From a virus: a stretch of DNA of 64,000 bases. The stretch is from IMG/VR virus record IMGVR_UViG_3300020430_000008, positions 1 through 64,000 of that record; one strand, 5' to 3'. The notes beneath the pieces are model-generated. The model had not been told where the DNA came from and did not search any database. It worked only from the letters and a program-made list of their open reading frames with translations. Below, one piece after another: positions 1 to 64,000 of this stretch. Every line of letters starts with the position of its first letter. Position 1 is the stretch's first letter. A program made the translations under genes and the position numbers.

Positions 1-1396
1 GGTCGATTTGGGCATCGGGAGCAAATGATTTACACGCCAACTCCATAATGTCACCAAAATAGACAAAGTAAATATCGTCATCTGAAACATCGCTTGGGTC
101 TGCGGACTCTGCTTCTTTCTGCGGGTTGCTGAACCATCCTTCGTCACCAATGGTGATTGTCGCAACACCACCAGTGCTGTCAGAGGTCAAAGGCACGCGC
201 TCATTCAATGTGTTCTCTTCCCATTTCTTGAGGAAGCCATTATCCAAGTCTAAGTGCCTGATCTTGCCGGACAAGTTTTTAGTAAAGTTTTCGTACGCCT
301 GTGAACGGTTCTTTGAGGTCAGCTTTTTCTTAGTCTCTGTAAGTTCTGCCAACTCGCCTACGATTTCAGACCTTCTTTCGTCGAGTTGCGGATCTTCCCC
401 GCCTGCACAACCAAGAGCAACGTCGGCATATTCTAAAGCCTCTTCCATTCGCTCGATCTCAGCATCAACATCTTCGATTGTGCGGTCATCCTCACCCACA
501 CCCAAGAACCCGCTACTAACAGTCGCACTTTGCGACGAGCCGTAGGGAAAAATCACATCAGCCTGACCAGATTCAAGCGCAATCTCTGTAGAGCCGATGT
601 ATTCTACATCGACCTCGATTGAGCCGTCTTCTTTGACCTTCAATTCGTGCGTGATCAAGTTAAGATACATGACCAACTGCGTGCCTCTGAGTTCGCGGAC
701 GAGTTGCTGGTCCATATTCTCAAAAGTGGGAGGAACAGACCACCCGACAGAAGCTTTAATCTTATAAAATTGTGGATTGTATTCTCTTGCCTCTCCGCAA
801 GGTCCAACCTTCATGCCGGGTGGGAGCAAAATCAACTCCATGAAACTGGGTCGTGATCCACGCGCAGTACCGGCGTCAAAACCAGTACCCGGATCCTGTG
901 TTTCGCCCCAACCTCTTTTAAGCTCTGACATGTTCTGAAAGAACAGTGTCATTTTTACATTGATGACTGCCTCTGCTTCTGCAGGGTTGGTCCCGGCGAA
1001 CTCCCACTCAAAACTTTTGATACCAGAACCACCAGCGCGGCTAGATGTACCAGCAGTAATAGCTTCGATTGTGTTTGGGTTCAGCGCGGTGTCAAAAATA
1101 AATTCATCTTCTGCCTCATCAATACCGCCGTCAGCATTGGCAGGGAACACTCTCCACAGGCGCAGTTGTGGCTGCAGAAAGCCTTGCTCAGATGGTTTCA
1201 GTCTGATCATTTTCTGCAGACCCATGCGACCGGTCAAAGAACTGATCACGTCATGCACACTTGCGCCATTGCCCAAGCCCATGGCATGAAAGTTTTCGTA
1301 ACCGCACTGCTCATTTAGTGGCGACAGAATTTCGTAGTTGTCCATCAGAAAGCACTGATGGTCAAAGGTTAATTTATAATCGTCTTCCTCAGCCAT
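1..1396 (-). CDS. Probable baseplate hub (gp27/GpD-like) protein, truncated at the left window edge; missing from the ORF track
   Basis: ATG at 1396 with SD AGGAG upstream. I read no in-frame stop on the way to position 1 (MAEEDDYKLTFDHQCFLMDNYE...GIKSFEWEFAGTNPAEA...FYKIKASVGW...HELKVKEDGSIEVDVEYIG...). It follows the tape measure, tube initiator and LysM genes, the usual hub position. Confidence 0.6.
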   Translation of the reverse strand, partial: MAEEDDYKLTFDHQCFLMDNYEILSPLNEQCGYENFHAMGLGNGASVHDVISSLTGRMGLQKMIRLKPSEQGFLQPQLRLWRVFPANADGGIDEAEDEFIFDTALNPNTIEAITAGTSSRAGGSGIKSFEWEFAGTNPAEAEAVINVKMTLFFQNMSELKRGWGETQDPGTGFDAGTARGSRPSFMELILLPPGMKVGPCGEAREYNPQFYKIKASVGWSVPPTFENMDQQLVRELRGTQLVMYLNLITHELKVKEDGSIEVDVEYIGSTEIALESGQADVIFPYGSSQSATVSSGFLGVGEDDRTIEDVDAEIERMEEALEYADVALGCAGGEDPQLDERRSEIVGELAELTETKKKLTSKNRSQAYENFTKNLSGKIRHLDLDNGFLKKWEENTLNERVPLTSDSTGGVATITIGDEGWFSNPQKEAESADPSDVSDDDIYFVYFGDIMELACKSFAPDAQID

Positions 1397-1406
1397 AGCC
1401 TATCTC

Positions 1407-1751
1407 CTAACCGACAGAGTAATGATATAGAACAGTCTCCAAAGGCATCGGAATGTAGATAATATCTCCCAACTCGCAGTGAGACTCGGTAGGCTTCTTG
1501 TTGAACCATGCAATGACCCACCATAACTGTGAATCTCCGTAATGCTTTGCAGCTAGTTTCCAATACATGTCTTTCGACTTCCAAATATGTGTAACTCGCG
1601 TGATTTCGTCTGCAATAGCTTTAGGACTTGGGTACATCATCTTGGGCGTAGAGTATTGACGAATCTTCTTAACGCCACGCTGCTCCATGTAATCCTCATA
1701 AAAGCGTTTTGTGTTTGTAAGTTTTTTTCTCTGGTTATAACGACTGCTCAT
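1407..1751 (-). CDS. LysM-like / tail protein X (gp53-like) baseplate protein
   Basis: HIWKSKDMYWKLAAKHYGDSQLWWVIAWFN...LGDIIYIP matches the LysM/gpX pattern; synteny fits. Confidence 0.8.
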   Translation of the reverse strand: MSSRYNQRKKLTNTKRFYEDYMEQRGVKKIRQYSTPKMMYPSPKAIADEITRVTHIWKSKDMYWKLAAKHYGDSQLWWVIAWFNKKPTESHCELGDIIYIPMPLETVLYHYSVG

Positions 1752-1752
1752 T

Positions 1753-2640
1753 CTATAATAATCCTAATAATGCGGCTTCGACTAATGCCCCATCGTCGCC
1801 GGGGTCAGTGCCCTCTGTTGCTTTTGTTTCGGGCGAGCGTGCTGCGCCTGTACCTGTAGCGCCGTCAGCACCCTTTCCAGACACGCCCTCGAATCCAGCC
1901 ATGTGACTTCCCGGTGTAGAATACGGATAGCCTGCCTGCGCAAGTCCGACTGCGCCGCCTGTAGAGGAAATATCCTCTGCCCACGATGGTGCATTAGTAG
2001 AGCCCGCAATCCAGCCCATGTCATGAGTGTGTAGAACAGTAAACTCTGCCGACAAGGTAAGCTTTTGCGGGTAAAATTCTCCCGGCTCAAATGGTGCAGT
2101 GGTAAAATCATCAGGTCCGTCAATAATACCAGATTCAAAGTCGGGCTCAAATGTAAAGCCTCCGATGTAGCCAGTGAGTCCAGCCGACTCTGCCCGAGCG
2201 CCAATGGCTGCCGAGCCTTTAGATGCGTCGTGTGCAAAGTTTCCAAATTTAAATTTGAACAGGGGTGAGGCATTGATCGTGTTTGATTTGCCGCCCTTAG
2301 CATATGTTGGATAAAGCATTGACATTAAAGTTTCGCACTTTTGCATGTTCAGCTTTGCTTCTTGAACTGTCGAAGCAACAACGTCCCATTCAATACTAAT
2401 AGTTCTGGCTGTGCCCTGAAAGGCAGAGATCGGATCCATACGACCATAAACTGATTCTGAATTCCATTCGGAGGAATACTCATCAGAGAAACTGTTGATC
2501 ATTCCCTTGAATGCGACCGAGTATCCACTAGGAATGTGATAAAAGTCGATCACCATTCCCTTGAAAACTAAGAATTTCTCATAGTCTACATAACCGGGGT
2601 GACCTAGATCTGGAAATTGCTTGGTCCAGTCAGATGCCAT
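1753..2640 (-). CDS. Tail tube initiator / baseplate protein (gp48/gp54- or P2 GpU-like)
   Basis: FSDEYSSEWNSESVYGRMDPISAFQGTARTISIEW pattern; lies directly downstream of the tape measure; SD GGAGG. Confidence 0.65.
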   Translation of the reverse strand: MASDWTKQFPDLGHPGYVDYEKFLVFKGMVIDFYHIPSGYSVAFKGMINSFSDEYSSEWNSESVYGRMDPISAFQGTARTISIEWDVVASTVQEAKLNMQKCETLMSMLYPTYAKGGKSNTINASPLFKFKFGNFAHDASKGSAAIGARAESAGLTGYIGGFTFEPDFESGIIDGPDDFTTAPFEPGEFYPQKLTLSAEFTVLHTHDMGWIAGSTNAPSWAEDISSTGGAVGLAQAGYPYSTPGSHMAGFEGVSGKGADGATGTGAARSPETKATEGTDPGDDGALVEAALLGLL

Positions 2641-2701
2641 TTAGAATATCCTCCCATGGGGCGATTTGCCCATAGTTTAACTAGTCAGCCGAGCAAGATT
2701 A

Positions 2702-5700
2702 TTAGAACGGCATATTGTGTTTGCTATCAATAGCAGCGGACACTGCTCTGGCAAACTCCTTGCCATCGATCTCAAGCACAACGTCTTGTCCCTTAGCGCC
2801 AGCGGCAGCGCTGCCCTTGGCAATCCCTGCAAGCTCCTTAAGAGCGGACACAAGAGCATCGTCTTCGCTGGTGCGCATAAGGCGGCTGGCAATACCATAA
2901 TCAATGGCTGCGTCTGCAAGGTTCTGCACATTCTCTACAGCCTCCGGGGTTAGATCGACAGCTTCTGCTGCAAGTTCTGCTAATGATTCAGCAGCGACTG
3001 AGAACTGTACAGCCTGAACGCCCTCTGGCATGTTTTTAAGTCCAGCGCCAATAGCCCAGATACCCCATCCTAAGCTTCTAAGTACTCCACCCACCTTTCC
3101 AAGTGCCGTGAACTTAGACAAGCTCTGGAACAGTGCTCCCAGTGCTAATGCCTTTTCCTCTGGAATGTTTGACACTGCTGCTGCGAACATTCGTAAGCCC
3201 CTGCCCAGTGTCTTAAGACCTGTCTTAAAGAATGGCATACTTGCGGCAATACCGAGTTGGAAAATGCCCCAACCAAGGCTTGGCAGAGCGTTTCCGATTG
3301 CGCGCAAGCCAACTCCAATAGCCGGCATCAGTGGTGCGACCGGTGCTAATACAGCTAACGTGTTCGCGAACTCTTTAAGAGGCTCATTCAACACCAACAA
3401 GCCCAGACTAATCAGCACAGCACCAAACAAGAATGGAATACCTGCATATGCCATGTATATTCCGGCAATTAACAAGCCCATTGAAAACTCTGCTAGTGCC
3501 CAGCCCAGAGTAGGTAACTGATCAAGGTTAATTGCCTCGGTCATCCACGGTGCCAGACCCAGCCAGAGCACGGCGAGTCCGAGCGCGACTCTCCAACCTC
3601 CGAACAGCAAGAATGCACCAGCAATAGCCATCTTAATACCAGCCCAAACCATACCATCTGTCATATCATACAATGCTGAACCAAGACCACGAAGCTTGTC
3701 ATAGTCCATCTCCATCCATGGCGCAAGAGCAACCGCCAACATAAGCAAGGCGGGGGTGGCTGTGACTGCGCCAATCAACAATAATGAGCCACCAATAGCA
3801 AGAGCAATACCAGCCGGAATCAAGGCATACCCAAATACCAACAGAGCTAGCGGCAACAGGATCATACCAACACTGACATCTTCAAATGCCTTGATGCCTT
3901 TCGCCAACAGTAACAGTCCAATTCCCAAAACTCCCACGGCGGCTCCGACCAAGAAAGTACCCTTTGTGATAAATGGTGCAGCAAGTATAAGCAAAGTGCC
4001 GAAGACAACCAAACCAGCGACCGCAGCGAAGGCTGCTCTCAAACCAACGTCATTCCACTCTTGTAAACCCTTGCCCAGAAGCAACAAGCCAAGCCCCAAA
4101 ATGCCAACAGCAATGCCAACCTTTTCAGCGCCCATCTTCATCACAAAAGCGAGAGGAATCAAAGCACCAGCAAATGCCCACAAGCTCACATAGGCGAGAA
4201 CTGCGTCATCTACACCCACATCGTTCCACTGCTTCAGTGCCATCCCAAGAAGCAGCAATGCTACAGCTAAAATACCGACATTGATACCCACCTTTTTAAA
4301 GCCTTTCTTCATGATTGGTCCGAGCATCACTAAGCCTGTGCCAAATGCAAACAGCGAGGCAAGAGCCAACACCATAGCTTCTGGCATGCCGGCTCCCACG
4401 AACTGTTGGATTGCTTTGCCCAAAAGCCACAGCGATATCGCAAGAATACCAAAGCTAACTGCCATGGTTGGCAGCACTGGCATTAAAATGCCCATCGCTG
4501 GAGCCGCAGTAGCCAAGATGTTAAAGAAAGAAGCGAATGCGAAGGCTAGTATTGGTAGCCCGATTGCAGCAACAGCGATGAATGCCGCCAAGCCCAGAAT
4601 AGCTGGGGCGATTGCTTCGGGCGCTTCCATAAATGCCAAGATCAACTCTTTCATCGACCAAATAATAACAGCCAATAACAAAATCGGAGCAGCGACTGCC
4701 ACAGCAATACCGGCAATAGGTCCAAGGGCTGCTGCAATCTTGGGTGCTGCTTTAGCTGCAGCCTTTCCTAATGCAGACATGCCTCTTGCCATCATGTACG
4801 AGCCCCTTGAGGCTGCAGGCGCGGCAGCAGTCTGTGCAGCAGTGGCAGTAGTCAAAGCGCCCTTAGCTGCAGCTAGTCCACCCTCTGCGCCGGCTTGTAT
4901 AATAGCTTTGCCGGTCATAATGGTGCTCCACATTGCCTGCAATTTAGAAGCGTGCTGGATAGCCATCATTGCGGCAGCTAATCCGATCAAGGTTGGAATC
5001 AGCATTCCACCGGTCATGTCATTGAGACTAAGCAATCCATCTAAAAGGAAATGTATAACGTTAATAATGGGCGTAACAGCCACAGCGAATTGCTCCATGA
5101 TTCTTTTAAGTTTGTCCTGCATATTCGCCGCTGCTGCAGCACGCTCTTCAAGTTTAGCTTGCGCTTCGGCGTTGTCTTCAACTTTTCTTTGCGCCGCATC
5201 ATACTCAGCAAGGCTTTGTCCAAACAGCTTATTCGCCTCCGTCATATCTGAGATGCCTGCAGCATTCATAACCGCTTGTTTTTCAAACTTGCTCATTTGG
5301 TTGAAGCTTTTACCCGACATTTCAACCGACTGGATCAACATGCGAACCCTCTCTTCTTCAGAGGCGTTCAAAAGATCCATAGAGTTTAATAATCCACCAC
5401 CAAGAACAGCATTTAACTGTCCTGCTGCCTTTGCCGCGCCCTCAAAAGTGTCGAACTGTGTAGTAATGCCGAGCAGGGCGTTCATCTCGATACCAGTAGC
5501 CTTGGCAGCGGCTGCTGTTTCTTTGAATACTCGCACCGCTTCATCGCCGTAGGCAGTGAAAACATCTGAATTTCTCTCAAAGTCTTTTGCAATCTTACCA
5601 GCACTAACACCCAAGTCTGCTGCCATGGCTGCGAAATCTTTCTGTACGTCTGCTGCGGCAGCAGAAGACATGCCCAATGCACCAGTCAGAATCTCAAAGT

Positions 5701-6532
5701 TTGCTGCAGTTGTCTGGGCATCGATGCCTAAACCTTTCAATTGTGCGGTGGTTTCTACTGCCGCAGCCTGAGCCTCCTTAGACATGTTGCTAAAGTTGCT
5801 CATCTCTGTGAAGAGCGCGTTCACAGACTCGGCAGCATCCTCAACACTAACGTTGTACTGCTGGTTGTTCTGCATGGTGTCCATGATCATATCATTGTAT
5901 TCACCAGTGCTGTTTGTTAATTTATTAACCTCTGCAAATTGCGCATCGGCTGAAACAACCATCATCATTGTAGACTCTTGCACCCTCATCAGCGCAGAGC
6001 CAAGCATATTGGCTGCTGAGAAGTTGTCTGTGAGCGCCATGGCAGTTCTTTGAAGGTTCGCTTCAAAATCGCCTTGGAAGAACGAACCAATAACTGTGCC
6101 TTTCCAAGCGCCGCTGACCCCGGTGAGGGCTTGGGCTACCTCTACGGACTTGTCAGCAGCCTGATCAGCTAGCGCATTCTCTTCATGAAGCTGCTTGATC
6201 CTTAGCTTGCCATTTTGCAACTCTTCTTCATCAATTTTGCCCTGCTCAAATGCGAGTTCAAGCCTCTCTTCTTCAAGCTGTATGAGAAGAGTCTGCTGTT
6301 GAGAAAAGTTTTCAGCCCATTGACCTTGTTGTTGCTGCTCTGCTGACACGCGGCGAAGCAGTTCTAACCTTTTCTCGATAAAGCCAATCTGCGAATTGGA
6401 TTCTTGTGCCGAACGCTTTTGCGCTTCGGTCATATTATCAATATGATCAATAATCTCCGCGAGGGTCATGCCCATCTCAGAGAATTGCTGTGTTAGTCTC
6501 CCTACTTCTTCGGCGGTAAGGTTAATTGCCAT
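2702..6532 (-). CDS. Tape measure protein
   Basis: 1,276 aa, Ala-rich and helical, with hydrophobic repeats in the C-terminal half and the ending VVLEIDGKEFARAV; located after the tube and chaperone genes. Confidence 0.85.
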   Translation of the reverse strand: MAINLTAEEVGRLTQQFSEMGMTLAEIIDHIDNMTEAQKRSAQESNSQIGFIEKRLELLRRVSAEQQQQGQWAENFSQQQTLLIQLEEERLELAFEQGKIDEEELQNGKLRIKQLHEENALADQAADKSVEVAQALTGVSGAWKGTVIGSFFQGDFEANLQRTAMALTDNFSAANMLGSALMRVQESTMMMVVSADAQFAEVNKLTNSTGEYNDMIMDTMQNNQQYNVSVEDAAESVNALFTEMSNFSNMSKEAQAAAVETTAQLKGLGIDAQTTAANFEILTGALGMSSAAAADVQKDFAAMAADLGVSAGKIAKDFERNSDVFTAYGDEAVRVFKETAAAAKATGIEMNALLGITTQFDTFEGAAKAAGQLNAVLGGGLLNSMDLLNASEEERVRMLIQSVEMSGKSFNQMSKFEKQAVMNAAGISDMTEANKLFGQSLAEYDAAQRKVEDNAEAQAKLEERAAAAANMQDKLKRIMEQFAVAVTPIINVIHFLLDGLLSLNDMTGGMLIPTLIGLAAAMMAIQHASKLQAMWSTIMTGKAIIQAGAEGGLAAAKGALTTATAAQTAAAPAASRGSYMMARGMSALGKAAAKAAPKIAAALGPIAGIAVAVAAPILLLAVIIWSMKELILAFMEAPEAIAPAILGLAAFIAVAAIGLPILAFAFASFFNILATAAPAMGILMPVLPTMAVSFGILAISLWLLGKAIQQFVGAGMPEAMVLALASLFAFGTGLVMLGPIMKKGFKKVGINVGILAVALLLLGMALKQWNDVGVDDAVLAYVSLWAFAGALIPLAFVMKMGAEKVGIAVGILGLGLLLLGKGLQEWNDVGLRAAFAAVAGLVVFGTLLILAAPFITKGTFLVGAAVGVLGIGLLLLAKGIKAFEDVSVGMILLPLALLVFGYALIPAGIALAIGGSLLLIGAVTATPALLMLAVALAPWMEMDYDKLRGLGSALYDMTDGMVWAGIKMAIAGAFLLFGGWRVALGLAVLWLGLAPWMTEAINLDQLPTLGWALAEFSMGLLIAGIYMAYAGIPFLFGAVLISLGLLVLNEPLKEFANTLAVLAPVAPLMPAIGVGLRAIGNALPSLGWGIFQLGIAASMPFFKTGLKTLGRGLRMFAAAVSNIPEEKALALGALFQSLSKFTALGKVGGVLRSLGWGIWAIGAGLKNMPEGVQAVQFSVAAESLAELAAEAVDLTPEAVENVQNLADAAIDYGIASRLMRTSEDDALVSALKELAGIAKGSAAAGAKGQDVVLEIDGKEFARAVSAAIDSKHNMPF

Positions 6533-6560
6533 ATACTAAAATCTCCCCGAGCAGCAAGGC

Positions 6561-6896
6561 TTATTTGAATGGCCAGTCAATCCCTGTACTACGTTCAAAC
6601 TTCTTGACAGCACCCTGTAAGGCGTACTTGCTGCGGTAAGTACGAGGATCATCTAATCCGTACTTCACATAATCCTTATAGTATCTCTTCTCGCCGGCAA
6701 GCGTGCGCGTAAAGTCCTTTACTTGGCGCTTGTTCCCTCTCACAACCAAGGGAATCTTGTCGCCGCCAAACATACGCTGGAGAATCATCTTAATTCCACC
6801 GCCAAACATAGTCAGCCAGCTTTCATTTAGTTCGCCATTTTCTGCTGCTGATAGGTCAATAACAATAGGCGCTAAGTCGCCATGATTTTCACTCAT
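6561..6896 (-). CDS. Hypothetical phage protein (start revised to MSENHG)
   Basis: SD GGAGG precedes the ATG at 6896; promoter-like motif at 6933-6941. Confidence 0.7.
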   Translation of the reverse strand: MSENHGDLAPIVIDLSAAENGELNESWLTMFGGGIKMILQRMFGGDKIPLVVRGNKRQVKDFTRTLAGEKRYYKDYVKYGLDDPRTYRSKYALQGAVKKFERSTGIDWPFK

Positions 6897-6932
6897 TCTT
6901 AATCCTCCAGTAAGATATACTACTGTTCTCAT

Positions 6933-6941
6933 ATAAATAGT
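6933..6941 (-). promoter_or_regulatory. Putative late promoter motif ACTATTTAT
   Basis: The same motif recurs upstream of the tube, sheath and other late genes; here it lies just downstream of a terminator. Confidence 0.6.
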
Positions 6942-6953
6942 TTGCTAAAAAAG

Positions 6954-6984
6954 AAAAAAGACCGGAAATACTTCCGATCTTTTT
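6954..6984 (-). terminator. Intrinsic terminator (possibly bidirectional)
   Basis: Minus strand reads AAAAAGATCGGAAG-TA-TTTCCGGTCTTTTTT: an inverted repeat followed by a U-tract. Confidence 0.7.
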
Positions 6985-6998
6985 AAGATGCGTACCCG

Positions 6999-7221
6999 CT
7001 AACGAGGTCCGCGTGGCATGGAGGATGACTTAGAGCCCTTCTGGGCTTTCTTCATTTGCGCTGCTTCTTGCTTAAACTGCTTCTGCAGGCGTTTCATGAA
7101 CCATGTGCGTAGTTTTACTGGGAGGTTATATGCTTCTATGAAACTCCATCCACCATGATACTTAAGCAGAAAGAACTGCTCGTAGACGTTTTGCATGTAC
7201 TCATTGCTTAGGCCAAAAAAA
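6999..7221 (-). CDS. gp51-like / tail assembly chaperone 'T' segment, probably reached by frameshift from the upstream gene
   Basis: FFGLSNEYMQNVYEQFFLLKYHGGWSFIEAYNLPVKLRTWF resembles the gpT/gp51 'W...I..LP..R' pattern. It has no good SD-led start and overlaps the upstream gene at a T7 run. Confidence 0.7.
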
Positions 7222-8106
7222 GTCCGCAGTAAACGGCACCTCCATGTCCTGCTCGTAACCACATGCATCGCACACAAAGTGCTGTCTAAGGTCGAAGTTT
7301 GGCATTAACGCTTGATAAGTTGCTCTTAAGAAGCGCGAATCGGATGCTGGCATGGCGTTCACAAATCCGTAGATGTGTGCCGTCTGTGAGCTTCCGTTAA
7401 CTGCTGAGATATAGCATCTCATTTGGTCAGTCATGCTAGTATCATGCCCAACAACACTGCTCTTATTCTTTTTGGTCATGCTCTGAGTCAGTCTAGCCTC
7501 GTCGCGACCGGTCATCATGCGAACCGTGACAGTTACTTCTGATTTTGGTAGCAAGATGTTGAACGTGTTGTCGCCATTGTCAGTGACGCGACCATCGAAA
7601 GAACCGTGGTCACAGTGCTCAGTATGGTAGCCTGTGATTACACCTTGCTCAAGGTCGAACTCGTATTGGTCTGTGGTGTTGCAGGCAGGACATGTGGTGT
7701 TGGTAGCGTATTCTGCACCGTAACCGGAAATACGCGCAGCGGTGAGCATGGCATTCTTATCTCCGATGAGTAAGTCTTCCACCTTCACGCGCTTGTCAAC
7801 AATGATGTTCTGCAAGAAACGGTTAATAGCCAAACCCTTCTTGAGCAAGGAACGTGAGGTAAGGATGTCTTCATCCTTAGCAGTCATGTACTTGATCTCA
7901 ATCGTAGTCTGACCATGTAAAGGGTGACCATCGGCGTAGTATCTACCGCCCGATGGCAACTCTACAAATTCTGTTGGGACGACAAAGTTAAGTCCCGGCT
8001 GGTTTGTTTCTCTTGGGTGCTGCGTTGCAGCTTGAACGGTTGCAGTCGAGTCGCCATCGTTGGCTGCTCTAGCTCCTGTCCGTTCGTCGTTATTACGACC
8101 TGACAT
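7201..8106 (-). CDS. T4 gp26-like baseplate hub / tail assembly chaperone
   Basis: VELPSGGRYY, IKYMTAKDEDILT, two CxxC motifs (CPAC, CDAC), ends FFWPKQ; lies between the tube and tape measure genes. Confidence 0.75.
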   Translation of the reverse strand: MSGRNNDERTGARAANDGDSTATVQAATQHPRETNQPGLNFVVPTEFVELPSGGRYYADGHPLHGQTTIEIKYMTAKDEDILTSRSLLKKGLAINRFLQNIIVDKRVKVEDLLIGDKNAMLTAARISGYGAEYATNTTCPACNTTDQYEFDLEQGVITGYHTEHCDHGSFDGRVTDNGDNTFNILLPKSEVTVTVRMMTGRDEARLTQSMTKKNKSSVVGHDTSMTDQMRCYISAVNGSSQTAHIYGFVNAMPASDSRFLRATYQALMPNFDLRQHFVCDACGYEQDMEVPFTADFFWPKQ

Positions 8107-8126
8107 TAATCCTCCAATGTATGATT

Positions 8127-8155
8127 AGTATAACTTAAGTTGTCAGTTGTTTAAA
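8127..8155 (-). promoter_or_regulatory. Sigma70-like promoter TTTAAA-N17-TATACT upstream of the gp26-like gene
   Basis: -35 at 8150-8155 (4/6 match), 17-nt spacer, -10 at 8127-8132 (5/6 match). Confidence 0.45.
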
Positions 8156-8159
8156 ATAT

Positions 8160-8669
8160 TTATACGGTTTTCTGTGCGAAGTCGTAACGCATCTTAACGG
8201 TAATCTCGTTAATGTCATCCGACTCGTAATCCAAGTCGCCGAAGTTAACTTCCTTAACCCATGCGTTCGTAAGATCCCATTGCTCGATGATATTAGCGTC
8301 GGCGTCGATCTGCTGAATGTAACAGTGGTTCAAACGAGCAACTGCCTCACCCTTGGTGATCGTCTGCTTAGAGATCTCGAATGCCTCTGGCAATTCATAT
8401 CCTGAGCCCTTGATAATATCTAAAAGGTTTGCTGCCATGTCAGGGTCAACTGGGTCCACAAGCGTGAACTCAATCTCATTATATTCGACACGACCGGGAT
8501 AATAGAACGAGTGATTAATAAAGCTATGCTTAACCTCACTGATCGTAAAAGTAGGCTTGGTAACCTTCTTAATGACCCAAGCAGGAATATCGCTGTCTCC
8601 CACGCTCAAAATCCATCTAAATTTTCTTTTCGGTTCGACATCGGGTTCGTTCCAAAATCTATCTGCCAT
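8160..8669 (-). CDS. gp19: Tail tube protein (T4 gp19-like)
   Basis: EPKRKFRWIL...W.L.NAWVKEVNFGDLDYESDDINEITVKMRYD; directly after the sheath gene. Confidence 0.9.
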   Translation of the reverse strand: MADRFWNEPDVEPKRKFRWILSVGDSDIPAWVIKKVTKPTFTISEVKHSFINHSFYYPGRVEYNEIEFTLVDPVDPDMAANLLDIIKGSGYELPEAFEISKQTITKGEAVARLNHCYIQQIDADANIIEQWDLTNAWVKEVNFGDLDYESDDINEITVKMRYDFAQKTV

Positions 8670-8731
8670 TATTAATATCCTCCGAATATTCTATTGCTGG
8701 GGCATCTTTTTTACATGCCGGCGTTTCAATA

Positions 8732-8740
8732 ATAAATAGT
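8732..8740 (-). promoter_or_regulatory. Putative late promoter motif ACTATTTAT
   Basis: Intergenic, about 60 nt upstream of the tube gene start. Confidence 0.6.
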
Positions 8741-8783
8741 AGAACGGAGAGGAAAACCCCCTACCGTTCCGCTATTTTATATC

Positions 8784-11700
8784 TTAGTCCTCAAACGCTG
8801 CACCAGAGTCGGTGATCACGAAATCGATAGCGATGAACTCGACTGCCTTAGCAGGCTTCAAGAAGATCTTAGCGTACATGATGTTTCTGTCGATAAGATC
8901 AGGGGTTGTCGTGGTGTTATCCAAGACTACCTTGAAGTCCATCAGACCAAGCCTTGACTTGATACTGGCAAGGAAGGGGTTCACGCGACCGGTGAAGCGA
9001 TCCCAAGTGGACTGAACGTTCTGGTCGAAGAGCAGGGTTGCTGCCATTCTGGAAATCTCTCTCTTGACGAAAATCATGAGGCGACGAACGTTGATTCGGT
9101 CCAGTGCCGACTCGGTAACCTGCAGGGTCTTCTGACCGAAGATCACAATACCTTCTGCTGGGAACTGAGCGATTGGGTTAATGTTTGCGTCGTAGAGATC
9201 GTCACGCTCCGATGAAGTCAGGCGCTCAGAGACTGCGATGACTGGAAGTCCACCGCGTCCCTCGGACAGTCCACCTCGGGTGAAGCCTGCGGGAGCAAAC
9301 CAAAGCTCCTGAGTCTTCTGACCGTAGGACATTGCGCCGAGAGCGACAACAGAGGGCGGTACCCAAACGCGCTGTGCAGTTTGTGGGTCAGAAATCTGTA
9401 CCCATGGGAAGTAAGCTGCGCCGTAGCTGGAGTTAAGTCCTCGGCTGCGCATGTTACTAACTGCGGTGCTGACGTTAGCGCCACGGCTTTCTGCAGCGGC
9501 GGTTGATTCTGTCTTAGGCGTGTATGCGTTAGCAAGGTCAATGATAGCCAGACAGTCACCACGATTCTCTGCAACGTTAATCATGTGGTTAGTAAGACCC
9601 TCATGAGTCAGACCGGGCATGCAGAGCAAGTCCATGTCTACAACCTCTGGGTCAGAACACATGTCGATAGCCTTCTTGACTGAGTAGTATGCGTAGTTAG
9701 TAGTGTCCGTAGCGGTCGAGCTAATAACAACGTTACTGAATGGCTCAGATTGTGTAACGTCTACACCCTCGAATCCACCGTAGAGTGGAAGGGTGAAGCG
9801 ATCTGCTCCTGCCAGAAGAACTGCCTTGTAGGAAGAGCTAACTGCGGTGATTGAAGTACCGGCAGCGCGAGATCCTGAAAGCCATGTAGACTCGGCGGGC
9901 TTGTAATCCGTAGGCGAAGAGTTGTTAATAATGTTATCAAGCGTGAAGTAGAAGGAAACTTCTGTATCCGAGCTAGAGTCTGCATCATGTGAACTAATTC
10001 CGTATGCAAGTGGGTATACAGTGTCGCTCCAACTGTCCTCAAGAAGAATCGAAGAATCTTCGCGAGTCGTGTCAACACCCCAGTAAGCATCACCTGCGTC
10101 CGAAAGACCACCTTGAGAAGCAGAAGCTCTCAAGTACAGTCTTGGGAAGGTGTACGAACCAGTGAAGCCGATTTCGTCGTTTCCTGCGGCGGCTGCATCT
10201 CCTGCTTCTGCACCATCGTCGGCGGTAGAGCCCGAAATGTAAACCAGTACATCACCACCAGTAACCTCGGAAAGCTCGACACTGCCGGAAAGCACATCGG
10301 TATCGCGACCGAACACGTTTTGGTACGTTCCAGCAGCAAGACCATTACCAGAGTTGGTAACCATGGTCACTCCACCATCAGATGCTACAGTGCTAGGCGC
10401 AGAGCCGGATGAGACTGTGAATCCGATATATCGGGGAGGTCCGAAGAAGCCGAATGGAAGCAGAAGCTGGTCTGCAGTACCGTTTTCGATGTCTCCGTTA
10501 AGCTCAACACGAACAAACTTGGACATGTTAGCGTGCTCGCCGTACTCTCTGTAACGGCGCTCAGTGTCACTCCAGCCAAGTCGTCTGTCACCAATCTTAC
10601 GACCGATGAAGTTTGCCGAGAATGGGTTAAGGTTACAAGCTGAGAAGCGCTCGACAATCGAAATAGAGTTGTCAAGGTCATCAACCTTACGAATAACAAT
10701 ATCGAAGGTTCCGTACTTGTTGTAGTCGTTGGGAGAAGTCTTAATGTTCTGGAGAGAAATCTTAAGATTCTTTTGCTCCCAGTCACCCGGCGAAAGCGTC
10801 ACGAAGCGGAACAGCTTTTGCATGTTAGCAGCGTCGTACGACGAGTTGTTGGAAGTCAAGTCCTGTCCGATAACCCAGCCAGACTTAGCCTCTCTTGCAC
10901 CCATGGTCATTGCACCGGGAGTGTTGCTTCCAAGCTTAAGTGGGGCTACGAAACCGTAGTATTCACCAGAAGCGCCATCAGAAATGTCTGCGGAGCCGGC
11001 TTGACCGTCATAACCAGAAGCCTCTTGACCACACTGCTCTACCAAGTGGCGGTCGTAAGTTTGACCAAGCCAGTAGGTTTCAACGTCAGAAGTAATCTGA
11101 GAGTTGGTAAGCATGGGGTTGGTGTTGAACACGTTTCTAATGTAAGTTGCGGAAGTTCTGTCAAAGTTAAATTGTGTCTCATGTACGACAGTAGAGCCTG
11201 TCATGATTTGTGCGGTGAAGCCAGCGTAGTTACCGTTCGACTCGACCATAACGTTAGAGCCGGAAACGGTAACGTCGTCAAGAGTAGAACCAGCAGCAGT
11301 ACCCTTAAGGGCAAGCTCGCCGCTCTTAAGATACCAAATTGCTGCAAGGGCACCCTTCTTGGCAGTAGCGCCAGAGCCAGAGTTTGCAATAAACAGACCG
11401 TAAGCGCCACCATCGGTGCCAACAGTACCTGCAGACCAACCAGCGGTGCCGGCAGTCGTTGCGTCCTCATGCTGCTGTCCAACCAACCTAACAAAAGTAA
11501 GTGCGTTGGTGTTGCGAAGCCATGCTTGCGCAGCGTATGCGGCATAGGTAGGACCGATCATGTTTCCATCACGCCAAACGTCGTCGCCCTTGCGACCTCC
11601 GATTGGGCTACCAAATACCTCGATAAAATCAGAAAATGAATTAATCTGAGTCGGACGCATCGACGGTCCTCTCTCAGAGCGTCCAATAATAACTGGACCA

Positions 11701-11789
11701 ATAGGATCACTCAAACGTGGTAACTGAGAATTATCGATCTCATTGATATACACACCGGGTGAAACAAACTTAAACTTAGTGATTGACAT
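8784..11789 (-). CDS. gp18: Tail sheath protein (T4 gp18-like)
   Basis: FVSPGVYINEID N-terminus; WFAPAGFTRG, GQKTL, RINVRRL and LKPAKAVEFIAIDF C-terminal sheath motifs. Confidence 0.95.
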   Translation of the reverse strand: MSITKFKFVSPGVYINEIDNSQLPRLSDPIGPVIIGRSERGPSMRPTQINSFSDFIEVFGSPIGGRKGDDVWRDGNMIGPTYAAYAAQAWLRNTNALTFVRLVGQQHEDATTAGTAGWSAGTVGTDGGAYGLFIANSGSGATAKKGALAAIWYLKSGELALKGTAAGSTLDDVTVSGSNVMVESNGNYAGFTAQIMTGSTVVHETQFNFDRTSATYIRNVFNTNPMLTNSQITSDVETYWLGQTYDRHLVEQCGQEASGYDGQAGSADISDGASGEYYGFVAPLKLGSNTPGAMTMGAREAKSGWVIGQDLTSNNSSYDAANMQKLFRFVTLSPGDWEQKNLKISLQNIKTSPNDYNKYGTFDIVIRKVDDLDNSISIVERFSACNLNPFSANFIGRKIGDRRLGWSDTERRYREYGEHANMSKFVRVELNGDIENGTADQLLLPFGFFGPPRYIGFTVSSGSAPSTVASDGGVTMVTNSGNGLAAGTYQNVFGRDTDVLSGSVELSEVTGGDVLVYISGSTADDGAEAGDAAAAGNDEIGFTGSYTFPRLYLRASASQGGLSDAGDAYWGVDTTREDSSILLEDSWSDTVYPLAYGISSHDADSSSDTEVSFYFTLDNIINNSSPTDYKPAESTWLSGSRAAGTSITAVSSSYKAVLLAGADRFTLPLYGGFEGVDVTQSEPFSNVVISSTATDTTNYAYYSVKKAIDMCSDPEVVDMDLLCMPGLTHEGLTNHMINVAENRGDCLAIIDLANAYTPKTESTAAAESRGANVSTAVSNMRSRGLNSSYGAAYFPWVQISDPQTAQRVWVPPSVVALGAMSYGQKTQELWFAPAGFTRGGLSEGRGGLPVIAVSERLTSSERDDLYDANINPIAQFPAEGIVIFGQKTLQVTESALDRINVRRLMIFVKREISRMAATLLFDQNVQSTWDRFTGRVNPFLASIKSRLGLMDFKVVLDNTTTTPDLIDRNIMYAKIFLKPAKAVEFIAIDFVITDSGAAFED

Positions 11790-11881
11790 TATGCTTAATC
11801 TCCTGCATTAATACTTTATCCCTCGCACAAACAAGGGCATATGCGTTCTTCATACAGCTTCTTTATTGCCATATTTCAGTA

Positions 11882-11890
11882 ATAAATAGT
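11882..11890 (-). promoter_or_regulatory. Putative late promoter motif ACTATTTAT
   Basis: Intergenic, between a terminator and the sheath gene. Confidence 0.6.
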
Positions 11891-11940
11891 CAATGGAAAC
11901 TCCAACGGACATGAAAGAATAGAAATCTTATTATGCAGAC

Positions 11941-11978
11941 AAAAAGAGGGGGGTCCGACCAGCGGACCCCCCAAAAAA
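11941..11978 (-). terminator. Intrinsic terminator after the fibre gene
   Basis: GGGGGGTCCG/CGGACCCCCC GC-rich stem followed by TCTTTTT on the minus strand. Confidence 0.8.
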
Positions 11979-12001
11979 TGAGGATTAATACCTACGATGA
12001 A

Positions 12002-14752
12002 TTACTCACCAAGATACCAAACTCTGAGAACGTCGTCGCCGTCCAACTTAAGATCGGGGTGAAGCTCGATGGAACCAGTTGCAGTGGTGTAATCACCAGC
12101 AGCAAGGTCCGCAGCGGGTGCAAGCACCTGACCGTTAAGGAACACAAGCTCAGAACCACTTGCAGCATTCTCACTCAAGGTGTAGACGCCAGTAGTGCTG
12201 TTGTAGTTGTGTCCAGTGCTACCACGAACAGTGTCGATCTCGTAGTCAAGCGCAAGCTTACCTGCACTGTGTCTAAGACCGTCACCAGCCATTGGCTCAG
12301 CAAGACGTGATACGTCCATTCTCTTCAGAACACCACCATCACTAACCAAAAGCTCATCAGTAAGCTGAAGGGTTGCTCCGATGTCGTTTCTTCCAGAAAT
12401 AGCGTTGTCGTTAAGCATGGAACCTTCGACAGAAGCAGCAGAGATGGTAAGAGCACCTGCGTTAGAGACAGTAGCATCACCAGAAACCTTGCTGAATACC
12501 CAACCGTAAAGGTTAGCACCAGTAAGAGCCTTAAGAGCGCCGCCATCTGAGAACAAGAACTCATCAGCATCATCAACACCGGTAGAACCAAGGTTGGTGA
12601 AGCCGCTAATGCAGTTGTCGTTCAACATGCTGTGCTCAACAGCGTCAGCAGCGATAGTCAGAGCACCACCGTCAGCGATTGCAGCGTCACCGCTAACAAC
12701 ACCGAAGAAGTGATCACGAAGACTATCAACACCAACTCTCTTAACAGTACCAGCATCAGAGATCATCAACTCATCGGCATCTTCGATGTCAGCGTGAGCC
12801 AACTCGTCTTGACCGGAGATGATGTCATCGTTAAGCATGCTGTGGTGAACAGCAGCGGCAGCAATAGTGAGAGCACCGCCATCAGCGATTGCAGCGTCAC
12901 CGCTAACAGCGCCAAAGAAGTGATCACGAAGGCTATCAACGCCAACCTTCTTGATGGTTCCGTTGTCGGAAATCATCATGTCATCAGCGTCAGCGATATC
13001 AGCGTGAGCCAATTCGTCCTGACCAGAGATGATGTTGTCGTTAAGCATACCGTGCTCAACTGCAGCAGCACCAATAGTAACAACACCGTTAGCAGCCATA
13101 GAGACATCGCCACTAATAGCTACAGGGTTGTAGCTAGTACCGTCTGCAACAAGCATGTGACCCGAAGTGTTGGTGCCCATGATAAGATCATCGCCAGAAA
13201 TGGTAAGATCACCAAGGACAGTTACGTTACCGTTGGATTCTGCCACCAGTGGGCTGTTGTTCCCACCGCCTGAGCGAAGCTCGAAGCGCTCGGCTGCAGC
13301 CATAGCAACAAGTTGCCAGCGGTCACCGGGGTCGTCTGCTTCATCAGCAGCGAGACTAAGAACACCGTCAGCACCTTCTTCACCAAAGACAGAGAAGCCG
13401 AATGATGCAGTAGCCATTGAAACAATGTTCAATGAATCAGCACCATCAGAACCGAGAGTTGTAGAACCAGAAACGAAAAGATCATTTCTAGCAACGATAT
13501 CGTTGGTTGCGATATAGTCTGCACCACTTACAATGCCAAGACCAGCAACAGACTTGCCAGCGTCGAGAACGACATTCTTGGAAGCCACAGCGGTTCCAGC
13601 AGTAGAGCCATCAACGAAGTCGATCTCAGTGTTGGTGAGAGCCGCAAGCTTACTAAGCTTAGCAGCGGTAACATCAGCAGATGTACCATCAAGCTTGTTG
13701 AGTTCTTCTGGAGTGGAAGAAATTACGGTAGTCGAAGCTGCCGCAAAAGGAATAAGGAAACCTGCAGCGTCAGCAATCTGAACAATTCTGTCAGCGGTTG
13801 GATCAACAGCCTTCAGGGTAAGCTCGTTAGCGTCAGCGGTAGCGCCCTCAAAGATAACACCGTTAGCGGATTGAATAACTTCAACGTCAACAGTGGTGGT
13901 GGTGCCTTGAACAGTAAGGTTACCAGCAACAGTAACGTTATCGCCAAATGTGACCTCAGAAGTACTGTGTCCAATGTTCACAGCAATGCCAGAAGTCTGG
14001 TTAGCAATGTTCATGATACCAGTTTTGTTGGAAAGGAAGGAATCAGTACCATCGTGGTAAAGCTCCATGTCCTGACCAGAACCAATCTCGAACTTGACGT
14101 TATCTGGCGCAGCCAAAGCGTCACGGGATTCGTCCCAAAGCAAGTATCTGCCAGATGTTGCACCGAACATCTTGACATCTACACCAGTGTCATCAACACC
14201 GAATGTAGTAGCACCATCAACTTGGAGAGTGCCATCGATATCTACAGCGTCAAGGTTAGCAATTCCATCAACGTCGATGTTGCCGGAGAAATCTCCAGAT
14301 GCAGCATCGAGTTCACCAGAGATGGTGATGTGGCGAGCACCAGTGATGTCAGCGCTAGCATCAAGGACCATAGCCTTGCTTGCAGCAGCAGTACCGGGGG
14401 TTACAGAATCAAGAACTCCAAGCTCGGCAGCAGAAAGAGTCGTGCCGTCGATTGTGAGGCTTGTGTCACCTGAAATGGTGCCAACAACATCCAAGTTTCC
14501 TTGCATTACTGCGCCACCATAAAATTGGAAAGCTGAGCTTTCGTATGCGATGGAGCCGTCTACGCCGGTTGTTCCATCAGAGAAATAAATTGTACCCACC
14601 TCAGAAATAGAACCCGAAACCATGTTCAGAGATGCGTCTTTTGCGTCACCAGAGCCGGGACCGGGGAAAAGCCCAGAATCGACCTTGATTTGCACCGCAG
14701 TTGAACCGGAAAAGGGAGCTAACTGTTGTGAGTTTACTAAAGTTCGTGCCAT
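12002..14752 (-). CDS. Repeat-rich fibre / neck-appendage structural protein
   Basis: 916 aa, rich in Gly/Ala/Asp/Ser, with beta-fibre motifs (GNLTVQGTTTTV), four ~70-aa repeats and a small C-terminal beta domain; SD AGGAGG. Confidence 0.7.
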   Translation of the reverse strand: MARTLVNSQQLAPFSGSTAVQIKVDSGLFPGPGSGDAKDASLNMVSGSISEVGTIYFSDGTTGVDGSIAYESSAFQFYGGAVMQGNLDVVGTISGDTSLTIDGTTLSAAELGVLDSVTPGTAAASKAMVLDASADITGARHITISGELDAASGDFSGNIDVDGIANLDAVDIDGTLQVDGATTFGVDDTGVDVKMFGATSGRYLLWDESRDALAAPDNVKFEIGSGQDMELYHDGTDSFLSNKTGIMNIANQTSGIAVNIGHSTSEVTFGDNVTVAGNLTVQGTTTTVDVEVIQSANGVIFEGATADANELTLKAVDPTADRIVQIADAAGFLIPFAAASTTVISSTPEELNKLDGTSADVTAAKLSKLAALTNTEIDFVDGSTAGTAVASKNVVLDAGKSVAGLGIVSGADYIATNDIVARNDLFVSGSTTLGSDGADSLNIVSMATASFGFSVFGEEGADGVLSLAADEADDPGDRWQLVAMAAAERFELRSGGGNNSPLVAESNGNVTVLGDLTISGDDLIMGTNTSGHMLVADGTSYNPVAISGDVSMAANGVVTIGAAAVEHGMLNDNIISGQDELAHADIADADDMMISDNGTIKKVGVDSLRDHFFGAVSGDAAIADGGALTIAAAAVHHSMLNDDIISGQDELAHADIEDADELMISDAGTVKRVGVDSLRDHFFGVVSGDAAIADGGALTIAADAVEHSMLNDNCISGFTNLGSTGVDDADEFLFSDGGALKALTGANLYGWVFSKVSGDATVSNAGALTISAASVEGSMLNDNAISGRNDIGATLQLTDELLVSDGGVLKRMDVSRLAEPMAGDGLRHSAGKLALDYEIDTVRGSTGHNYNSTTGVYTLSENAASGSELVFLNGQVLAPAADLAAGDYTTATGSIELHPDLKLDGDDVLRVWYLGE
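12290..13120 (-). repeat. About four tandem 210-bp (70-aa) repeats in the fibre gene
   Basis: Unit VSGDAAIADGGALTIAAAAVHHSMLNDDIISGQDELAHADI.DAD..MISD.GT.K.VGVDSLRDHFFG; near-identical DNA at 12661 and 12871, 210 bp apart. Confidence 0.85.
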
Positions 14753-14774
14753 TCATTATACCTCCTAAAGTATG

Positions 14775-14814
14775 AAAAAAGCGCCGTGAGATAAACCTAT
14801 ACCCCACGGTGTCT
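14775..14814 (-). terminator. Imperfect terminator-like hairpin just upstream of the fibre RBS
   Basis: CCGTGGGG...TCTCACGG stem followed by CGCTTTTTT. Confidence 0.45.
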
Positions 14815-14874
14815 AAGACCACCGTTAAAGATGTAAATGAATACTACTGATTAAAGGACACAAATTAGAAGAAA

Positions 14875-15273
14875 TTAATCTTCATTAGTGCTGCGCACAA
14901 GGGAACCTGTGCCCCCATCCTCCGTAGGAAAGTTCAGTGCATAATCAACAGTGGGCTCGACATTATATATAGATCTGAGTTCCATGATTTGCTCTGCCAT
15001 CCTCTCATTTAATTTAGAATTTAATTCGACCGCTGCAGCACGTTCAGCTTCATGCCTAAGAAGCATCTCTCCAAGCTGCATTTTAAGGTTTTTCATGCCT
15101 TCAATTGTTGCAAGCAGGGGAGCGAAATCTTCTGTAGCAATTTCAACCACAGGGTCTGTGTTGTATTCTGGACCGCTCTCTTCTTCCACGGTTTCCTCCT
15201 GTTCTTCTTCAACATACTCTTCTGGCGCACTAAGAGCCGTCTTGAGTTTGTTCCATTGTTTTTTCCACATCAC
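14875..15273 (-). CDS. Hypothetical acidic coiled-coil protein
   Basis: 132-aa ORF with SD AAGGAG. Confidence 0.7.
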   Translation of the reverse strand: MMWKKQWNKLKTALSAPEEYVEEEQEETVEEESGPEYNTDPVVEIATEDFAPLLATIEGMKNLKMQLGEMLLRHEAERAAAVELNSKLNERMAEQIMELRSIYNVEPTVDYALNFPTEDGGTGSLVRSTNED

Positions 15274-15289
15274 TTCTTCTCCTTATTTA

Positions 15290-16567
15290 TTATGATGTTT
15301 TCACATAACTAGCTACAAGACGATCATTTTCATCTGGAGCAAATGCTAAAGTAACGGTTGTGCCTGAGATAGTATAGTCGGCACTGTCACCTTCTGATAA
15401 TACAAGACCATTATGAATCAAAGTCAACGTATTCGATCTAGCGGAGCTTTGCAAACTGAAAGTAGTGTTTGAACCATCCAGATCTCCGGTTACCGACTGT
15501 TGAATGATAAAGTCGTCGTGATGAATCACCTCGTCACGGTTGGCTGATGCGCCTGACGACGTTGCTCCACCAGATACCTTAACATTTCCTCTGGCACTGG
15601 CTTCCTGCAGGATCCTTCGTACTTCTCGGATTGCAGTATCGCTAGAAAGTCTTGCAAACTTCTCAGGAATCGTGAAATTGAAACCTGCGTCTGATACGAG
15701 AATTCCTTCTTGTGGGATTGCGATATGAACAGCGTTCTGTCTTCTCGCATATTTGGGTCTGGGATCGTTGGGTCCACCACCGATCAAGTACCCCTCAACT
15801 TTAATAGTCATCTCAGTGCGCAGAACACGATCTTCTTCTTCAAGAGTCGCCAAGTTATTATTGAACGAGAAGTCGTCCAAAAATGCAGTGAAACGATGCC
15901 CTTGGTGATTGATGAAAAATTCTTTGTGGTTTTTAAGCTTTGAATGGATCGCCTGCAGGATCTCATTCATTTGTGTGTGAAAGTCGGTCTGTACTGACAT
16001 CTTATATTCGATTAAGATGCGGCTTGGCATTGGCATGGTGATCGTTTCATAGATAACCTTACCGTCCTGCTTCTGTGTTTTGAACCTGCTTGACATGCTT
16101 GGTCTTTGTCCGTCACCATCATATTCATCGCCGCCCCATTTTCTCTTTGTTGCAGCATTACGAGAAATAGCGGTCTTGTCTTGTTTGATACGGCGTGCAA
16201 TAGTGATCGAGCCGCCCTGTTCGTCAGGGTTATCACGAATATTGGCGGGCATCATGCCCTTGCGAGTCGGGTCTTTGGTGATCGACATGCGCTCAATAGC
16301 AATCAGGGGCAGTACGAGCATGCCGCCAGAGTCTCTAATCTCTTTTCGCTCCTTAACTTGAAACGCTCGCTCTGCACCAACCCAAATTACTGGTACTTTC
16401 TTCCAGCCTTTATTGGAATTGACGTGGAAATTGCACTCTGAATCAATATAGTTGAACAAAGCAAAATCGTGCGTTTCAATGGTGGATGGTTGGAACTTAA
16501 TGTCTCCTAATTCCACCTCTCCAGCCATGGTGAACGCATCAGAAAAATGGTTTGAATCACTCGCCAT
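15290..16567 (-). CDS. Tail terminator / sheath stabiliser (T4 gp15-like) with an extra C-terminal beta domain
   Basis: KVPVIWVGAER, LPLIAIER, QMNEILQ and IKVEGYL pattern; follows the gp13/gp14-like genes. Confidence 0.65.
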   Translation of the reverse strand: MASDSNHFSDAFTMAGEVELGDIKFQPSTIETHDFALFNYIDSECNFHVNSNKGWKKVPVIWVGAERAFQVKERKEIRDSGGMLVLPLIAIERMSITKDPTRKGMMPANIRDNPDEQGGSITIARRIKQDKTAISRNAATKRKWGGDEYDGDGQRPSMSSRFKTQKQDGKVIYETITMPMPSRILIEYKMSVQTDFHTQMNEILQAIHSKLKNHKEFFINHQGHRFTAFLDDFSFNNNLATLEEEDRVLRTEMTIKVEGYLIGGGPNDPRPKYARRQNAVHIAIPQEGILVSDAGFNFTIPEKFARLSSDTAIREVRRILQEASARGNVKVSGGATSSGASANRDEVIHHDDFIIQQSVTGDLDGSNTTFSLQSSARSNTLTLIHNGLVLSEGDSADYTISGTTVTLAFAPDENDRLVASYVKTS

Positions 16568-17054
16568 CGAAAATACCCTCTCTTACCTTGACGCACTTTG
16601 CGCTGATTTCCATCATGTGCTCAATTTGTCCGAAAAGTCTTTTAGGCTCCGATACAGTCACGATCTGATAGAACTGTTCTCCGTATCTCACCATGTCGCC
16701 TTCTCGCACAAACAGATCTTGATCCTCTGTGAGTCTTCTTTTGTGAAAATGTGCTGTAAATGCCGTCTTTCTATCGATACCCATGCTTTCTAAGTAAGCT
16801 GTCTGCACACCTTCCCACTCGATCAATGCTTTTACAGCAACTGGTGGTAAATATGTCTTATTCATAGCCTCGCCGTACAAGGGGTGATAGTTTGTGTGTT
16901 CAATGTCAAGCGGAAAGTACAGAAGCTCCTGACCAACGACTCTCTCGATAAGTTCGTCGTTGACTTGCTTGACCAAATCGCGCTCTCTCTGACCTGTAAA
17001 GAGTGGGCTGGGTGGCTGTTCTGGTTGTTTCCATTTATCTTTAGGATCCGACAT
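16557..17054 (-). CDS. Neck / head-closure protein (T4 gp14-like)
   Basis: LYGEA..K.Y, FVREGDMV.Y...YQI pattern; synteny after the gp13-like gene. Confidence 0.7.
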   Translation of the reverse strand: MSDPKDKWKQPEQPPSPLFTGQRERDLVKQVNDELIERVVGQELLYFPLDIEHTNYHPLYGEAMNKTYLPPVAVKALIEWEGVQTAYLESMGIDRKTAFTAHFHKRRLTEDQDLFVREGDMVRYGEQFYQIVTVSEPKRLFGQIEHMMEISAKCVKVREGIFDGE

Positions 17055-17063
17055 AGCTTACTC

Positions 17064-18353
17064 CTAAAATACGAAGATCGACAATGGGATCTTCTTTTGA
17101 ATGTTATTAACCTGATCAACTTTCTCTGCATCGCCAGTCATCATAGCATTATATGTCAACTCATCGAGCAATTCTTTCAGTTCTGTTCTCAAGCCTTCCT
17201 GCTCTTCCTTCGCTTGGGTTAGCAAAGCATCGCCATTGAGCGAAACAGCCTCGCCGGGAATCGGAATCTGAGCGAACTTGCTTCGGACTTGCCCCAATGT
17301 CTCTTTCGAGAGCGAAAGTGCGAATCTTCTAATCCACTGCTTACCAATCGAGTTGATACTGTTATAAGGCACGTTTTGGAACGGCACATTATTAAGGTTA
17401 TTTACACCGTCGATTCCGATATCTGCTGAGCCACTTGTTTCCCATGGTTCAGTAGGTAGCGAGAACGTAACCCAGAAATATTTGGGACTTGACGATACTG
17501 GCTTGGGGTACAATCTTAGCTTGTTCGCTTTAAGTTCAAACGAGTAGTGCGAGTTGCGCGTATAAATTGAATCCTCAAACGCCATTGACTGTGCTTTGTT
17601 CTGCCACGCTGGGATAACCTCAAATGTTGAGTCATCTGAGTATTGTCCGTAGTTGGACAAGTTGCCCACCGTGTTCAGTCCACCGTAATAGCCGTAGAAT
17701 CTCCACATTGCGTGCGGTGTCTTGTAAAAAACCTTTTTAATCAGCAGCTTCTTGTTTCCGACAAGCCCTGCAAAATCCACGGCATCGCCATTGGCACCCG
17801 TACCAGTGCTAGCAGCTTCTTGAATGATTGCGTCAAGGTCGTAATCTTGCTGATTTGTAACTGTTTTGATGGAAGCCGAATACTCGACAACGTTTCCACC
17901 AACGCCGGCATCCTGAGCCATACCCTCAGCGACTCGGCGTGCATATGCGAACTCGAATCGTGGGTATTTCAGCGATAAACCGCCTGCCCCGCTAAGACTG
18001 GACGAAAGCACGCCCGCCTTGAGTTCACCATCGTGATCAAATGTGCCCGTCATAGAGCCAAGATAGTCAGAAAGTGTGTTCTTGGCTTGATGCGAGTTAA
18101 TAATATAGGAATATTCTAGAACGGCTTCTTCATACGCTGCATATACGTTAGCATTAGTAAGCTCGATGTCCAACACATCACCACCAAGCTTCTTATATGT
18201 GTATGCTACTTGGTCGGCGGCTCCAGAAATAAAATCTGTGTTGGAGGTGTAGATGCCATACGGCAATGAAGCAGTAACATCATCAGTCGATCCTGTCGAT
18301 GATAAGATTACTTTGCTTAGGTTGCTTTTTGGCGTTAAATTGGGATGGCTCAT
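17064..18353 (-). CDS. Neck / head-tail adaptor (T4 gp13-like)
   Basis: KLGGDVLDIELT..NVYAAYEEAVLEY and WIRRFALSLSKETLGQVRSKF..IPIPGEAVSLNGDALL; directly after the capsid gene. Confidence 0.8.
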   Translation of the reverse strand: MSHPNLTPKSNLSKVILSSTGSTDDVTASLPYGIYTSNTDFISGAADQVAYTYKKLGGDVLDIELTNANVYAAYEEAVLEYSYIINSHQAKNTLSDYLGSMTGTFDHDGELKAGVLSSSLSGAGGLSLKYPRFEFAYARRVAEGMAQDAGVGGNVVEYSASIKTVTNQQDYDLDAIIQEAASTGTGANGDAVDFAGLVGNKKLLIKKVFYKTPHAMWRFYGYYGGLNTVGNLSNYGQYSDDSTFEVIPAWQNKAQSMAFEDSIYTRNSHYSFELKANKLRLYPKPVSSSPKYFWVTFSLPTEPWETSGSADIGIDGVNNLNNVPFQNVPYNSINSIGKQWIRRFALSLSKETLGQVRSKFAQIPIPGEAVSLNGDALLTQAKEEQEGLRTELKELLDELTYNAMMTGDAEKVDQVNNIQKKIPLSIFVF

Positions 18354-18374
18354 TCATTATATCCTCCGTCAATC

Positions 18375-18383
18375 GTAATTAGT
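18375..18383 (-). promoter_or_regulatory. Putative late promoter variant ACTAATTAC
   Basis: Lies between the capsid terminator and the neck gene RBS. Confidence 0.55.
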
Positions 18384-18394
18384 TTCGCACAAAC

Positions 18395-18426
18395 AAAAAC
18401 TCCCATCTGAACTTGCCAGATGGGAG
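18395..18426 (-). terminator. Intrinsic terminator after the major capsid gene
   Basis: 10-bp stem CTCCCATCTG/CAGATGGGAG followed by TTTTTG. Confidence 0.85.
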
Positions 18427-18453
18427 CTTTATTGCTTTTGGAGGTTTTAGTTA

Positions 18454-20193
18454 TTAAGCCCCAGACTCACCAAGAAGTCCTCGGACAATAACAAGACCGT
18501 ACATATCAGGACGCACCATCTTCTTAGCGTAGCGAGTCATGACACCCTTGCGTGGCACGAAGTCCTCGACACCAAAGATGGTGGGAGTAACTTGCAGTGG
18601 CACATAAGGAGCGTATACATAACCGCTCTCTAAGAAAGATCCACCCTTACGACCAACGAGGACGACGTTTCTTGGGAAGTAAGGATCGACATAAACGTCC
18701 CACTTCTTGGAAATGCTTCCAACGTTAACCGCTCCGACTTGACCCTTAGAGTCGTCGGCGGTGATCTTTGCGCGGAATCCACTAGTGAACTCAAGAATGT
18801 TGGCAACTTCTGGTCCGCAGACGATGAAGTTAGCGCCACCACGCAGAGTCTTGCGGTGGATTTGAGCCGACACGTCGTTGATAGTCTCAACCAAAGTCTC
18901 ATACCACTCACTGACAGTACCAGTGAAGTCGGGAGCCTTGGCAGATGCACCAATCTCAGCGCCAGTTGTACGCTTCACGAACAGACCGGGAGAGCGCGAC
19001 CAGTAGTAAGTACCGGCAGATGCACCCTTGATGAGATCTTCGACGATCTCGCGGTCAATCTCAAGAGCAATTTGCTCAGAGAGAATAGAGGTAAGCTCGA
19101 CCTCGGCGTCAAGGTTGTGATAGGCGTTAAGATCCTGTCCCAACTCTGGCGTCCACTTAGCCTTAAGCTTCTTCGTAACGGCGGTAACGCTGATCGAATC
19201 GACCTTAATGTCGATCTCGGCAATACCTTCGTTTGCCTCCAGACCCCAATCATCAGTACCAACAACAGCGCCGAGTGCTTGGTTAGAACCAGCGGCTGCA
19301 GTGCCAGTGAAGTCGTCAACAAGAGGGAAGGTTACCGTAGTGGTACCGTCACCTGTGCCGGGAGCCAAGCTGCTGAAAGATGCGGTCGCGTGGAACACAA
19401 CTTCAAGAATGGAACCGGACGCCTTAGAAAGACGACGTACTTGAGTAGAACCAGAAGGAGTTGAAGCACCAACTACGTTGGGTGGCTCAACCTTAATGGC
19501 TACGGGGTTTTGGTTGCTACCATCAAGACCCATCTGCTCACGCTGAGTGTCAGTGAGAGTCAGGTGAAGAACCTGTGCGTAAGTTCCTGCCGCAAGGTCA
19601 GGATCGAAACGAAGGTACTTGTCGGTAGCGTCGGCAGCACCGACCTCGAACACACCCTCACCAGAGTCAAGAACCTTCGCGATTGCGAGGCTGATAGAGC
19701 CTGTGGGAGAGCTAGAACCTTGGTTCATGGCGTAGAATGACTTCTCGCCGTGACGAGTAACATTGTCATCATCGATGGAAACACCACCAGTGATTTCTTG
19801 ACCGACAACATTGCCGCCGTAAAGCGACTCTTCTGCAGCAGCGTTAAGCTTAGCAGAGGTATGTTGGAAATCAAGGAAGAAAATGAGTCCACTTGGGAGA
19901 CTCATAGGCTGAACGGACACGAGGTCGTTCGCGATGAGGGAACCGAATACACGACGCACGATGGGGAATGCAACAGCGGCAAATCCTTCAACGTCACCAC
20001 CAGCCATGGTGGATGCCTCACGAAGTAGCTCCTTGGCTTGGTTCTCAAGAAGGCGAGCCATGGTATCCTTGGTTCGACTGTTCTCAAGACCCTCAAGAAG
20101 ACCAGTGCGCTCCCACTTATCAAGCAGAGCAGCGCCTTCCTTCGACACATCGCGAGCAACAATTCCTTCGGTCAACTTATTAATAATAGACAT
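18454..20193 (-). CDS. gp23: Major capsid protein (T4 gp23-like)
   Basis: VSVQPMSLPSGLIFFL, KLKAKWTPELGQDLNAYHNLDAEVELTSILSEQIALEIDREI, YAPYVPL and MTRY motifs. Confidence 0.97.
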   Translation of the reverse strand: MSIINKLTEGIVARDVSKEGAALLDKWERTGLLEGLENSRTKDTMARLLENQAKELLREASTMAGGDVEGFAAVAFPIVRRVFGSLIANDLVSVQPMSLPSGLIFFLDFQHTSAKLNAAAEESLYGGNVVGQEITGGVSIDDDNVTRHGEKSFYAMNQGSSSPTGSISLAIAKVLDSGEGVFEVGAADATDKYLRFDPDLAAGTYAQVLHLTLTDTQREQMGLDGSNQNPVAIKVEPPNVVGASTPSGSTQVRRLSKASGSILEVVFHATASFSSLAPGTGDGTTTVTFPLVDDFTGTAAAGSNQALGAVVGTDDWGLEANEGIAEIDIKVDSISVTAVTKKLKAKWTPELGQDLNAYHNLDAEVELTSILSEQIALEIDREIVEDLIKGASAGTYYWSRSPGLFVKRTTGAEIGASAKAPDFTGTVSEWYETLVETINDVSAQIHRKTLRGGANFIVCGPEVANILEFTSGFRAKITADDSKGQVGAVNVGSISKKWDVYVDPYFPRNVVLVGRKGGSFLESGYVYAPYVPLQVTPTIFGVEDFVPRKGVMTRYAKKMVRPDMYGLVIVRGLLGESGA

Positions 20194-20218
20194 TTTAAAT
20201 TGTTCTCCTTGTTTTGTC

Positions 20219-21259
20219 TTATTTGATTCCAGCTAGTCTTTGCATACGGTTTACCGCATGTTCAGAACCAACTGTCTTTTGGGTTTTGCGTCTTGGTAAA
20301 GTGGTAGACTTTCTACTAATGGCTTCGCTAAGTGATTCTGGACCGCGCTTTGTCGGAGCGGATCCCACTGTGCTTTGAAGAGTTTCATAAATAACCTTCA
20401 CTTCCTCGACAGTACGTGAGTTAGACAGTGCTTCGACAATCTTATTCTTTTGTCGCTCATTCAAGGAGACACTATTCAATACACGATTTGTATAGACGAG
20501 CTTTGCGTTGGAGAGATTGACTTCCTCAAGGTTGTCCTTCATCTTCATTGCAATGCTCTTCAATTCATTGTATTCTTCGGCAAGCTTCTTCTTATCGGCT
20601 GTCAGTGCAGCAACTTGCTCTTCTAAATCTTTCTTTGATTTGCGCATGCCGTCAAGTTCTTCTTCAAGATCTGAATCGACCTCTTTCGCTGCTTCCATTT
20701 CAGAAGCTTCCTCGACTTCTCTGCGAGTGGCATCACCGGGATGCCCGTTGGGAACGACCTCAATATCCACAGTGGTCTTGACTTCTTCTGTCAACTCCTG
20801 CAGGATAGCTGCCAACTGTTCCTCAGTTAAATCAATACTTTCCTCTTCCTCGCCCTCTTCGAGTGCCATCATAGCGTCCTCGCGGGGCTCTTGGGCTACG
20901 GCACCCATGCCGCCAGCTTCTTCTTCGGCTGCAACAGCAGCGGCAAGCTGGTCTAAATCAAGCTCAATCTTCTCTTCCTCGTCGGGGCAGGGACAAAGCT
21001 TCTCTCCCTCGGCATAAGATGGGGGAGCGTCTAAATCAGAAACTGCTGCTTCCTCATCGCCACCCATGGGGTTCTCTACACCGGGCTCTTCTGGCTCCAG
21101 ACCAAGCTCTTCATCCTCGGGTGCCTCGTTCAACAGGCGATCCACAGCGTCCTTGATTTCTGGTGCGTATTTCTCAAGAATTTGAGTTTCGGCATTCTTC
21201 AAGGCAGCTTCCTTAAGAGCCGCTGCATCGACGATAGCCTGTTCAAGCATACTAGACAT
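20219..21259 (-). CDS. Prohead core / scaffolding protein (gp22-like; start revised to MSSMLEQ)
   Basis: Very acidic coiled-coil protein directly upstream of the capsid gene, ending RMQRLAGIK. Confidence 0.8.
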   Translation of the reverse strand: MSSMLEQAIVDAAALKEAALKNAETQILEKYAPEIKDAVDRLLNEAPEDEELGLEPEEPGVENPMGGDEEAAVSDLDAPPSYAEGEKLCPCPDEEEKIELDLDQLAAAVAAEEEAGGMGAVAQEPREDAMMALEEGEEEESIDLTEEQLAAILQELTEEVKTTVDIEVVPNGHPGDATRREVEEASEMEAAKEVDSDLEEELDGMRKSKKDLEEQVAALTADKKKLAEEYNELKSIAMKMKDNLEEVNLSNAKLVYTNRVLNSVSLNERQKNKIVEALSNSRTVEEVKVIYETLQSTVGSAPTKRGPESLSEAISRKSTTLPRRKTQKTVGSEHAVNRMQRLAGIK

Positions 21260-21306
21260 TAATAATCCTCTCAATTAGAATAGGAAATAGATACGGTTTT
21301 CCAATA

Positions 21307-21315
21307 ATAAGTAGT
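21307..21315 (-). promoter_or_regulatory. Putative late promoter variant ACTACTTAT
   Basis: Intergenic, upstream of the scaffold-capsid pair. Confidence 0.55.
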
Positions 21316-21359
21316 TCGTTCATTAGCAAAGTGCCAATTTTCTATTTTCGTGTAAAGGG

Positions 21360-24300
21360 CTATCCGCAGTTGTATGTACAAGCTGCAAGATATCTCTTGT
21401 AAGTCACTCCGTCGTGCTCAATCGTATCCGTTACCGAAGCCCAGTCGATTGTTTCAACACACTTCGCAACAGTATAGCTGTGTAGCAGATCATCAGCCTG
21501 CTTTCCACCGTAACCGGGTACAACAGTCGAGCAAATGTAATCGCCTCTCTCGACTTCTCCATTCTTGTTGGTTACCCACACAAGACCTTCGCCAGTTGAG
21601 TTGACAACGATGGGAGTTTCGTTTTCGCCAACATTTTCAGGCGCATGGTATCCACCATAGAAGTAGTCGTCAGTATCGTCGCTGGTTTCAATACGACTCA
21701 AGACGCCAAACACTGCCTTGTCATTGTCAGTTGATGCAACAGATACTTTTGGAAGTCCTGTGCTGACTGTTGACTCATTCTTCATCCAAATTTCTCCCGT
21801 AGAAGATACGATAAGCCCGACCACAAGACTGCCGATAGGATCTGCAGTGACTGTCGGGTGGCGACCAGTGAACGCATCCAAGTAGGATACGCCGTTTGAT
21901 CCATCGCCAATGATTTTTCCAACAGCGGCGGTGGCACTTCTCATTTGCAGGAAGCAATGACCAGAATCAATGTCGCCTGTTGAATCATTAACCTTAAGGC
22001 GAAGAACGTCGGCTTGGTTTCCGGTCGCTGCGTTCTCAAAGATACCGACAAAACTGCTAGCCTGTGTAGCTGCTACGTGCAATTTGTGATCTGGACTGTC
22101 AGTTCCGATACCGACGTTGCCCTGAACGACCATGCCACCCGTTGGTGCTGTGGAGCTTCCTGCGTAAGATGAGCCGATCGCAACAGCGCCATTAATATCG
22201 AGCAGGTTAGCGGGCGCATCCTCGCTGATACCAATGCGGGCTTCGCCGGAGATACCAGTAATATACAAGACCTCATCTATAGAGGTGCTGCCGTCAACAC
22301 CAACGGCAAACTTCATCATTGTACCCAGCGATGAGTTGTAGGTCCATGCTGCCTCATCGCCCTCGACAAGAATGTAAGCCGTTTGTGCGGGATTGCCGGC
22401 AATGCCGTCTGTCTCCGTACCGTACCAGCGGATTGAACCAATGTTCCCGCCATTAGAGATGGTTCCACCGGGTCCATAAAGCGCAAGCTTTGTTTCGCCA
22501 GTCTTGCTGGCTAGACTCAACTGGGCAGTGTTCGATTGAATAACAACATCGTTGTCGATGTAGCCGTCGTTGTCAAACGAAAGTACAGTATTTCCTGTGT
22601 TGCTCTTAATATCATTACCAGCCACCGTCAGATCGCCGATGATAGTAACATCTCCATCAAAATGAGCCCAAGAGCCAACCAAGAGAGAACCAGACTTAGC
22701 AATTGAAATACCGCCGTTGTCATAGCCGTCAACAATCAGAACTTGTTCATTGTTATCAGCACCGTCAATAAAGAATGCGTTTTGCTTTCCGTTTGATTCA
22801 ATACGGAAATTGGCAGAGTTGCTGCCCTCGTTAAAGACAACGCTATTCTGCGAAAGCTCAAGTAATGGTTGTGTGTTGTTACCTGCATGAAGGCTCATTG
22901 TGTTAGGCGTGAACTTGATCGCTGTGTCAACATCACTAACGTGTACAATGTTGCCTTTGATTGCGAGATCTGCAAACGTAGCAGAACCACTAGGAGTGAT
23001 GTTCCAACCTTCTGTGGTTCCTGCCGCCTCATAGCCTCTAAGTGTTTGTTCCTCGTCGATCATGATGGCTCTGACAGCTTCGGGTGCATCTTGACCCGCT
23101 GTCTTGAACACCAATGTTGTGTCGTTTCTGTCGGATGCGTGCGTGAATGATGCCGAAGCTTCTACGGAAGCCAACAAGTTTGCGGAATCTCCACCGCCTG
23201 CATCAGAACCCATGAAGTGGAGAGCGCCAATTGGATCTGCGTTCGCAACAGTACCGTCGCCGCCCTTTAAGATCAGGATTGCTTGCTGATTGTCGCCGTT
23301 GTTTAGATTCTCGATTCTAAGTCCCGTGTCTGGGATGTGCTGTAGTTTGATCTCGGCGTCAGTGCCCCACTCAATGAACGCGCCATCGTTAGTGTATGTT
23401 GACGCTGCCGTGTCAATCTTGATATTGTTGTTCGTGTCAAGCACAAGATAGCTGCCCGGTCCAGCGGCTGAGCCGCTCAGGGTCGCACCTGCACCAAGTG
23501 TTACCGAACCAGATACCTTGAGATCTCCAGATGTTCTAAGCTCTGTGCTAGAGTAGTGCGGATCCGAACCTGACATGTCTGGAGTTGTACCGTCAGACCA
23601 TGCGACCTTTCCACCGAGAGCGTCCCATGAAAGATACTGACCGTCACTCGGAGTGTCGTCACCAATCTTAGTAACCTTTCCGTTTCTTCCGAACGTCATA
23701 GCAACATCAGCACCCAAACCATCGTCAACTGAAAGGTTGACGGTGCCGGCTGAGGGCGAAACATTGAACTTGATTCCTGCTCCGTCAAGAGTCAACCCAA
23801 GCCCACCAATATGTGCGCCACCTTGAGCACTCAAAGTGCTGGAACCAGAGATGCTTTGCGCCTCAAAAGAACCGGTGACTTGGTGTGTGTGTCCATTCGC
23901 AGAACCAAGAATACTAGAGCCTGATGCGAGCAATCCGCCATCAGAAATAAGATTACTGGTTGCTTTGACATCCTTGAAGTACAGATCCTTAGAACCTGTC
24001 ACCGATGTAAGACCACCTGTGATAGATGCTGCATTTGATACGATGATTGCCTTGTCACCCTCTACAGTACCGGCTGTGCCCACATCTGTCTTGGTGTAAG
24101 TCTTGATGCGGCTCATCTCAGCCTTGCGATTGGTGCCGTTAGCGCCGTCATCAACAATAATAAGGTCGGAATCAGCTAAGGCTGCGCCGATGTCATTAGC
24201 GCCGTCAATCTCAAGAGCAGAAAGAGCAACCTTGCCTGCGGTTGAGATTGTGTTCAACTTGCTGTCGTCAATCGAACCTGCGAGCATACTGTTCTCAACA

Positions 24301-26900
24301 GCAGTGGCAGCGATAGTAAGAGCACCACCTGCAGCGATTGTAGCATCACCGGAGACATTGCCAAATACAGTGTCCTCCAAGTTTGAAATTGTGATAGCTT
24401 TTAATTTTTCGCCAGCATTGCCATCAGCATCAAAAATCAACAACTCATCTGACTGGGCAGCAGTGGCTCCTAAGTTTGTTGCGGAGCCGATAACGTTTTC
24501 ATTAACCATGCCATCTTCAACAGCGGCAGCAGCGATAGTCACAGCGCCTGCACTGGAAATAGTAACATCTCCTGAAACAGTAACCTCTTGATAACTTGTG
24601 CCATCTGCAACAAGAATCTTCGCAGCTTGGTTGTCGGGCATTGCAAAGGTGGTTCCAACGGTCAGAGAGCCGGAAGTTTCAATATCGTTTGCAACAACCT
24701 TAGCCACATGAACCTCACCAGAACCCGTAACTGGTCCGAGAGCAGCAGAGATATGCATCGAAGAGTTGACTTGAGGATGGGAAATGAAATCATCTTTGAC
24801 TCTTACATGAAATGCAAATTTCCCAAGATCCGTAGAATACATAACCATGTCAGTATCAGGAGTATTGGTGCCGGCATTAAAACTGATTAAGTTGTGACTA
24901 CCGGAGCCATCATAACTCGTCATAGTCATCATGTTGTTACTACCGGCGCGGAATTGAATAGTATCGTTGGCTAAGTGTATGTATGTATCTGAGTGACCGT
25001 CTTCACCATCACCTAGGTGACGAATGTAATCAGCGGCGTGAATCTCTCCACCAAAGATTGCGTTACTGCTTACTTCCAGCGAGCCTGTGACTTGGTGAGT
25101 TTCTGCAGCGGTAGAGCCAAGGATGCTTGAGCCAGAAACATACAGATATCCAGAGGTGTCGAATCCAACTGGGGAATATGTACGATTGGTTGTGAGACTG
25201 GAAGAAGCATAGTTTGATCTGTCAACTACAATGCCGTGTGCCGTACCTGAGATATAAAGGTCGTTAACATAAAGGTGCTCAGCTTTAATGTCATGGGAAG
25301 CCGACATACCACCTACGATATAAAGTGCATGGCTTGAACCAGAAGCATCGATTGTCGCGATACTATTGCCAACCGCCGCGCCAGCTACAGTGGCGGCGCT
25401 ACCGACAGCAAGTACGGGTCCAGTACCGTGAGCAGCGGCACCAGAGATCCACATATCATTGCCTACAAATTTAGCTGCGTGGATTTCACCGGAGCCTGTG
25501 ATTGGTCCGAGAGCAGCGGAGATGTGCATCGAAGAGTTGACTTGGGGGTGAGAGATGAGTGGATCGAGAGCGCGGACATGGAATGCAAACGTACCGTCAG
25601 TTGAATACATCGCCATGTCAGTATCTGGGTCGTTTGATCCGGCATTGAAGCTGATCAAATTCTGACTACCGGAGCCATCATAGCTCGTCATGGTGATCAT
25701 GTTGTTGCTACCAGCGCGGAATTGAATAGCATCGGTAGCTAGGAGCATGTATGTATCTGAATGTCCGTCTTCGCCGTCGCCTAGGTGACGGATGTAATTG
25801 GCAGCGTGAATCTCTCCACCAATGATCGTATTACTGCTTACTTCCAGCGTGCCCGTGACCTGTGTTCCTACAGAATCGACAACCATCCGTGTGTTCAGAC
25901 CGTCCGTACCGATGCGTAACTTCTTCGTGTTACCGGAATAATCAATCCAGCCTTCGCCATCGTTTGCGTTTGTATTTCCAGCAAACCTAATAGTACCGAC
26001 ACCGGTTGCAGTAGAGGCAATTGTCATTCCACGGTTGCCTGTTAAGTCACCAATAACAAGATCGTTCTTTTCATCGGGCTGTGCGAGAGGATTGCTCCCG
26101 CCAATGTGGACAGAGCCAGAAGTGTGGATATCGTTACTTACAAATCTAGCCGCGTGAATCTCGCCAGAGCCTGTGATTGGTCCGAGAGAGGCTGTGATAT
26201 GTAATGAGCCATTGGTTGCAACATCAGCGTCGTTACCTCTAAGATAGAAATGGTATTTTGGGGAATCACCATCATTGTAATGACCGTCACGCATAAAGAA
26301 ATCTGTATCGTTCGTAGTGCCGTCATCGTCAGCATTGCTGCTAGCATTCAACCCAATGAAGTTTTGGCTACCGGATGCGTCAGAGCCATATATTCGCAGC
26401 ATATTTGTGCTGCCGGCGCGGAAGGTCATCTGATCCGTGCCCAAAAGGATATATGTGTCCGAATGACCGTCTTCGCCATCACCATGGTGGCGAATGTAGT
26501 TGGCAACATGAACCTCGTCGCTCAAGATGGTTTTGCCACTAACTTCCAGCGAGCCTGTGCGCTGGTGAGTGTCGTCGCTGGTGTCACCGAACTGTGTACT
26601 ACCCGATACCTGAACCTCTGTGGAGGTCACCTGCCTGATTGTGTAAGTCTCAGCATGGACCGCGCCACTAATGTACATGTTTCCATACAAGTACAGCGCG
26701 GAACCGCTAGCGTCAGGAGCAGACTTGTGCCCATCTGTTGCGGCATAAAATACTAAATCTTCTGAGCCGCTGAACTGACCGGGTACTAAATCTTCACTAC
26801 CCCATCTAAACTGTAGTGAGCCGGATGGACCGTCAGCAGAAGCTGTTGCTCGCTGAGCGTCAATATACGCCCATCCATAATCATCGGGTGGTGGAGCCAT
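21360..26900 (-). CDS. Long fibre protein with a C-terminal intramolecular-chaperone/autocleavage (Peptidase_G2-like) domain
   Basis: 1,846 aa with GNVGIGTDSPDHKLHV fibre motifs and a C-terminal FTGRH...VNSTGEGLVWV...GDYICST..PGYG.KQADDLLHSYTVAK...CTYNCG pattern. Confidence 0.75.
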   Translation of the reverse strand: MAPPPDDYGWAYIDAQRATASADGPSGSLQFRWGSEDLVPGQFSGSEDLVFYAATDGHKSAPDASGSALYLYGNMYISGAVHAETYTIRQVTSTEVQVSGSTQFGDTSDDTHQRTGSLEVSGKTILSDEVHVANYIRHHGDGEDGHSDTYILLGTDQMTFRAGSTNMLRIYGSDASGSQNFIGLNASSNADDDGTTNDTDFFMRDGHYNDGDSPKYHFYLRGNDADVATNGSLHITASLGPITGSGEIHAARFVSNDIHTSGSVHIGGSNPLAQPDEKNDLVIGDLTGNRGMTIASTATGVGTIRFAGNTNANDGEGWIDYSGNTKKLRIGTDGLNTRMVVDSVGTQVTGTLEVSSNTIIGGEIHAANYIRHLGDGEDGHSDTYMLLATDAIQFRAGSNNMITMTSYDGSGSQNLISFNAGSNDPDTDMAMYSTDGTFAFHVRALDPLISHPQVNSSMHISAALGPITGSGEIHAAKFVGNDMWISGAAAHGTGPVLAVGSAATVAGAAVGNSIATIDASGSSHALYIVGGMSASHDIKAEHLYVNDLYISGTAHGIVVDRSNYASSSLTTNRTYSPVGFDTSGYLYVSGSSILGSTAAETHQVTGSLEVSSNAIFGGEIHAADYIRHLGDGEDGHSDTYIHLANDTIQFRAGSNNMMTMTSYDGSGSHNLISFNAGTNTPDTDMVMYSTDLGKFAFHVRVKDDFISHPQVNSSMHISAALGPVTGSGEVHVAKVVANDIETSGSLTVGTTFAMPDNQAAKILVADGTSYQEVTVSGDVTISSAGAVTIAAAAVEDGMVNENVIGSATNLGATAAQSDELLIFDADGNAGEKLKAITISNLEDTVFGNVSGDATIAAGGALTIAATAVENSMLAGSIDDSKLNTISTAGKVALSALEIDGANDIGAALADSDLIIVDDGANGTNRKAEMSRIKTYTKTDVGTAGTVEGDKAIIVSNAASITGGLTSVTGSKDLYFKDVKATSNLISDGGLLASGSSILGSANGHTHQVTGSFEAQSISGSSTLSAQGGAHIGGLGLTLDGAGIKFNVSPSAGTVNLSVDDGLGADVAMTFGRNGKVTKIGDDTPSDGQYLSWDALGGKVAWSDGTTPDMSGSDPHYSSTELRTSGDLKVSGSVTLGAGATLSGSAAGPGSYLVLDTNNNIKIDTAASTYTNDGAFIEWGTDAEIKLQHIPDTGLRIENLNNGDNQQAILILKGGDGTVANADPIGALHFMGSDAGGGDSANLLASVEASASFTHASDRNDTTLVFKTAGQDAPEAVRAIMIDEEQTLRGYEAAGTTEGWNITPSGSATFADLAIKGNIVHVSDVDTAIKFTPNTMSLHAGNNTQPLLELSQNSVVFNEGSNSANFRIESNGKQNAFFIDGADNNEQVLIVDGYDNGGISIAKSGSLLVGSWAHFDGDVTIIGDLTVAGNDIKSNTGNTVLSFDNDGYIDNDVVIQSNTAQLSLASKTGETKLALYGPGGTISNGGNIGSIRWYGTETDGIAGNPAQTAYILVEGDEAAWTYNSSLGTMMKFAVGVDGSTSIDEVLYITGISGEARIGISEDAPANLLDINGAVAIGSSYAGSSTAPTGGMVVQGNVGIGTDSPDHKLHVAATQASSFVGIFENAATGNQADVLRLKVNDSTGDIDSGHCFLQMRSATAAVGKIIGDGSNGVSYLDAFTGRHPTVTADPIGSLVVGLIVSSTGEIWMKNESTVSTGLPKVSVASTDNDKAVFGVLSRIETSDDTDDYFYGGYHAPENVGENETPIVVNSTGEGLVWVTNKNGEVERGDYICSTVVPGYGGKQADDLLHSYTVAKCVETIDWASVTDTIEHDGVTYKRYLAACTYNCG
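24690..26570 (-). repeat. Three dispersed ~135-150-aa repeats in the long fibre
   Basis: TGSLEVS...HAANYIRHLGDGEDGHSDTY...FRAGSNNM...LGPITGSGEIHAA occurs at ~26130-26570, ~25460-25870 and ~24690-25100, with near-identical DNA blocks. Confidence 0.85.
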
Positions 26901-27258
26901 TTGAGCCGCCTCCCTTGGCTCTCATACGGCGCAGCTTACTTTGGCGCTTGCGCTGGGCTTCTTTCTTTCGTTCAGCCTTCTTGCGGAGCCTTTCTGCCTC
27001 TCGAATAGCCGCAGCGCGCTTGAGGCGCTTGGCGTCAGAGGGTTTTGTGTAATATCTATTCTCACGGACTTGTTCAACAATCCGCTCTTTCTTGCACTTA
27101 CGGACAAAGCGACGGATCATCTTCTCGGCAGGCTCGCCCTTGCGTGCAACGACAGTAACATTCGACTGTCTTGGTGGTCCCGGCACAACCTCTCTCTCGT
27201 AACGGCGAGGTCTGTGCGTACGGCGTCTGTTATGATTTCTGTTTCTACGGAATGCCAT
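26881..27258 (-). CDS. rpsU: Phage-encoded 30S ribosomal protein bS21 homolog with Arg-rich extensions
   Basis: Core VTVVARKGEPAEKMIRRFVRKCKKERIVEQVRENRYYTKPSDAKRLKRAAA matches the bS21 consensus (V.V...E..E.ALRRFKR......I..E.R.R..YEKPS..R..K). Confidence 0.88.
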   Translation of the reverse strand: MAFRRNRNHNRRRTHRPRRYEREVVPGPPRQSNVTVVARKGEPAEKMIRRFVRKCKKERIVEQVRENRYYTKPSDAKRLKRAAAIREAERLRKKAERKKEAQRKRQSKLRRMRAKGGGSNGSTTR

Positions 27259-27267
27259 TTAAGTTAC

Positions 27268-27732
27268 CTATGCGTCACTGCCAGCAGGGGCTTCGGTCAA
27301 ACCAGAGCCAGTCAAAGCGTACATTCTGCCGGCAGGAATGCCGGTAAGTTCAGCATAAACTCTGTAGTGTCCTTTGCCTCCACCATCGTTGGGCACAGAA
27401 ACATAGATACCAGTGCATTTAGCGCCAAGTTCAAGGACGCCGCCAGCAGAGCCTGTTACGGATTGTACTTCCAAATAGTGCAAACCACCATAGCCACTGG
27501 TCAAGCCGCCGGCAACATCGCCGCTAGCGGTAAGTGAGTTGTAGTGTACGCGAAGAACTCTATCGGAATAATTGTGGATGGTCACTTTAGACGCAACCCA
27601 TTGGAAACCGTACTCTACCTCTGTATTAACTGCTTGTGAATCCGAGCCTGAGATATAGGGATCTCCCGATACCATGTAGGATCCAACGTTTTGTAAGCCC
27701 GCTGAATAGCCGAATGTGCTGTTGTCTGCCAT
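27268..27732 (-). CDS. Hypothetical virion (decoration-like) protein
   Basis: 154-aa beta-rich Gly/Ser ORF in the head module, with its own upstream motif at 27754-27762. Confidence 0.6.
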   Translation of the reverse strand: MADNSTFGYSAGLQNVGSYMVSGDPYISGSDSQAVNTEVEYGFQWVASKVTIHNYSDRVLRVHYNSLTASGDVAGGLTSGYGGLHYLEVQSVTGSAGGVLELGAKCTGIYVSVPNDGGGKGHYRVYAELTGIPAGRMYALTGSGLTEAPAGSDA

Positions 27733-27753
27733 CTTTTATATTCCTTCCCTTCG

Positions 27754-27762
27754 ATAAATAGT
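27754..27762 (-). promoter_or_regulatory. Putative late promoter motif ACTATTTAT
   Basis: Intergenic, upstream of the 27732 gene, bS21 and the long fibre. Confidence 0.6.
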
Positions 27763-27767
27763 ATTGA

Positions 27768-28187
27768 CTAAATGAATTTGCCCCAAGCGTCACCAGCTAT
27801 ATTCAAGATTCCATCAATGTTTACGCCGGGATCATTAGGCGCTACATCTCCCAAGGGACTACCGGGCTGGGGCTCTGCTGATGATCTGCCTCCAGATGTC
27901 ATTGGCTCAACTCCCTCAAAAATATCGACGCCACCATAAGCATCTTTATTAATGGACTCAATTAATTCTTTTCGCGATCTTTCTGCTTGGGCAGATCGCT
28001 TAGGTGTTCTTTGTGGTTGGCGGCGCTCCTTAGCCGGGGGCGCTGATTCAACCAAAGGTGTGCCTGCGGTAAGCCCTTGAGCTACCTCAGTGATAATACC
28101 TGACAAAACCCCTTCCTCAAAAATTGCTTCTTTAATACACTCTTTGATTAGGGGTTTCAATACAGCCTTTAACTCGGCTTTGTTCAT
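27768..28187 (-). CDS. Hypothetical head-module protein (start revised to MNKAELK)
   Basis: SD GGGGAG before ATG 28187; N-terminal LKAVLKPLIKECIKEAIFEE helix. Confidence 0.7.
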   Translation of the reverse strand: MNKAELKAVLKPLIKECIKEAIFEEGVLSGIITEVAQGLTAGTPLVESAPPAKERRQPQRTPKRSAQAERSRKELIESINKDAYGGVDIFEGVEPMTSGGRSSAEPQPGSPLGDVAPNDPGVNIDGILNIAGDAWGKFI

Positions 28188-28188
28188 G

Positions 28189-28539
28189 CTACTCCCCTTC
28201 CGGCATATCGAGCGGCGGCTCGCCATCCTCGGCAGGAATAGCTCCCATCTCTCTGGCTAGGTCCATCATGAGTTGTGATGGCGTCATTCCCAGCGCGTCA
28301 GCGGCTGCATCCAAAGTAGGGGTTCCGCTATCGCGAGCGGCGACACGTCCGCGAACCGTAGCGGCTTGGTAGCCGGGACGATCACGGTGAGAAGGACCGG
28401 GCTTGGCTCCAGCATATGCTTCTTCCACAGCTTCGTCTTCTGTCTCAGTGTTCTCGGTCACTTCTTCCTCTTCTTCGTTCACGACTGCCTCAAGCTCTTC
28501 CTTAATAATCTGCTTAAGTCTTGCTTTACTAATCTTCAT
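28189..28539 (-). CDS. Small acidic putative internal head protein (MKISKARLKQIIKEEL N-terminus)
   Basis: 116-aa ORF directly after the prohead protease. Confidence 0.65.
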   Translation of the reverse strand: MKISKARLKQIIKEELEAVVNEEEEEVTENTETEDEAVEEAYAGAKPGPSHRDRPGYQAATVRGRVAARDSGTPTLDAAADALGMTPSQLMMDLAREMGAIPAEDGEPPLDMPEGE

Positions 28540-28543
28540 TTGT

Positions 28544-29152
28544 TTAATCCTCGACGATATCGTTTAATAGGCGATTAATCTTATCTGCCTTTGTAAATAC
28601 ATTTGGTTCTTTGTAGGTCTTACCCTCGCTGAGCCCCATAAAGGCATTGGGAGTCGAAGGCTCTGATACGAAGTCGAAACAGATTAACTGAAAATCATCC
28701 TCTACAATCGTGCGCCCTTGAGCCTCGCTGACCGAACCAAGTCCGCGTGACGAAATCCCGAGTTTCACACCGTCATTGACAAGCTCTTGAAGAATCTTGC
28801 CGGATGGTGTATTTAAAATTTTGACCTTTCCCATAACATTAGGACCGTCCCACCACATGTCAGTGACCATGTGCGAAGCGTTCTTAAGGTTAATAACCGA
28901 ATCCTCGGGGTGGTCTAATTCCCCAAGGGCTCTTTTTTCTTGTACAAGCTTTTGATAGGTCTTCACCTCTCTCTCAAGAATCTTTCTTGGATAGATGCGA
29001 CCATTGCCATTCTGAACATCAGCTTCTTGCAGCTTGCCAGAAAGCATCATGCCACCTTGGTTGACATAGATCTTTTCCTCTTCCGTCAAGAGATCCTGAC
29101 AGACGCCGCCTTCGCATAGCTCATAATATTCTCGTAAAAGTACTTTCTTCAT
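28544..29152 (-). CDS. gp21: Prohead protease (T4 gp21-like)
   Basis: NGNGRIYP, GELDHP (His), ISSRGLGS (Ser) and DFVSEPS motifs. Confidence 0.95.
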   Translation of the reverse strand: MKKVLLREYYELCEGGVCQDLLTEEEKIYVNQGGMMLSGKLQEADVQNGNGRIYPRKILEREVKTYQKLVQEKRALGELDHPEDSVINLKNASHMVTDMWWDGPNVMGKVKILNTPSGKILQELVNDGVKLGISSRGLGSVSEAQGRTIVEDDFQLICFDFVSEPSTPNAFMGLSEGKTYKEPNVFTKADKINRLLNDIVED

Positions 29153-29169
29153 AATATCTCTCTGGTGAA

Positions 29170-29194
29170 TGACGGGCGCTACCCGCCCGAGTCA
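29170..29194 (-). other. RNA hairpin containing the UGA stop of the leader peptide
   Basis: UGA-CU-CGGGCG-GGUAG-CGCCCG-UCA: a 6-bp GC stem plus UGA/UCA pairing, with no U-tract. Confidence 0.65.
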
Positions 29195-29260
29195 GCAGCC
29201 CTTCTTGCAGTTACGCACTGGCTGCAGCATCCACTTAGCTGTCCAAATGTTAGTGTTCAT
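29192..29260 (-). CDS. Unannotated 22-aa Cys peptide MNTNIWTAKWMLQPVRNCKKGC(UGA), in frame with the prohead protease
   Basis: Strong SD AAGGAG 5 nt before the ATG at 29260; 29260-29152 = 108 nt, so it is in frame, with only the UGA in between. Confidence 0.65.
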   Translation of the reverse strand: MNTNIWTAKWMLQPVRNCKKGC

Positions 29261-29558
29261 CGTTACTCCTTGCAATTTGAATGCCGTTATCTCCAAAGAC
29301 CGTGCAAAGCACATATGAAACGGCTGACGATACAAATCCACAAATCAGAAAATTAGCGGCTGTATACTCAAACGTAAATAGTTCTGTATTGTAGTTAACG
29401 CCGAACAAAAATAAGCCCACCCAGAAGCCCAAACACATCGGACACTGGAAGAGCTTTCCCATAGAACCTTTTGTCGGGCGAATATTATCAAAGATAGAAC
29501 CGTAGACTAACATCTGGGTAAGCCCATATGCGGCTAAACTAAACCATAATAAATCCAT
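29250..29558 (-). CDS. DUF1360-like small membrane protein with CxxC
   Basis: GSIFDNIR...GKLFQCPMCLGFWVG pattern; about three hydrophobic helices. Confidence 0.7.
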   Translation of the reverse strand: MDLLWFSLAAYGLTQMLVYGSIFDNIRPTKGSMGKLFQCPMCLGFWVGLFLFGVNYNTELFTFEYTAANFLICGFVSSAVSYVLCTVFGDNGIQIARSNDEH

Positions 29559-29567
29559 TAATACCTC

Positions 29568-30143
29568 TTATGCTCTGTAAAATCTGTTATGCATGTATGC
29601 GTTGCGATAAATACCGGGACGAATCGAGCCCTTCTCTCGCTTGTGCGGTACTTCACCAAGCTCAGTTGACTCTTCTGCATCGGGATTGAGAAGCCTATCT
29701 TCTTCCTGCTCATCGTACATACGCTGGTACATGAACCTCGGCGCTTCCTCTTCCATAAACTTAGTAATATTGAGAATCGCGACATTGATCGCATCTAAAC
29801 CTTCGCCTACTGGCTCTTCAAGTACTCCTTGCATAGCTCCGTATACATTCCCGCCTTCAACAGAGTCGCGCTTGATCACGCCTTTCTTAGAAAGGTAATC
29901 AAACAATCGACTCTGGGCGTCGTACACCATGTCGTTCACCTCGTCTTTCGCAAAAGCGATTACTTGCTTCTTGCTGGGTGACACAATGATATCGATATCT
30001 TCGTGATCATAGATAGCAAGATCCCCACCCATGGTCTTACGCACGTCAAGCGTAACAGTGGCTTGGGTTTCCCTTTCAGTGTCTACGCGATTTTCCTCAT
30101 CGTACTCGTCGCTCTTTCCTACCTTGATTACGAACTTTGCCAT
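29568..30143 (-). CDS. Hypothetical head-module protein
   Basis: 191-aa acidic ORF overlapping the upstream stop codon by 1 nt. Confidence 0.7.
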   Translation of the reverse strand: MAKFVIKVGKSDEYDEENRVDTERETQATVTLDVRKTMGGDLAIYDHEDIDIIVSPSKKQVIAFAKDEVNDMVYDAQSRLFDYLSKKGVIKRDSVEGGNVYGAMQGVLEEPVGEGLDAINVAILNITKFMEEEAPRFMYQRMYDEQEEDRLLNPDAEESTELGEVPHKREKGSIRPGIYRNAYMHNRFYRA

Positions 30144-30961
30144 TAGCTTTCAATCTCCGCTACCAGTTCTTGAATCTTCATAACTTGCATAAGCATCTTG
30201 CGATCAATCTGGCGGTCCTTGAATGCATCGATAGTCTCCACCACCTTGTCAGTCTTTGCAAGCATAGCGTCATCAGACGAAATCTCGTTCAACGAGCGAG
30301 ATGAGACAAGCGCGCCCTTCAAGCGTGATAACTCTTCATTCAAAAACATTTTCAGCGCGATGCCATTGTCCGAGAAGGAAACAATGTATGCGCTGAGTAA
30401 CTTGTTCTGCTCTTCTCTGAGAGTGGATGAATACTGTTCATTAAACTTTTTAACAAACGTGTCGTACACAATATTATCAATTGGCTTCATCGTGCTTTCG
30501 GTCAAAGTCACGACGCCGGCAGTCATCTTATTAAGAACGTTATTCTCTAACAATGTGCGCTGCTTGATAGTTGTGCGGTTATCAAAAATCTGGGAGATGG
30601 TTGCAAGGTCTTTGTAGTTAGGGACAAACGTGTTGAATGTGTCCTTGCCAAGCTCCCTATTGATAGTGCCGATAAGCTGTGATTGCTGGTCAAATACTTC
30701 TTCCTGATTCAGCGCCATGTATACGCGCTTGACCTCTAACAAAAGCTTTTCAGCAGTCATGGGGTCAACATCAACGGTTTCGTACAAAGTTCTATACAAC
30801 TCAAGCTCAAGACCCAGCGGGGTATCGCGTCTGAAAAACTCTTTCATAATAGAAACGATTTTCTTGTTACGAGCAGAGTCGTTGCTAACTACGCTGCTGG
30901 TTAGCTCTCTAACCAGAGTTTCATACAAAAACGCTGTATTTCTTTTCTTATTGTGCTTCAT
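30143..30961 (-). CDS. Hypothetical helical protein downstream of the portal (possible prohead core component; start revised to MKHNKKRN)
   Basis: 272-aa ORF overlapping the end of the portal gene. Confidence 0.7.
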   Translation of the reverse strand: MKHNKKRNTAFLYETLVRELTSSVVSNDSARNKKIVSIMKEFFRRDTPLGLELELYRTLYETVDVDPMTAEKLLLEVKRVYMALNQEEVFDQQSQLIGTINRELGKDTFNTFVPNYKDLATISQIFDNRTTIKQRTLLENNVLNKMTAGVVTLTESTMKPIDNIVYDTFVKKFNEQYSSTLREEQNKLLSAYIVSFSDNGIALKMFLNEELSRLKGALVSSRSLNEISSDDAMLAKTDKVVETIDAFKDRQIDRKMLMQVMKIQELVAEIES

Positions 30962-32939
30962 TCTTTTTAGACTCCAATCTTTGTAAACTCTCAATCAATG
31001 ACTTAGTTTCGGAATGGCTAGCGTGAACCTTCTTCTCTTCGGTATAATTAGGTTCAACATTCTCGTTTAGCCCATGTCCAAGTCTACTCAAGTCATTAAG
31101 TCCTTTGAAAAGATTCCTGTTCGATGTACTGGCAATCGACATTCCTGAATCGGCATGATGGCTGCGCTTACGAGCACCGCGCTTTCTACGGTCCCTCTTG
31201 ACAGGATAATATGCTTTGCCCTTTGAGCCGGGAGTTACATAGCCTCCATCTTCACGGCGACCGGGTGCTGCCAGAAGCGCTGTGTCTTCTTCCTCTCCAC
31301 CACCTTCATCGCCGCCGAGATCGCCACCAAGGTCATCACCACCCTCGTCGCCTCCGAGATCGCCACCAAGGTCACCGCCCAGATCGCCGCCTTCATCGCC
31401 ACCAAGGTCGCCGCCCAAGTCTCCGCCTAGGTCACCACCTAAGCCGCCGCCGCCACCTTGGTCAGCTTCTTCGGGAGGCTCTGCTGCTGCTTCAAGCATT
31501 GCCTGAATTCTCTTATCATAAAACATTTCACGCTGGTTACGCAGGAATTCTTCTGCCGACATGCCAAGCAGGTTCTCTGCAACCCAGCGGCGACTGAAAA
31601 ATCCTTCTGTTGCTGCCGATGCAGTGTCAAACTTGGTATTCCAGTGCTCAAGCTCTTGCAACTCTGCAATCTTAGAAGGATTGTTAAGCTGCAACTTGAA
31701 CGAGATGAGGTCATCGCCTCTAAAGCCAAGTGTAAAGAGATGAATGATGCCAATCTTCTCAAGTTCAGAGATAACTGAGCGCTGTAAGCGCTGAATGGTT
31801 CTTGCGAAGCGCACATCCTTCTGCGCTAGCGTGGTTTTGTCCTCTTCGCCGCCTTCACCGCGTGAAAGATAGGACATTGGAATCTTCAAAGCAGAAAATA
31901 GCTTGTCGCGAAGGTATTTAACGTCATCAATGTCGCCAGTGTACGTTCCACCGGGCAAAGACTCGACTCTGCTGCTCTCTCCACCACGTACAGGGATGAA
32001 ATAGTCCTCATCAATGCTCATTGGGTTGTATCGGAGGTCAACACGACCAGTTTTGGGGTCCACAACCTGATTTCTCTTCATCTGGGTCGTGACTTTCTGC
32101 ATAAACTGTTCTACATCGTGCGGTGGGATGTTACCAACGTCAATATAGAACACTCGACGCTCTGGTGAGCGCACAATACGGTATGCCATCATCGCATCTT
32201 CAAGCAAAGTAAGCTGACGCCAGATTCGGCGGGCTCCTTCAAGCACAGAAGTGCCGTATGGGGCAAATTTATCATTACCAAGGATGCGGAAGTGTGCAAT
32301 CTGCCAGTTCTCAAAGGTCAAACCGCCTGAGTTCCACTGATACTGCACATAATTGGGGTTTGTTTTGTCTTCGCCCTCTAATCTTTCAAGCTCTTCAAGC
32401 GGAATACCAACTGCATTCTTAATTCCATGGACTTCATCAATGTCCAAGTACAAAAAGTAGTCTCCAAACTTACACATCGTACGGCACCAGCCGAATAAGT
32501 TGGAGTCAATGTTCAAAATCTTGTGATATAAGTTGTCCAGTACGACTTTGATCTCATCGTTGGAGCAATCAATCTTTAAAAGTGGGCTGAGAATCGTAGA
32601 TGTTGTCATCTCGTCAGCATAAATGTCTAGCGCAGAGGCAATCTCTGGCATATATTCCATCTGGTCAAAGTCAAGATAGCGTTCTTGGCGGTTCTGGTTC
32701 GCCATAACCTGCGCGCTGAGATTGTCGTACGGATTGTACGACGTTCTCTTAAAGTTCAAGCCGCCTGCGGACGTAAAATTGAACTTGTCAAGTTGCGCAC
32801 GACGATATCGGCGCTGCATTTGCACGCGGCGATTGACAATCGGACCAGAAAGCAATCGAGTCAGCCGCTTGAATAACGGTGACTCTGGGTTTCTTGGATT
32901 TTTAAGATTTGGGTTTCCCCGCTTACTGTTATCAGCCAT
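30948..32939 (-). CDS. gp20: Portal protein (T4 gp20-like)
   Basis: EDAMMAYRIVRSPERRVFYIDVGN, EDYFIPVRG and LPGG...IDDVKYLRDKLFSALKIP motifs. Confidence 0.95.
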   Translation of the reverse strand: MADNSKRGNPNLKNPRNPESPLFKRLTRLLSGPIVNRRVQMQRRYRRAQLDKFNFTSAGGLNFKRTSYNPYDNLSAQVMANQNRQERYLDFDQMEYMPEIASALDIYADEMTTSTILSPLLKIDCSNDEIKVVLDNLYHKILNIDSNLFGWCRTMCKFGDYFLYLDIDEVHGIKNAVGIPLEELERLEGEDKTNPNYVQYQWNSGGLTFENWQIAHFRILGNDKFAPYGTSVLEGARRIWRQLTLLEDAMMAYRIVRSPERRVFYIDVGNIPPHDVEQFMQKVTTQMKRNQVVDPKTGRVDLRYNPMSIDEDYFIPVRGGESSRVESLPGGTYTGDIDDVKYLRDKLFSALKIPMSYLSRGEGGEEDKTTLAQKDVRFARTIQRLQRSVISELEKIGIIHLFTLGFRGDDLISFKLQLNNPSKIAELQELEHWNTKFDTASAATEGFFSRRWVAENLLGMSAEEFLRNQREMFYDKRIQAMLEAAAEPPEEADQGGGGGLGGDLGGDLGGDLGGDEGGDLGGDLGGDLGGDEGGDDLGGDLGGDEGGGEEEDTALLAAPGRREDGGYVTPGSKGKAYYPVKRDRRKRGARKRSHHADSGMSIASTSNRNLFKGLNDLSRLGHGLNENVEPNYTEEKKVHASHSETKSLIESLQRLESKKNEAQ
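31290..31460 (-). repeat. GGDL/GGDE low-complexity repeats in the portal C-terminal tail
   Basis: GGGGGLGGDLGGDLGGDLGGDEGGDLGGDLGGDLGGDEGGDDLGGDLGGDEGGG. Confidence 0.9.
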
Positions 32940-32942
32940 TTT

Positions 32943-34535
32943 TTATCCCTTGTACAGCCATGAATATTGGCGATATTCTTCTACTTGTTTATCAGCCTTT
33001 ATTTTATCAAATGTGCCGCCTTTTTTATAACCTATTTGACCTTCAATTGTCGTATTTAATTTAGTGTTAGTTCTAATCATCGACCCAAGACACGCCTTTT
33101 TGTATTCAATATTCCGTGCATTTGCTACAAATGCGGTATCTCGTACCCAACAAGCGATTGCGAGCGACATAACAAGGTCATCATTATAACCTCTCATAGC
33201 TTGCGGCTTGCCGTTGTTCCAAATGAAGGTCTGGATTTCTCGGTAGGTGCGGGTGGAATATATCGTAATTAGTTTGTTTCTGATAAACTCTTCCAATTTC
33301 GCAACAATCAAAGGGCGCGTTTTCATAGAAGTGGTAAAACCCGGCACCGAGTTAGACATTCCCTCAGCAATGTGCTGCTCAACATAATCATGCGTAGACT
33401 TGACTGAGTGGTAGATGTTGGGGTAACTTTTGTCAATAAGTTTTTCGAGCACAGAGAAGCCAACGTTATTATTCTCAACCACGATCATGCAGTTGCCGTA
33501 TTCTCTACCAGCACTGTCAAGGATTGTGGCATACATATCGATTGTGGGCTTGCCCTGATACTCTGCTACAACTTCTAAAGTTTCCAGCTTGACAATGTGG
33601 AACACAGAATAGTCTGCCCCATCGCCACGGGCAACGTCAGCTACAAGCACATAGGACGCGCCAGACTGGTGTTCTTCCCAGATCCAGTAGTTGCGGTCGA
33701 AGCCTGTGCGATACTTGGGCTCCATCACTGTGCCGCTGATCCAGCCGATATCATCAGGGTGGATGACAGTATCACCAGAAGTATTAAAGTTGCACTCGAA
33801 CTCTTGAGCAATCTCGCGGCGAGACATGTTGCGAGTTTCTTTATCGAACCATTCCTGATCACGGTCAGGGTGGAGATCCCACATCAGCTTAATGGGGTTA
33901 AAATCATTCTCGCCCGACTCTGCATTTGTGTAGATTGTGTGGAACCAGTTACCAACACCGTTTGGTGTAGAGAGCGCGATGCATCGACCACCGGTAGATA
34001 TTGTAGGATACAGACCCATCCACAGTTCTTCAAGCCCCTCAACGTGAGCAGCCTCGTCCAGCACCAAAAGAGACAGCGCCTCAGAACGACCGGCATCGCC
34101 AGAAGTCGAAGACGCTTTAATCTGCGAGCCGTTGGTAAGCTCAAACGATGTGCGGTTGTCAACGTGAATAGAAGAAATCTGAATGAACTCAGGCAACCCG
34201 CGCATCATTGCCTTCACTTTCTTGACCAAGTTAGCGGCAGTACCGAACTTGGTAGCCATAACAAGCACATTCTTGTCACGGTGAAACAACATCATCCAAA
34301 CGATGTAAGCCGCCACAATGGTTGAGATACCCATCTGGCGAGCTTTAAGGATCACATTGAATCGATGATCGTTGAACGACGACAGCAGGTCTTGCTGGAA
34401 GTCGTATGTAGCGAACGGGATCAAGCCGTGGATCGGGTGAGAGATCCTGCAGTAGTTGTTAATAAAATATACGGGATCTTTACCGGCTTTTAGAATTTCC
34501 TTAATCTGTTCTTCTTTAGAAAGTTGAAATGCCAT
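32943..34535 (-). CDS. gp17: Terminase large subunit (T4 gp17-like)
   Basis: Walker A KARQMGIST, Walker B LLVLDEAAH, LSTPNG, and nuclease motifs ADVARGDGADYS and NDDLVMSLAIA. Confidence 0.96.
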   Translation of the reverse strand: MAFQLSKEEQIKEILKAGKDPVYFINNYCRISHPIHGLIPFATYDFQQDLLSSFNDHRFNVILKARQMGISTIVAAYIVWMMLFHRDKNVLVMATKFGTAANLVKKVKAMMRGLPEFIQISSIHVDNRTSFELTNGSQIKASSTSGDAGRSEALSLLVLDEAAHVEGLEELWMGLYPTISTGGRCIALSTPNGVGNWFHTIYTNAESGENDFNPIKLMWDLHPDRDQEWFDKETRNMSRREIAQEFECNFNTSGDTVIHPDDIGWISGTVMEPKYRTGFDRNYWIWEEHQSGASYVLVADVARGDGADYSVFHIVKLETLEVVAEYQGKPTIDMYATILDSAGREYGNCMIVVENNNVGFSVLEKLIDKSYPNIYHSVKSTHDYVEQHIAEGMSNSVPGFTTSMKTRPLIVAKLEEFIRNKLITIYSTRTYREIQTFIWNNGKPQAMRGYNDDLVMSLAIACWVRDTAFVANARNIEYKKACLGSMIRTNTKLNTTIEGQIGYKKGGTFDKIKADKQVEEYRQYSWLYKG

Positions 34536-34541
34536 GCCATC

Positions 34542-35099
34542 CTAGTCGTTCTTTCTCTTGACATTAGATGGCTTCTTTGCGCCGGGGTACTTGTCCTTGC
34601 CGATAGCCAGCCAGCTTTTGATAGCTGAGTCCACATCGCGTGGCTGTTCGTTGGTGGCGCTGAGGACATCGCCGATGCCGCCAATCTTAAAAAATTGACA
34701 CGCCTTGACTGATGTGCGAACGCGGGAGATGTATTCAACCATGATATCACAATCGCCATCCTTGGTCAGTGTAAGCCCGTTGCCAGTCACCTTCTTATAT
34801 TCACTGCGAAGATACTTGGCTACGTTGTTAACGCGCTGCTCAATCTCGCTTTCGAATCCGTTTTCGTGTACATGCTTAAGCTTGCAATCATACTGATAGG
34901 TGATGCAAAGCTTGTCGCCATGGAAGCGAACCTTGAATCCGTCCATAACTCTAGAGTCGGTGATGATGTCGCCCTCTTCTCTGAAAAGACCGACCTTGCG
35001 CTCTTCACCGTCGAGCGAATACTTCTTGTCGTGAGCACCGTCATAGCTGTTTGCTACAGCTTGCGAGATGCCTCTGATTACTTCAAGTGTCGTTGCCAT
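34542..35099 (-). CDS. Hypothetical protein upstream of terminase (start revised to MATTLEV)
   Basis: SD AGGAG before ATG 35099. Confidence 0.7.
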   Translation of the reverse strand: MATTLEVIRGISQAVANSYDGAHDKKYSLDGEERKVGLFREEGDIITDSRVMDGFKVRFHGDKLCITYQYDCKLKHVHENGFESEIEQRVNNVAKYLRSEYKKVTGNGLTLTKDGDCDIMVEYISRVRTSVKACQFFKIGGIGDVLSATNEQPRDVDSAIKSWLAIGKDKYPGAKKPSNVKRKND

Positions 35100-35496
35100 T
35101 TGTTTGTTTATCTCCTGATTTTGGTCGCCAGCCTTTTGCCCATCTTTCTTCTCTATCTTCAACATGTTGAATGTAGCAGTTAAAACAACAATCAAACTTG
35201 TTCATATACACATCGTCTTTCGACTCAAATGAATACTTAGTGCAAACAGGACAGGACCGGTTTGTTTCTCTATTAAGTAGTTTCTGGGAAACTAAAACGC
35301 CATTGACTTCTATCTTCTCGATTTTACGTTCTAGCTCACGAATTCTACTGTTTGCAATCTTGAGTTGTTCTAAAAAATCTGCCTCCTTTTCGGGTGTCCA
35401 ATTCGCACGCGGATTTTGAACTGCCTCAGATCCGTATTTTTCAGAGATTGCCTTCTCAATTCTAGCGACATAATTAGGGTCTTTCTTTTTAGCCAT
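35083..35496 (-). CDS. Hypothetical zinc-finger protein (start revised to MAKKKDP)
   Basis: CPVC...CCFNC motifs. Confidence 0.7.
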   Translation of the reverse strand: MAKKKDPNYVARIEKAISEKYGSEAVQNPRANWTPEKEADFLEQLKIANSRIRELERKIEKIEVNGVLVSQKLLNRETNRSCPVCTKYSFESKDDVYMNKFDCCFNCYIQHVEDREERWAKGWRPKSGDKQTNGNDT

Positions 35497-35497
35497 G

Positions 35498-35956
35498 TTA
35501 CTTTCCCGACGCGGACAAAGCCGCGTATACAATTCCTAATGTTATAACTGCGCCGGCTGCAGCGCCACCAGCAATCCACCACTCTCTATTAGATGGCGAC
35601 TGTCGGTTGATAGCCTCTTGTAGTGCTGTGATTTCCATATTCTTTTGCTCCAGCACTAGAGCATACTCGTCTTGCAAAGCAAGATACTTTGTATCAGCAG
35701 CAGCGAGCCTGTAATGAAACTCCGTCGCCTGCTTGTCAAGCTGGTATTCCAACTCTAAATCAAACTGTAGTGTCAGGTTTTCGGGCATAGCCAACAACTC
35801 GGCGGTTGCTCGCGGATTGAATAAAGTGCCACGGAACGGAGCCGGTTGATTGTAATCGAGAAAAGTAAATTGTGGCATTTCTGCATCAGCAGGTTCATCG
35901 GCAAAAGCTGGGGACGCTGTTAAGAACGCAAAGGTTAATAATATCTTACTCCACAT
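35498..35956 (-). CDS. Secreted coiled-coil protein with a C-terminal TM helix (spanin-like; start revised to MWSKILL)
   Basis: Signal peptide ending AFA, a coiled coil, and C-terminal WWIAGGAAAGAVITLGIVYAAL. Confidence 0.55.
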   Translation of the reverse strand: MWSKILLTFAFLTASPAFADEPADAEMPQFTFLDYNQPAPFRGTLFNPRATAELLAMPENLTLQFDLELEYQLDKQATEFHYRLAAADTKYLALQDEYALVLEQKNMEITALQEAINRQSPSNREWWIAGGAAAGAVITLGIVYAALSASGK

Positions 35957-36365
35957 ACTCGAAACCAAATTCCTTCTTGATTTGTTCTGCCACGCCTTCT
36001 GGGTGATCTGCCCATTCGCGCTCAATCTCTTCAATGCGCTCTTCTGTACGCTGTTCTAATCTCTCGCGGGCGCGGTCACGCTCTTCCTCAATAACCTCAA
36101 GGTCTTCAAGTAGCGCATCCATAAGCACTTCCATCTCTCTCATTTGCACTTTATGAATCTCTTTCAGTCCCTCAAGCTGCGCTTCGGACGACTGGATTCT
36201 TGCTTCATAGGCTGTTTCCATAGCGCGGTAATCTGCGCGCATCTTTAAAAACAGCGCGGCAGAAAGCGCAAGAATCAACAACACCTTCCAGTGTTTGATG
36301 ACAAAGGGCAGTGCCTTGTCCCAAGCGGTAGAAAGCACTGCCCATATAGCTCTAAGCTTAATCAT
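35946..36365 (-). CDS. i-spanin (Rz)-like protein
   Basis: N-terminal TM segment (WKVLLILALSAALFL) followed by a long charged coiled coil; next to a holin-like gene. Confidence 0.55.
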   Translation of the reverse strand: MIKLRAIWAVLSTAWDKALPFVIKHWKVLLILALSAALFLKMRADYRAMETAYEARIQSSEAQLEGLKEIHKVQMREMEVLMDALLEDLEVIEEERDRARERLEQRTEERIEEIEREWADHPEGVAEQIKKEFGFEYVE

Positions 36366-36568
36366 TCAAGACCCTTCAACTTTGCGATGCCATCAATGAC
36401 TGTTTGACCGCCAATGTAGATTCCTGAAATAATCACCCAGTCCGATGACTCAAGCCCTGCCCAAACCATCAGCCCGGTCGCGGTAAGCCAAACCATGAAC
36501 TTGCGAGAAATCATCTTCTCAACAAGTCGGTCAATCTTAGCGCCCGTATATTTTACTGCTGTCATCAT
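36362..36568 (-). CDS. Holin-like small membrane protein
   Basis: 68 aa with two TM segments and the SRKF.VW...W..IS..YIGGQ pattern; two consecutive Met codons at the start. Confidence 0.6.
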   Translation of the reverse strand: MMTAVKYTGAKIDRLVEKMISRKFMVWLTATGLMVWAGLESSDWVIISGIYIGGQTVIDGIAKLKGLE

Positions 36569-36577
36569 AAATGTCTC

Positions 36578-36751
36578 CTATAACAGCCAGCCGCCAGCAA
36601 GAACTGCTAACGCCAGCAAGCCCCACCAACTAAGACGGTGGTGACCATCTACTACTTCGTCCCAAAGCGCACTGAGGACATCTCCTGCCAATCTCAACGC
36701 ACCCGGCACTAATGCCCAGACTCTGCCTGCTTGTCTCTTAAGCCAATCCAT
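36578..36751 (-). CDS. Unannotated 57-aa membrane protein MDWLKRQAGRVWALVPGALRLAGDVLSALWDEVVDGHHRLSWWGLLALAVLAGGWLL
   Basis: SD GGAGG before ATG 36751 and TAG at 36578; fills the gap between the Rad50 fusion and the holin-like gene; below the ORF-track length cutoff. Confidence 0.75.
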   Translation of the reverse strand: MDWLKRQAGRVWALVPGALRLAGDVLSALWDEVVDGHHRLSWWGLLALAVLAGGWLL

Positions 36752-36762
36752 AATCAAACCTC

Positions 36763-39700
36763 CTATTGATTAACGTGCGCATAGCCTCCCGTCTTATCAA
36801 TAGTAATCTGGGTATCTACGCAATCCTTCAAGCTGTCCAAGTGAGAAATCAAAAGAACTGTCTTGAAGTATGTCTTAATTAGTTCCAAGATACGAATAAA
36901 GCCTTCCATGTTCTCTTCATCGAGCGCAGTACCCGGTTCATCGAGGATAAAAAGATCGCCCTTTGGCAGTGACGACACGCTGAGCAAGGACAATCGGATT
37001 GCCATAGCTGCTAATGTTTTCTCTGCTCCCGAGCCCATTTCCAAAGGTCGGGCTTCGTGTCGAGGATGCTTAATGAAGACATTCATCTTCTTGCCATCAT
37101 CCTCAAAGAAGATCTCAAAATCTACGATGTTAGCCAAGACCTTGGCGATCTCTTCGTTGATCACTGGCAGCTTCTTTTTGATAATGTCGTACGCAATACC
37201 ATTGGAATGCATGCACCTCATGAACAAATCATACGCAGCATATCGCTTTTGCAGATCAGCCAACTCTTGTTGTGCTATCTCGTTAGACTCTACCTTGCTT
37301 TCGACCGAACCGTGTTCCTTATGTAGTTCAAGTAACTCTTCGTTAAGAGCGGAAAGTTTAATATTTGAATCATTGAGTCTCTTTTCGACACGGCTACGAT
37401 CTTTCAACAGCGCCTCTAAGTTCTCAATAGCATCGCGGTTGTCTTCGTACAATCGCTCATTTTCCTCAAGGTCGCCGATCTCCTTCTCAATGCGAATGAT
37501 TGCGGTCTTATTCTTCTGCACCTGCAGTCTGCAATCGGATATCTCGCCCGACAACTCAGCAGATTTGCGCATAAGCTCTTCATACCGCGTCAGATAGCGA
37601 GTCACCCTATCTGGCTCCAGATCGTCGATTTGAGTTTGAAGTGCTGCCATGTCTTCCATAATTGATGCGATTTTTTTCTGCGTCTTGGGCAAGGAAGCCT
37701 TGGCAACGTGAGCGTCTTTTACAAACTTATTCTCGCAACAGAACTTGCAGTCTGGATCGTACTCATGATCCTCAAGCATTCGTATCTTCTTTTCTTGCCG
37801 CGTAGCTTCTGACTGCTCAGTGTCCAGCTTCTTTTGAGAGTCTGCCGTGGATGCCACAAGTCGCTCGATCTGCTTCTGCCTCTCGCGATATGTGTCAATG
37901 TCAAACTCTTTAATGAAGCTGTCCATTCGGATACGAACAGATTCTTTCTGCGCGCAGTCCTTTGACAAGTTTACGTTCTCTGCGCGCAAAGCGCTGGCGC
38001 GCACTCGCTTGTCCGATAGTTTCTTTTTGATGCCGACAATATCGACGATGCCTGACGGCACGCTTTCGATCTTGTTAACAATGTCGTCAAGAGTGTCTTT
38101 GTAATCGTCGCGCTGAGTGCGCTCTGCTACAAGCGCCTGTTGGCACACTCCTAAGCTTTCCAGCACAGTTGCCTCAGCAGACCGCAACTCTTCCATCTCT
38201 GCTTCGTAGTCGCGCTCTTCAAGCCTTTTCAGTGCCCCCTTCATGTCGGCACTGTCTTCCTTTGCGAGCTTGAACTTTTTCTCAAAAACTTCTAGGTCGA
38301 GAAATTTTGCGAAGATTTCTTTGCGTCGAGTCGTGCCCTCGTTAATGAATTGAAGTGCGCCGTGCTGGGACGACATTGACGACAGTAAGAAGTCATCGAG
38401 CGTACCCACTACCTTGCGAATGTTCTTGTCGGTCTCATTACGAGTAAGACCATTTTGGCTAGTAGTGTCTCCCGTCACCAAGCACTCTGAGTTGAACTCA
38501 AGATTTGTCTTGGCTTCGATTGTCTCTTCGCCTTTTAGACGCTTTACATACTTCTCGCACTGGCGGTTGACTGTGTACAGCTTCTCTCCGATCAGGAACT
38601 CAACAGTTGCATCACAGCCGTTCTTGTGCTGATTAATCACGTTCAGGTTCTTGCGTTCGTTTTTCGACGTAGAGTTGAACATGGTGAACAACAGACCATC
38701 GATAATGCTGCTCTTGCCACTGTAGTTTTTGCCGAAGATACCGACAATACCATTGAGCTTTTCAAAGTCAATCGAGTTGCTTTCGCCGTAGTTGAACAGG
38801 TTATCCCACTTGAACGACTGTAGCTTCCAATTAACGTTCCGCGTGATCTCTTCTTCCTTTTCTACAATACGATTATAGTGTCCGTTGATCGAATGAACCT
38901 CGCTCATCAAATCGTCGTCAACCTCGTATTCCTTTAGATACTCTTCAATCAACTCTTCCTGCACAACAGGATCACGCAAGTCTTCCTTGACCAAGTTGTA
39001 CGTCAAAGCATCGACGTTTCCACGCTCGCCAGCCGCACGATTAAGGAAAGTAATTGACTCAGGTTTAAAGCGATGCTTGGCAACGTCAAGAGCCTTCTTC
39101 ATGCGGTTTAGAGGAAGATTATTATTTGACACCAACCGCAGGCGAGCGCCCTTTGTGATCTCAATATTCTTTGGCATACGTCCCTTTGGCGTCAACTCAA
39201 TAGTGACGAAAGGCTTAGGATTCTTGAACGCAACGTGCTTTACGTCCCACGTATCGCGGTCCTTAATATCCCATATCAGCAGCCCCTTGTCGTTTGTTTC
39301 ACCATGGTTCTGCTGGATAGTGGAGCCGGGGTAGCGAATGCGACCTTCATCATCGAGCACCTGATTCGTCTTGTGGATATCTCCCAAGAACGCAAAGTCG
39401 AACTTGTCGAAGATTTTGATATCGTGTTCGCCATGCTCCATGACCCAGCCAGCATCAGTCTTGACGCCAGAAATAGAACCATGATACAGAGCGATGTTAA
39501 TCTTGTCTGAGTCGGTCGGATCTGTCCAGTTATCCTCGTCGAACACAGATAACACGTTTAGCGTATAATCGGCGTTTAAAGGCGTTTCTCCGGCGTTCTT
39601 AAGCAGATGCAAGTCCTGCAAGTCAAGAGCCTCTACAATGGGCGTAATGGCGTCCTGACGGCTGCTGTTACGCAGGTTACCATCGTGGTTACCCAAGATA

Positions 39701-39924
39701 ACATATGTCGGAGCAATGTCCACAAGATTGCGAAAAAAGTCAGAACAAAGCTCCACAAACTCTGGAGAGATTTGCGTCTTGGTGTGTGCGATATCGCCAC
39801 AGTGTACGATGCAGTCTACCTCTTCATCGCGCAGCGCTTGATATAGCTGCTTGAACACTTCCTTGTATTCGTAATGGTACTTCAAATTTTTAATATGCGT
39901 ATCCGCAATATGAGCAAACTTCAT
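36763..39924 (-). CDS. Mre11-Rad50 (SbcD-SbcC, T4 gp47-gp46) fusion nuclease/ATPase
   Basis: Phosphoesterase motifs ADTH, GDIAH, GNHD, LGDIH, YPGS. Walker A GKNYSGKSS, Zn-hook CKFC, signature GSGAE, Walker B ILDEP, H-loop ISH. SD AGGAGG before ATG 39924. Confidence 0.93.
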   Translation of the reverse strand: MKFAHIADTHIKNLKYHYEYKEVFKQLYQALRDEEVDCIVHCGDIAHTKTQISPEFVELCSDFFRNLVDIAPTYVILGNHDGNLRNSSRQDAITPIVEALDLQDLHLLKNAGETPLNADYTLNVLSVFDEDNWTDPTDSDKINIALYHGSISGVKTDAGWVMEHGEHDIKIFDKFDFAFLGDIHKTNQVLDDEGRIRYPGSTIQQNHGETNDKGLLIWDIKDRDTWDVKHVAFKNPKPFVTIELTPKGRMPKNIEITKGARLRLVSNNNLPLNRMKKALDVAKHRFKPESITFLNRAAGERGNVDALTYNLVKEDLRDPVVQEELIEEYLKEYEVDDDLMSEVHSINGHYNRIVEKEEEITRNVNWKLQSFKWDNLFNYGESNSIDFEKLNGIVGIFGKNYSGKSSIIDGLLFTMFNSTSKNERKNLNVINQHKNGCDATVEFLIGEKLYTVNRQCEKYVKRLKGEETIEAKTNLEFNSECLVTGDTTSQNGLTRNETDKNIRKVVGTLDDFLLSSMSSQHGALQFINEGTTRRKEIFAKFLDLEVFEKKFKLAKEDSADMKGALKRLEERDYEAEMEELRSAEATVLESLGVCQQALVAERTQRDDYKDTLDDIVNKIESVPSGIVDIVGIKKKLSDKRVRASALRAENVNLSKDCAQKESVRIRMDSFIKEFDIDTYRERQKQIERLVASTADSQKKLDTEQSEATRQEKKIRMLEDHEYDPDCKFCCENKFVKDAHVAKASLPKTQKKIASIMEDMAALQTQIDDLEPDRVTRYLTRYEELMRKSAELSGEISDCRLQVQKNKTAIIRIEKEIGDLEENERLYEDNRDAIENLEALLKDRSRVEKRLNDSNIKLSALNEELLELHKEHGSVESKVESNEIAQQELADLQKRYAAYDLFMRCMHSNGIAYDIIKKKLPVINEEIAKVLANIVDFEIFFEDDGKKMNVFIKHPRHEARPLEMGSGAEKTLAAMAIRLSLLSVSSLPKGDLFILDEPGTALDEENMEGFIRILELIKTYFKTVLLISHLDSLKDCVDTQITIDKTGGYAHVNQ

Positions 39925-39932
39925 TTTGCCTC

Positions 39933-40115
39933 CTAAAATCTTGGGTGATCCCACGAAGGTTTATGCACGTTTCGCATTTCTTCCTCGTAGTGTTTTCTGT
40001 ATTCTTTAATGTTCTTTGATTCTTTGCGCGCAGGTTCTGTCATGCCGATAAACATACCGAACAGGAACACAGCACCATAGCTGCAAAGCAAAGCCAACAA
40101 TAGACTCGCTGACAT
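39933..40115 (-). CDS. Small membrane protein
   Basis: 60 aa with an N-terminal hydrophobic helix; SD AGGAGG. Confidence 0.65.
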   Translation of the reverse strand: MSASLLLALLCSYGAVFLFGMFIGMTEPARKESKNIKEYRKHYEEEMRNVHKPSWDHPRF

Positions 40116-40123
40116 TCTTCCTC

Positions 40124-41068
40124 CTAAATACGAATAGAGGATACCGCATCGCTCAGAATGTACGATGTGTCCTCAATCCGCTTTGCCTCTATCTTTCTCT
40201 TGGCAAACTCTTCTTTTGTGATAGAGCCGATGTCTTCAATATCGTCAGTGTCAATCTTGTACACTTCCATGTCATACTGCAGCAGGCTCTTAATAATCTT
40301 ACGTTCCTTTTGTGATGCATCTGAGTCGAGCGCGATGTAGATGCGAGGGCTTTCATGCACCAGACGCGCAAACAATGACGTATTGCGATTCAATGTCGAG
40401 CCAAGAATCGGAATAGCGTTGCCAGCAACAATCGCGTCGAACACGCCCTCTACCAAAATAATGTCCTCATCCCAATCAAGGTACAACTCATTGAAAACAA
40501 TGTCTCTGCTGGCTGGTGGGTTTTTATACCTCATCCATGACCCGTCATATGCGCGTGCAATAAAGTAATTGACATATCCTTCCATGTCAAAGCTTGGAAT
40601 GAGAACGCGACCTGCATACTCACCTGACGGACAGTAGCCAATCTTCCATTTCAAAATCTCATCTTTGCCGATGCCGCGTGCTTTCAAATAGTTAAGCACT
40701 GGTATAGTTGCGGGAGAAAGCTCCTTGCGTGCCAAAGTCTTAAACTCAGGCGGCAGTGGTACACGCTGGATTACTTGTGGATCTTCATCCTCGTTTGCAA
40801 AAATGCTATCAAAATCCGTAACGTCGTGGCGACCAGTGATTCGATCCCACTCGGTCACCTGTGCATAACTGCCGAACTTACGAATCAAACGGCGAATGTT
40901 CTTGCCACGCGCATCACAAATCCAGCACTTGTAAACGTTCGCCCGAACATTCACAGAGAGCTTGTGCTTGTGGTGCTTGCAGAACGGACAATAAAACAAA
41001 GTCTCATCGCCCGCAACGCGGTAGTCGCCCAAGCAGGACGCAACAATCTTTAGCTTTTCGTTATGCAT
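40124..41068 (-). CDS. DNA primase (Zn-finger plus TOPRIM, DnaG/gp61-like)
   Basis: CPFC...CWIC zinc finger, YLKARG, GRVLIP, RYKNP, LVEGVFDA and ALDSDA motifs. Confidence 0.9.
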   Translation of the reverse strand: MHNEKLKIVASCLGDYRVAGDETLFYCPFCKHHKHKLSVNVRANVYKCWICDARGKNIRRLIRKFGSYAQVTEWDRITGRHDVTDFDSIFANEDEDPQVIQRVPLPPEFKTLARKELSPATIPVLNYLKARGIGKDEILKWKIGYCPSGEYAGRVLIPSFDMEGYVNYFIARAYDGSWMRYKNPPASRDIVFNELYLDWDEDIILVEGVFDAIVAGNAIPILGSTLNRNTSLFARLVHESPRIYIALDSDASQKERKIIKSLLQYDMEVYKIDTDDIEDIGSITKEEFAKRKIEAKRIEDTSYILSDAVSSIRI

Positions 41069-41076
41069 GCAGGTCT

Positions 41077-41105
41077 ACTATACCCCATAGAATAACTGCT
41101 GTCAA
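41077..41105 (-). promoter_or_regulatory. Near-consensus sigma70 promoter TTGACA-N17-TATAGT for the primase operon
   Basis: -35 at 41100-41105, 17-nt spacer, -10 at 41077-41082, 8 nt before the primase ATG. Confidence 0.8.
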
Positions 41106-41638
41106 GAGTTTTCTTCAAAAATCTTTATGCCACCAAGTGCGATAACCACAGCATCAGCCCTGTCGTCTGTTCCCGGCTGTGGGTTGCCCTTGTATGTCAG
41201 GGTGTATTGAAAGTTTTCAAACAATGCCTCAACGTGATCAATGACCACCTTTTTGGCAAGACTCTTTGTGCCCTTGCCGCGTGGAATCTTGATGCCCAGC
41301 GCCTTACGTGCTTGGCGCACATCTATAAGCTCTGGGTTTTCTTTGAATACCTTTCTACATGCATAGCTGCACATGCCATTGAATCTCTGCAACTTTGCCA
41401 TAACATGCGCGGTAGAGCCTGAGCGAAAGTTAATTGCTGGCTTTTCAATAAACACGTAGAACGGGGTGTACTTTGTGTTTACCTTGCGCATGATTGACTC
41501 AAAAATAGCAGCGCGATCCTCAAGCGGAAGCTCTGACTTGAACTTGATCAAATCACTGTGTAGCAGTTTGTCGTCGGCATCAAGCACAGCGATGCCTATT
41601 CTTGTGGTGCTGATATCCAGCCCCAATGTATTACTCAT
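41102..41638 (-). CDS. RuvC-like Holliday junction resolvase
   Basis: LGLDISTTRIG, FIEKP and DDRADAVVIA catalytic acidic motifs. Confidence 0.85.
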   Translation of the reverse strand: MSNTLGLDISTTRIGIAVLDADDKLLHSDLIKFKSELPLEDRAAIFESIMRKVNTKYTPFYVFIEKPAINFRSGSTAHVMAKLQRFNGMCSYACRKVFKENPELIDVRQARKALGIKIPRGKGTKSLAKKVVIDHVEALFENFQYTLTYKGNPQPGTDDRADAVVIALGGIKIFEENS

Positions 41639-41639
41639 C

Positions 41640-42926
41640 TTAAAAATCTACTTTTAACTTAAATGTGAAGTCGCGTTCTGGCGTCTTCTTTACTGGTTTT
41701 GCTAGCTTAGCAATCCCGATGCAGTTCATTTGATCATCATAAATCTTAACTTCTGTGATAAACGTGGTTTTCTTGAAGCTGCCCGTGATGCTGTTGTAGG
41801 CGCTGTATACAACATTATTAATTTGTTGTTTGTCGTGCTCTCTGTAAATCGTAGAGCCCGTAATCGTTGCAACTGAACCTGACTCATCCCACGAAGACGA
41901 GTGTGCAATGTATGTCGGGTTGTTGGAGTGGTTTAGTTTGTTCTTGGGAGCGCGGCAAAACATTGTGACCGTAGGAATGTAGTTTGTTCCTCGGAATGAG
42001 ATCGAGTATGACGAACCAGTAACATTGTCACTCTTCATGTCAACATACTCAAGCACCTTGTTTACTGCCTGATCCATGCCCTCTAATGTTCCTTCATCTC
42101 TTTCTTCCAATGCTCTGGTGGGGATTCCATATCCGAAGTTGACCCACTGAGATGTGACTAAATCGCCGGCACCTGCACTTCGATAGTTCCTCTCAATACT
42201 ATCAATATCCCACGAACCTGTCAAGAGAAAAATGCCGGCTTCATATAAAACTACGCCCGCAACAGAACCGGAACCAACCGATCCTGTAGGTCCAATCTGG
42301 ACTAATTCGCCATCTCTGTAAATATCAGAAAGTTCTCCAGCGAGCGTTCCAGAAATGTAGTAGCGCAAATTGATGGTGCCTTTCTTAATCGACGAGCCAT
42401 AAAAAATCGATGGCACATCAATAAGGTTCATCTCTTGCGTGCTCTTGTCCCACGTACCAATCGAAGCATCAGAACCGGTAAAGGCGAAATGCGCGCTGGT
42501 AGTGGAGGCTTTGTTTAAGATGCTTTTGAGCGCGAACACATGCTTGCGACTGTCGTTCTCGCGATAGTAAATGCGCTGGATAGATGCGGTCAAGGGGTAG
42601 CTGCCGGTAATCTCGTCACCGTACTGCATACTATGAAAGCCTGTAGAACTGACTGTGCCGAACGTGTGCATCGAACTGCCCTTGACAATGAAAGGATACG
42701 TGAAGTTATTAGAACCACTAAGCTTGTCAACATTTTTCTCGTAAAGCGATACATAGCCAGACTCAGGGCTACCTAAATCAAACTGTCCAAGAATCTCAGG
42801 ACGATTGTTATAATAAACTTTGCTAGTCGTATCGCCCGGTCCACGCGCAATAGTAAACTCGACTTTCGGATGTGTCTTGATCCGATTGTAAATCAGATCT
42901 CTTTTCTTAAACTTGTAGTATGGCAT
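41640..42926 (-). CDS. Baseplate/tail-collar-like structural protein (paralog of 43572-44735)
   Basis: C-terminal FCRA...NHSNNPTY...ITEVKIYD...IGIAKLAKPVKK...FKLKVDF. Confidence 0.6.
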   Translation of the reverse strand: MPYYKFKKRDLIYNRIKTHPKVEFTIARGPGDTTSKVYYNNRPEILGQFDLGSPESGYVSLYEKNVDKLSGSNNFTYPFIVKGSSMHTFGTVSSTGFHSMQYGDEITGSYPLTASIQRIYYRENDSRKHVFALKSILNKASTTSAHFAFTGSDASIGTWDKSTQEMNLIDVPSIFYGSSIKKGTINLRYYISGTLAGELSDIYRDGELVQIGPTGSVGSGSVAGVVLYEAGIFLLTGSWDIDSIERNYRSAGAGDLVTSQWVNFGYGIPTRALEERDEGTLEGMDQAVNKVLEYVDMKSDNVTGSSYSISFRGTNYIPTVTMFCRAPKNKLNHSNNPTYIAHSSSWDESGSVATITGSTIYREHDKQQINNVVYSAYNSITGSFKKTTFITEVKIYDDQMNCIGIAKLAKPVKKTPERDFTFKLKVDF

Positions 42927-42935
42927 TTTAAATAA

Positions 42936-43559
42936 CTAGTCTAAAGCGCTATATCCAATCGCTTTGGCAAATTCCTTGAACAGATTTTTCTTTGATGCTT
43001 CGTTGGGCATCATCTCATAAACCATAGGATATGTCTTTTTGATACCTTCAATCGTCAATCGCAATTCTTTGTTCTTTGCCTCAAGCATCATGATATGCTC
43101 TTTAGTTGGGGTCGGCAAACTAATGCCGAGATCGGTGGCAATACACAACAGTCGATACCACTCGCGCTTGGAAGACGCATCTTGTGCATCCTTGAACATA
43201 TGCTCACGGCGCTGTTGCTCTTCTTCCGACATATGCATGATCTTGTCAGGATGAGTGGCTTTCGCAATCTTTTTGAACACAGAATTCGCAACAGCGTTCA
43301 TTCGCTTTCTTTTGTCTTCGTTCTCTGTTGGCTCTAGCTCGGTGAACTCTTCTTCGGGATCATCGCCGATATCGCCTGTTTTTAGAATACGCTCTTCGGG
43401 GCTGATAAGCTCTTTTTCGACAGCGTACTCTTCAAACGCCTCTGAAAACTTTCTTTGCGCTGACTCATATGCCATCCTGTGATAGTCATAATCAGCAGTA
43501 AGATACCGAAGCTCTAAGATTAGCTTCTCGTATTTCTTCTTAAGTTTAGGTGTGATCAT
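42936..43559 (-). CDS. J-domain (DnaJ-like HPD) co-chaperone protein
   Basis: VFKKIAKATHPDK...MFKDAQDA matches J-domain helix II-HPD-helix III. Confidence 0.75.
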   Translation of the reverse strand: MITPKLKKKYEKLILELRYLTADYDYHRMAYESAQRKFSEAFEEYAVEKELISPEERILKTGDIGDDPEEEFTELEPTENEDKRKRMNAVANSVFKKIAKATHPDKIMHMSEEEQQRREHMFKDAQDASSKREWYRLLCIATDLGISLPTPTKEHIMMLEAKNKELRLTIEGIKKTYPMVYEMMPNEASKKNLFKEFAKAIGYSALD

Positions 43560-43571
43560 GAGAAAGCCCGC

Positions 43572-44735
43572 CTAGTAATCTAGGCGAACTCTCAGTGTCA
43601 ACTCGTTTGTTGGGTCTTTCTTCAACGGCTCTGAAAGCTTTGCCACAGCCATTAGCTCATTGTCTGATGAGTAAAGTCCGACACCAGTAACATAAGCAAC
43701 TGGAGTATCGCCTGCAACGTTCTTAACTCGAATCTTAGAGCTATTCAAGTACGTTGGGTTAGAACTGTAGTTGAACTCGTTGTGGTTCAAGCGACAGAAG
43801 TAAATCGTTGAGTTAAGCTCTGTCGTGTTGTTGAAGGACATGTTATACATACGGCTTCTGAGGGCTGTACACGAAGACGAAATCTCCGAGCCAGTCAACA
43901 TTTGATTGACATAAAAAAGTTGCCCAATCTCTGGACCCATGTGTACACTGGCGCTTGCAGCAATATCATCGCCCAAAATTCCACCACCGCCGGCAGTAGA
44001 ACCGTCAGATGATGCTGAGTGATGATCGAAAACTGACGCCGTAAGAACTGCCACACCAGCTTGATAATAAAGCAAACCAGCCTTAACTCTTTCGGTGCCT
44101 CCAGATGTACCGGGACCATGAACGAAAGTGCTGCTACCATCGCCGTCATAACTTGTCTCTGCATAAAGCACAGCATAATCTCCAGCAGGAGAGTTTACAC
44201 GATAGTCATTTTGAGCATTGTAATCAGTAAGCTTAATGCGTCGATGGAAAGAAGCAGAAAGACCGGGAGCAACGCCAAGCTCTAAAGAGAACGAGCCCTT
44301 CTTGATCTCGTCCTTGGTAAGCAAGCGCGCCATGTTAATGAAGAAACACTCACGCAGCTTAGTTCCACCAGTCAAATCACCGTCCTCGTCAAACTCTTGA
44401 ATGACACCAGAAGAGCTATGCCCAACAAGCACCTTAGCCATTTGGTTATAGATATTAATCTTCTTAGCGTTTTGCGTGCTCGTAGAAGCAGACAAATCAG
44501 AATTAGCTGAGTAGCCCATCGTAATATCAAAAATGTGGTTTGCAGAAGAACTGAGGTATGGGTAATCGTATACGCTCTGGAACATTCCGTGAGCATAGTT
44601 CTTGATATTAACCTCGGAAGTACCTTCCATGTATGTACCGGAAATCACCGTTCCAGTAAGAGGGATAGCTTCGTTCAGAAGCGTCTTGGTTGAAACAATA
44701 TCATTGTTTGAAAAAGTCTTATATGTTGTCGCCAT
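43572..44735 (-). CDS. Baseplate/tail-collar-like structural protein
   Basis: C-terminal FCRLNHNEFNYSSNPTY...VGLYSSDNELMAVAKLSEPLKK...RVRLDY. Confidence 0.6.
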   Translation of the reverse strand: MATTYKTFSNNDIVSTKTLLNEAIPLTGTVISGTYMEGTSEVNIKNYAHGMFQSVYDYPYLSSSANHIFDITMGYSANSDLSASTSTQNAKKINIYNQMAKVLVGHSSSGVIQEFDEDGDLTGGTKLRECFFINMARLLTKDEIKKGSFSLELGVAPGLSASFHRRIKLTDYNAQNDYRVNSPAGDYAVLYAETSYDGDGSSTFVHGPGTSGGTERVKAGLLYYQAGVAVLTASVFDHHSASSDGSTAGGGGILGDDIAASASVHMGPEIGQLFYVNQMLTGSEISSSCTALRSRMYNMSFNNTTELNSTIYFCRLNHNEFNYSSNPTYLNSSKIRVKNVAGDTPVAYVTGVGLYSSDNELMAVAKLSEPLKKDPTNELTLRVRLDY

Positions 44736-44745
44736 GTCTTATTCC

Positions 44746-45699
44746 TTATGCCTTCTTAACAAATCTCACTGGAATGTCCAAGCTGTATCCGGTAGTAGCG
44801 CCGGTTACGCGCACAATAGTATCAATGTAATTCGTGAAGCTTGAAGCGACCGGTCCATTGTCAGTGCTACGGTTAATGCTGACCGTGCCTGTTCCACCGA
44901 TAAGGTCAAACAGATATGTGCTGGTATTCAACTCCAAACTTGCTTGGATTCTGAACTTAAGGATTGTACCGCGAGGTCCAGTGATGACCTGCGTGTTATC
45001 CTGTGTAGAAGTTGAAGTGCTCTCGTTAGAACTCACGTACCCACTATCGTTGAGAGTCAGGTAATAGCTTGCAATGTTGTCATCATCAATAAACGATGGG
45101 TCAGCGAGCGAAGTCTTTGTGGGGTGAGCGATTCGACCGAGGCGGTTGTCAATCTCGACAATGTATGCAGTCTCAGCCAAGTCGGAATCAATAGTGAACG
45201 AAGGGGGAATCTCACTGGTGTTGAGCCCTTGATCAATACGAATATGGGACGGAGAGTTAAGCGACTCACCAGCAAGTACACCGTTGGTTTGCGATGCATT
45301 TAAGCCACCAGTTGAGTTTGCTTCTGTATCGGCATCAACTGCCACAACAAACGTGGACACGCTATCAAGCGTGGTCAACGACGCATCAGGAGCGTTGTTG
45401 TTAAGCTTTAGAATCGGCAGATAAAGCAAGTTGGTACGAGAGATGGAAAGCAGCTTGCTCTTCATCATAGAGCCATTGTTAGTAAATGCCTCCATTACCG
45501 GTGATTGCAAAATCTCCAGATCATAGTATGCGCTACCATTAGCGTGATCTTTATTATAAAGTGAGTAATCAATCTCATCGTCGCAAAGTGCGAACTTACT
45601 GATTTTGAAGGAGCCGTCGCCCTTCGCGAGTCGAAATCTGCCCGTGTCAGTCAAAACTGCATCGAGGATAATATCGCCCGAATTATCTAAGAATCCCAT
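44746..45699 (-). CDS. Baseplate/tail-collar-like structural protein
   Basis: N-terminal LDAVLTDTGRFRLAKG...ISKFALCDDEIDYSLY. Confidence 0.6.
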   Translation of the reverse strand: MGFLDNSGDIILDAVLTDTGRFRLAKGDGSFKISKFALCDDEIDYSLYNKDHANGSAYYDLEILQSPVMEAFTNNGSMMKSKLLSISRTNLLYLPILKLNNNAPDASLTTLDSVSTFVVAVDADTEANSTGGLNASQTNGVLAGESLNSPSHIRIDQGLNTSEIPPSFTIDSDLAETAYIVEIDNRLGRIAHPTKTSLADPSFIDDDNIASYYLTLNDSGYVSSNESTSTSTQDNTQVITGPRGTILKFRIQASLELNTSTYLFDLIGGTGTVSINRSTDNGPVASSFTNYIDTIVRVTGATTGYSLDIPVRFVKKA

Positions 45700-45720
45700 T
45701 AAACTCTTGTCTCCGTTTCT

Positions 45721-45747
45721 TAATTAGTTTATTATACAGTAAATAGT
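45721..45747 (-). promoter_or_regulatory. Two tandem late-promoter-like motifs (ACTATTTAC and ACTAATTA)
   Basis: Intergenic, at 45739-45747 and 45721-45728. Confidence 0.55.
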
Positions 45748-45777
45748 GCTTTCTCTTAAAACATTCTTTTCCGTGCG

Positions 45778-48700
45778 TTAACGCCTGTGTTTGGAGTGAC
45801 CAGCAGTATTGTCCTTTGTCTTAGTCCTTACGCCGGTTTCCTTGTCCACCACATCTCCACCTTCGATTTCGGTCGTTGATTTCTTATGCTTCTGATTAAA
45901 CTGAATATTCAAATCTGCCGACTTTCCTGTTGTAGTGGAAGTGATGCGAACTTTGTACTTCTTGCCCCAGATGTTGGTATCTGCAGCACCTAACTGAATG
46001 GCTCCGTTTGCTGCGTCAAACGCAGATGTAGCCTCTGTATTAGTAATTAGTACCTGCTGAACCGTTGGGGCAATTTTAATATACTTGTTGAAATATTTCT
46101 TATTCGTTCTTGGAATAGGGTCTTTGAAGATGTACTCCTTAATCAACGGATAGATAACCTCTTTTTGTTTGACCATCTCAACCTCAAAAACGGGAGATGG
46201 ATTAGAGAAGTTGCCGTGTACATCGACTTGGCGAATCATATAGTAATACTTTCTGTTGGGCGCAATAATGTCAACCATGCTGGCAGAGTCTCCATACTTT
46301 GGCATGATGTCACTAGCAGGATAAGTTGACTTCTCACTTGGAATTCTTGTTGTCACCCTCGCATACAACTGACCGTCGAAATCCTTATAACTGTATGGCG
46401 CTTTCGTAAGGCGGTAAACCTCAAAAAACTCAGGACGGTCATCAGATTCATACAATAAGTTTTCGCCGGGTAGAATCTCATTCTTCTGATATTTGCGCTG
46501 CAGATTGACTGCCTGCTCTTCGGTCATTGCAAAGTTAGGACCGTACGCTTTGCGATCAGAGTTAATCATGATTGTCGGCATTTGCGAACGTCCCACGCTA
46601 CCCTTGAAAACACAAAGAATCTTGTGATCGATACCCTTGTATGGCACGAACTCTACCTCTGGCACGATAGGTGCGCTGTCAAACATCATGATTGACTCTG
46701 CGTGAATACGAGTTTTAACAATCTTCAAAGCTGGTGTGTACCAAACTGCCTGAGAATATGGACTGTCTTGGAACGTCATCGTTTTTAAGCTTTGATCGTT
46801 TGCCTTCAACATGCTAGACAGCTTATCTGTAGATTTGATAAGCGGGCTCATGTCGAGACTTCTGTTGCCGATGTCGTAACGGGTGCCGATAACAAGCGTG
46901 TGAGCAAAAATTTCATACACATACTCTTTGCCATAATGCACTTGAGTGTCCATGAAGTTAATGTTTGTAATGTCTGTCGAGTTGGCGAACCAGAAATTTT
47001 GAACGAATCGACCGTTGCGATCACGGGCATCGCGTACGCTCTTTCTAACTTGGTACACGACAGTTTCAGCATATGCAGTTTCACCCTTGAGGATCTGTTC
47101 GTAGCTGCGAACATAATCTGATACCATGTCTTTGATTTTGCCTAAAGCAATGATAGTTTTGATTTGCTTTTCTAATGTGTTGACCATCCCATCGCCAGCG
47201 ATTACAGAAGCATGCGCGTGCAGGCGACCAGTCATCTTTTGTGTGTCCTGTTCGTCATTTAAAAGCTTATACAGCCATGTCTCTACGTCGAAAACTCTTC
47301 GCTTCATGGGCGCAATATCTTGTTTTTGATTCATGCTAATGCCGCCATCAGATCGATGTACAACATGCATCTTTGGCTGACCTTCAAAGATAGACTTTAT
47401 ACTGGAGCGTTTGGGTCTTTTCTTTCGCGGTACGTCTTGTAACAAAGGCACGTTGCCAGTTTCAGAAGCAATAAGTGAATCAATCAAATCCGGCATAAGA
47501 CCAGCAAAGTCAATAAAATCAGAGAACATAGCAAACTGGTCTGCTGTGAAGTTGATGTCTGCATACATTGGATAGTTTTCTCTATTTCTGTCAGTGTCTG
47601 AAATGAGTCTTCCGTAGTCTCCGCTGAAAACAAGATTTCTCATTTTATCAGCAGCATATGCTGCAGCGGGACTGGAGCGCAAAATGCGACCAAGCACTTG
47701 CCGTGTTGAAGCGGCATCAGCTAAATCATCCAAACTCTTGGGTATGCCTCTCGACTGACTGTCAGATGCTGCTTTCGCAACTCTGGAAAGCACTGAGCCG
47801 AATTCATGCCAGTACATGCTGGAAATCGTCATAGCCTCTGCAGCATCGGCATCTCTCTTTTTCTTTCTGCCGATTAAGTTGCCCGCAGTTGCAGATTTGA
47901 TAGCTCCACCAAGCGTAACATTGTCGTTGGCAATCTTGATAGTCTCTGGATCTCCCAGTTCTGAATCTGCCGCAGTTTGTAGAAGCATGCACGGCAGAAG
48001 CAGTTCTGGTGCGTGCTTTGAAAACTTTTCGTAAAGCATAGAGTAGAAATTGTACTCGGAAGCACAACTTGCATATGCGGTGGTGCCGTCAAAAGACATC
48101 ACTTGCGACTCAAGCATGTTGAATGGCGCGTTAACGTATGTGGAGAAATCTTCATAAGCAGCGTCACTAGCTGCAACAGTCCTTGCGTTCTTGCCAATAA
48201 AGTTTCTCATAAGATGCCATGCATATACAGAACCTTCCTTCTGGAACTCAGACCCTACTTGCGTCTTTTTGATCTGCTCTCCGTATTTTGGGTTTTGTGC
48301 CATCTCATCTGCCTTGGCAATCTGCTCGGGAGTTAAGCCGGTAAGCGTCAAATAATATTGATTGAACGCGCTCTCAATCGGTAAAAGTTTAATATTTTGC
48401 TGGTATACTGGAAACAAGCCTGATTGAACGACCCCGCCGTTTTTGCTGTCGCGCCACTTTGTCATCTTATCCTCGACTGCATCAGGGATAACTCCGTCAC
48501 CAGTTTTGGCAACATGATCCGAAAACACGATATCGAATGGGACTGACTTATACACTTCATCATCAGCCTCTTGCGACATAGCGCCAGAGCAAAAAATCAT
48601 CTTAGTGTCTGGCTGCGCGCCCTGCACAGACCACACACGATTTGACAATGTGCGAATCGGATCGATAGGGGTTAACCTTCCCTCTCCAAGCTCCTTGTCC

Positions 48701-48921
48701 TCTAGAAATTTATCTGAGCGTTGTAGTGTGTTGAAGAAGTCCATTGTCTCTTTTTGACGACTTGTAGAATCAAGCGTAGTTCCGCGCTTAGACTGCTTCT
48801 GTTCTGATGGCTTGCGAGCGCGCATCTTGTCGGCATGTGATTTGAAACGATTATTTCTTGCAGCGTATGTAATGCCATATGCGGCAGTTGAAATTACATA
48901 TTGCTTTTTTCCGTTTGCCAT
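45778..48921 (-). CDS. Large hypothetical virion protein (possible C-terminal Ig/FN3-like folds)
   Basis: 1,047 aa with FMDTQVHYGKEYVYEIFA and IAPNRKYYYMIRQVDVHGNFSNPS FN3-like strands. Confidence 0.6.
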   Translation of the reverse strand: MANGKKQYVISTAAYGITYAARNNRFKSHADKMRARKPSEQKQSKRGTTLDSTSRQKETMDFFNTLQRSDKFLEDKELGEGRLTPIDPIRTLSNRVWSVQGAQPDTKMIFCSGAMSQEADDEVYKSVPFDIVFSDHVAKTGDGVIPDAVEDKMTKWRDSKNGGVVQSGLFPVYQQNIKLLPIESAFNQYYLTLTGLTPEQIAKADEMAQNPKYGEQIKKTQVGSEFQKEGSVYAWHLMRNFIGKNARTVAASDAAYEDFSTYVNAPFNMLESQVMSFDGTTAYASCASEYNFYSMLYEKFSKHAPELLLPCMLLQTAADSELGDPETIKIANDNVTLGGAIKSATAGNLIGRKKKRDADAAEAMTISSMYWHEFGSVLSRVAKAASDSQSRGIPKSLDDLADAASTRQVLGRILRSSPAAAYAADKMRNLVFSGDYGRLISDTDRNRENYPMYADINFTADQFAMFSDFIDFAGLMPDLIDSLIASETGNVPLLQDVPRKKRPKRSSIKSIFEGQPKMHVVHRSDGGISMNQKQDIAPMKRRVFDVETWLYKLLNDEQDTQKMTGRLHAHASVIAGDGMVNTLEKQIKTIIALGKIKDMVSDYVRSYEQILKGETAYAETVVYQVRKSVRDARDRNGRFVQNFWFANSTDITNINFMDTQVHYGKEYVYEIFAHTLVIGTRYDIGNRSLDMSPLIKSTDKLSSMLKANDQSLKTMTFQDSPYSQAVWYTPALKIVKTRIHAESIMMFDSAPIVPEVEFVPYKGIDHKILCVFKGSVGRSQMPTIMINSDRKAYGPNFAMTEEQAVNLQRKYQKNEILPGENLLYESDDRPEFFEVYRLTKAPYSYKDFDGQLYARVTTRIPSEKSTYPASDIMPKYGDSASMVDIIAPNRKYYYMIRQVDVHGNFSNPSPVFEVEMVKQKEVIYPLIKEYIFKDPIPRTNKKYFNKYIKIAPTVQQVLITNTEATSAFDAANGAIQLGAADTNIWGKKYKVRITSTTTGKSADLNIQFNQKHKKSTTEIEGGDVVDKETGVRTKTKDNTAGHSKHRR

Positions 48922-51900
48922 TAGTACTTCAATCCTTCTCTAATAACTTGTGTTGCTGGGTTGACAAATCCCATCTTGCGTCTGATACCTGAAAGTGGCT
49001 TGTCGTTGTTGCCGACTAATAAAAATGTGTTATTCCAAATCGGCATCTGTAGTGCCTTTGGAAATGCGATGCGAAGTGTCTCGTTGTTGTACGGACGCAA
49101 TCGACATAAGATTTGTTGCCCTTCTGCTCTGTGTAGATCTCTGACGACATCTCCAGTTAGGGGTGCCCAGATTTCAGAACCAATAGTCTTATCATATTTA
49201 GGCTTTAAGTTGGATTCTCTATAGCCGACCAAATATTCTACACGTACATTCAACATAAAGTAAAGTTGATATATCGTGTTGACAACTGGGTGATTCCAAT
49301 ACTCTGATCCTACTCTGCCCTTGATGCTTGCATTGACATTTGACGTTGGTGCCAAGCTCCAGCCAGCGGCTTGAATACTGATCGGCAACGTGCTAAGGAT
49401 TCTATTTGCGATAGTCTCAAACGATGCGGAATCATAGCCACCTGCCGCAAGAGCAGCCTCAACCAAATACATGATAACAGCTTGCGGAGTGAAGTTGGCT
49501 TCTGTAGAGCGCGCAGGATTCTTCTCTGTAGAGTGCATAAAGTCTCTTTTAGTGTTGATCACAAGCTGTGTCAAGAATTCTGTTTCTTCCGACTTCTCAA
49601 AACCGGCAGCAAGGTTAGTAAATGCGTCTAAAAGTTCTTCGCCTGTCTGTTGTGCAGCCCATTCCGAAGTTGCCATGGCAGAAGGGAATACGTTAAGATA
49701 ATCAATCTCTTCGTCCTCTGCTGCATTCTGATTAAGAGCAAGTCCTATAGCTGTAGGTGATGCAGAGATGGCTTCGTCAGCCCCAAATGATAATCTTGAA
49801 TTAGAGTTTTGTTGCAACGTTACGCCGCGCAGAGCATTTCCATATTCTTCGCCAGTCATCAGTGTCAAACCAAACTCAGGAGCAATTGCCTGACCAACAC
49901 GCTGCTTTGAATCAATCGTCAAAACGCGAGTAGTGCCGGCTTTTCTATTTGATCCCATCCACTGCACGACGCTCTTGAAAGCTTCTTTCATCTCGACTCT
50001 TTCTGAGAATGTGCCATCATAGCTTCTAAGCGTCTGCAGATTCACAGTGTTTTCCGGCGTCAGCATGTTCACAGATTGCGCCGACAAGCACTTGAACGAT
50101 GCGTCTACGTTGGGCGCAGCGGTAGGCGAAGTGAAGTACTTTACAACCTCGCTTTCTGCTCTGGAAAGGTAGTCAGTAGTTGACACCATGCCGATAGATG
50201 TGGTTGAACCACCCGACGACATGTTCAAAAACGAAGCTCCGGTAGACGGCGGGGCATCAGCATTGAATGCGTCGTTGCTAAACCACGTCTGATAGGTCAC
50301 AGTGCGGTTTGTAACGCCAGAACCACCGTTGGGTGTGTTTGGGTTTGACGCTGCTGATGAGTTAGTTGTAGGCGGCTCTGACGATATCAGACTTTCAACA
50401 ATCTTAATGTAAATCTCTAATGTCTCGATTACAGCATTGATACCGCGTGGCGTACCAGAGTTTGGATTGCACACGCTTGTCATGTTGTCTCTAATCTTTT
50501 TCTTTGCAGTATCGCTCATGTTGTCGTTTGAAATCAAATCAAGCAACTCAACAAATGCACGGGGTGCTCGACGCCATGGACGTGTACGAGCATATCGACG
50601 TGCTGCAAATCTTCTGAAATCGGTTGTGAATCTGTTGATGGTTGGATCGTAAAAGCCGACTTGCGTTTGCTTTGGTGAGTTGGTGTTTGCAGTGGATACG
50701 CCTGCTACAATATTGACAACTGCTTCTGCCTTATTTGTTTGTTGATCCATTCTCTTGTTGCCGACGTGCGGATCTTTATAAGTCTGCTGATAACGGTTGA
50801 CAACGGGAATCTGCGAAAATACCTCGTACTCTTTCAAGCGTGCAACGTGCCGCCTCAAGATACGCAGTTGGTTTCCAATATAAACTGGCACGTAATCTCT
50901 CATGGTGATTTCTACACCGTATTGGTAAATGCCATCGGTTTGTCTTTTGACGCTGATGTCTTTGCCTGTGAAATGGCGAACTCTAAAGTCTTTGCCGTTG
51001 GTCGCGTTCGTCTTAAGTTCGATCTCACGAATGCCTGCGCTGTTGGTTCTGCCATCTTCTGTGGGGGCTCCGGTTTTTTTCTGGATGATTCTGCGTGTTG
51101 ATTGGAGTTTGCCAGATCTCTTCTTGGCTCTGCTGCTAACAATAACGTCCTCTCTTTCTTCGTTAGAAAAAGGCTCGTAAACGCTCGGATATCCTCTGGC
51201 GTAGGAGCCTTGCTTAAAGTGCTTGACTCTCCTTCTCAGAATCTTGATTTCTTCAATAGTGCATTTCTTAAGCACATCGTCTGCAATATCGTCAGCGACA
51301 TTATCAAAGAATCTGCCGTAAACAGAGTTGTCTTTCATAAAGTCAAGCTGACTGAAAGCAAAAAGAAAACCACAAGTACGGTTTGGCATTATCGAAAGAT
51401 GGATGTCGCTGAAATACTTGTGTTTGTATGCGGGTAAAGTTGTAAAGTTTTGTGCGGTCCCAGAAGCCAACTCATCGAGCATATTAATTTGTGATAAGTC
51501 TACTGAATGTGCAGGTACAACATTATTAACATCTCTGAAATCTGAGATTCTGCTATCGCCGCTAAGTTCACCGTCTGCTAAGGCAGTGATCCATTCACCA
51601 TTATTAGCATACTGGTTGGCAGTCATGTTGACTGTATTGGTGGTAAGACCGTTATCTTCTAGCAGCTTCTCGATATCAATGTACGAACAGATGTAGTAGG
51701 CTGCGTGACTGGGTGACGAACTGTCGATTTCAAACTGAAACTTAGCAGGAAACTCGTAGATAGTGTCGCCGTTAGTATCGATGCTAGAGTAGCCAGCAAG
51801 CATGAGATCTTGTTCTGTGATTGCCTCACCCGATGTGCTGCTGTCAATTGAGTTTACAATGTCTTGTGCGGATCTGATATCGAACGTAATGTCGCTTTTT

Positions 51901-52481
51901 GATTTAATAAGGTTTCCGACGCCGGGAATATTCTGCTTCTTTGCTTGAGCCAATAGCTCTTCTTTTGAAATCTTGTTTGCCAAATAAGCGTGAGCAATTT
52001 GCATAACCGGACCAGTTGCCTTACCGATGAGAGTACGGTATGTATTAACGGCGCGCTTGCTCTTGAACTGAATGCCGATGATGAAAAGATACTTTGTGAT
52101 GTCTCCGCTCATGAACCACTGTCCAGCAACGTCTTCACGATCTAAAGTGTCTTTCAGTGCAACATCAAGGGTAACCATGGTAGTTTCCTTGTTGCTCGTT
52201 GCCATGCCCATGGCTGCGCCAATTTCTCCAAGCTGAGCGCCGCTATAAGACACACTGCCAAGGTCGGCACCAAACTGCTTCATAAGCGCTTCAAACTGTG
52301 CTCCACCTTCTGCGCCCATTGTTGCTTGAAGCTCGGCGCGCTTATAGACTGGCACAGTTTCTTCGACAATGTGCGGGTTTGATTCAAGCAATACAGTGCC
52401 ACCAACAGTCTCAATTGTAAGAACTTTGATGACTGATGAAGGAATCAGATCCTTGAGGAAATTCATGTCATTAGAAGCCAT
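48921..52481 (-). CDS. Large hypothetical protein (probable baseplate component)
   Basis: 1,186-aa ORF coupled to both neighbours by 1-nt overlaps. Confidence 0.65.
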   Translation of the reverse strand: MASNDMNFLKDLIPSSVIKVLTIETVGGTVLLESNPHIVEETVPVYKRAELQATMGAEGGAQFEALMKQFGADLGSVSYSGAQLGEIGAAMGMATSNKETTMVTLDVALKDTLDREDVAGQWFMSGDITKYLFIIGIQFKSKRAVNTYRTLIGKATGPVMQIAHAYLANKISKEELLAQAKKQNIPGVGNLIKSKSDITFDIRSAQDIVNSIDSSTSGEAITEQDLMLAGYSSIDTNGDTIYEFPAKFQFEIDSSSPSHAAYYICSYIDIEKLLEDNGLTTNTVNMTANQYANNGEWITALADGELSGDSRISDFRDVNNVVPAHSVDLSQINMLDELASGTAQNFTTLPAYKHKYFSDIHLSIMPNRTCGFLFAFSQLDFMKDNSVYGRFFDNVADDIADDVLKKCTIEEIKILRRRVKHFKQGSYARGYPSVYEPFSNEEREDVIVSSRAKKRSGKLQSTRRIIQKKTGAPTEDGRTNSAGIREIELKTNATNGKDFRVRHFTGKDISVKRQTDGIYQYGVEITMRDYVPVYIGNQLRILRRHVARLKEYEVFSQIPVVNRYQQTYKDPHVGNKRMDQQTNKAEAVVNIVAGVSTANTNSPKQTQVGFYDPTINRFTTDFRRFAARRYARTRPWRRAPRAFVELLDLISNDNMSDTAKKKIRDNMTSVCNPNSGTPRGINAVIETLEIYIKIVESLISSEPPTTNSSAASNPNTPNGGSGVTNRTVTYQTWFSNDAFNADAPPSTGASFLNMSSGGSTTSIGMVSTTDYLSRAESEVVKYFTSPTAAPNVDASFKCLSAQSVNMLTPENTVNLQTLRSYDGTFSERVEMKEAFKSVVQWMGSNRKAGTTRVLTIDSKQRVGQAIAPEFGLTLMTGEEYGNALRGVTLQQNSNSRLSFGADEAISASPTAIGLALNQNAAEDEEIDYLNVFPSAMATSEWAAQQTGEELLDAFTNLAAGFEKSEETEFLTQLVINTKRDFMHSTEKNPARSTEANFTPQAVIMYLVEAALAAGGYDSASFETIANRILSTLPISIQAAGWSLAPTSNVNASIKGRVGSEYWNHPVVNTIYQLYFMLNVRVEYLVGYRESNLKPKYDKTIGSEIWAPLTGDVVRDLHRAEGQQILCRLRPYNNETLRIAFPKALQMPIWNNTFLLVGNNDKPLSGIRRKMGFVNPATQVIREGLKY

Positions 52482-53614
52482 TATTCACATTCCTCGCACA
52501 GCGAACCAAGCAGGTCAATGTCATCTGTATTATACAACACTGAGCCGGGATCTTCAACTGCGTCATAGCAATCTAATACCCTTGTCCACTCTCTTCTTGT
52601 TCTGTCATCAGTTGCGACATAGTTGCAAACTGTTGAGTCGTCGATCTCTTCATCGGCTTGAACGTCCATAAAATATTCAACATATGTGTCATCCAACAAC
52701 GCAAGATTGTATTGTGGGATTTCCGAAGGGTCGAGCAAAATGTTGTCCACGATTTCTTCTCCGTACTTCACAAAACTCATTCTTGTCAGCGTCTGTCCGG
52801 TTCTGTCTCTGGGCTGCATTGTTTCGTCTTCTTCGACTTCCCACACTTCAACATAAAACTGGTCAACCGATCTGGCAGAGTTCATTTCGTTGACTTCTAA
52901 AACTAAGTAGTTATCATCAACAACTATATATGTGCCGTCAGGATAATATGTTGTAAGGTACATGTCGCGAGGCAAGCCCGTACCGGGAAGCGCTTCGCCT
53001 TTGACATCATCGTCAAACTCGGTCGCGGGATGATTCAGCCCCTCTTCCCATGCAGCAGGATCAACACCAGTTTCAGATTTATGAATCTCTGTTGTGTAAT
53101 CAATATGCACTTCAAGTTGCGGGATTTTTGTAATGTTCTCGTAAGAACTGCTAGCGTATGCCATGCTAGCCGTAAACTCGTTCTTGAGCGCTTTGATTTC
53201 CCATGCAGGCGCGTACAACATCTTCTCAGACACAATAGTGGAGTTACCCAATGGAAGCATATAAGGCGCGCGAGTCACGCTGGAGCGTATCGCGGTTGCG
53301 TATGCATCTTGAGCGCCAACGCCAAACTGTGCATTCTGAGGCGTGTTGTTTTTGACAGCGCGGGTCAGCTTCTTTACTTGCTTTTCAAGGTCGGAATGCG
53401 AAGTTTGAGCGCGCATTGATGGAGTTTCTTCTTGGATTCTCGCCTCTGCAGCACCAGAAATTTCAGGATTGCCTGCGTATCTGTTGTCATAAATAATGTC
53501 TTCATCAAAGAAGGCGTAGAATGTAGGCTTCCACTCGCCTCTGGAAAGTTTGTATTTCCCATATGACGTTAGGATAATCTCGACTACCTCTTCCTTCTTA
53601 TCAAAAAACGACAT
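52481..53614 (-). CDS. Structural protein with an N-terminus similar to 44746-45699
   Basis: EIILTSYGKYKLSRGEWKPTFYAFFDEDIIYD. Confidence 0.6.
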   Translation of the reverse strand: MSFFDKKEEVVEIILTSYGKYKLSRGEWKPTFYAFFDEDIIYDNRYAGNPEISGAAEARIQEETPSMRAQTSHSDLEKQVKKLTRAVKNNTPQNAQFGVGAQDAYATAIRSSVTRAPYMLPLGNSTIVSEKMLYAPAWEIKALKNEFTASMAYASSSYENITKIPQLEVHIDYTTEIHKSETGVDPAAWEEGLNHPATEFDDDVKGEALPGTGLPRDMYLTTYYPDGTYIVVDDNYLVLEVNEMNSARSVDQFYVEVWEVEEDETMQPRDRTGQTLTRMSFVKYGEEIVDNILLDPSEIPQYNLALLDDTYVEYFMDVQADEEIDDSTVCNYVATDDRTRREWTRVLDCYDAVEDPGSVLYNTDDIDLLGSLCEECE

Positions 53615-53616
53615 TA

Positions 53617-56600
53617 TTAATAACCTCCCCTAGTCGGTCCTGATAACGTAGGACCGCTGGATGGCGTGACTCCTGCCGCTGGGCTGGGTGTGCCATAAGT
53701 CGCGGAGATTGCTGCCGTCGCCATCGATGTGGTTGCGTTTCTTGCCGCTGTTCTGACAGTTGTTTCGGAGATGGAAATAATGCTCATGCTTGTGGATGAT
53801 CTCAAGCTGAGGTCTGCGATAGATGATGCTCTGGTTCCTAACTCAAGGCGCTCATTAAGCTCTTGAAGTTGAATGTTTTCGATAAGTTTTTTGTTTCGTA
53901 AAGTAACAGACATGTCAATCTTGGCAGTCTCAACGAGCGAGAAGAAGTCGTATGGCCAGTTGTAACTATACTCTGTTGCTCTTCTTGCCTCTCCTGCCTT
54001 GAACTTGAACTTAAATCTATCGTCATCAAGGCTATCTGTTGTTTGTGCAAAATAGTTAATTTCGGCGCGCTGCTTAACCTTGAAGACCATAAACCTAAGC
54101 TGATTTGGCAAATCACCACCGTCTTCTGCTGCCGCCCCAAGAAGTTCCAACACATTAAGCTTGTGAGAAACTTGCTTAGTAACTTGCTTCATGATCTTGC
54201 CAGAATCGGGATACAGCCCCTGCCACATGTCAGCAAGATCTTGAGCAGAAAACTCATGTTCATACTCAAAAATGTACATTGCGTATGGCTTGGCTGTGGT
54301 TGTTCTGGTAAAGTCGAGGTGAGGTGGGATGATGTAATCTTGCATGAGCGTGATTTGGCGTAACACGGAAGCACCTAAGTTGACCTGCAAACCACTTACC
54401 GGAGAAACCGCTGTGCCCTCTAAACCTCTCAGCTTCTCAAGCGATGCCCAGTATGCGGTGTTCGAGAAATCGTTACGACCGAAGTAGCGATCAATCTGAT
54501 CTCTATTAAGCTCCACAAATCGACGGCGGCTTCTGTTTGGACCAGCCATGACATAAGGCATTACGATAACCGCTTCTTTAACCTTTTTAGTTTCTGCAAC
54601 TTGTCCAAGCTTTTTGGCACCGATATTGAAACCAACCAAACTACCAAGGGATCTTGTTAATGCCGGGACACCAGCGCGTGGCAAGAACTTGCCAGAAGGT
54701 ACAGTTCTTGGGGAGTTTAGTGCTGCTTCAAGATCGGGGAATTTTGCCATAATCTTTTCTGAACTGAAATAGTCAAGAGTGGAGTCTGTGCCAGCATGAG
54801 TAACTGAGCCGCCGCCGCCATTCGGGTGACGATAAAGATTATCAGCATAACGAAGGTTGGCAATGTGAACCGGATTGGTATACCAAAGCTTGATCGGGTC
54901 CATTCTTTCGATCTCTTCGTTATGGGTGCTTCCTTGTGCATAGCCCATCATTCCCAATGGATAAATATCTTGCAGATCTCCCGCTTCCGTAGCATCTGAT
55001 GCAACCGTGTCATTGTGGAACCCGAATACGTTAGATTTGTTAGATGCACTACCTGCCGCTTCTCCATAGTAATCAGAGGCATAGCGCTGATATGAGGTTT
55101 CTCCGTGTGTGTATCCAGAATATGCGAAGTTCGTATTCGGATAACGGGGGTGATTGCCACTCAAGGGACTGTCAATGGACCTAGCGTATCTTTCATATCT
55201 AGGAGCAATTGCTTTTTCAAAATTACCATCTGCGTCAACACCGTAAATGCCTTCCGAGCCGGTGTAACCGCAAATGATTTCAGCGCGCCCGACGCCAATA
55301 GAGTTAGAAAGTGGAACTTGGTAGTCAGCAGCACCTGCTTCAAAGCCGTTAGCGGGAAGACCGCGACCGGTACCCGGACCCTTATGTGTAACAGTGTTAA
55401 GGTGTGTGTTGTGTGAGCCCGTGTTCTCAAAGTAATAAACAGAATAGCCAATTTTACACGTCTGGTAGGGGTGCGTATTCATAAGTTGGTGAGTGTATAA
55501 AGTTGCACCCAAAGCATCTCCAAAAGAGCCGGTACTAATATTATTTGAGAAGTGTGGCGGATTCGGAATCACACCGCGCTTGTTTTTGTGAAGCTCGCTT
55601 TGGTACGACGCTGCAAGATTCTTTTTATCGACATTGGGGTTGTTTGGAACATCAAACTTCCATTGTGTGTAATAGTTTCGGAATGGAATTCCCATAAGTT
55701 GTATTGCCCTGTTTGCATCTTCTGAGTAAGTGCTTGGCAGTTTTCCAATGCCCATGAGCTTTTGTCTAAGAGAGGAAGTGCCGGGATAGCCTCTGTTCAA
55801 GTAAGTCATCTGATCGGCATGAGCGGGTGGTCCGTACTCGCCATCACCATGTACAACGTTGTCACCGCCGGCATGCGCGGAGCCTGACATAATGTTAGAG
55901 CCTGTAACGCTTGCGTCAATATAAAACCCTCTTTCAAATGCAGGCATGTTGCTGCCAGAAAGACCGGGCGTAGAAGCATTTGGATGAAGCGTCACTCCCC
56001 ATGTAGTATCCAAAATAGTGCCGTCGTCCGCAGAAAGAATTTGCAAGTGTGTGTGATCTGCAATGATGCCAGCTAACGAACCAGTAGACATAAGACGCCA
56101 TCTCATATACTGTTGGCGACCACCTCGTTCAAGTGTACCATCGGCTACCTTGTCTGGGAATCTGATCGTATCTCTGCCCACAACATACGCTTGTTCTGAA
56201 CCTGAGAAAGAGCCACTTTGTCTGTAGCCCATTCCCAACAACAGCCTCTTACTAGCTGAACCGCCGTTAACGATGGAATCCGTGAATGTGCCCGATTGAT
56301 GACCGTCCCAGTCCAAGCCGCCACGATATATGACCGGATCTCCTGAGCCATCGGCACCATCACCCCACTTGACAATGTTAGCACCGGCTCCAGCGTTGAA
56401 ATCAGGCGAGCCTGTGATGTGTAGCCATTTCGGATTAGGAATGGTCATCTCTGTGCCGTTTTGCAGATAACTCAATGGAATGTCAGAAACTTCTAAGTAG
56501 ATTCCCTGTGATGCAGATGGGATCTCGCCGTATTGATGCCACATTCCGATAGGCTCGCACAAGCCAGCATAACCATGATGATAACCGTTTGATTCAGAAA

Positions 56601-59600
56601 ATGCTGCGGTTGAAATCGAGCCCGAAAGTGTCGGGGCACTTTGATTGTCGGTCAAGCCATATCCAAAATGTAGAATCGGAGTTTCAAGCTTAGTTTGAAT
56701 AACCCAAGCTGAGTTTCTGGCGGTAGTTTGGTTTGAGTCTTGCACAGTTTGGGGCAAGCCAGTCGTTGCATCATAAGCAACTTCCTTAATTTGCGTTCTG
56801 CCCTTAATGTTTACAGCAGCATCAATCTGCATTGCGTTAACATTGATTGCATAACCTTGTGGTCCGATTGTTCCCCAGTCGCCATATGCGCCGGAAACGT
56901 AATCAAGTTCGTATCTCAAGAAATTGATAGTTGACTGTTCCCAAATATCATCAAGGTAATGTTTACCGGTACGAGTAGGCTTGAACGTAATGAATGCCCA
57001 AGCTTGACCATCATAGTAAGGCGGGGTGAACGGAGCATTATATCCAGTTGTTCCATCTTTCATGCCATGTGTTGTTCCGTGGTGCCATGAGACCTTTCCT
57101 ACAGTTCCAGAGCCGGGGACATGAGAACCAGCAGGAACATCTGCATCTGACGTTGCGCCATAAGACATAGACATGGGAGCGACAGAGCCTGTGTAAATAT
57201 AGTGCAATTCTGGTTCGAAGGCATACCCACCCGCACACGGCGGTCCAAATGCGCTTGGGCGACTGTACATCGTGATTGTCTCTGGCGCATCGTTCTGCGG
57301 GCGCGGGTACAGTGACTCTTCTCTGCTATAATTAACACCGTCTGGGCTTCTATATAAATCAATCATGTAGCCCGGTCCAGTACCGCCTTCAGAGCCAAAC
57401 CCCATTCGTTCCATTTGAATATAATCAGTCGTGTAGCAAGGCTGGTACCCGCCGTTGAAGACCAACGTTCCACTGTTACTGTTGTCAAGTGCCGTAGTTG
57501 TAAGCGGCTTGAGTGGACCACGATGGTTTTGCCAATGATTACTCGCGCTTGGCGTCAGCTTGCGCTTAGCTAAAGCCTGAGACTTCCAAAGCTTAACCAT
57601 CATTCGGTACTCAGGAATAACTTGTTCTCCGTTGTGAACAACAGCCGAAACTTGTCCAAAGTTGTTATCTGACTCAGGCAGAGACACAAACGATTGCATA
57701 GACTGTTCAGCCAAGTAAAAGTTTGGAATCTCAGCCAAGAAGTTGTGCATCATCATTTTGTACAAAGGATCACCTTGACCGTTCCACGAAGCTGTAACAT
57801 TAATAGATGCGCTTGGGTGTGGCTCCATATCAATCAACGGCACATTAGTAAGGTATTTCTCTGGCTCAACCAATGTCTCAAACGGAAGCCTGTTATCGAA
57901 ATACTCATTTAAGATTTGATAGTTTCTACCGCCGTCGCGATCAACAGATGCAGTAGTAGCAAGCTTTCTGTGAAGGACCGGGTAGTCTACCGCAATGCCC
58001 GATTTGATAGTGTTGAAAAGAATACCGGGTGCCATAAACGGACCATAGAACGGACGCTTAGCAGCAGCAGGATTGCGACCGTGAGTTTCATAACCTTCTG
58101 CGGTTAGTTTGCCAGAGCCGCCAACGCGCTGGTTTGTTGGATCCTGAATCTGATCAATGTCAAAGTTGTATGCGCTAAAGTCTTCGTCACTGTAAAAGTT
58201 TGCGCGCGCAAAGCCGGCATCGATCGTGGCGAGAGCCGACTCACCATTCTCAAAGTTTTTCCAACTAGTTATAGACCCGAAGAAGCTGGAAGGGGAGCCT
58301 TCTGTCGATGTAATTCCTTTTGTTCGAAACTGGCATGCGTTCCCGGCTGTACCGGGTGTGCCGTCCGCGTCTGGGGATCCATGATCTGTTTCGTACATGA
58401 TTTTTATCGCGACTTGGAACCCACCGATGAGGCTAGCCTGATAGGGCGCGTAAACATTTATATATCCGTTGCCATGGGCGTCGTTGATCGCGTTGCGCAG
58501 GACCGTTGCCGTAATATAAGGACGATTTAGTAACACGTTATTGTCTACTGTATTCATAACAGGACCACGCCATCTATAAAGCTTGTTGATGCCGGAGTAG
58601 CTATCCGGTACAGGAGAGATCTCTGCAAAAGAGTTAAAACTTCTCGCCGTGTCATACTCAAATCTTACAACTACATCATCATCATCCTTAATGTCAAAAG
58701 AATTGCCGTCATCAAGCTCGAAGTAACTATTCCATTTTAAATAAATGAACCCGTATGCTGCAACATCGGAGCTATTACCTCCTGTATAACCCAAAAAGCC
58801 GCCGTGGAATCCAAGTTCAGCGGACCACTCGAAAGGACTGAAAGCAAACCATGGAGTCGAATCCGAGCGCGCAGATCCGAATGCGTCGAATGTATTACTA
58901 ACAGAGCCGGATGTGTCTGCACGTACGAAGGACGAGGGCAAATCATTGATACCCAGATCTGACTCAAAAGTTACATGTTCATCATAACTATCAATAAACT
59001 GCTTGCACAGATCAACTGTACGAAGTTGCGGATAGAACCCTTGATATGGCAAGAACTTCACAACAGCATCGCAAGTCAAGGTAAGCTCGTAAGGTTCTGC
59101 AATGCCAGCATTTTCTGTCTTGATTGCATCTAACAGGCTGGCATTTGCGGTCACAGCATAATCACTCATAAAGGAGCCTGTGATGGTGCCAGCGATAGAC
59201 GTTGTGTCTGACGAACTGGTGAGTGCGCCGACAGAAGAGCTTGGGTTACCGTGAATCGAAAGCCATTGCGAATCTCTTGAAGTGAACCGACCCTGCTTAT
59301 CTAACACAAAATATGGGATTCTATCACTGATTCGATATTCTGGCAAGACTTGACGATCTTGTGATTTGCCGCGAAGCTCTTCAAACCACTTAGCGTAGTT
59401 TTCGTAAAACGGAGCCTTGCCTGATTGCTCGGGAGCCTTCCACTTCCAATCACTCACATACAAACCTTCAACGTCGTGTCCGATAGATCTTGTTAGTTGC
59501 GACACGATTCTGTCGCCAAAGTTAAGAACCGCACTGGCAATCGAAGATGTGAATGGGATAGTTGCTTTGTTGGTGTCTAACGCAGTAAAGAACGGCGCGA

Positions 59601-62600
59601 TGCCATCGCCCTTACCGTATGAAGCCGCGCCGCTAAGTGTTGCGGTTTCAGATGTAAAGTTAAATCTTCTACTGTATGCTGCCTTGCCAGCAGATGGCGA
59701 GCAATAACTGTCACGCCCAACAAGCATATGGGGGCGGGCATAACTAGGTCCGAATGCCATACCAGCAGCCGGTCCTTCGACGTAACGTTCAGTAATTTCG
59801 TTTTGAAACAAATCTTCTTTGTAAATACCAACCTGTTGTGCGATATCGTTGAAATCATCTTGCGACAATGTACTAGAAGACACTACAGCAGCACGATTAA
59901 GGTTATTAATGTATTCTGCGTCGAATCCATATGCCATACCATTATGAAACCAAGTGTGTTGATTTTGCAAAATACCGGGTGCGCCCAAAGTATATGCGTC
60001 TGTAACGCCCACATTCATAGTAAATGGCTCAGACCTGTTAATATTAGCTGCAGAGGCTGATGCTCGATATTGGGCTGGTCCAATTCCTATTGTCCCTTGA
60101 TACCCGGCTATTGTTCCAATGTCAACAGCGCCATCCATTGGCCATACACTTGCTGAAGCTCTAAGGGCAACTTTGTTTTCTGCTTTTAAGGCTTCTTGGA
60201 TTTCGCCCTCAGAAACCTCGAATGCGTCTACAAAGTGCCATGCACCACCGCGATAAATGGTTCTGCGGAAATTGGCACCGTCACCACGACTGAACTTCCA
60301 TACTCCGCGAGCGTTTCTCGTATCGGGATGATCATAATAAGTTCTTCTACCAACGGGATCAACAAAGCTGCGTCGTGAAGCGTGATCATCAGGGTCTACG
60401 TGAACAGCACTTTCATCAGCAGCCCAGAAGCCCGCAACATAGTTGGCGCGTTTGCGCATATCGGTGTGTGAGGCATGATGTGATTGGGGGAATACGGTTT
60501 CGCGGTATGTTAAATCAACCAGCGTGTACGCATCATCACCGCCAAGATCTGTCATCTCTGTGTACATTTCATACAAATCATTGTATGCTGTTCTGTCTGT
60601 CTTAAAGTTGCGAAGCCCCACGTCTTCATTAAGCTGACTGTCGGGGAAGTATTTCAAGTTATTAACGTGTGTGACGTTTGCATATAACATCTTGTCAGGA
60701 TCAACAGAGTATGATACGCTAGGTGCGCTTGAAGGAGTGATGCCACCGGGTGACAGAAGATCTAATCCTTGAGCTACCTGCGCAGATGACCAAGTTGCGG
60801 TCAAAGCTCCCCTGTGAATTGCGGCGAGCATAGTCTTTGCGTTTGTTTCAACAACAGGCACGTAGTAATGGTGATGCTTTCTTTCTGCTGTGTTAATGTG
60901 CCCAAGTTTGCGGAATGCAGCAACAGCATCACTGCCTTGCATTCGACGTAAGGAGCGTACGCGCCCAACAAAACCGGGCTTTGGCGGTACTACTCTGTCA
61001 GAGCGCGGATCGACAACGACATAGCGGTTGTTTTTGCGCATAGTTTGCGCAAGTTCGTGTTCTCCACCGCGAATCTGTTTCCAAGTTGGATATCCATAAG
61101 GTCCATTACGCTTCCACATTAATGAATTGAAAATGCTGCCAACAGACTGTCTAATGGCATACTCTTCATGGTAATCTGTAGAATCAGTGTAGTTTGGACC
61201 GGTGAGTGAGACATCACTCCAGTAGCCGCTTGAGCCTGACCAGTATTGCGGCAAAATATCCCAACGAATAGGTTCGTTTCGCCACAGCCCAGTACCATCA
61301 TTATCTTGTACGAAAGCTCCTTGCAAGTAGAGCGGATCTTCGTTAGGCACGATAGAACTCAGCATAATGGCATCGCCGTTTTTGTCGCTGCTAAGCACCC
61401 TGAGTCCTTTGCCAAACTGAATTGCAAAGTTTACATAATTGTGTAAGTTGGCGATTCGGGATGCGTACGCAAAGCCGCCGCGACTTTCGCCTGTATTGTG
61501 TCCAATTGGGAGAGGATCGTCTGCTGGCAGAATACCGCCACTGGCGTAGAAGCCGAGCGCAACAGCACCTGAGCCGTCTGTTAGCCAGTTGTTTTGAGTC
61601 TCACGGATATTAAGGTTGAGCCTGTGAACATTAGGTATATGTTCTGTACCCAGCCCCTTGGCAATTCCAAAGTAGCGGAACCCTTGATCAGCACTAGTTG
61701 CGTGAGTGTCTTCGCCAGCAATTGAGCTACCTGCGTCAGAAGCACTAATGAAAATAATCGGATCGACTGGACGAGAACCTGATGGCGTGGGGTGGTTAAG
61801 TCCTTGGATGTTATACCCGTGACCTAAATTGAAGTATGTGGAGTTAGCTCCAGAAGGCGCTAAGGATGCGGAAATCCAAGCATATTGATATTCGTTTTGT
61901 GGAATCGGTCGCGTGACGTAATCGTTGTCATAAATGCGCTTTTCGACCTTTTCAGTGTTAATGCCGTGAAGCGGCGTCACATTACGATGCTCAAGTCTTC
62001 CATTTCTGTGAACCTTATGCCACGAAGGACTAACACCATAATCGTGTGAGTGGTCTTGAATCTCAGTGTCTTGTCCAACAACATTCTCGACACCGAATCT
62101 GCCAGATGGCATAGCACGCAATGAGCGCAGACCCAAACGTGGGTGGTGACTAGAAGAATGAATTTCTGCTTTTGTGCTTAAATACTCGCCACTCGACGAG
62201 CCCAAAACTTCAAGGTTACGCCATGGGTATGCATTATATACTGAGTATTCTTCTGCTGCTAAATCAAGAAAGCCCTTCGATTGGTTTCGTGGACCACCGG
62301 GAGCCGAGAACCTATTTGCAATAATAGTATTAAGGTTGGTGCTGCCCGACTCTCTGCTCTGGACTTGGAAATTGGTGTAAATAAACGCATGTTGGTCTTC
62401 ACCATCGCCAAAATCAGTCCTTCTGAGCTTTGGAATTATCTTGAAATGGATCTGCTGAGCGCCAGTCTGAGAGTAGTCAAAACTGGCGTGATTGATTTTA
62501 TCTTGCAAGTCATGAAGAAGCAAATTGCCATCTTGGTCTTTATCAGTCCAAAAACGTTGGGGCATAGTCAAAATTGTCTCAACATGAGTAGTAGCCAACA

Positions 62601-64000
62601 AATCAATGGGGCGTGCTCCGCTGTCGGCACCGGTACGCACCGAAGAGCTAACCTGACCTAACTTTGTGAGATCTGTGTCGTCTGGAGCGTACCAAGCTCC
62701 GTAATCTATTTCGCCGTCAACAACGCCATCGATAAGCTGCCATCTGCCGCCGACAGCAGGATTAGAGCCGATCTCGTATGCAGAGCCCGTTTGGGAAATA
62801 TTACGAACAGACTGGTTATCTCTTAAAAATGGCTTCTGATTTGAGCGACCAACCGTGTGTACAACCTCATAGTTGTGTCGGTAGTTACCAAGCACTGTGA
62901 TAGCCGAACCGGTTGCAATCTGCTCATGATAATGCTTTGTCCATGAAGACTCGTCATCGCCATCGCTAGCAATAACATCGACTCGATGCTCACCAATCAC
63001 AGCAGTCTTGGCAGACGATGTTACCATCTGAATATTTCTAATGTTTACCGGGCGCTTAGCAACTTCGTCACGATAGTAACGTCCACCAATCGGACGCCAG
63101 TGAATTGAATTGCCGCCGCCGCCGTCATCTGCTTGGAACGGATAAGGACCATGTGGGAAAGGATAATCAGGACCGGTCAGACCAACACCACCACTAGTCG
63201 CATGCAAGATACCCGACGATGTACTGAGCGCTGTATTGATCAGAACCAGCCAACCTTCCATACGATTCTTAAGAGTGTCTGTTCCATCGTTGATTGCTGC
63301 GTGTCTGTACTTGCGACCACCAACATACTTCTCTGTGAACGGTCCCTGCATTGGGGTTTCTTTGTCTTCACCGTATGTGTCAGTGTGCAAGTTGACTAAG
63401 TTGACGCCTCGACCAAGACCGCCAAGCTCTGTAGCTGTGGCAGAACCATCGTCATCGTCACCAGTGCGTGATTCGTGAAGTCCATATGCATGGCTTCTTT
63501 TGTTAATATATGTTCCTGCGTCAGTCGAGTGTCCGACGCCAGTGCCTCCACCCCAAACAGTCAGATCTTGGTTAATAAGCTTGGTATAACCTTCATTGAC
63601 ATCATCAGCGCTGGATGAAATGACGTTGAACGGCATGACCAAGTTGCCTCGGAAATGAATGTACGAGCCAGAGCCCCAGCTAGGAGTTGGCGTAACACCT
63701 TCTTGACCACCTTGAAGTGGTGTGCTCTCTAATCCGTTAGTTTCAAAAGTTGTAGACGAACCCGGTACTGAGCCTGTAAGGATGATCGAACGATTACCTG
63801 AAATGCCGGCTTCAGCTTGGGTCACCGTTACGAAGGGGAACGCACCACCAACTTCGCCAGTAAATGCTGCTGTGAGTTTGGGGTGATTATTTAAAGCTTC
63901 AAAAATCCGATAACCATACCCTTCACGCCATGAATCGCTGTTAATGCTCGCGTCGATTCTTTCAATTATTGGATTGTTAGCGTCTGTAAAGTCTTTTGCG
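53617..64000 (-). CDS. Giant (>3,460 aa) virion protein, 5' end outside the window
   Basis: The frame stays open from the track's GTG at 63825 to the window edge (AKDFTDANNPIIERIDAS...PFVTVTQAEAG); rich in Gly/Ser/Thr and aromatic residues. Confidence 0.8.
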   Translation of the reverse strand, partial: AKDFTDANNPIIERIDASINSDSWREGYGYRIFEALNNHPKLTAAFTGEVGGAFPFVTVTQAEAGISGNRSIILTGSVPGSSTTFETNGLESTPLQGGQEGVTPTPSWGSGSYIHFRGNLVMPFNVISSSADDVNEGYTKLINQDLTVWGGGTGVGHSTDAGTYINKRSHAYGLHESRTGDDDDGSATATELGGLGRGVNLVNLHTDTYGEDKETPMQGPFTEKYVGGRKYRHAAINDGTDTLKNRMEGWLVLINTALSTSSGILHATSGGVGLTGPDYPFPHGPYPFQADDGGGGNSIHWRPIGGRYYRDEVAKRPVNIRNIQMVTSSAKTAVIGEHRVDVIASDGDDESSWTKHYHEQIATGSAITVLGNYRHNYEVVHTVGRSNQKPFLRDNQSVRNISQTGSAYEIGSNPAVGGRWQLIDGVVDGEIDYGAWYAPDDTDLTKLGQVSSSVRTGADSGARPIDLLATTHVETILTMPQRFWTDKDQDGNLLLHDLQDKINHASFDYSQTGAQQIHFKIIPKLRRTDFGDGEDQHAFIYTNFQVQSRESGSTNLNTIIANRFSAPGGPRNQSKGFLDLAAEEYSVYNAYPWRNLEVLGSSSGEYLSTKAEIHSSSHHPRLGLRSLRAMPSGRFGVENVVGQDTEIQDHSHDYGVSPSWHKVHRNGRLEHRNVTPLHGINTEKVEKRIYDNDYVTRPIPQNEYQYAWISASLAPSGANSTYFNLGHGYNIQGLNHPTPSGSRPVDPIIFISASDAGSSIAGEDTHATSADQGFRYFGIAKGLGTEHIPNVHRLNLNIRETQNNWLTDGSGAVALGFYASGGILPADDPLPIGHNTGESRGGFAYASRIANLHNYVNFAIQFGKGLRVLSSDKNGDAIMLSSIVPNEDPLYLQGAFVQDNDGTGLWRNEPIRWDILPQYWSGSSGYWSDVSLTGPNYTDSTDYHEEYAIRQSVGSIFNSLMWKRNGPYGYPTWKQIRGGEHELAQTMRKNNRYVVVDPRSDRVVPPKPGFVGRVRSLRRMQGSDAVAAFRKLGHINTAERKHHHYYVPVVETNAKTMLAAIHRGALTATWSSAQVAQGLDLLSPGGITPSSAPSVSYSVDPDKMLYANVTHVNNLKYFPDSQLNEDVGLRNFKTDRTAYNDLYEMYTEMTDLGGDDAYTLVDLTYRETVFPQSHHASHTDMRKRANYVAGFWAADESAVHVDPDDHASRRSFVDPVGRRTYYDHPDTRNARGVWKFSRGDGANFRRTIYRGGAWHFVDAFEVSEGEIQEALKAENKVALRASASVWPMDGAVDIGTIAGYQGTIGIGPAQYRASASAANINRSEPFTMNVGVTDAYTLGAPGILQNQHTWFHNGMAYGFDAEYINNLNRAAVVSSSTLSQDDFNDIAQQVGIYKEDLFQNEITERYVEGPAAGMAFGPSYARPHMLVGRDSYCSPSAGKAAYSRRFNFTSETATLSGAASYGKGDGIAPFFTALDTNKATIPFTSSIASAVLNFGDRIVSQLTRSIGHDVEGLYVSDWKWKAPEQSGKAPFYENYAKWFEELRGKSQDRQVLPEYRISDRIPYFVLDKQGRFTSRDSQWLSIHGNPSSSVGALTSSSDTTSIAGTITGSFMSDYAVTANASLLDAIKTENAGIAEPYELTLTCDAVVKFLPYQGFYPQLRTVDLCKQFIDSYDEHVTFESDLGINDLPSSFVRADTSGSVSNTFDAFGSARSDSTPWFAFSPFEWSAELGFHGGFLGYTGGNSSDVAAYGFIYLKWNSYFELDDGNSFDIKDDDDVVVRFEYDTARSFNSFAEISPVPDSYSGINKLYRWRGPVMNTVDNNVLLNRPYITATVLRNAINDAHGNGYINVYAPYQASLIGGFQVAIKIMYETDHGSPDADGTPGTAGNACQFRTKGITSTEGSPSSFFGSITSWKNFENGESALATIDAGFARANFYSDEDFSAYNFDIDQIQDPTNQRVGGSGKLTAEGYETHGRNPAAAKRPFYGPFMAPGILFNTIKSGIAVDYPVLHRKLATTASVDRDGGRNYQILNEYFDNRLPFETLVEPEKYLTNVPLIDMEPHPSASINVTASWNGQGDPLYKMMMHNFLAEIPNFYLAEQSMQSFVSLPESDNNFGQVSAVVHNGEQVIPEYRMMVKLWKSQALAKRKLTPSASNHWQNHRGPLKPLTTTALDNSNSGTLVFNGGYQPCYTTDYIQMERMGFGSEGGTGPGYMIDLYRSPDGVNYSREESLYPRPQNDAPETITMYSRPSAFGPPCAGGYAFEPELHYIYTGSVAPMSMSYGATSDADVPAGSHVPGSGTVGKVSWHHGTTHGMKDGTTGYNAPFTPPYYDGQAWAFITFKPTRTGKHYLDDIWEQSTINFLRYELDYVSGAYGDWGTIGPQGYAINVNAMQIDAAVNIKGRTQIKEVAYDATTGLPQTVQDSNQTTARNSAWVIQTKLETPILHFGYGLTDNQSAPTLSGSISTAAFSESNGYHHGYAGLCEPIGMWHQYGEIPSASQGIYLEVSDIPLSYLQNGTEMTIPNPKWLHITGSPDFNAGAGANIVKWGDGADGSGDPVIYRGGLDWDGHQSGTFTDSIVNGGSASKRLLLGMGYRQSGSFSGSEQAYVVGRDTIRFPDKVADGTLERGGRQQYMRWRLMSTGSLAGIIADHTHLQILSADDGTILDTTWGVTLHPNASTPGLSGSNMPAFERGFYIDASVTGSNIMSGSAHAGGDNVVHGDGEYGPPAHADQMTYLNRGYPGTSSLRQKLMGIGKLPSTYSEDANRAIQLMGIPFRNYYTQWKFDVPNNPNVDKKNLAASYQSELHKNKRGVIPNPPHFSNNISTGSFGDALGATLYTHQLMNTHPYQTCKIGYSVYYFENTGSHNTHLNTVTHKGPGTGRGLPANGFEAGAADYQVPLSNSIGVGRAEIICGYTGSEGIYGVDADGNFEKAIAPRYERYARSIDSPLSGNHPRYPNTNFAYSGYTHGETSYQRYASDYYGEAAGSASNKSNVFGFHNDTVASDATEAGDLQDIYPLGMMGYAQGSTHNEEIERMDPIKLWYTNPVHIANLRYADNLYRHPNGGGGSVTHAGTDSTLDYFSSEKIMAKFPDLEAALNSPRTVPSGKFLPRAGVPALTRSLGSLVGFNIGAKKLGQVAETKKVKEAVIVMPYVMAGPNRSRRRFVELNRDQIDRYFGRNDFSNTAYWASLEKLRGLEGTAVSPVSGLQVNLGASVLRQITLMQDYIIPPHLDFTRTTTAKPYAMYIFEYEHEFSAQDLADMWQGLYPDSGKIMKQVTKQVSHKLNVLELLGAAAEDGGDLPNQLRFMVFKVKQRAEINYFAQTTDSLDDDRFKFKFKAGEARRATEYSYNWPYDFFSLVETAKIDMSVTLRNKKLIENIQLQELNERLELGTRASSIADLSLRSSTSMSIISISETTVRTAARNATTSMATAAISATYGTPSPAAGVTPSSGPTLSGPTRGGY

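What the first reader, a model, noticed from the sequence alone, without database searches (positions are those of the whole stretch)
29152..29275. Hidden Cys peptide ending GC-UGA plus hairpin, in frame with the prohead protease: candidate readthrough/recoding switch for head maturation
Seen in sequence: a strong SD (AAGGAG) leads an unannotated ORF, MNTNIWTAKWMLQPVRNCKKGC-UGA (29260-29192). The UGA sits at the base of a hairpin (UGA-CU-CGGGCG-GGUAG-CGCCCG-UCA) that has no U-tract. The frame then continues without a stop (LGRVAPVIHQRDI) into the protease ATG at 29152, whose own SD is weak (GAGAG). A late-promoter-like ACTATTTAC at 29374-29382 would make the peptide the first cistron. Known: UGA-C is a leaky stop context, bacterial SECIS hairpins carry a GU-containing apical loop, and T4 gp21 cleaves after L/I-x-E; an LLRE follows the junction. 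Inference: this is either (a) programmed readthrough or selenocysteine insertion giving a 36-aa Cys/Sec N-terminal extension (CKKGCU), or (b) a leader peptide plus hairpin that meters protease translation. The UGA-to-loop distance (8 nt) is shorter than in canonical SECIS elements, so Sec is the weaker option.
Basis: partly seen in the sequence, partly recalled or inferred. Interest (0 to 1): 0.85.

Follow-up and report, generated by a model that had tools for sequence, protein, structure and literature searches.

The report
Conserved two-cysteine phage micro-gene, not recoding
The 22-codon ORF in front of the head-maturation protease is a real, very strongly conserved but unannotated small gene of uncultured marine T4-like phages. 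It ends at an ordinary stop codon followed by a terminator-type hairpin, so it is not a selenocysteine or readthrough switch.

Summary

- **Stop codon and frame:** in 120 distinct related loci the ORF ends in TAG (56), TGA (36) or TAA (28). Where a spacer exists, its frame relative to the protease is random (12 of 32 in frame). In most relatives there is no hairpin, and the stop lies 2 nt before the next ATG.
- **Sec/suppression:** there is no SECIS match and no suppressor or Sec tRNA.
- **The peptide:** it is under strong coding selection, with third-codon-position entropy of 1.31 against 0.44-0.46 at positions 1 and 2. It was found in every testable locus (about 220). It always keeps two cysteines (CC..S or CK..C). 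It matches nothing in protein or family databases.
- **The hairpin:** Five base pairs show compensatory changes. Seventeen of 45 lineages carry a U-run; this window has lost it.
- **Upstream motif:** GAACTATTTA, inside the upstream DUF1360 gene, is fixed at synonymous sites. It resembles a strand-specific motif upstream of other genes.

Best reading: an independently translated micro-protein of the head module, probably the first cistron of an internal transcript. Its function is unknown.

This scan has already found and followed up the same micro-gene on other DNA.

The parts
29375..29384 (-). GAACTATTTA, a promoter-like motif embedded in the DUF1360 gene (codons Glu-Leu-Phe-Thr), 114 nt upstream of the micro-gene ATG
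   Evidence: The motif is fixed at synonymous sites in 120 distinct DUF1360 genes. Leu is CTA in 119 of 120, although CTA is the rarest Leu codon here (5.4%). GAA is used in 116 of 116 and TTT in 120 of 120, while the preceding Thr codon varies freely. CTATTTA[TC] occurs 16 times on the gene strand and 0 times on the other strand of the 141-kb record. Five window copies are intergenic and upstream of genes, three of them just after terminators. Promoter function is inferred, not shown.
29250..29558 (-). DUF1360-like small membrane protein gene (102 aa, CPMC motif); its 3' end overlaps the SD and start of the micro-gene
   Evidence: Pfam PF07098, E 2.4e-6. It lies upstream of the micro-gene in all testable loci.
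29266..29271 (-). Shine-Dalgarno AAGGAG of the micro-gene
   Evidence: An SD-like sequence lies at -16..-4 in 141 of 154 related loci.
29192..29260 (-). Micro-gene: 22 codons plus TGA (MNTNIWTAKWMLQPVRNCKKGC)
   Evidence: Codon-position entropy is 0.44/0.46/1.31. Synonymous:nonsynonymous codon differences are 14185:7415 in frame, against 1641:19990 and 2486:19250 off frame. It is present in 80/80, 80/80 and 62/62 testable loci.
29171..29187 (-). Conserved hairpin G-GCGGGU / AGC / GCCCGU-C. The stem starts 5 nt after the stop, and this phage has no U-run.
Evidence: Alignment A1 has 45 distinct lineages. The six core pairs are 100% paired and 5 pairs carry compensatory changes; 0 of 500 shuffles reach the observed values. 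A U-rich tail is present in 17 of 45. The hairpin is unique in the genome.
28544..29152 (-). Prohead protease (Peptidase_S77, 202 aa). It has a weak SD and an N-terminal LLRE-YYELC-x4-C-QDLLTE region.
   Evidence: Pfam E 1.8e-34. The N-terminal Cys pair is invariant in all loci examined.

Best explanation
The ORF is an independent protein-coding micro-gene. It has 16-29 codons in relatives and 22 here. It belongs to a large clade of uncultured marine T4-like phages and sits in the head-morphogenesis module, between a DUF1360 membrane-protein gene and the prohead protease.

It has its own SD and ATG and ends at an ordinary stop codon. Its product is a basic peptide with the core KWMLQPVR-x-C-C/K-x-G-S/C that always keeps two cysteines. 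The peptide most likely acts in trans in head assembly; this step is inferred from gene position only.

A 10-nt element, GAACTATTTA, is frozen inside the DUF1360 coding sequence and probably serves as an internal promoter. That would make the micro-gene the first complete cistron of the transcript that continues into the protease (inferred).

The hairpin after the stop is an RNA-level transcript-punctuation element. In relatives with a U-run it looks like an intrinsic terminator or attenuator. In this phage the U-run has decayed, so it is at most a weak terminator or a stability hairpin.

The open frame into the protease is a coincidence of the WIN/L001 lineage.
For: **Coding**
- There is strong 3-periodicity and an excess of synonymous changes only in this frame.
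- ATG and SD are conserved.
- The ORF is present in every testable related locus. The protease in those loci is only 55-99% identical and the DUF1360 protein only 37-92%.
- The number of cysteines is kept at two by a paired switch, CC..S to CK..C: 13 sequences have K at the second position and 13 have C at the last.

**Independence**
- Another gene is inserted between the micro-gene and the protease in 39 of 120 loci.
- Another gene is inserted between DUF1360 and the micro-gene in about 7 loci.
- No fused form was found.

**Not recoding**
- All three stop codons occur, and the frame relative to the protease is random.
- There is no SECIS match.
- There is no suppressor tRNA, and all three stops are used normally in long ORFs.

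**Hairpin**
- Covariation supports the shifted register.
- Unrelated hairpins occupy the same place in L073, L104 and L140.
- U-runs follow the hairpin in 17 of 45 lineages.
- In L267 the order is hairpin plus U-run, then ACTATTTAT, then the protease.
- On the protease tree the window's 7-member clade has 4 members with a U-run and 3 without.

**Promoter-like motif:**
Against: - There is no expression, transcript-end or proteomic evidence; all relatives are uncultured.
- The peptide's function is unknown. It has no homologue in Pfam, PHROGs, 50,697 phage genomes or a 5.8-billion-protein index.
- An AlphaFold2 model of the natural read-through fusion left the peptide and the protease N-terminus disordered (pLDDT below 50 for residues 1-52).
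- Two features are not explained by a plain terminator: the absolutely fixed 5-nt spacing between the stop position and the stem, and the invariant C at column 6 in 45 of 45 lineages.
- Twenty-eight of the 45 hairpin lineages, including this one, have no U-run.
- The tree used for the ancestral-state remarks is a quick tree with a midpoint root.
Confidence: 0.72

Rival explanations
1. Cis-acting leader peptide. Translation of the micro-ORF, together with the hairpin placed 5 nt after its stop, meters transcription or translation of the downstream protease and scaffold genes. For example, a terminating ribosome could melt a terminator hairpin, or expression could be set by termination-reinitiation coupling.
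For: - The micro-ORF is probably the first cistron after the conserved promoter-like motif.
- In hairpin-less lineages its stop is 2 nt before the next ATG, whichever gene follows; this was seen in 37 of 81 adjacent cases.
- The Lys-Gly codons supply an AAGG SD for the next gene.
- The stop-to-stem spacing is invariant in 45 lineages, and unrelated hairpins sit at the same distance. From general knowledge of ribosome footprints, a terminating ribosome would cover the 5' arm of the stem.
- The protease SD in this clade is weak compared with other genes of the phage.
Against: - Nearly every residue of a 14-aa core is conserved, and a paired Cys switch is kept. That fits a folded or binding peptide better than a spacer ORF.
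- Thirteen of 45 hairpin lineages lost the stop and carry C-terminal extensions of 8-18 aa.
- No alternative (antiterminator) structure exists. Pairing of the 5' flank with the next SD is predicted in only 8 of 45 lineages.
- The downstream gene differs between phages.
Confidence: 0.17
2. Programmed stop-codon readthrough stimulated by the 3' hairpin. It would give either a C-terminally extended peptide (..LGRVAPV..) or, in this phage, a 36-aa N-terminal extension of the protease.
For: - UGA-C is a leaky context (general knowledge).
- A hairpin follows the stop at a fixed short distance.
- In 13 of 45 hairpin lineages the same codon is sense and the ORF runs through the hairpin.
- The window's frame is open into the protease.
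Against: - The frame relative to the protease is random: 12, 14 and 6 loci in frames 0, 1 and 2 among the 32 with a spacer. Close relatives L002-L008 have in-frame stops or other frames.
- The extension shows no coding conservation. Only the stem-encoded residues are constant, loop positions change the amino acid (A/T/M/V), and the two codons after the stop vary freely.
- Most relatives have no hairpin and no extension.
- All three stop codons are used.
Confidence: 0.03
3. Selenocysteine insertion at the UGA, directed by the hairpin acting as a SECIS element.
For: A UGA directly follows Gly-Cys and lies next to a hairpin.
Against: - The homologous codon is TAG or TAA in 84 of 120 loci, and never Cys where it is sense.
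- Rfam gives no SECIS match even at E up to 10.
- The stem starts 5 nt after the UGA.
- The hairpin loop is variable.
- The phage carries only tRNA-Asn, tRNA-Arg and a tmRNA.
Confidence: 0.005

Closest known systems
Unannotated phage small-protein (smORF) families, as catalogued and reviewed in PMC11364881 and PMC11323111 (search hits; papers not read in detail)
   Same: It is a gene of under 30 codons missed by gene callers. It is recognised by cross-genome conservation and a coding signature, and it has its own SD and start codon.
   Different: This family has no match in the databases searched here. It is more conserved than its flanking genes, sits in a fixed place in the head module, and carries an invariant Cys pair.
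T4 small prohead-core proteins gp67 and gp68, encoded between portal gene 20 and protease gene 21 (general knowledge)
   Same: The genes occupy the same position: small genes between the portal and the S77-type prohead protease.
   Different: No sequence similarity was detected. The product is much smaller (16-29 aa against roughly 80-140 aa) and basic with two Cys. No evidence places it in the prohead.
Intrinsic (Rho-independent) terminators and attenuators
   Same: It is a G+C-rich stem-loop directly after a stop codon. A U-run follows in 17 of 45 lineages. In L267 a promoter-like motif comes next, as at other gene boundaries of this phage.
   Different: The stem is short (6-7 bp) and almost invariant in sequence, and its spacing to the stop is fixed. 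The U-run is absent here and in 27 other lineages. Canonical terminators elsewhere in this genome have 8-13 bp stems and clear U-runs.
Regulatory leader or arrest peptides (TnaC, SpeFL, Erm leaders; general knowledge)
   Same: It is a short, sequence-conserved ORF containing Trp and Pro, placed first on the transcript just upstream of another gene.
   Different: No sensing logic or alternative structure was found. The downstream gene is variable, and C-terminal extensions are tolerated.
Bacterial SECIS elements and hairpin-stimulated stop-codon readthrough (Q-beta A1, MuLV/alphavirus type; general knowledge)
   Same: A UGA-C is followed closely by a hairpin.
   Different: The stop identity is not conserved, the extension is not conserved as protein, and the frame relative to the protease is random.

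Membership tests
Protein-coding small gene | Start codon with a ribosome-binding site | tested here: met
   AAGGAG lies 5 nt before the ATG. An SD-like sequence is present in 141 of 154 relatives.
Protein-coding small gene | Purifying selection on the amino-acid sequence, seen as codon periodicity and synonymous excess in one frame only | tested here: met
   Entropy by codon position is 0.44/0.46/1.31. Synonymous:nonsynonymous differences are 14185:7415 in frame, against 1641:19990 and 2486:19250 off frame.
Protein-coding small gene | Evidence of translation (Ribo-seq or mass spectrometry) | not testable with these tools
   All relatives are uncultured, and no expression data are held.
Selenocysteine recoding (bacterial SECIS) | UGA conserved, or aligned with Cys, in homologues | tested here: not met
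   Stops are TAG 56, TGA 36 and TAA 28. Sense variants are ATA, ATG, AGA, AGT and CAA.
Selenocysteine recoding (bacterial SECIS) | SECIS-like stem-loop recognised by a covariance model | tested here: not met
   Rfam 15 gives no match at E up to 10 over 28900-29700.
Selenocysteine recoding (bacterial SECIS) | tRNA-Sec, SelA and SelB available | tested here: inconclusive
   The phage record has only tRNA-Asn, tRNA-Arg and a tmRNA. The host is unknown: 8 MAG hits fall in 7 different taxa, probably through mis-binning.
Programmed stop-codon readthrough | The extension downstream of the stop is conserved as protein and in a fixed frame | tested here: not met
   The frame relative to the protease is 12/14/6 among 32 loci with a spacer. 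Residues outside the stem vary freely.
Programmed stop-codon readthrough | Measured readthrough above background | not testable with these tools
   This needs a reporter assay.
Intrinsic terminator | G+C-rich hairpin supported by covariation | tested here: met
   Five pairs show compensatory changes, the core is 100% paired, and 0 of 500 shuffles reach the observed values.
Intrinsic terminator | U-run directly 3' of the stem | tested here: not met
   The window has 2 T in the best 8-nt window, and the consensus scan does not call it. The feature is met in 17 of 45 related lineages.
Leader-peptide attenuator | Mutually exclusive RNA structures, or sequestration of the next RBS that is relieved by translation | tested here: not met
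   Only a single hairpin is present. Pairing between the flank and the next SD is predicted in 8 of 45 lineages. The region's fold z-score is -0.9.
T4-type late promoter (TATAAATA) | Match to TATAAATA on the gene strand | tested here: not met
   The recurrent motif here is CTATTTA[TC] on the gene strand. It is strand-specific (16 against 0) and conserved at synonymous sites. Its promoter activity is untested.

The most novel reading that the evidence does not exclude
The two-cysteine micro-protein completes an intermolecular thiol or metal site with another invariant Cys pair encoded next to it. The candidates are the C-x4-C in the protease N-terminal region, which is flanked by two L-x-E cleavage-type motifs, and the CPMC of the DUF1360 membrane protein. 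Such a site could tether or hold the prohead protease zymogen inactive until assembly. All three Cys pairs and the micro-gene co-occur in every locus of this clade. All are absent from the nearest cultured relatives (Flavobacterium phage immuto, Microcystis phage Mel-JY01, Synechococcus phage S-N03).
Probability: 0.12. Interest if true: 0.75.

Novelty: new member of a known kind. Interest (0 to 1): 0.42.

Why it matters
The most conserved coding element in the head-assembly module of a widespread group of marine T4-like phages is a 16-29-codon gene. No gene caller or database records it. It shows how comparative signal can recover micro-genes, and it gives phage-assembly research a concrete, testable new component with a Cys pair, next to the maturation protease.

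The case is also cautionary. A UGA followed by a hairpin and an open downstream frame looked like recoding, yet it is explained by an ordinary stop, a decayed terminator and a chance frame. The frozen GAACTATTTA element and the strand-specific CTATTTAY motif offer a candidate promoter consensus for these uncultured phages.

Tried and rejected
I replaced it with the register shifted by 2-3 nt. In the window itself both conformers are similar in energy (-12.9 kcal/mol including the UGAC/GUCA extension, against -11.0).
2. **Anti-SD idea:** the invariant CUC after the stop might pair with the next gene's SD. This is predicted in only 8 of 45 lineages, so I rejected it as a general mechanism.
3. 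**Association of the 8-nt motif with the hairpin** (odds ratio 10): I discounted this because the 10-nt core is universal and the test ignores phylogeny.
4. **Fused forms:** none were found, either with the 49-aa extended ORF or among 120 DUF1360 homologues. The longer DUF1360 tails are out-of-frame read-across of the micro-gene.
5. **Database searches:** tblastn of the peptide against 50,697 phage genomes gave no hit. PHROGs gave none. No Rfam family matched.
6. **AlphaFold2 of the natural TGA-read-through fusion**, with an alignment of peptides and proteases: residues 1-52 have pLDDT below 50. The result is uninformative, and no coordinates were available to check Cys distances.
7. **Host inference from genomes:** 8 MAG contigs from 7 unrelated taxa matched, probably through mis-binning.
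8. **Repeated-element idea for the hairpin:** it is a single copy in the 141-kb record.

Full report
**Observation**

On the minus strand the upstream 102-aa gene (29558-29250) is a DUF1360-like membrane protein (Pfam E 2.4e-6). Its last codons contain AAGGAG (29271-29266). The ATG at 29260 opens a 22-codon ORF, MNTNIWTAKWMLQPVRNCKKGC, ending in TGA at 29194-29192. A G+C hairpin follows. The frame then stays open for 13 codons into the ATG at 29152 of a 202-aa Peptidase_S77 prohead protease (E 1.8e-34).

The window is part of a 141-kb IMG/VR virus record. Its protease is at most 47-51% identical to proteases of cultured phages: Flavobacterium phage immuto, Microcystis phage Mel-JY01 and T4-like cyanophages.

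**The ORF is a real gene**

Three searches of viral contigs gathered about 220 related loci: one with the window's protease, one with a back-translated peptide pattern and one with a divergent protease.

- The ORF is present in 80 of 80 testable loci of the first set and in all 80 of the second.
- It is present in 62 of 62 of the third set, once five divergent forms are read by eye, such as MRRMNIPEVRRCCSGS and MSLVSIRWFLPITRRCCRGK.
- Over 66 distinct nucleotide versions of the 17-codon core, entropy is 0.44, 0.46 and 1.31 at codon positions 1, 2 and 3.
- Synonymous:nonsynonymous codon differences are 14185:7415 in this frame, against 1641:19990 and 2486:19250 in the other two.
- The ATG and an SD-like sequence are kept in 141 of 154 loci.
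- The N-terminal part varies in length, giving peptides of 16 to 29 residues. The core KWMLQPVR-x-C-C/K-x-G-S/C is almost invariant, although the flanking proteins are only 37-92% (DUF1360) and 55-99% (protease) identical.
- The peptide always has two cysteines. CCKGS switches to CK(K/N/S)GC as a pair: 13 sequences have K at the second position and 13 have C at the last.

The gene is single-copy in the genome. Nothing like it is recorded in the following searches:
- no PHROG;
- no tblastn hit in 50,697 phage genomes;
- no protein sharing its words in a 5.8-billion-cluster index, at near or longer lengths;
- no fused form among 120 DUF1360 homologues.

It is an independent gene. A gene of the MKIT..QLKQII family lies between it and the protease in 39 of 120 distinct loci. 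The same family lies between DUF1360 and the micro-gene in about seven loci.

**No recoding**

- Among 120 distinct loci the ORF ends in TAG (56), TGA (36) or TAA (28).
- In most lineages there is no hairpin and the stop lies 2 nt before the next ATG (TAGCTATG and the like). This holds for 37 of the 81 loci where the protease is adjacent, and it puts the protease in frame +2.
- Among the 32 adjacent loci with a spacer longer than 8 nt, the frames are 12, 14 and 6 for frames 0, 1 and 2. The in-frame state of the window is what chance gives.
- The closest relatives differ from the window. L002-L004 and L006-L008 have an in-frame stop before the protease, and L005 and L009 are out of frame.
- In 13 of 45 hairpin lineages the codon at the stop position is sense (ATA, ATG, AGA, AGT, CAA) and never Cys. 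L087 (TAA) and L148 (CAA) are otherwise identical over 42 nt.
- The resulting extensions are constant only where the stem encodes them (R-V-x-P-A). Loop positions change the amino acid, and the two codons after the stop vary freely. The constraint is therefore on RNA, not on protein.
- Rfam finds no SECIS or any other family.
- The phage carries tRNA-Asn, tRNA-Arg and a tmRNA but no suppressor or Sec tRNA. Its long ORFs end in all three stops: TAA 46, TGA 29, TAG 21.

**The hairpin**

Forty-five distinct lineages carry a hairpin at exactly the same distance from the stop position, with no indel (alignment A1).

- The structure with pairs at columns 9-14 and 18-23 (GCGGGU, a 3-nt loop, GCCCGY; window 29186-29172, plus G-C at 29187/29171) is 100% paired in its six core pairs.
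- Five pairs carry compensatory changes, and no shuffle out of 500 reaches the observed values.
- Unrelated hairpins occupy the same place in L073, L104 and L140.
- Seventeen of 45 lineages have at least 5 T in 8 nt after the stem. The window has 2 and is not called by the terminator scan.
- In the window's own seven-member clade, four members have the U-run and three (WIN, L001, L009) do not. On a quick, midpoint-rooted protease tree the deepest branches carry hairpins and the large hairpin-less group is nested. This suggests an old hairpin with repeated loss (tentative).
- The hairpin is unique in the genome.
- Other gene boundaries of this phage have canonical terminators with longer stems and clear U-runs.

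**An embedded promoter-like element**

- In 120 distinct DUF1360 genes, Leu is CTA in 119, Glu is GAA in 116 of 116 and Phe is TTT in 120, while the preceding Thr codon varies freely.
- CTA is the rarest Leu codon of this phage (5.4%) and makes up 14% of the other Leu codons in the same genes.
- CTATTTA[TC] occurs 16 times on the gene strand of the 141-kb record and never on the other strand.
- Five window copies are intergenic and lie 0-92 nt upstream of gene starts, three of them right after terminators.
- In L267 the order is micro-gene, hairpin with U-run, ACTATTTAT, then the protease.

The motif does not match the T4 late consensus. Its promoter function is an inference.

**Mechanism**

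*Shown:* this is a translated-looking, strongly constrained micro-gene with an ordinary stop; a covarying RNA hairpin follows it; and a nucleotide-level constrained motif lies upstream.

*Inferred:* the motif is an internal promoter, so the micro-gene is the first complete cistron. The hairpin is a terminator or attenuator, or a stability element, that is weakened in this phage. The peptide acts in trans in head assembly.

The cis-acting leader model is kept as the main rival. In its favour are the 2-nt stop-to-ATG coupling, the fixed 5-nt stop-to-stem spacing and the weak protease SD. Against it are the residue-level conservation, the Cys-pair switch, the tolerated extensions, the variable downstream gene and the lack of any alternative structure.

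The fixed spacing and the invariant C at column 6 remain unexplained.

**Function lead**

The protease N-terminus (LLRE-YYELC-x4-C-QDLLTE), the DUF1360 CPMC motif and the micro-gene co-occur in every locus of the clade. All three are absent from the nearest cultured phages. An AlphaFold2 model of the natural read-through fusion left residues 1-52 below pLDDT 50, which says nothing either way.

**Earlier work in this scan**

The same micro-gene was already found on other DNA, and follow-up agents judged it a real two-cysteine micro-gene with an ordinary stop. My results agree with that. They add the corrected and covarying hairpin, the stop/sense alternation, the frame statistics and the frozen promoter-like element.

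Noticed in passing
Same phage record, outside the window: G000:C1:121354-121687 (-) (locus L285:255-588): The phage encodes a full-length tmRNA. ARAGORN predicts the tag ANNNNHFDSARLAA, and Rfam RF00023 scores 127.6 bits (E 4.8e-51). tRNA-Asn(gtt) and tRNA-Arg(tct) lie at 111691-112380.
   Followed up: partly
window 45746, 27761, 11889, 8739, 6940 (minus strand): CTATTTA[TC] is strictly strand-specific: 16 copies on the gene strand and 0 on the other strand in 141 kb. In the window it sits upstream of genes, three times directly after a canonical terminator. It is a candidate promoter consensus for this phage group.
   Followed up: partly
window 28189-28539 (-); L014, L050, L059, L103, L117 and others: A gene family starting MKIT/MKIS..QLKQII.EE (116 aa here, downstream of the protease) occupies different slots in different phages. 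It is found between DUF1360 and the micro-gene, between the micro-gene and the protease, or after the protease.
   Followed up: partly
window 29189 (column 6 of alignment A1): The C three nt after the stop position is invariant in 45 of 45 hairpin lineages, although it would be a third codon position in the lineages that read through. No structure explains it.
   Followed up: partly
window 29083-29140 (-), protease residues 5-24: The protease N-terminus has two L-x-E motifs (LLRE, LLTE) flanking an invariant C-x4-C. The Pfam S77 model does not cover this region, and it is absent from cultured relatives. It may be a pro-region.
   Followed up: partly
window 26881-27258 (-): A bS21-like ribosomal protein gene (Pfam PF01165, E 1.1e-12) with long basic extensions lies among the structural genes. 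Microcystis phage Mel-JY01 has an S21 gene in the same neighbourhood.
   Followed up: no
L205-L212 (genome contigs): Contigs carrying the micro-gene are binned into MAGs of 7 unrelated taxa, including Legionellales, an archaeon, Flavobacteriaceae, Maricaulis, Pirellulaceae and Bacteriovoracaceae. These are probably phage contigs mis-binned into the MAGs.
   Followed up: no
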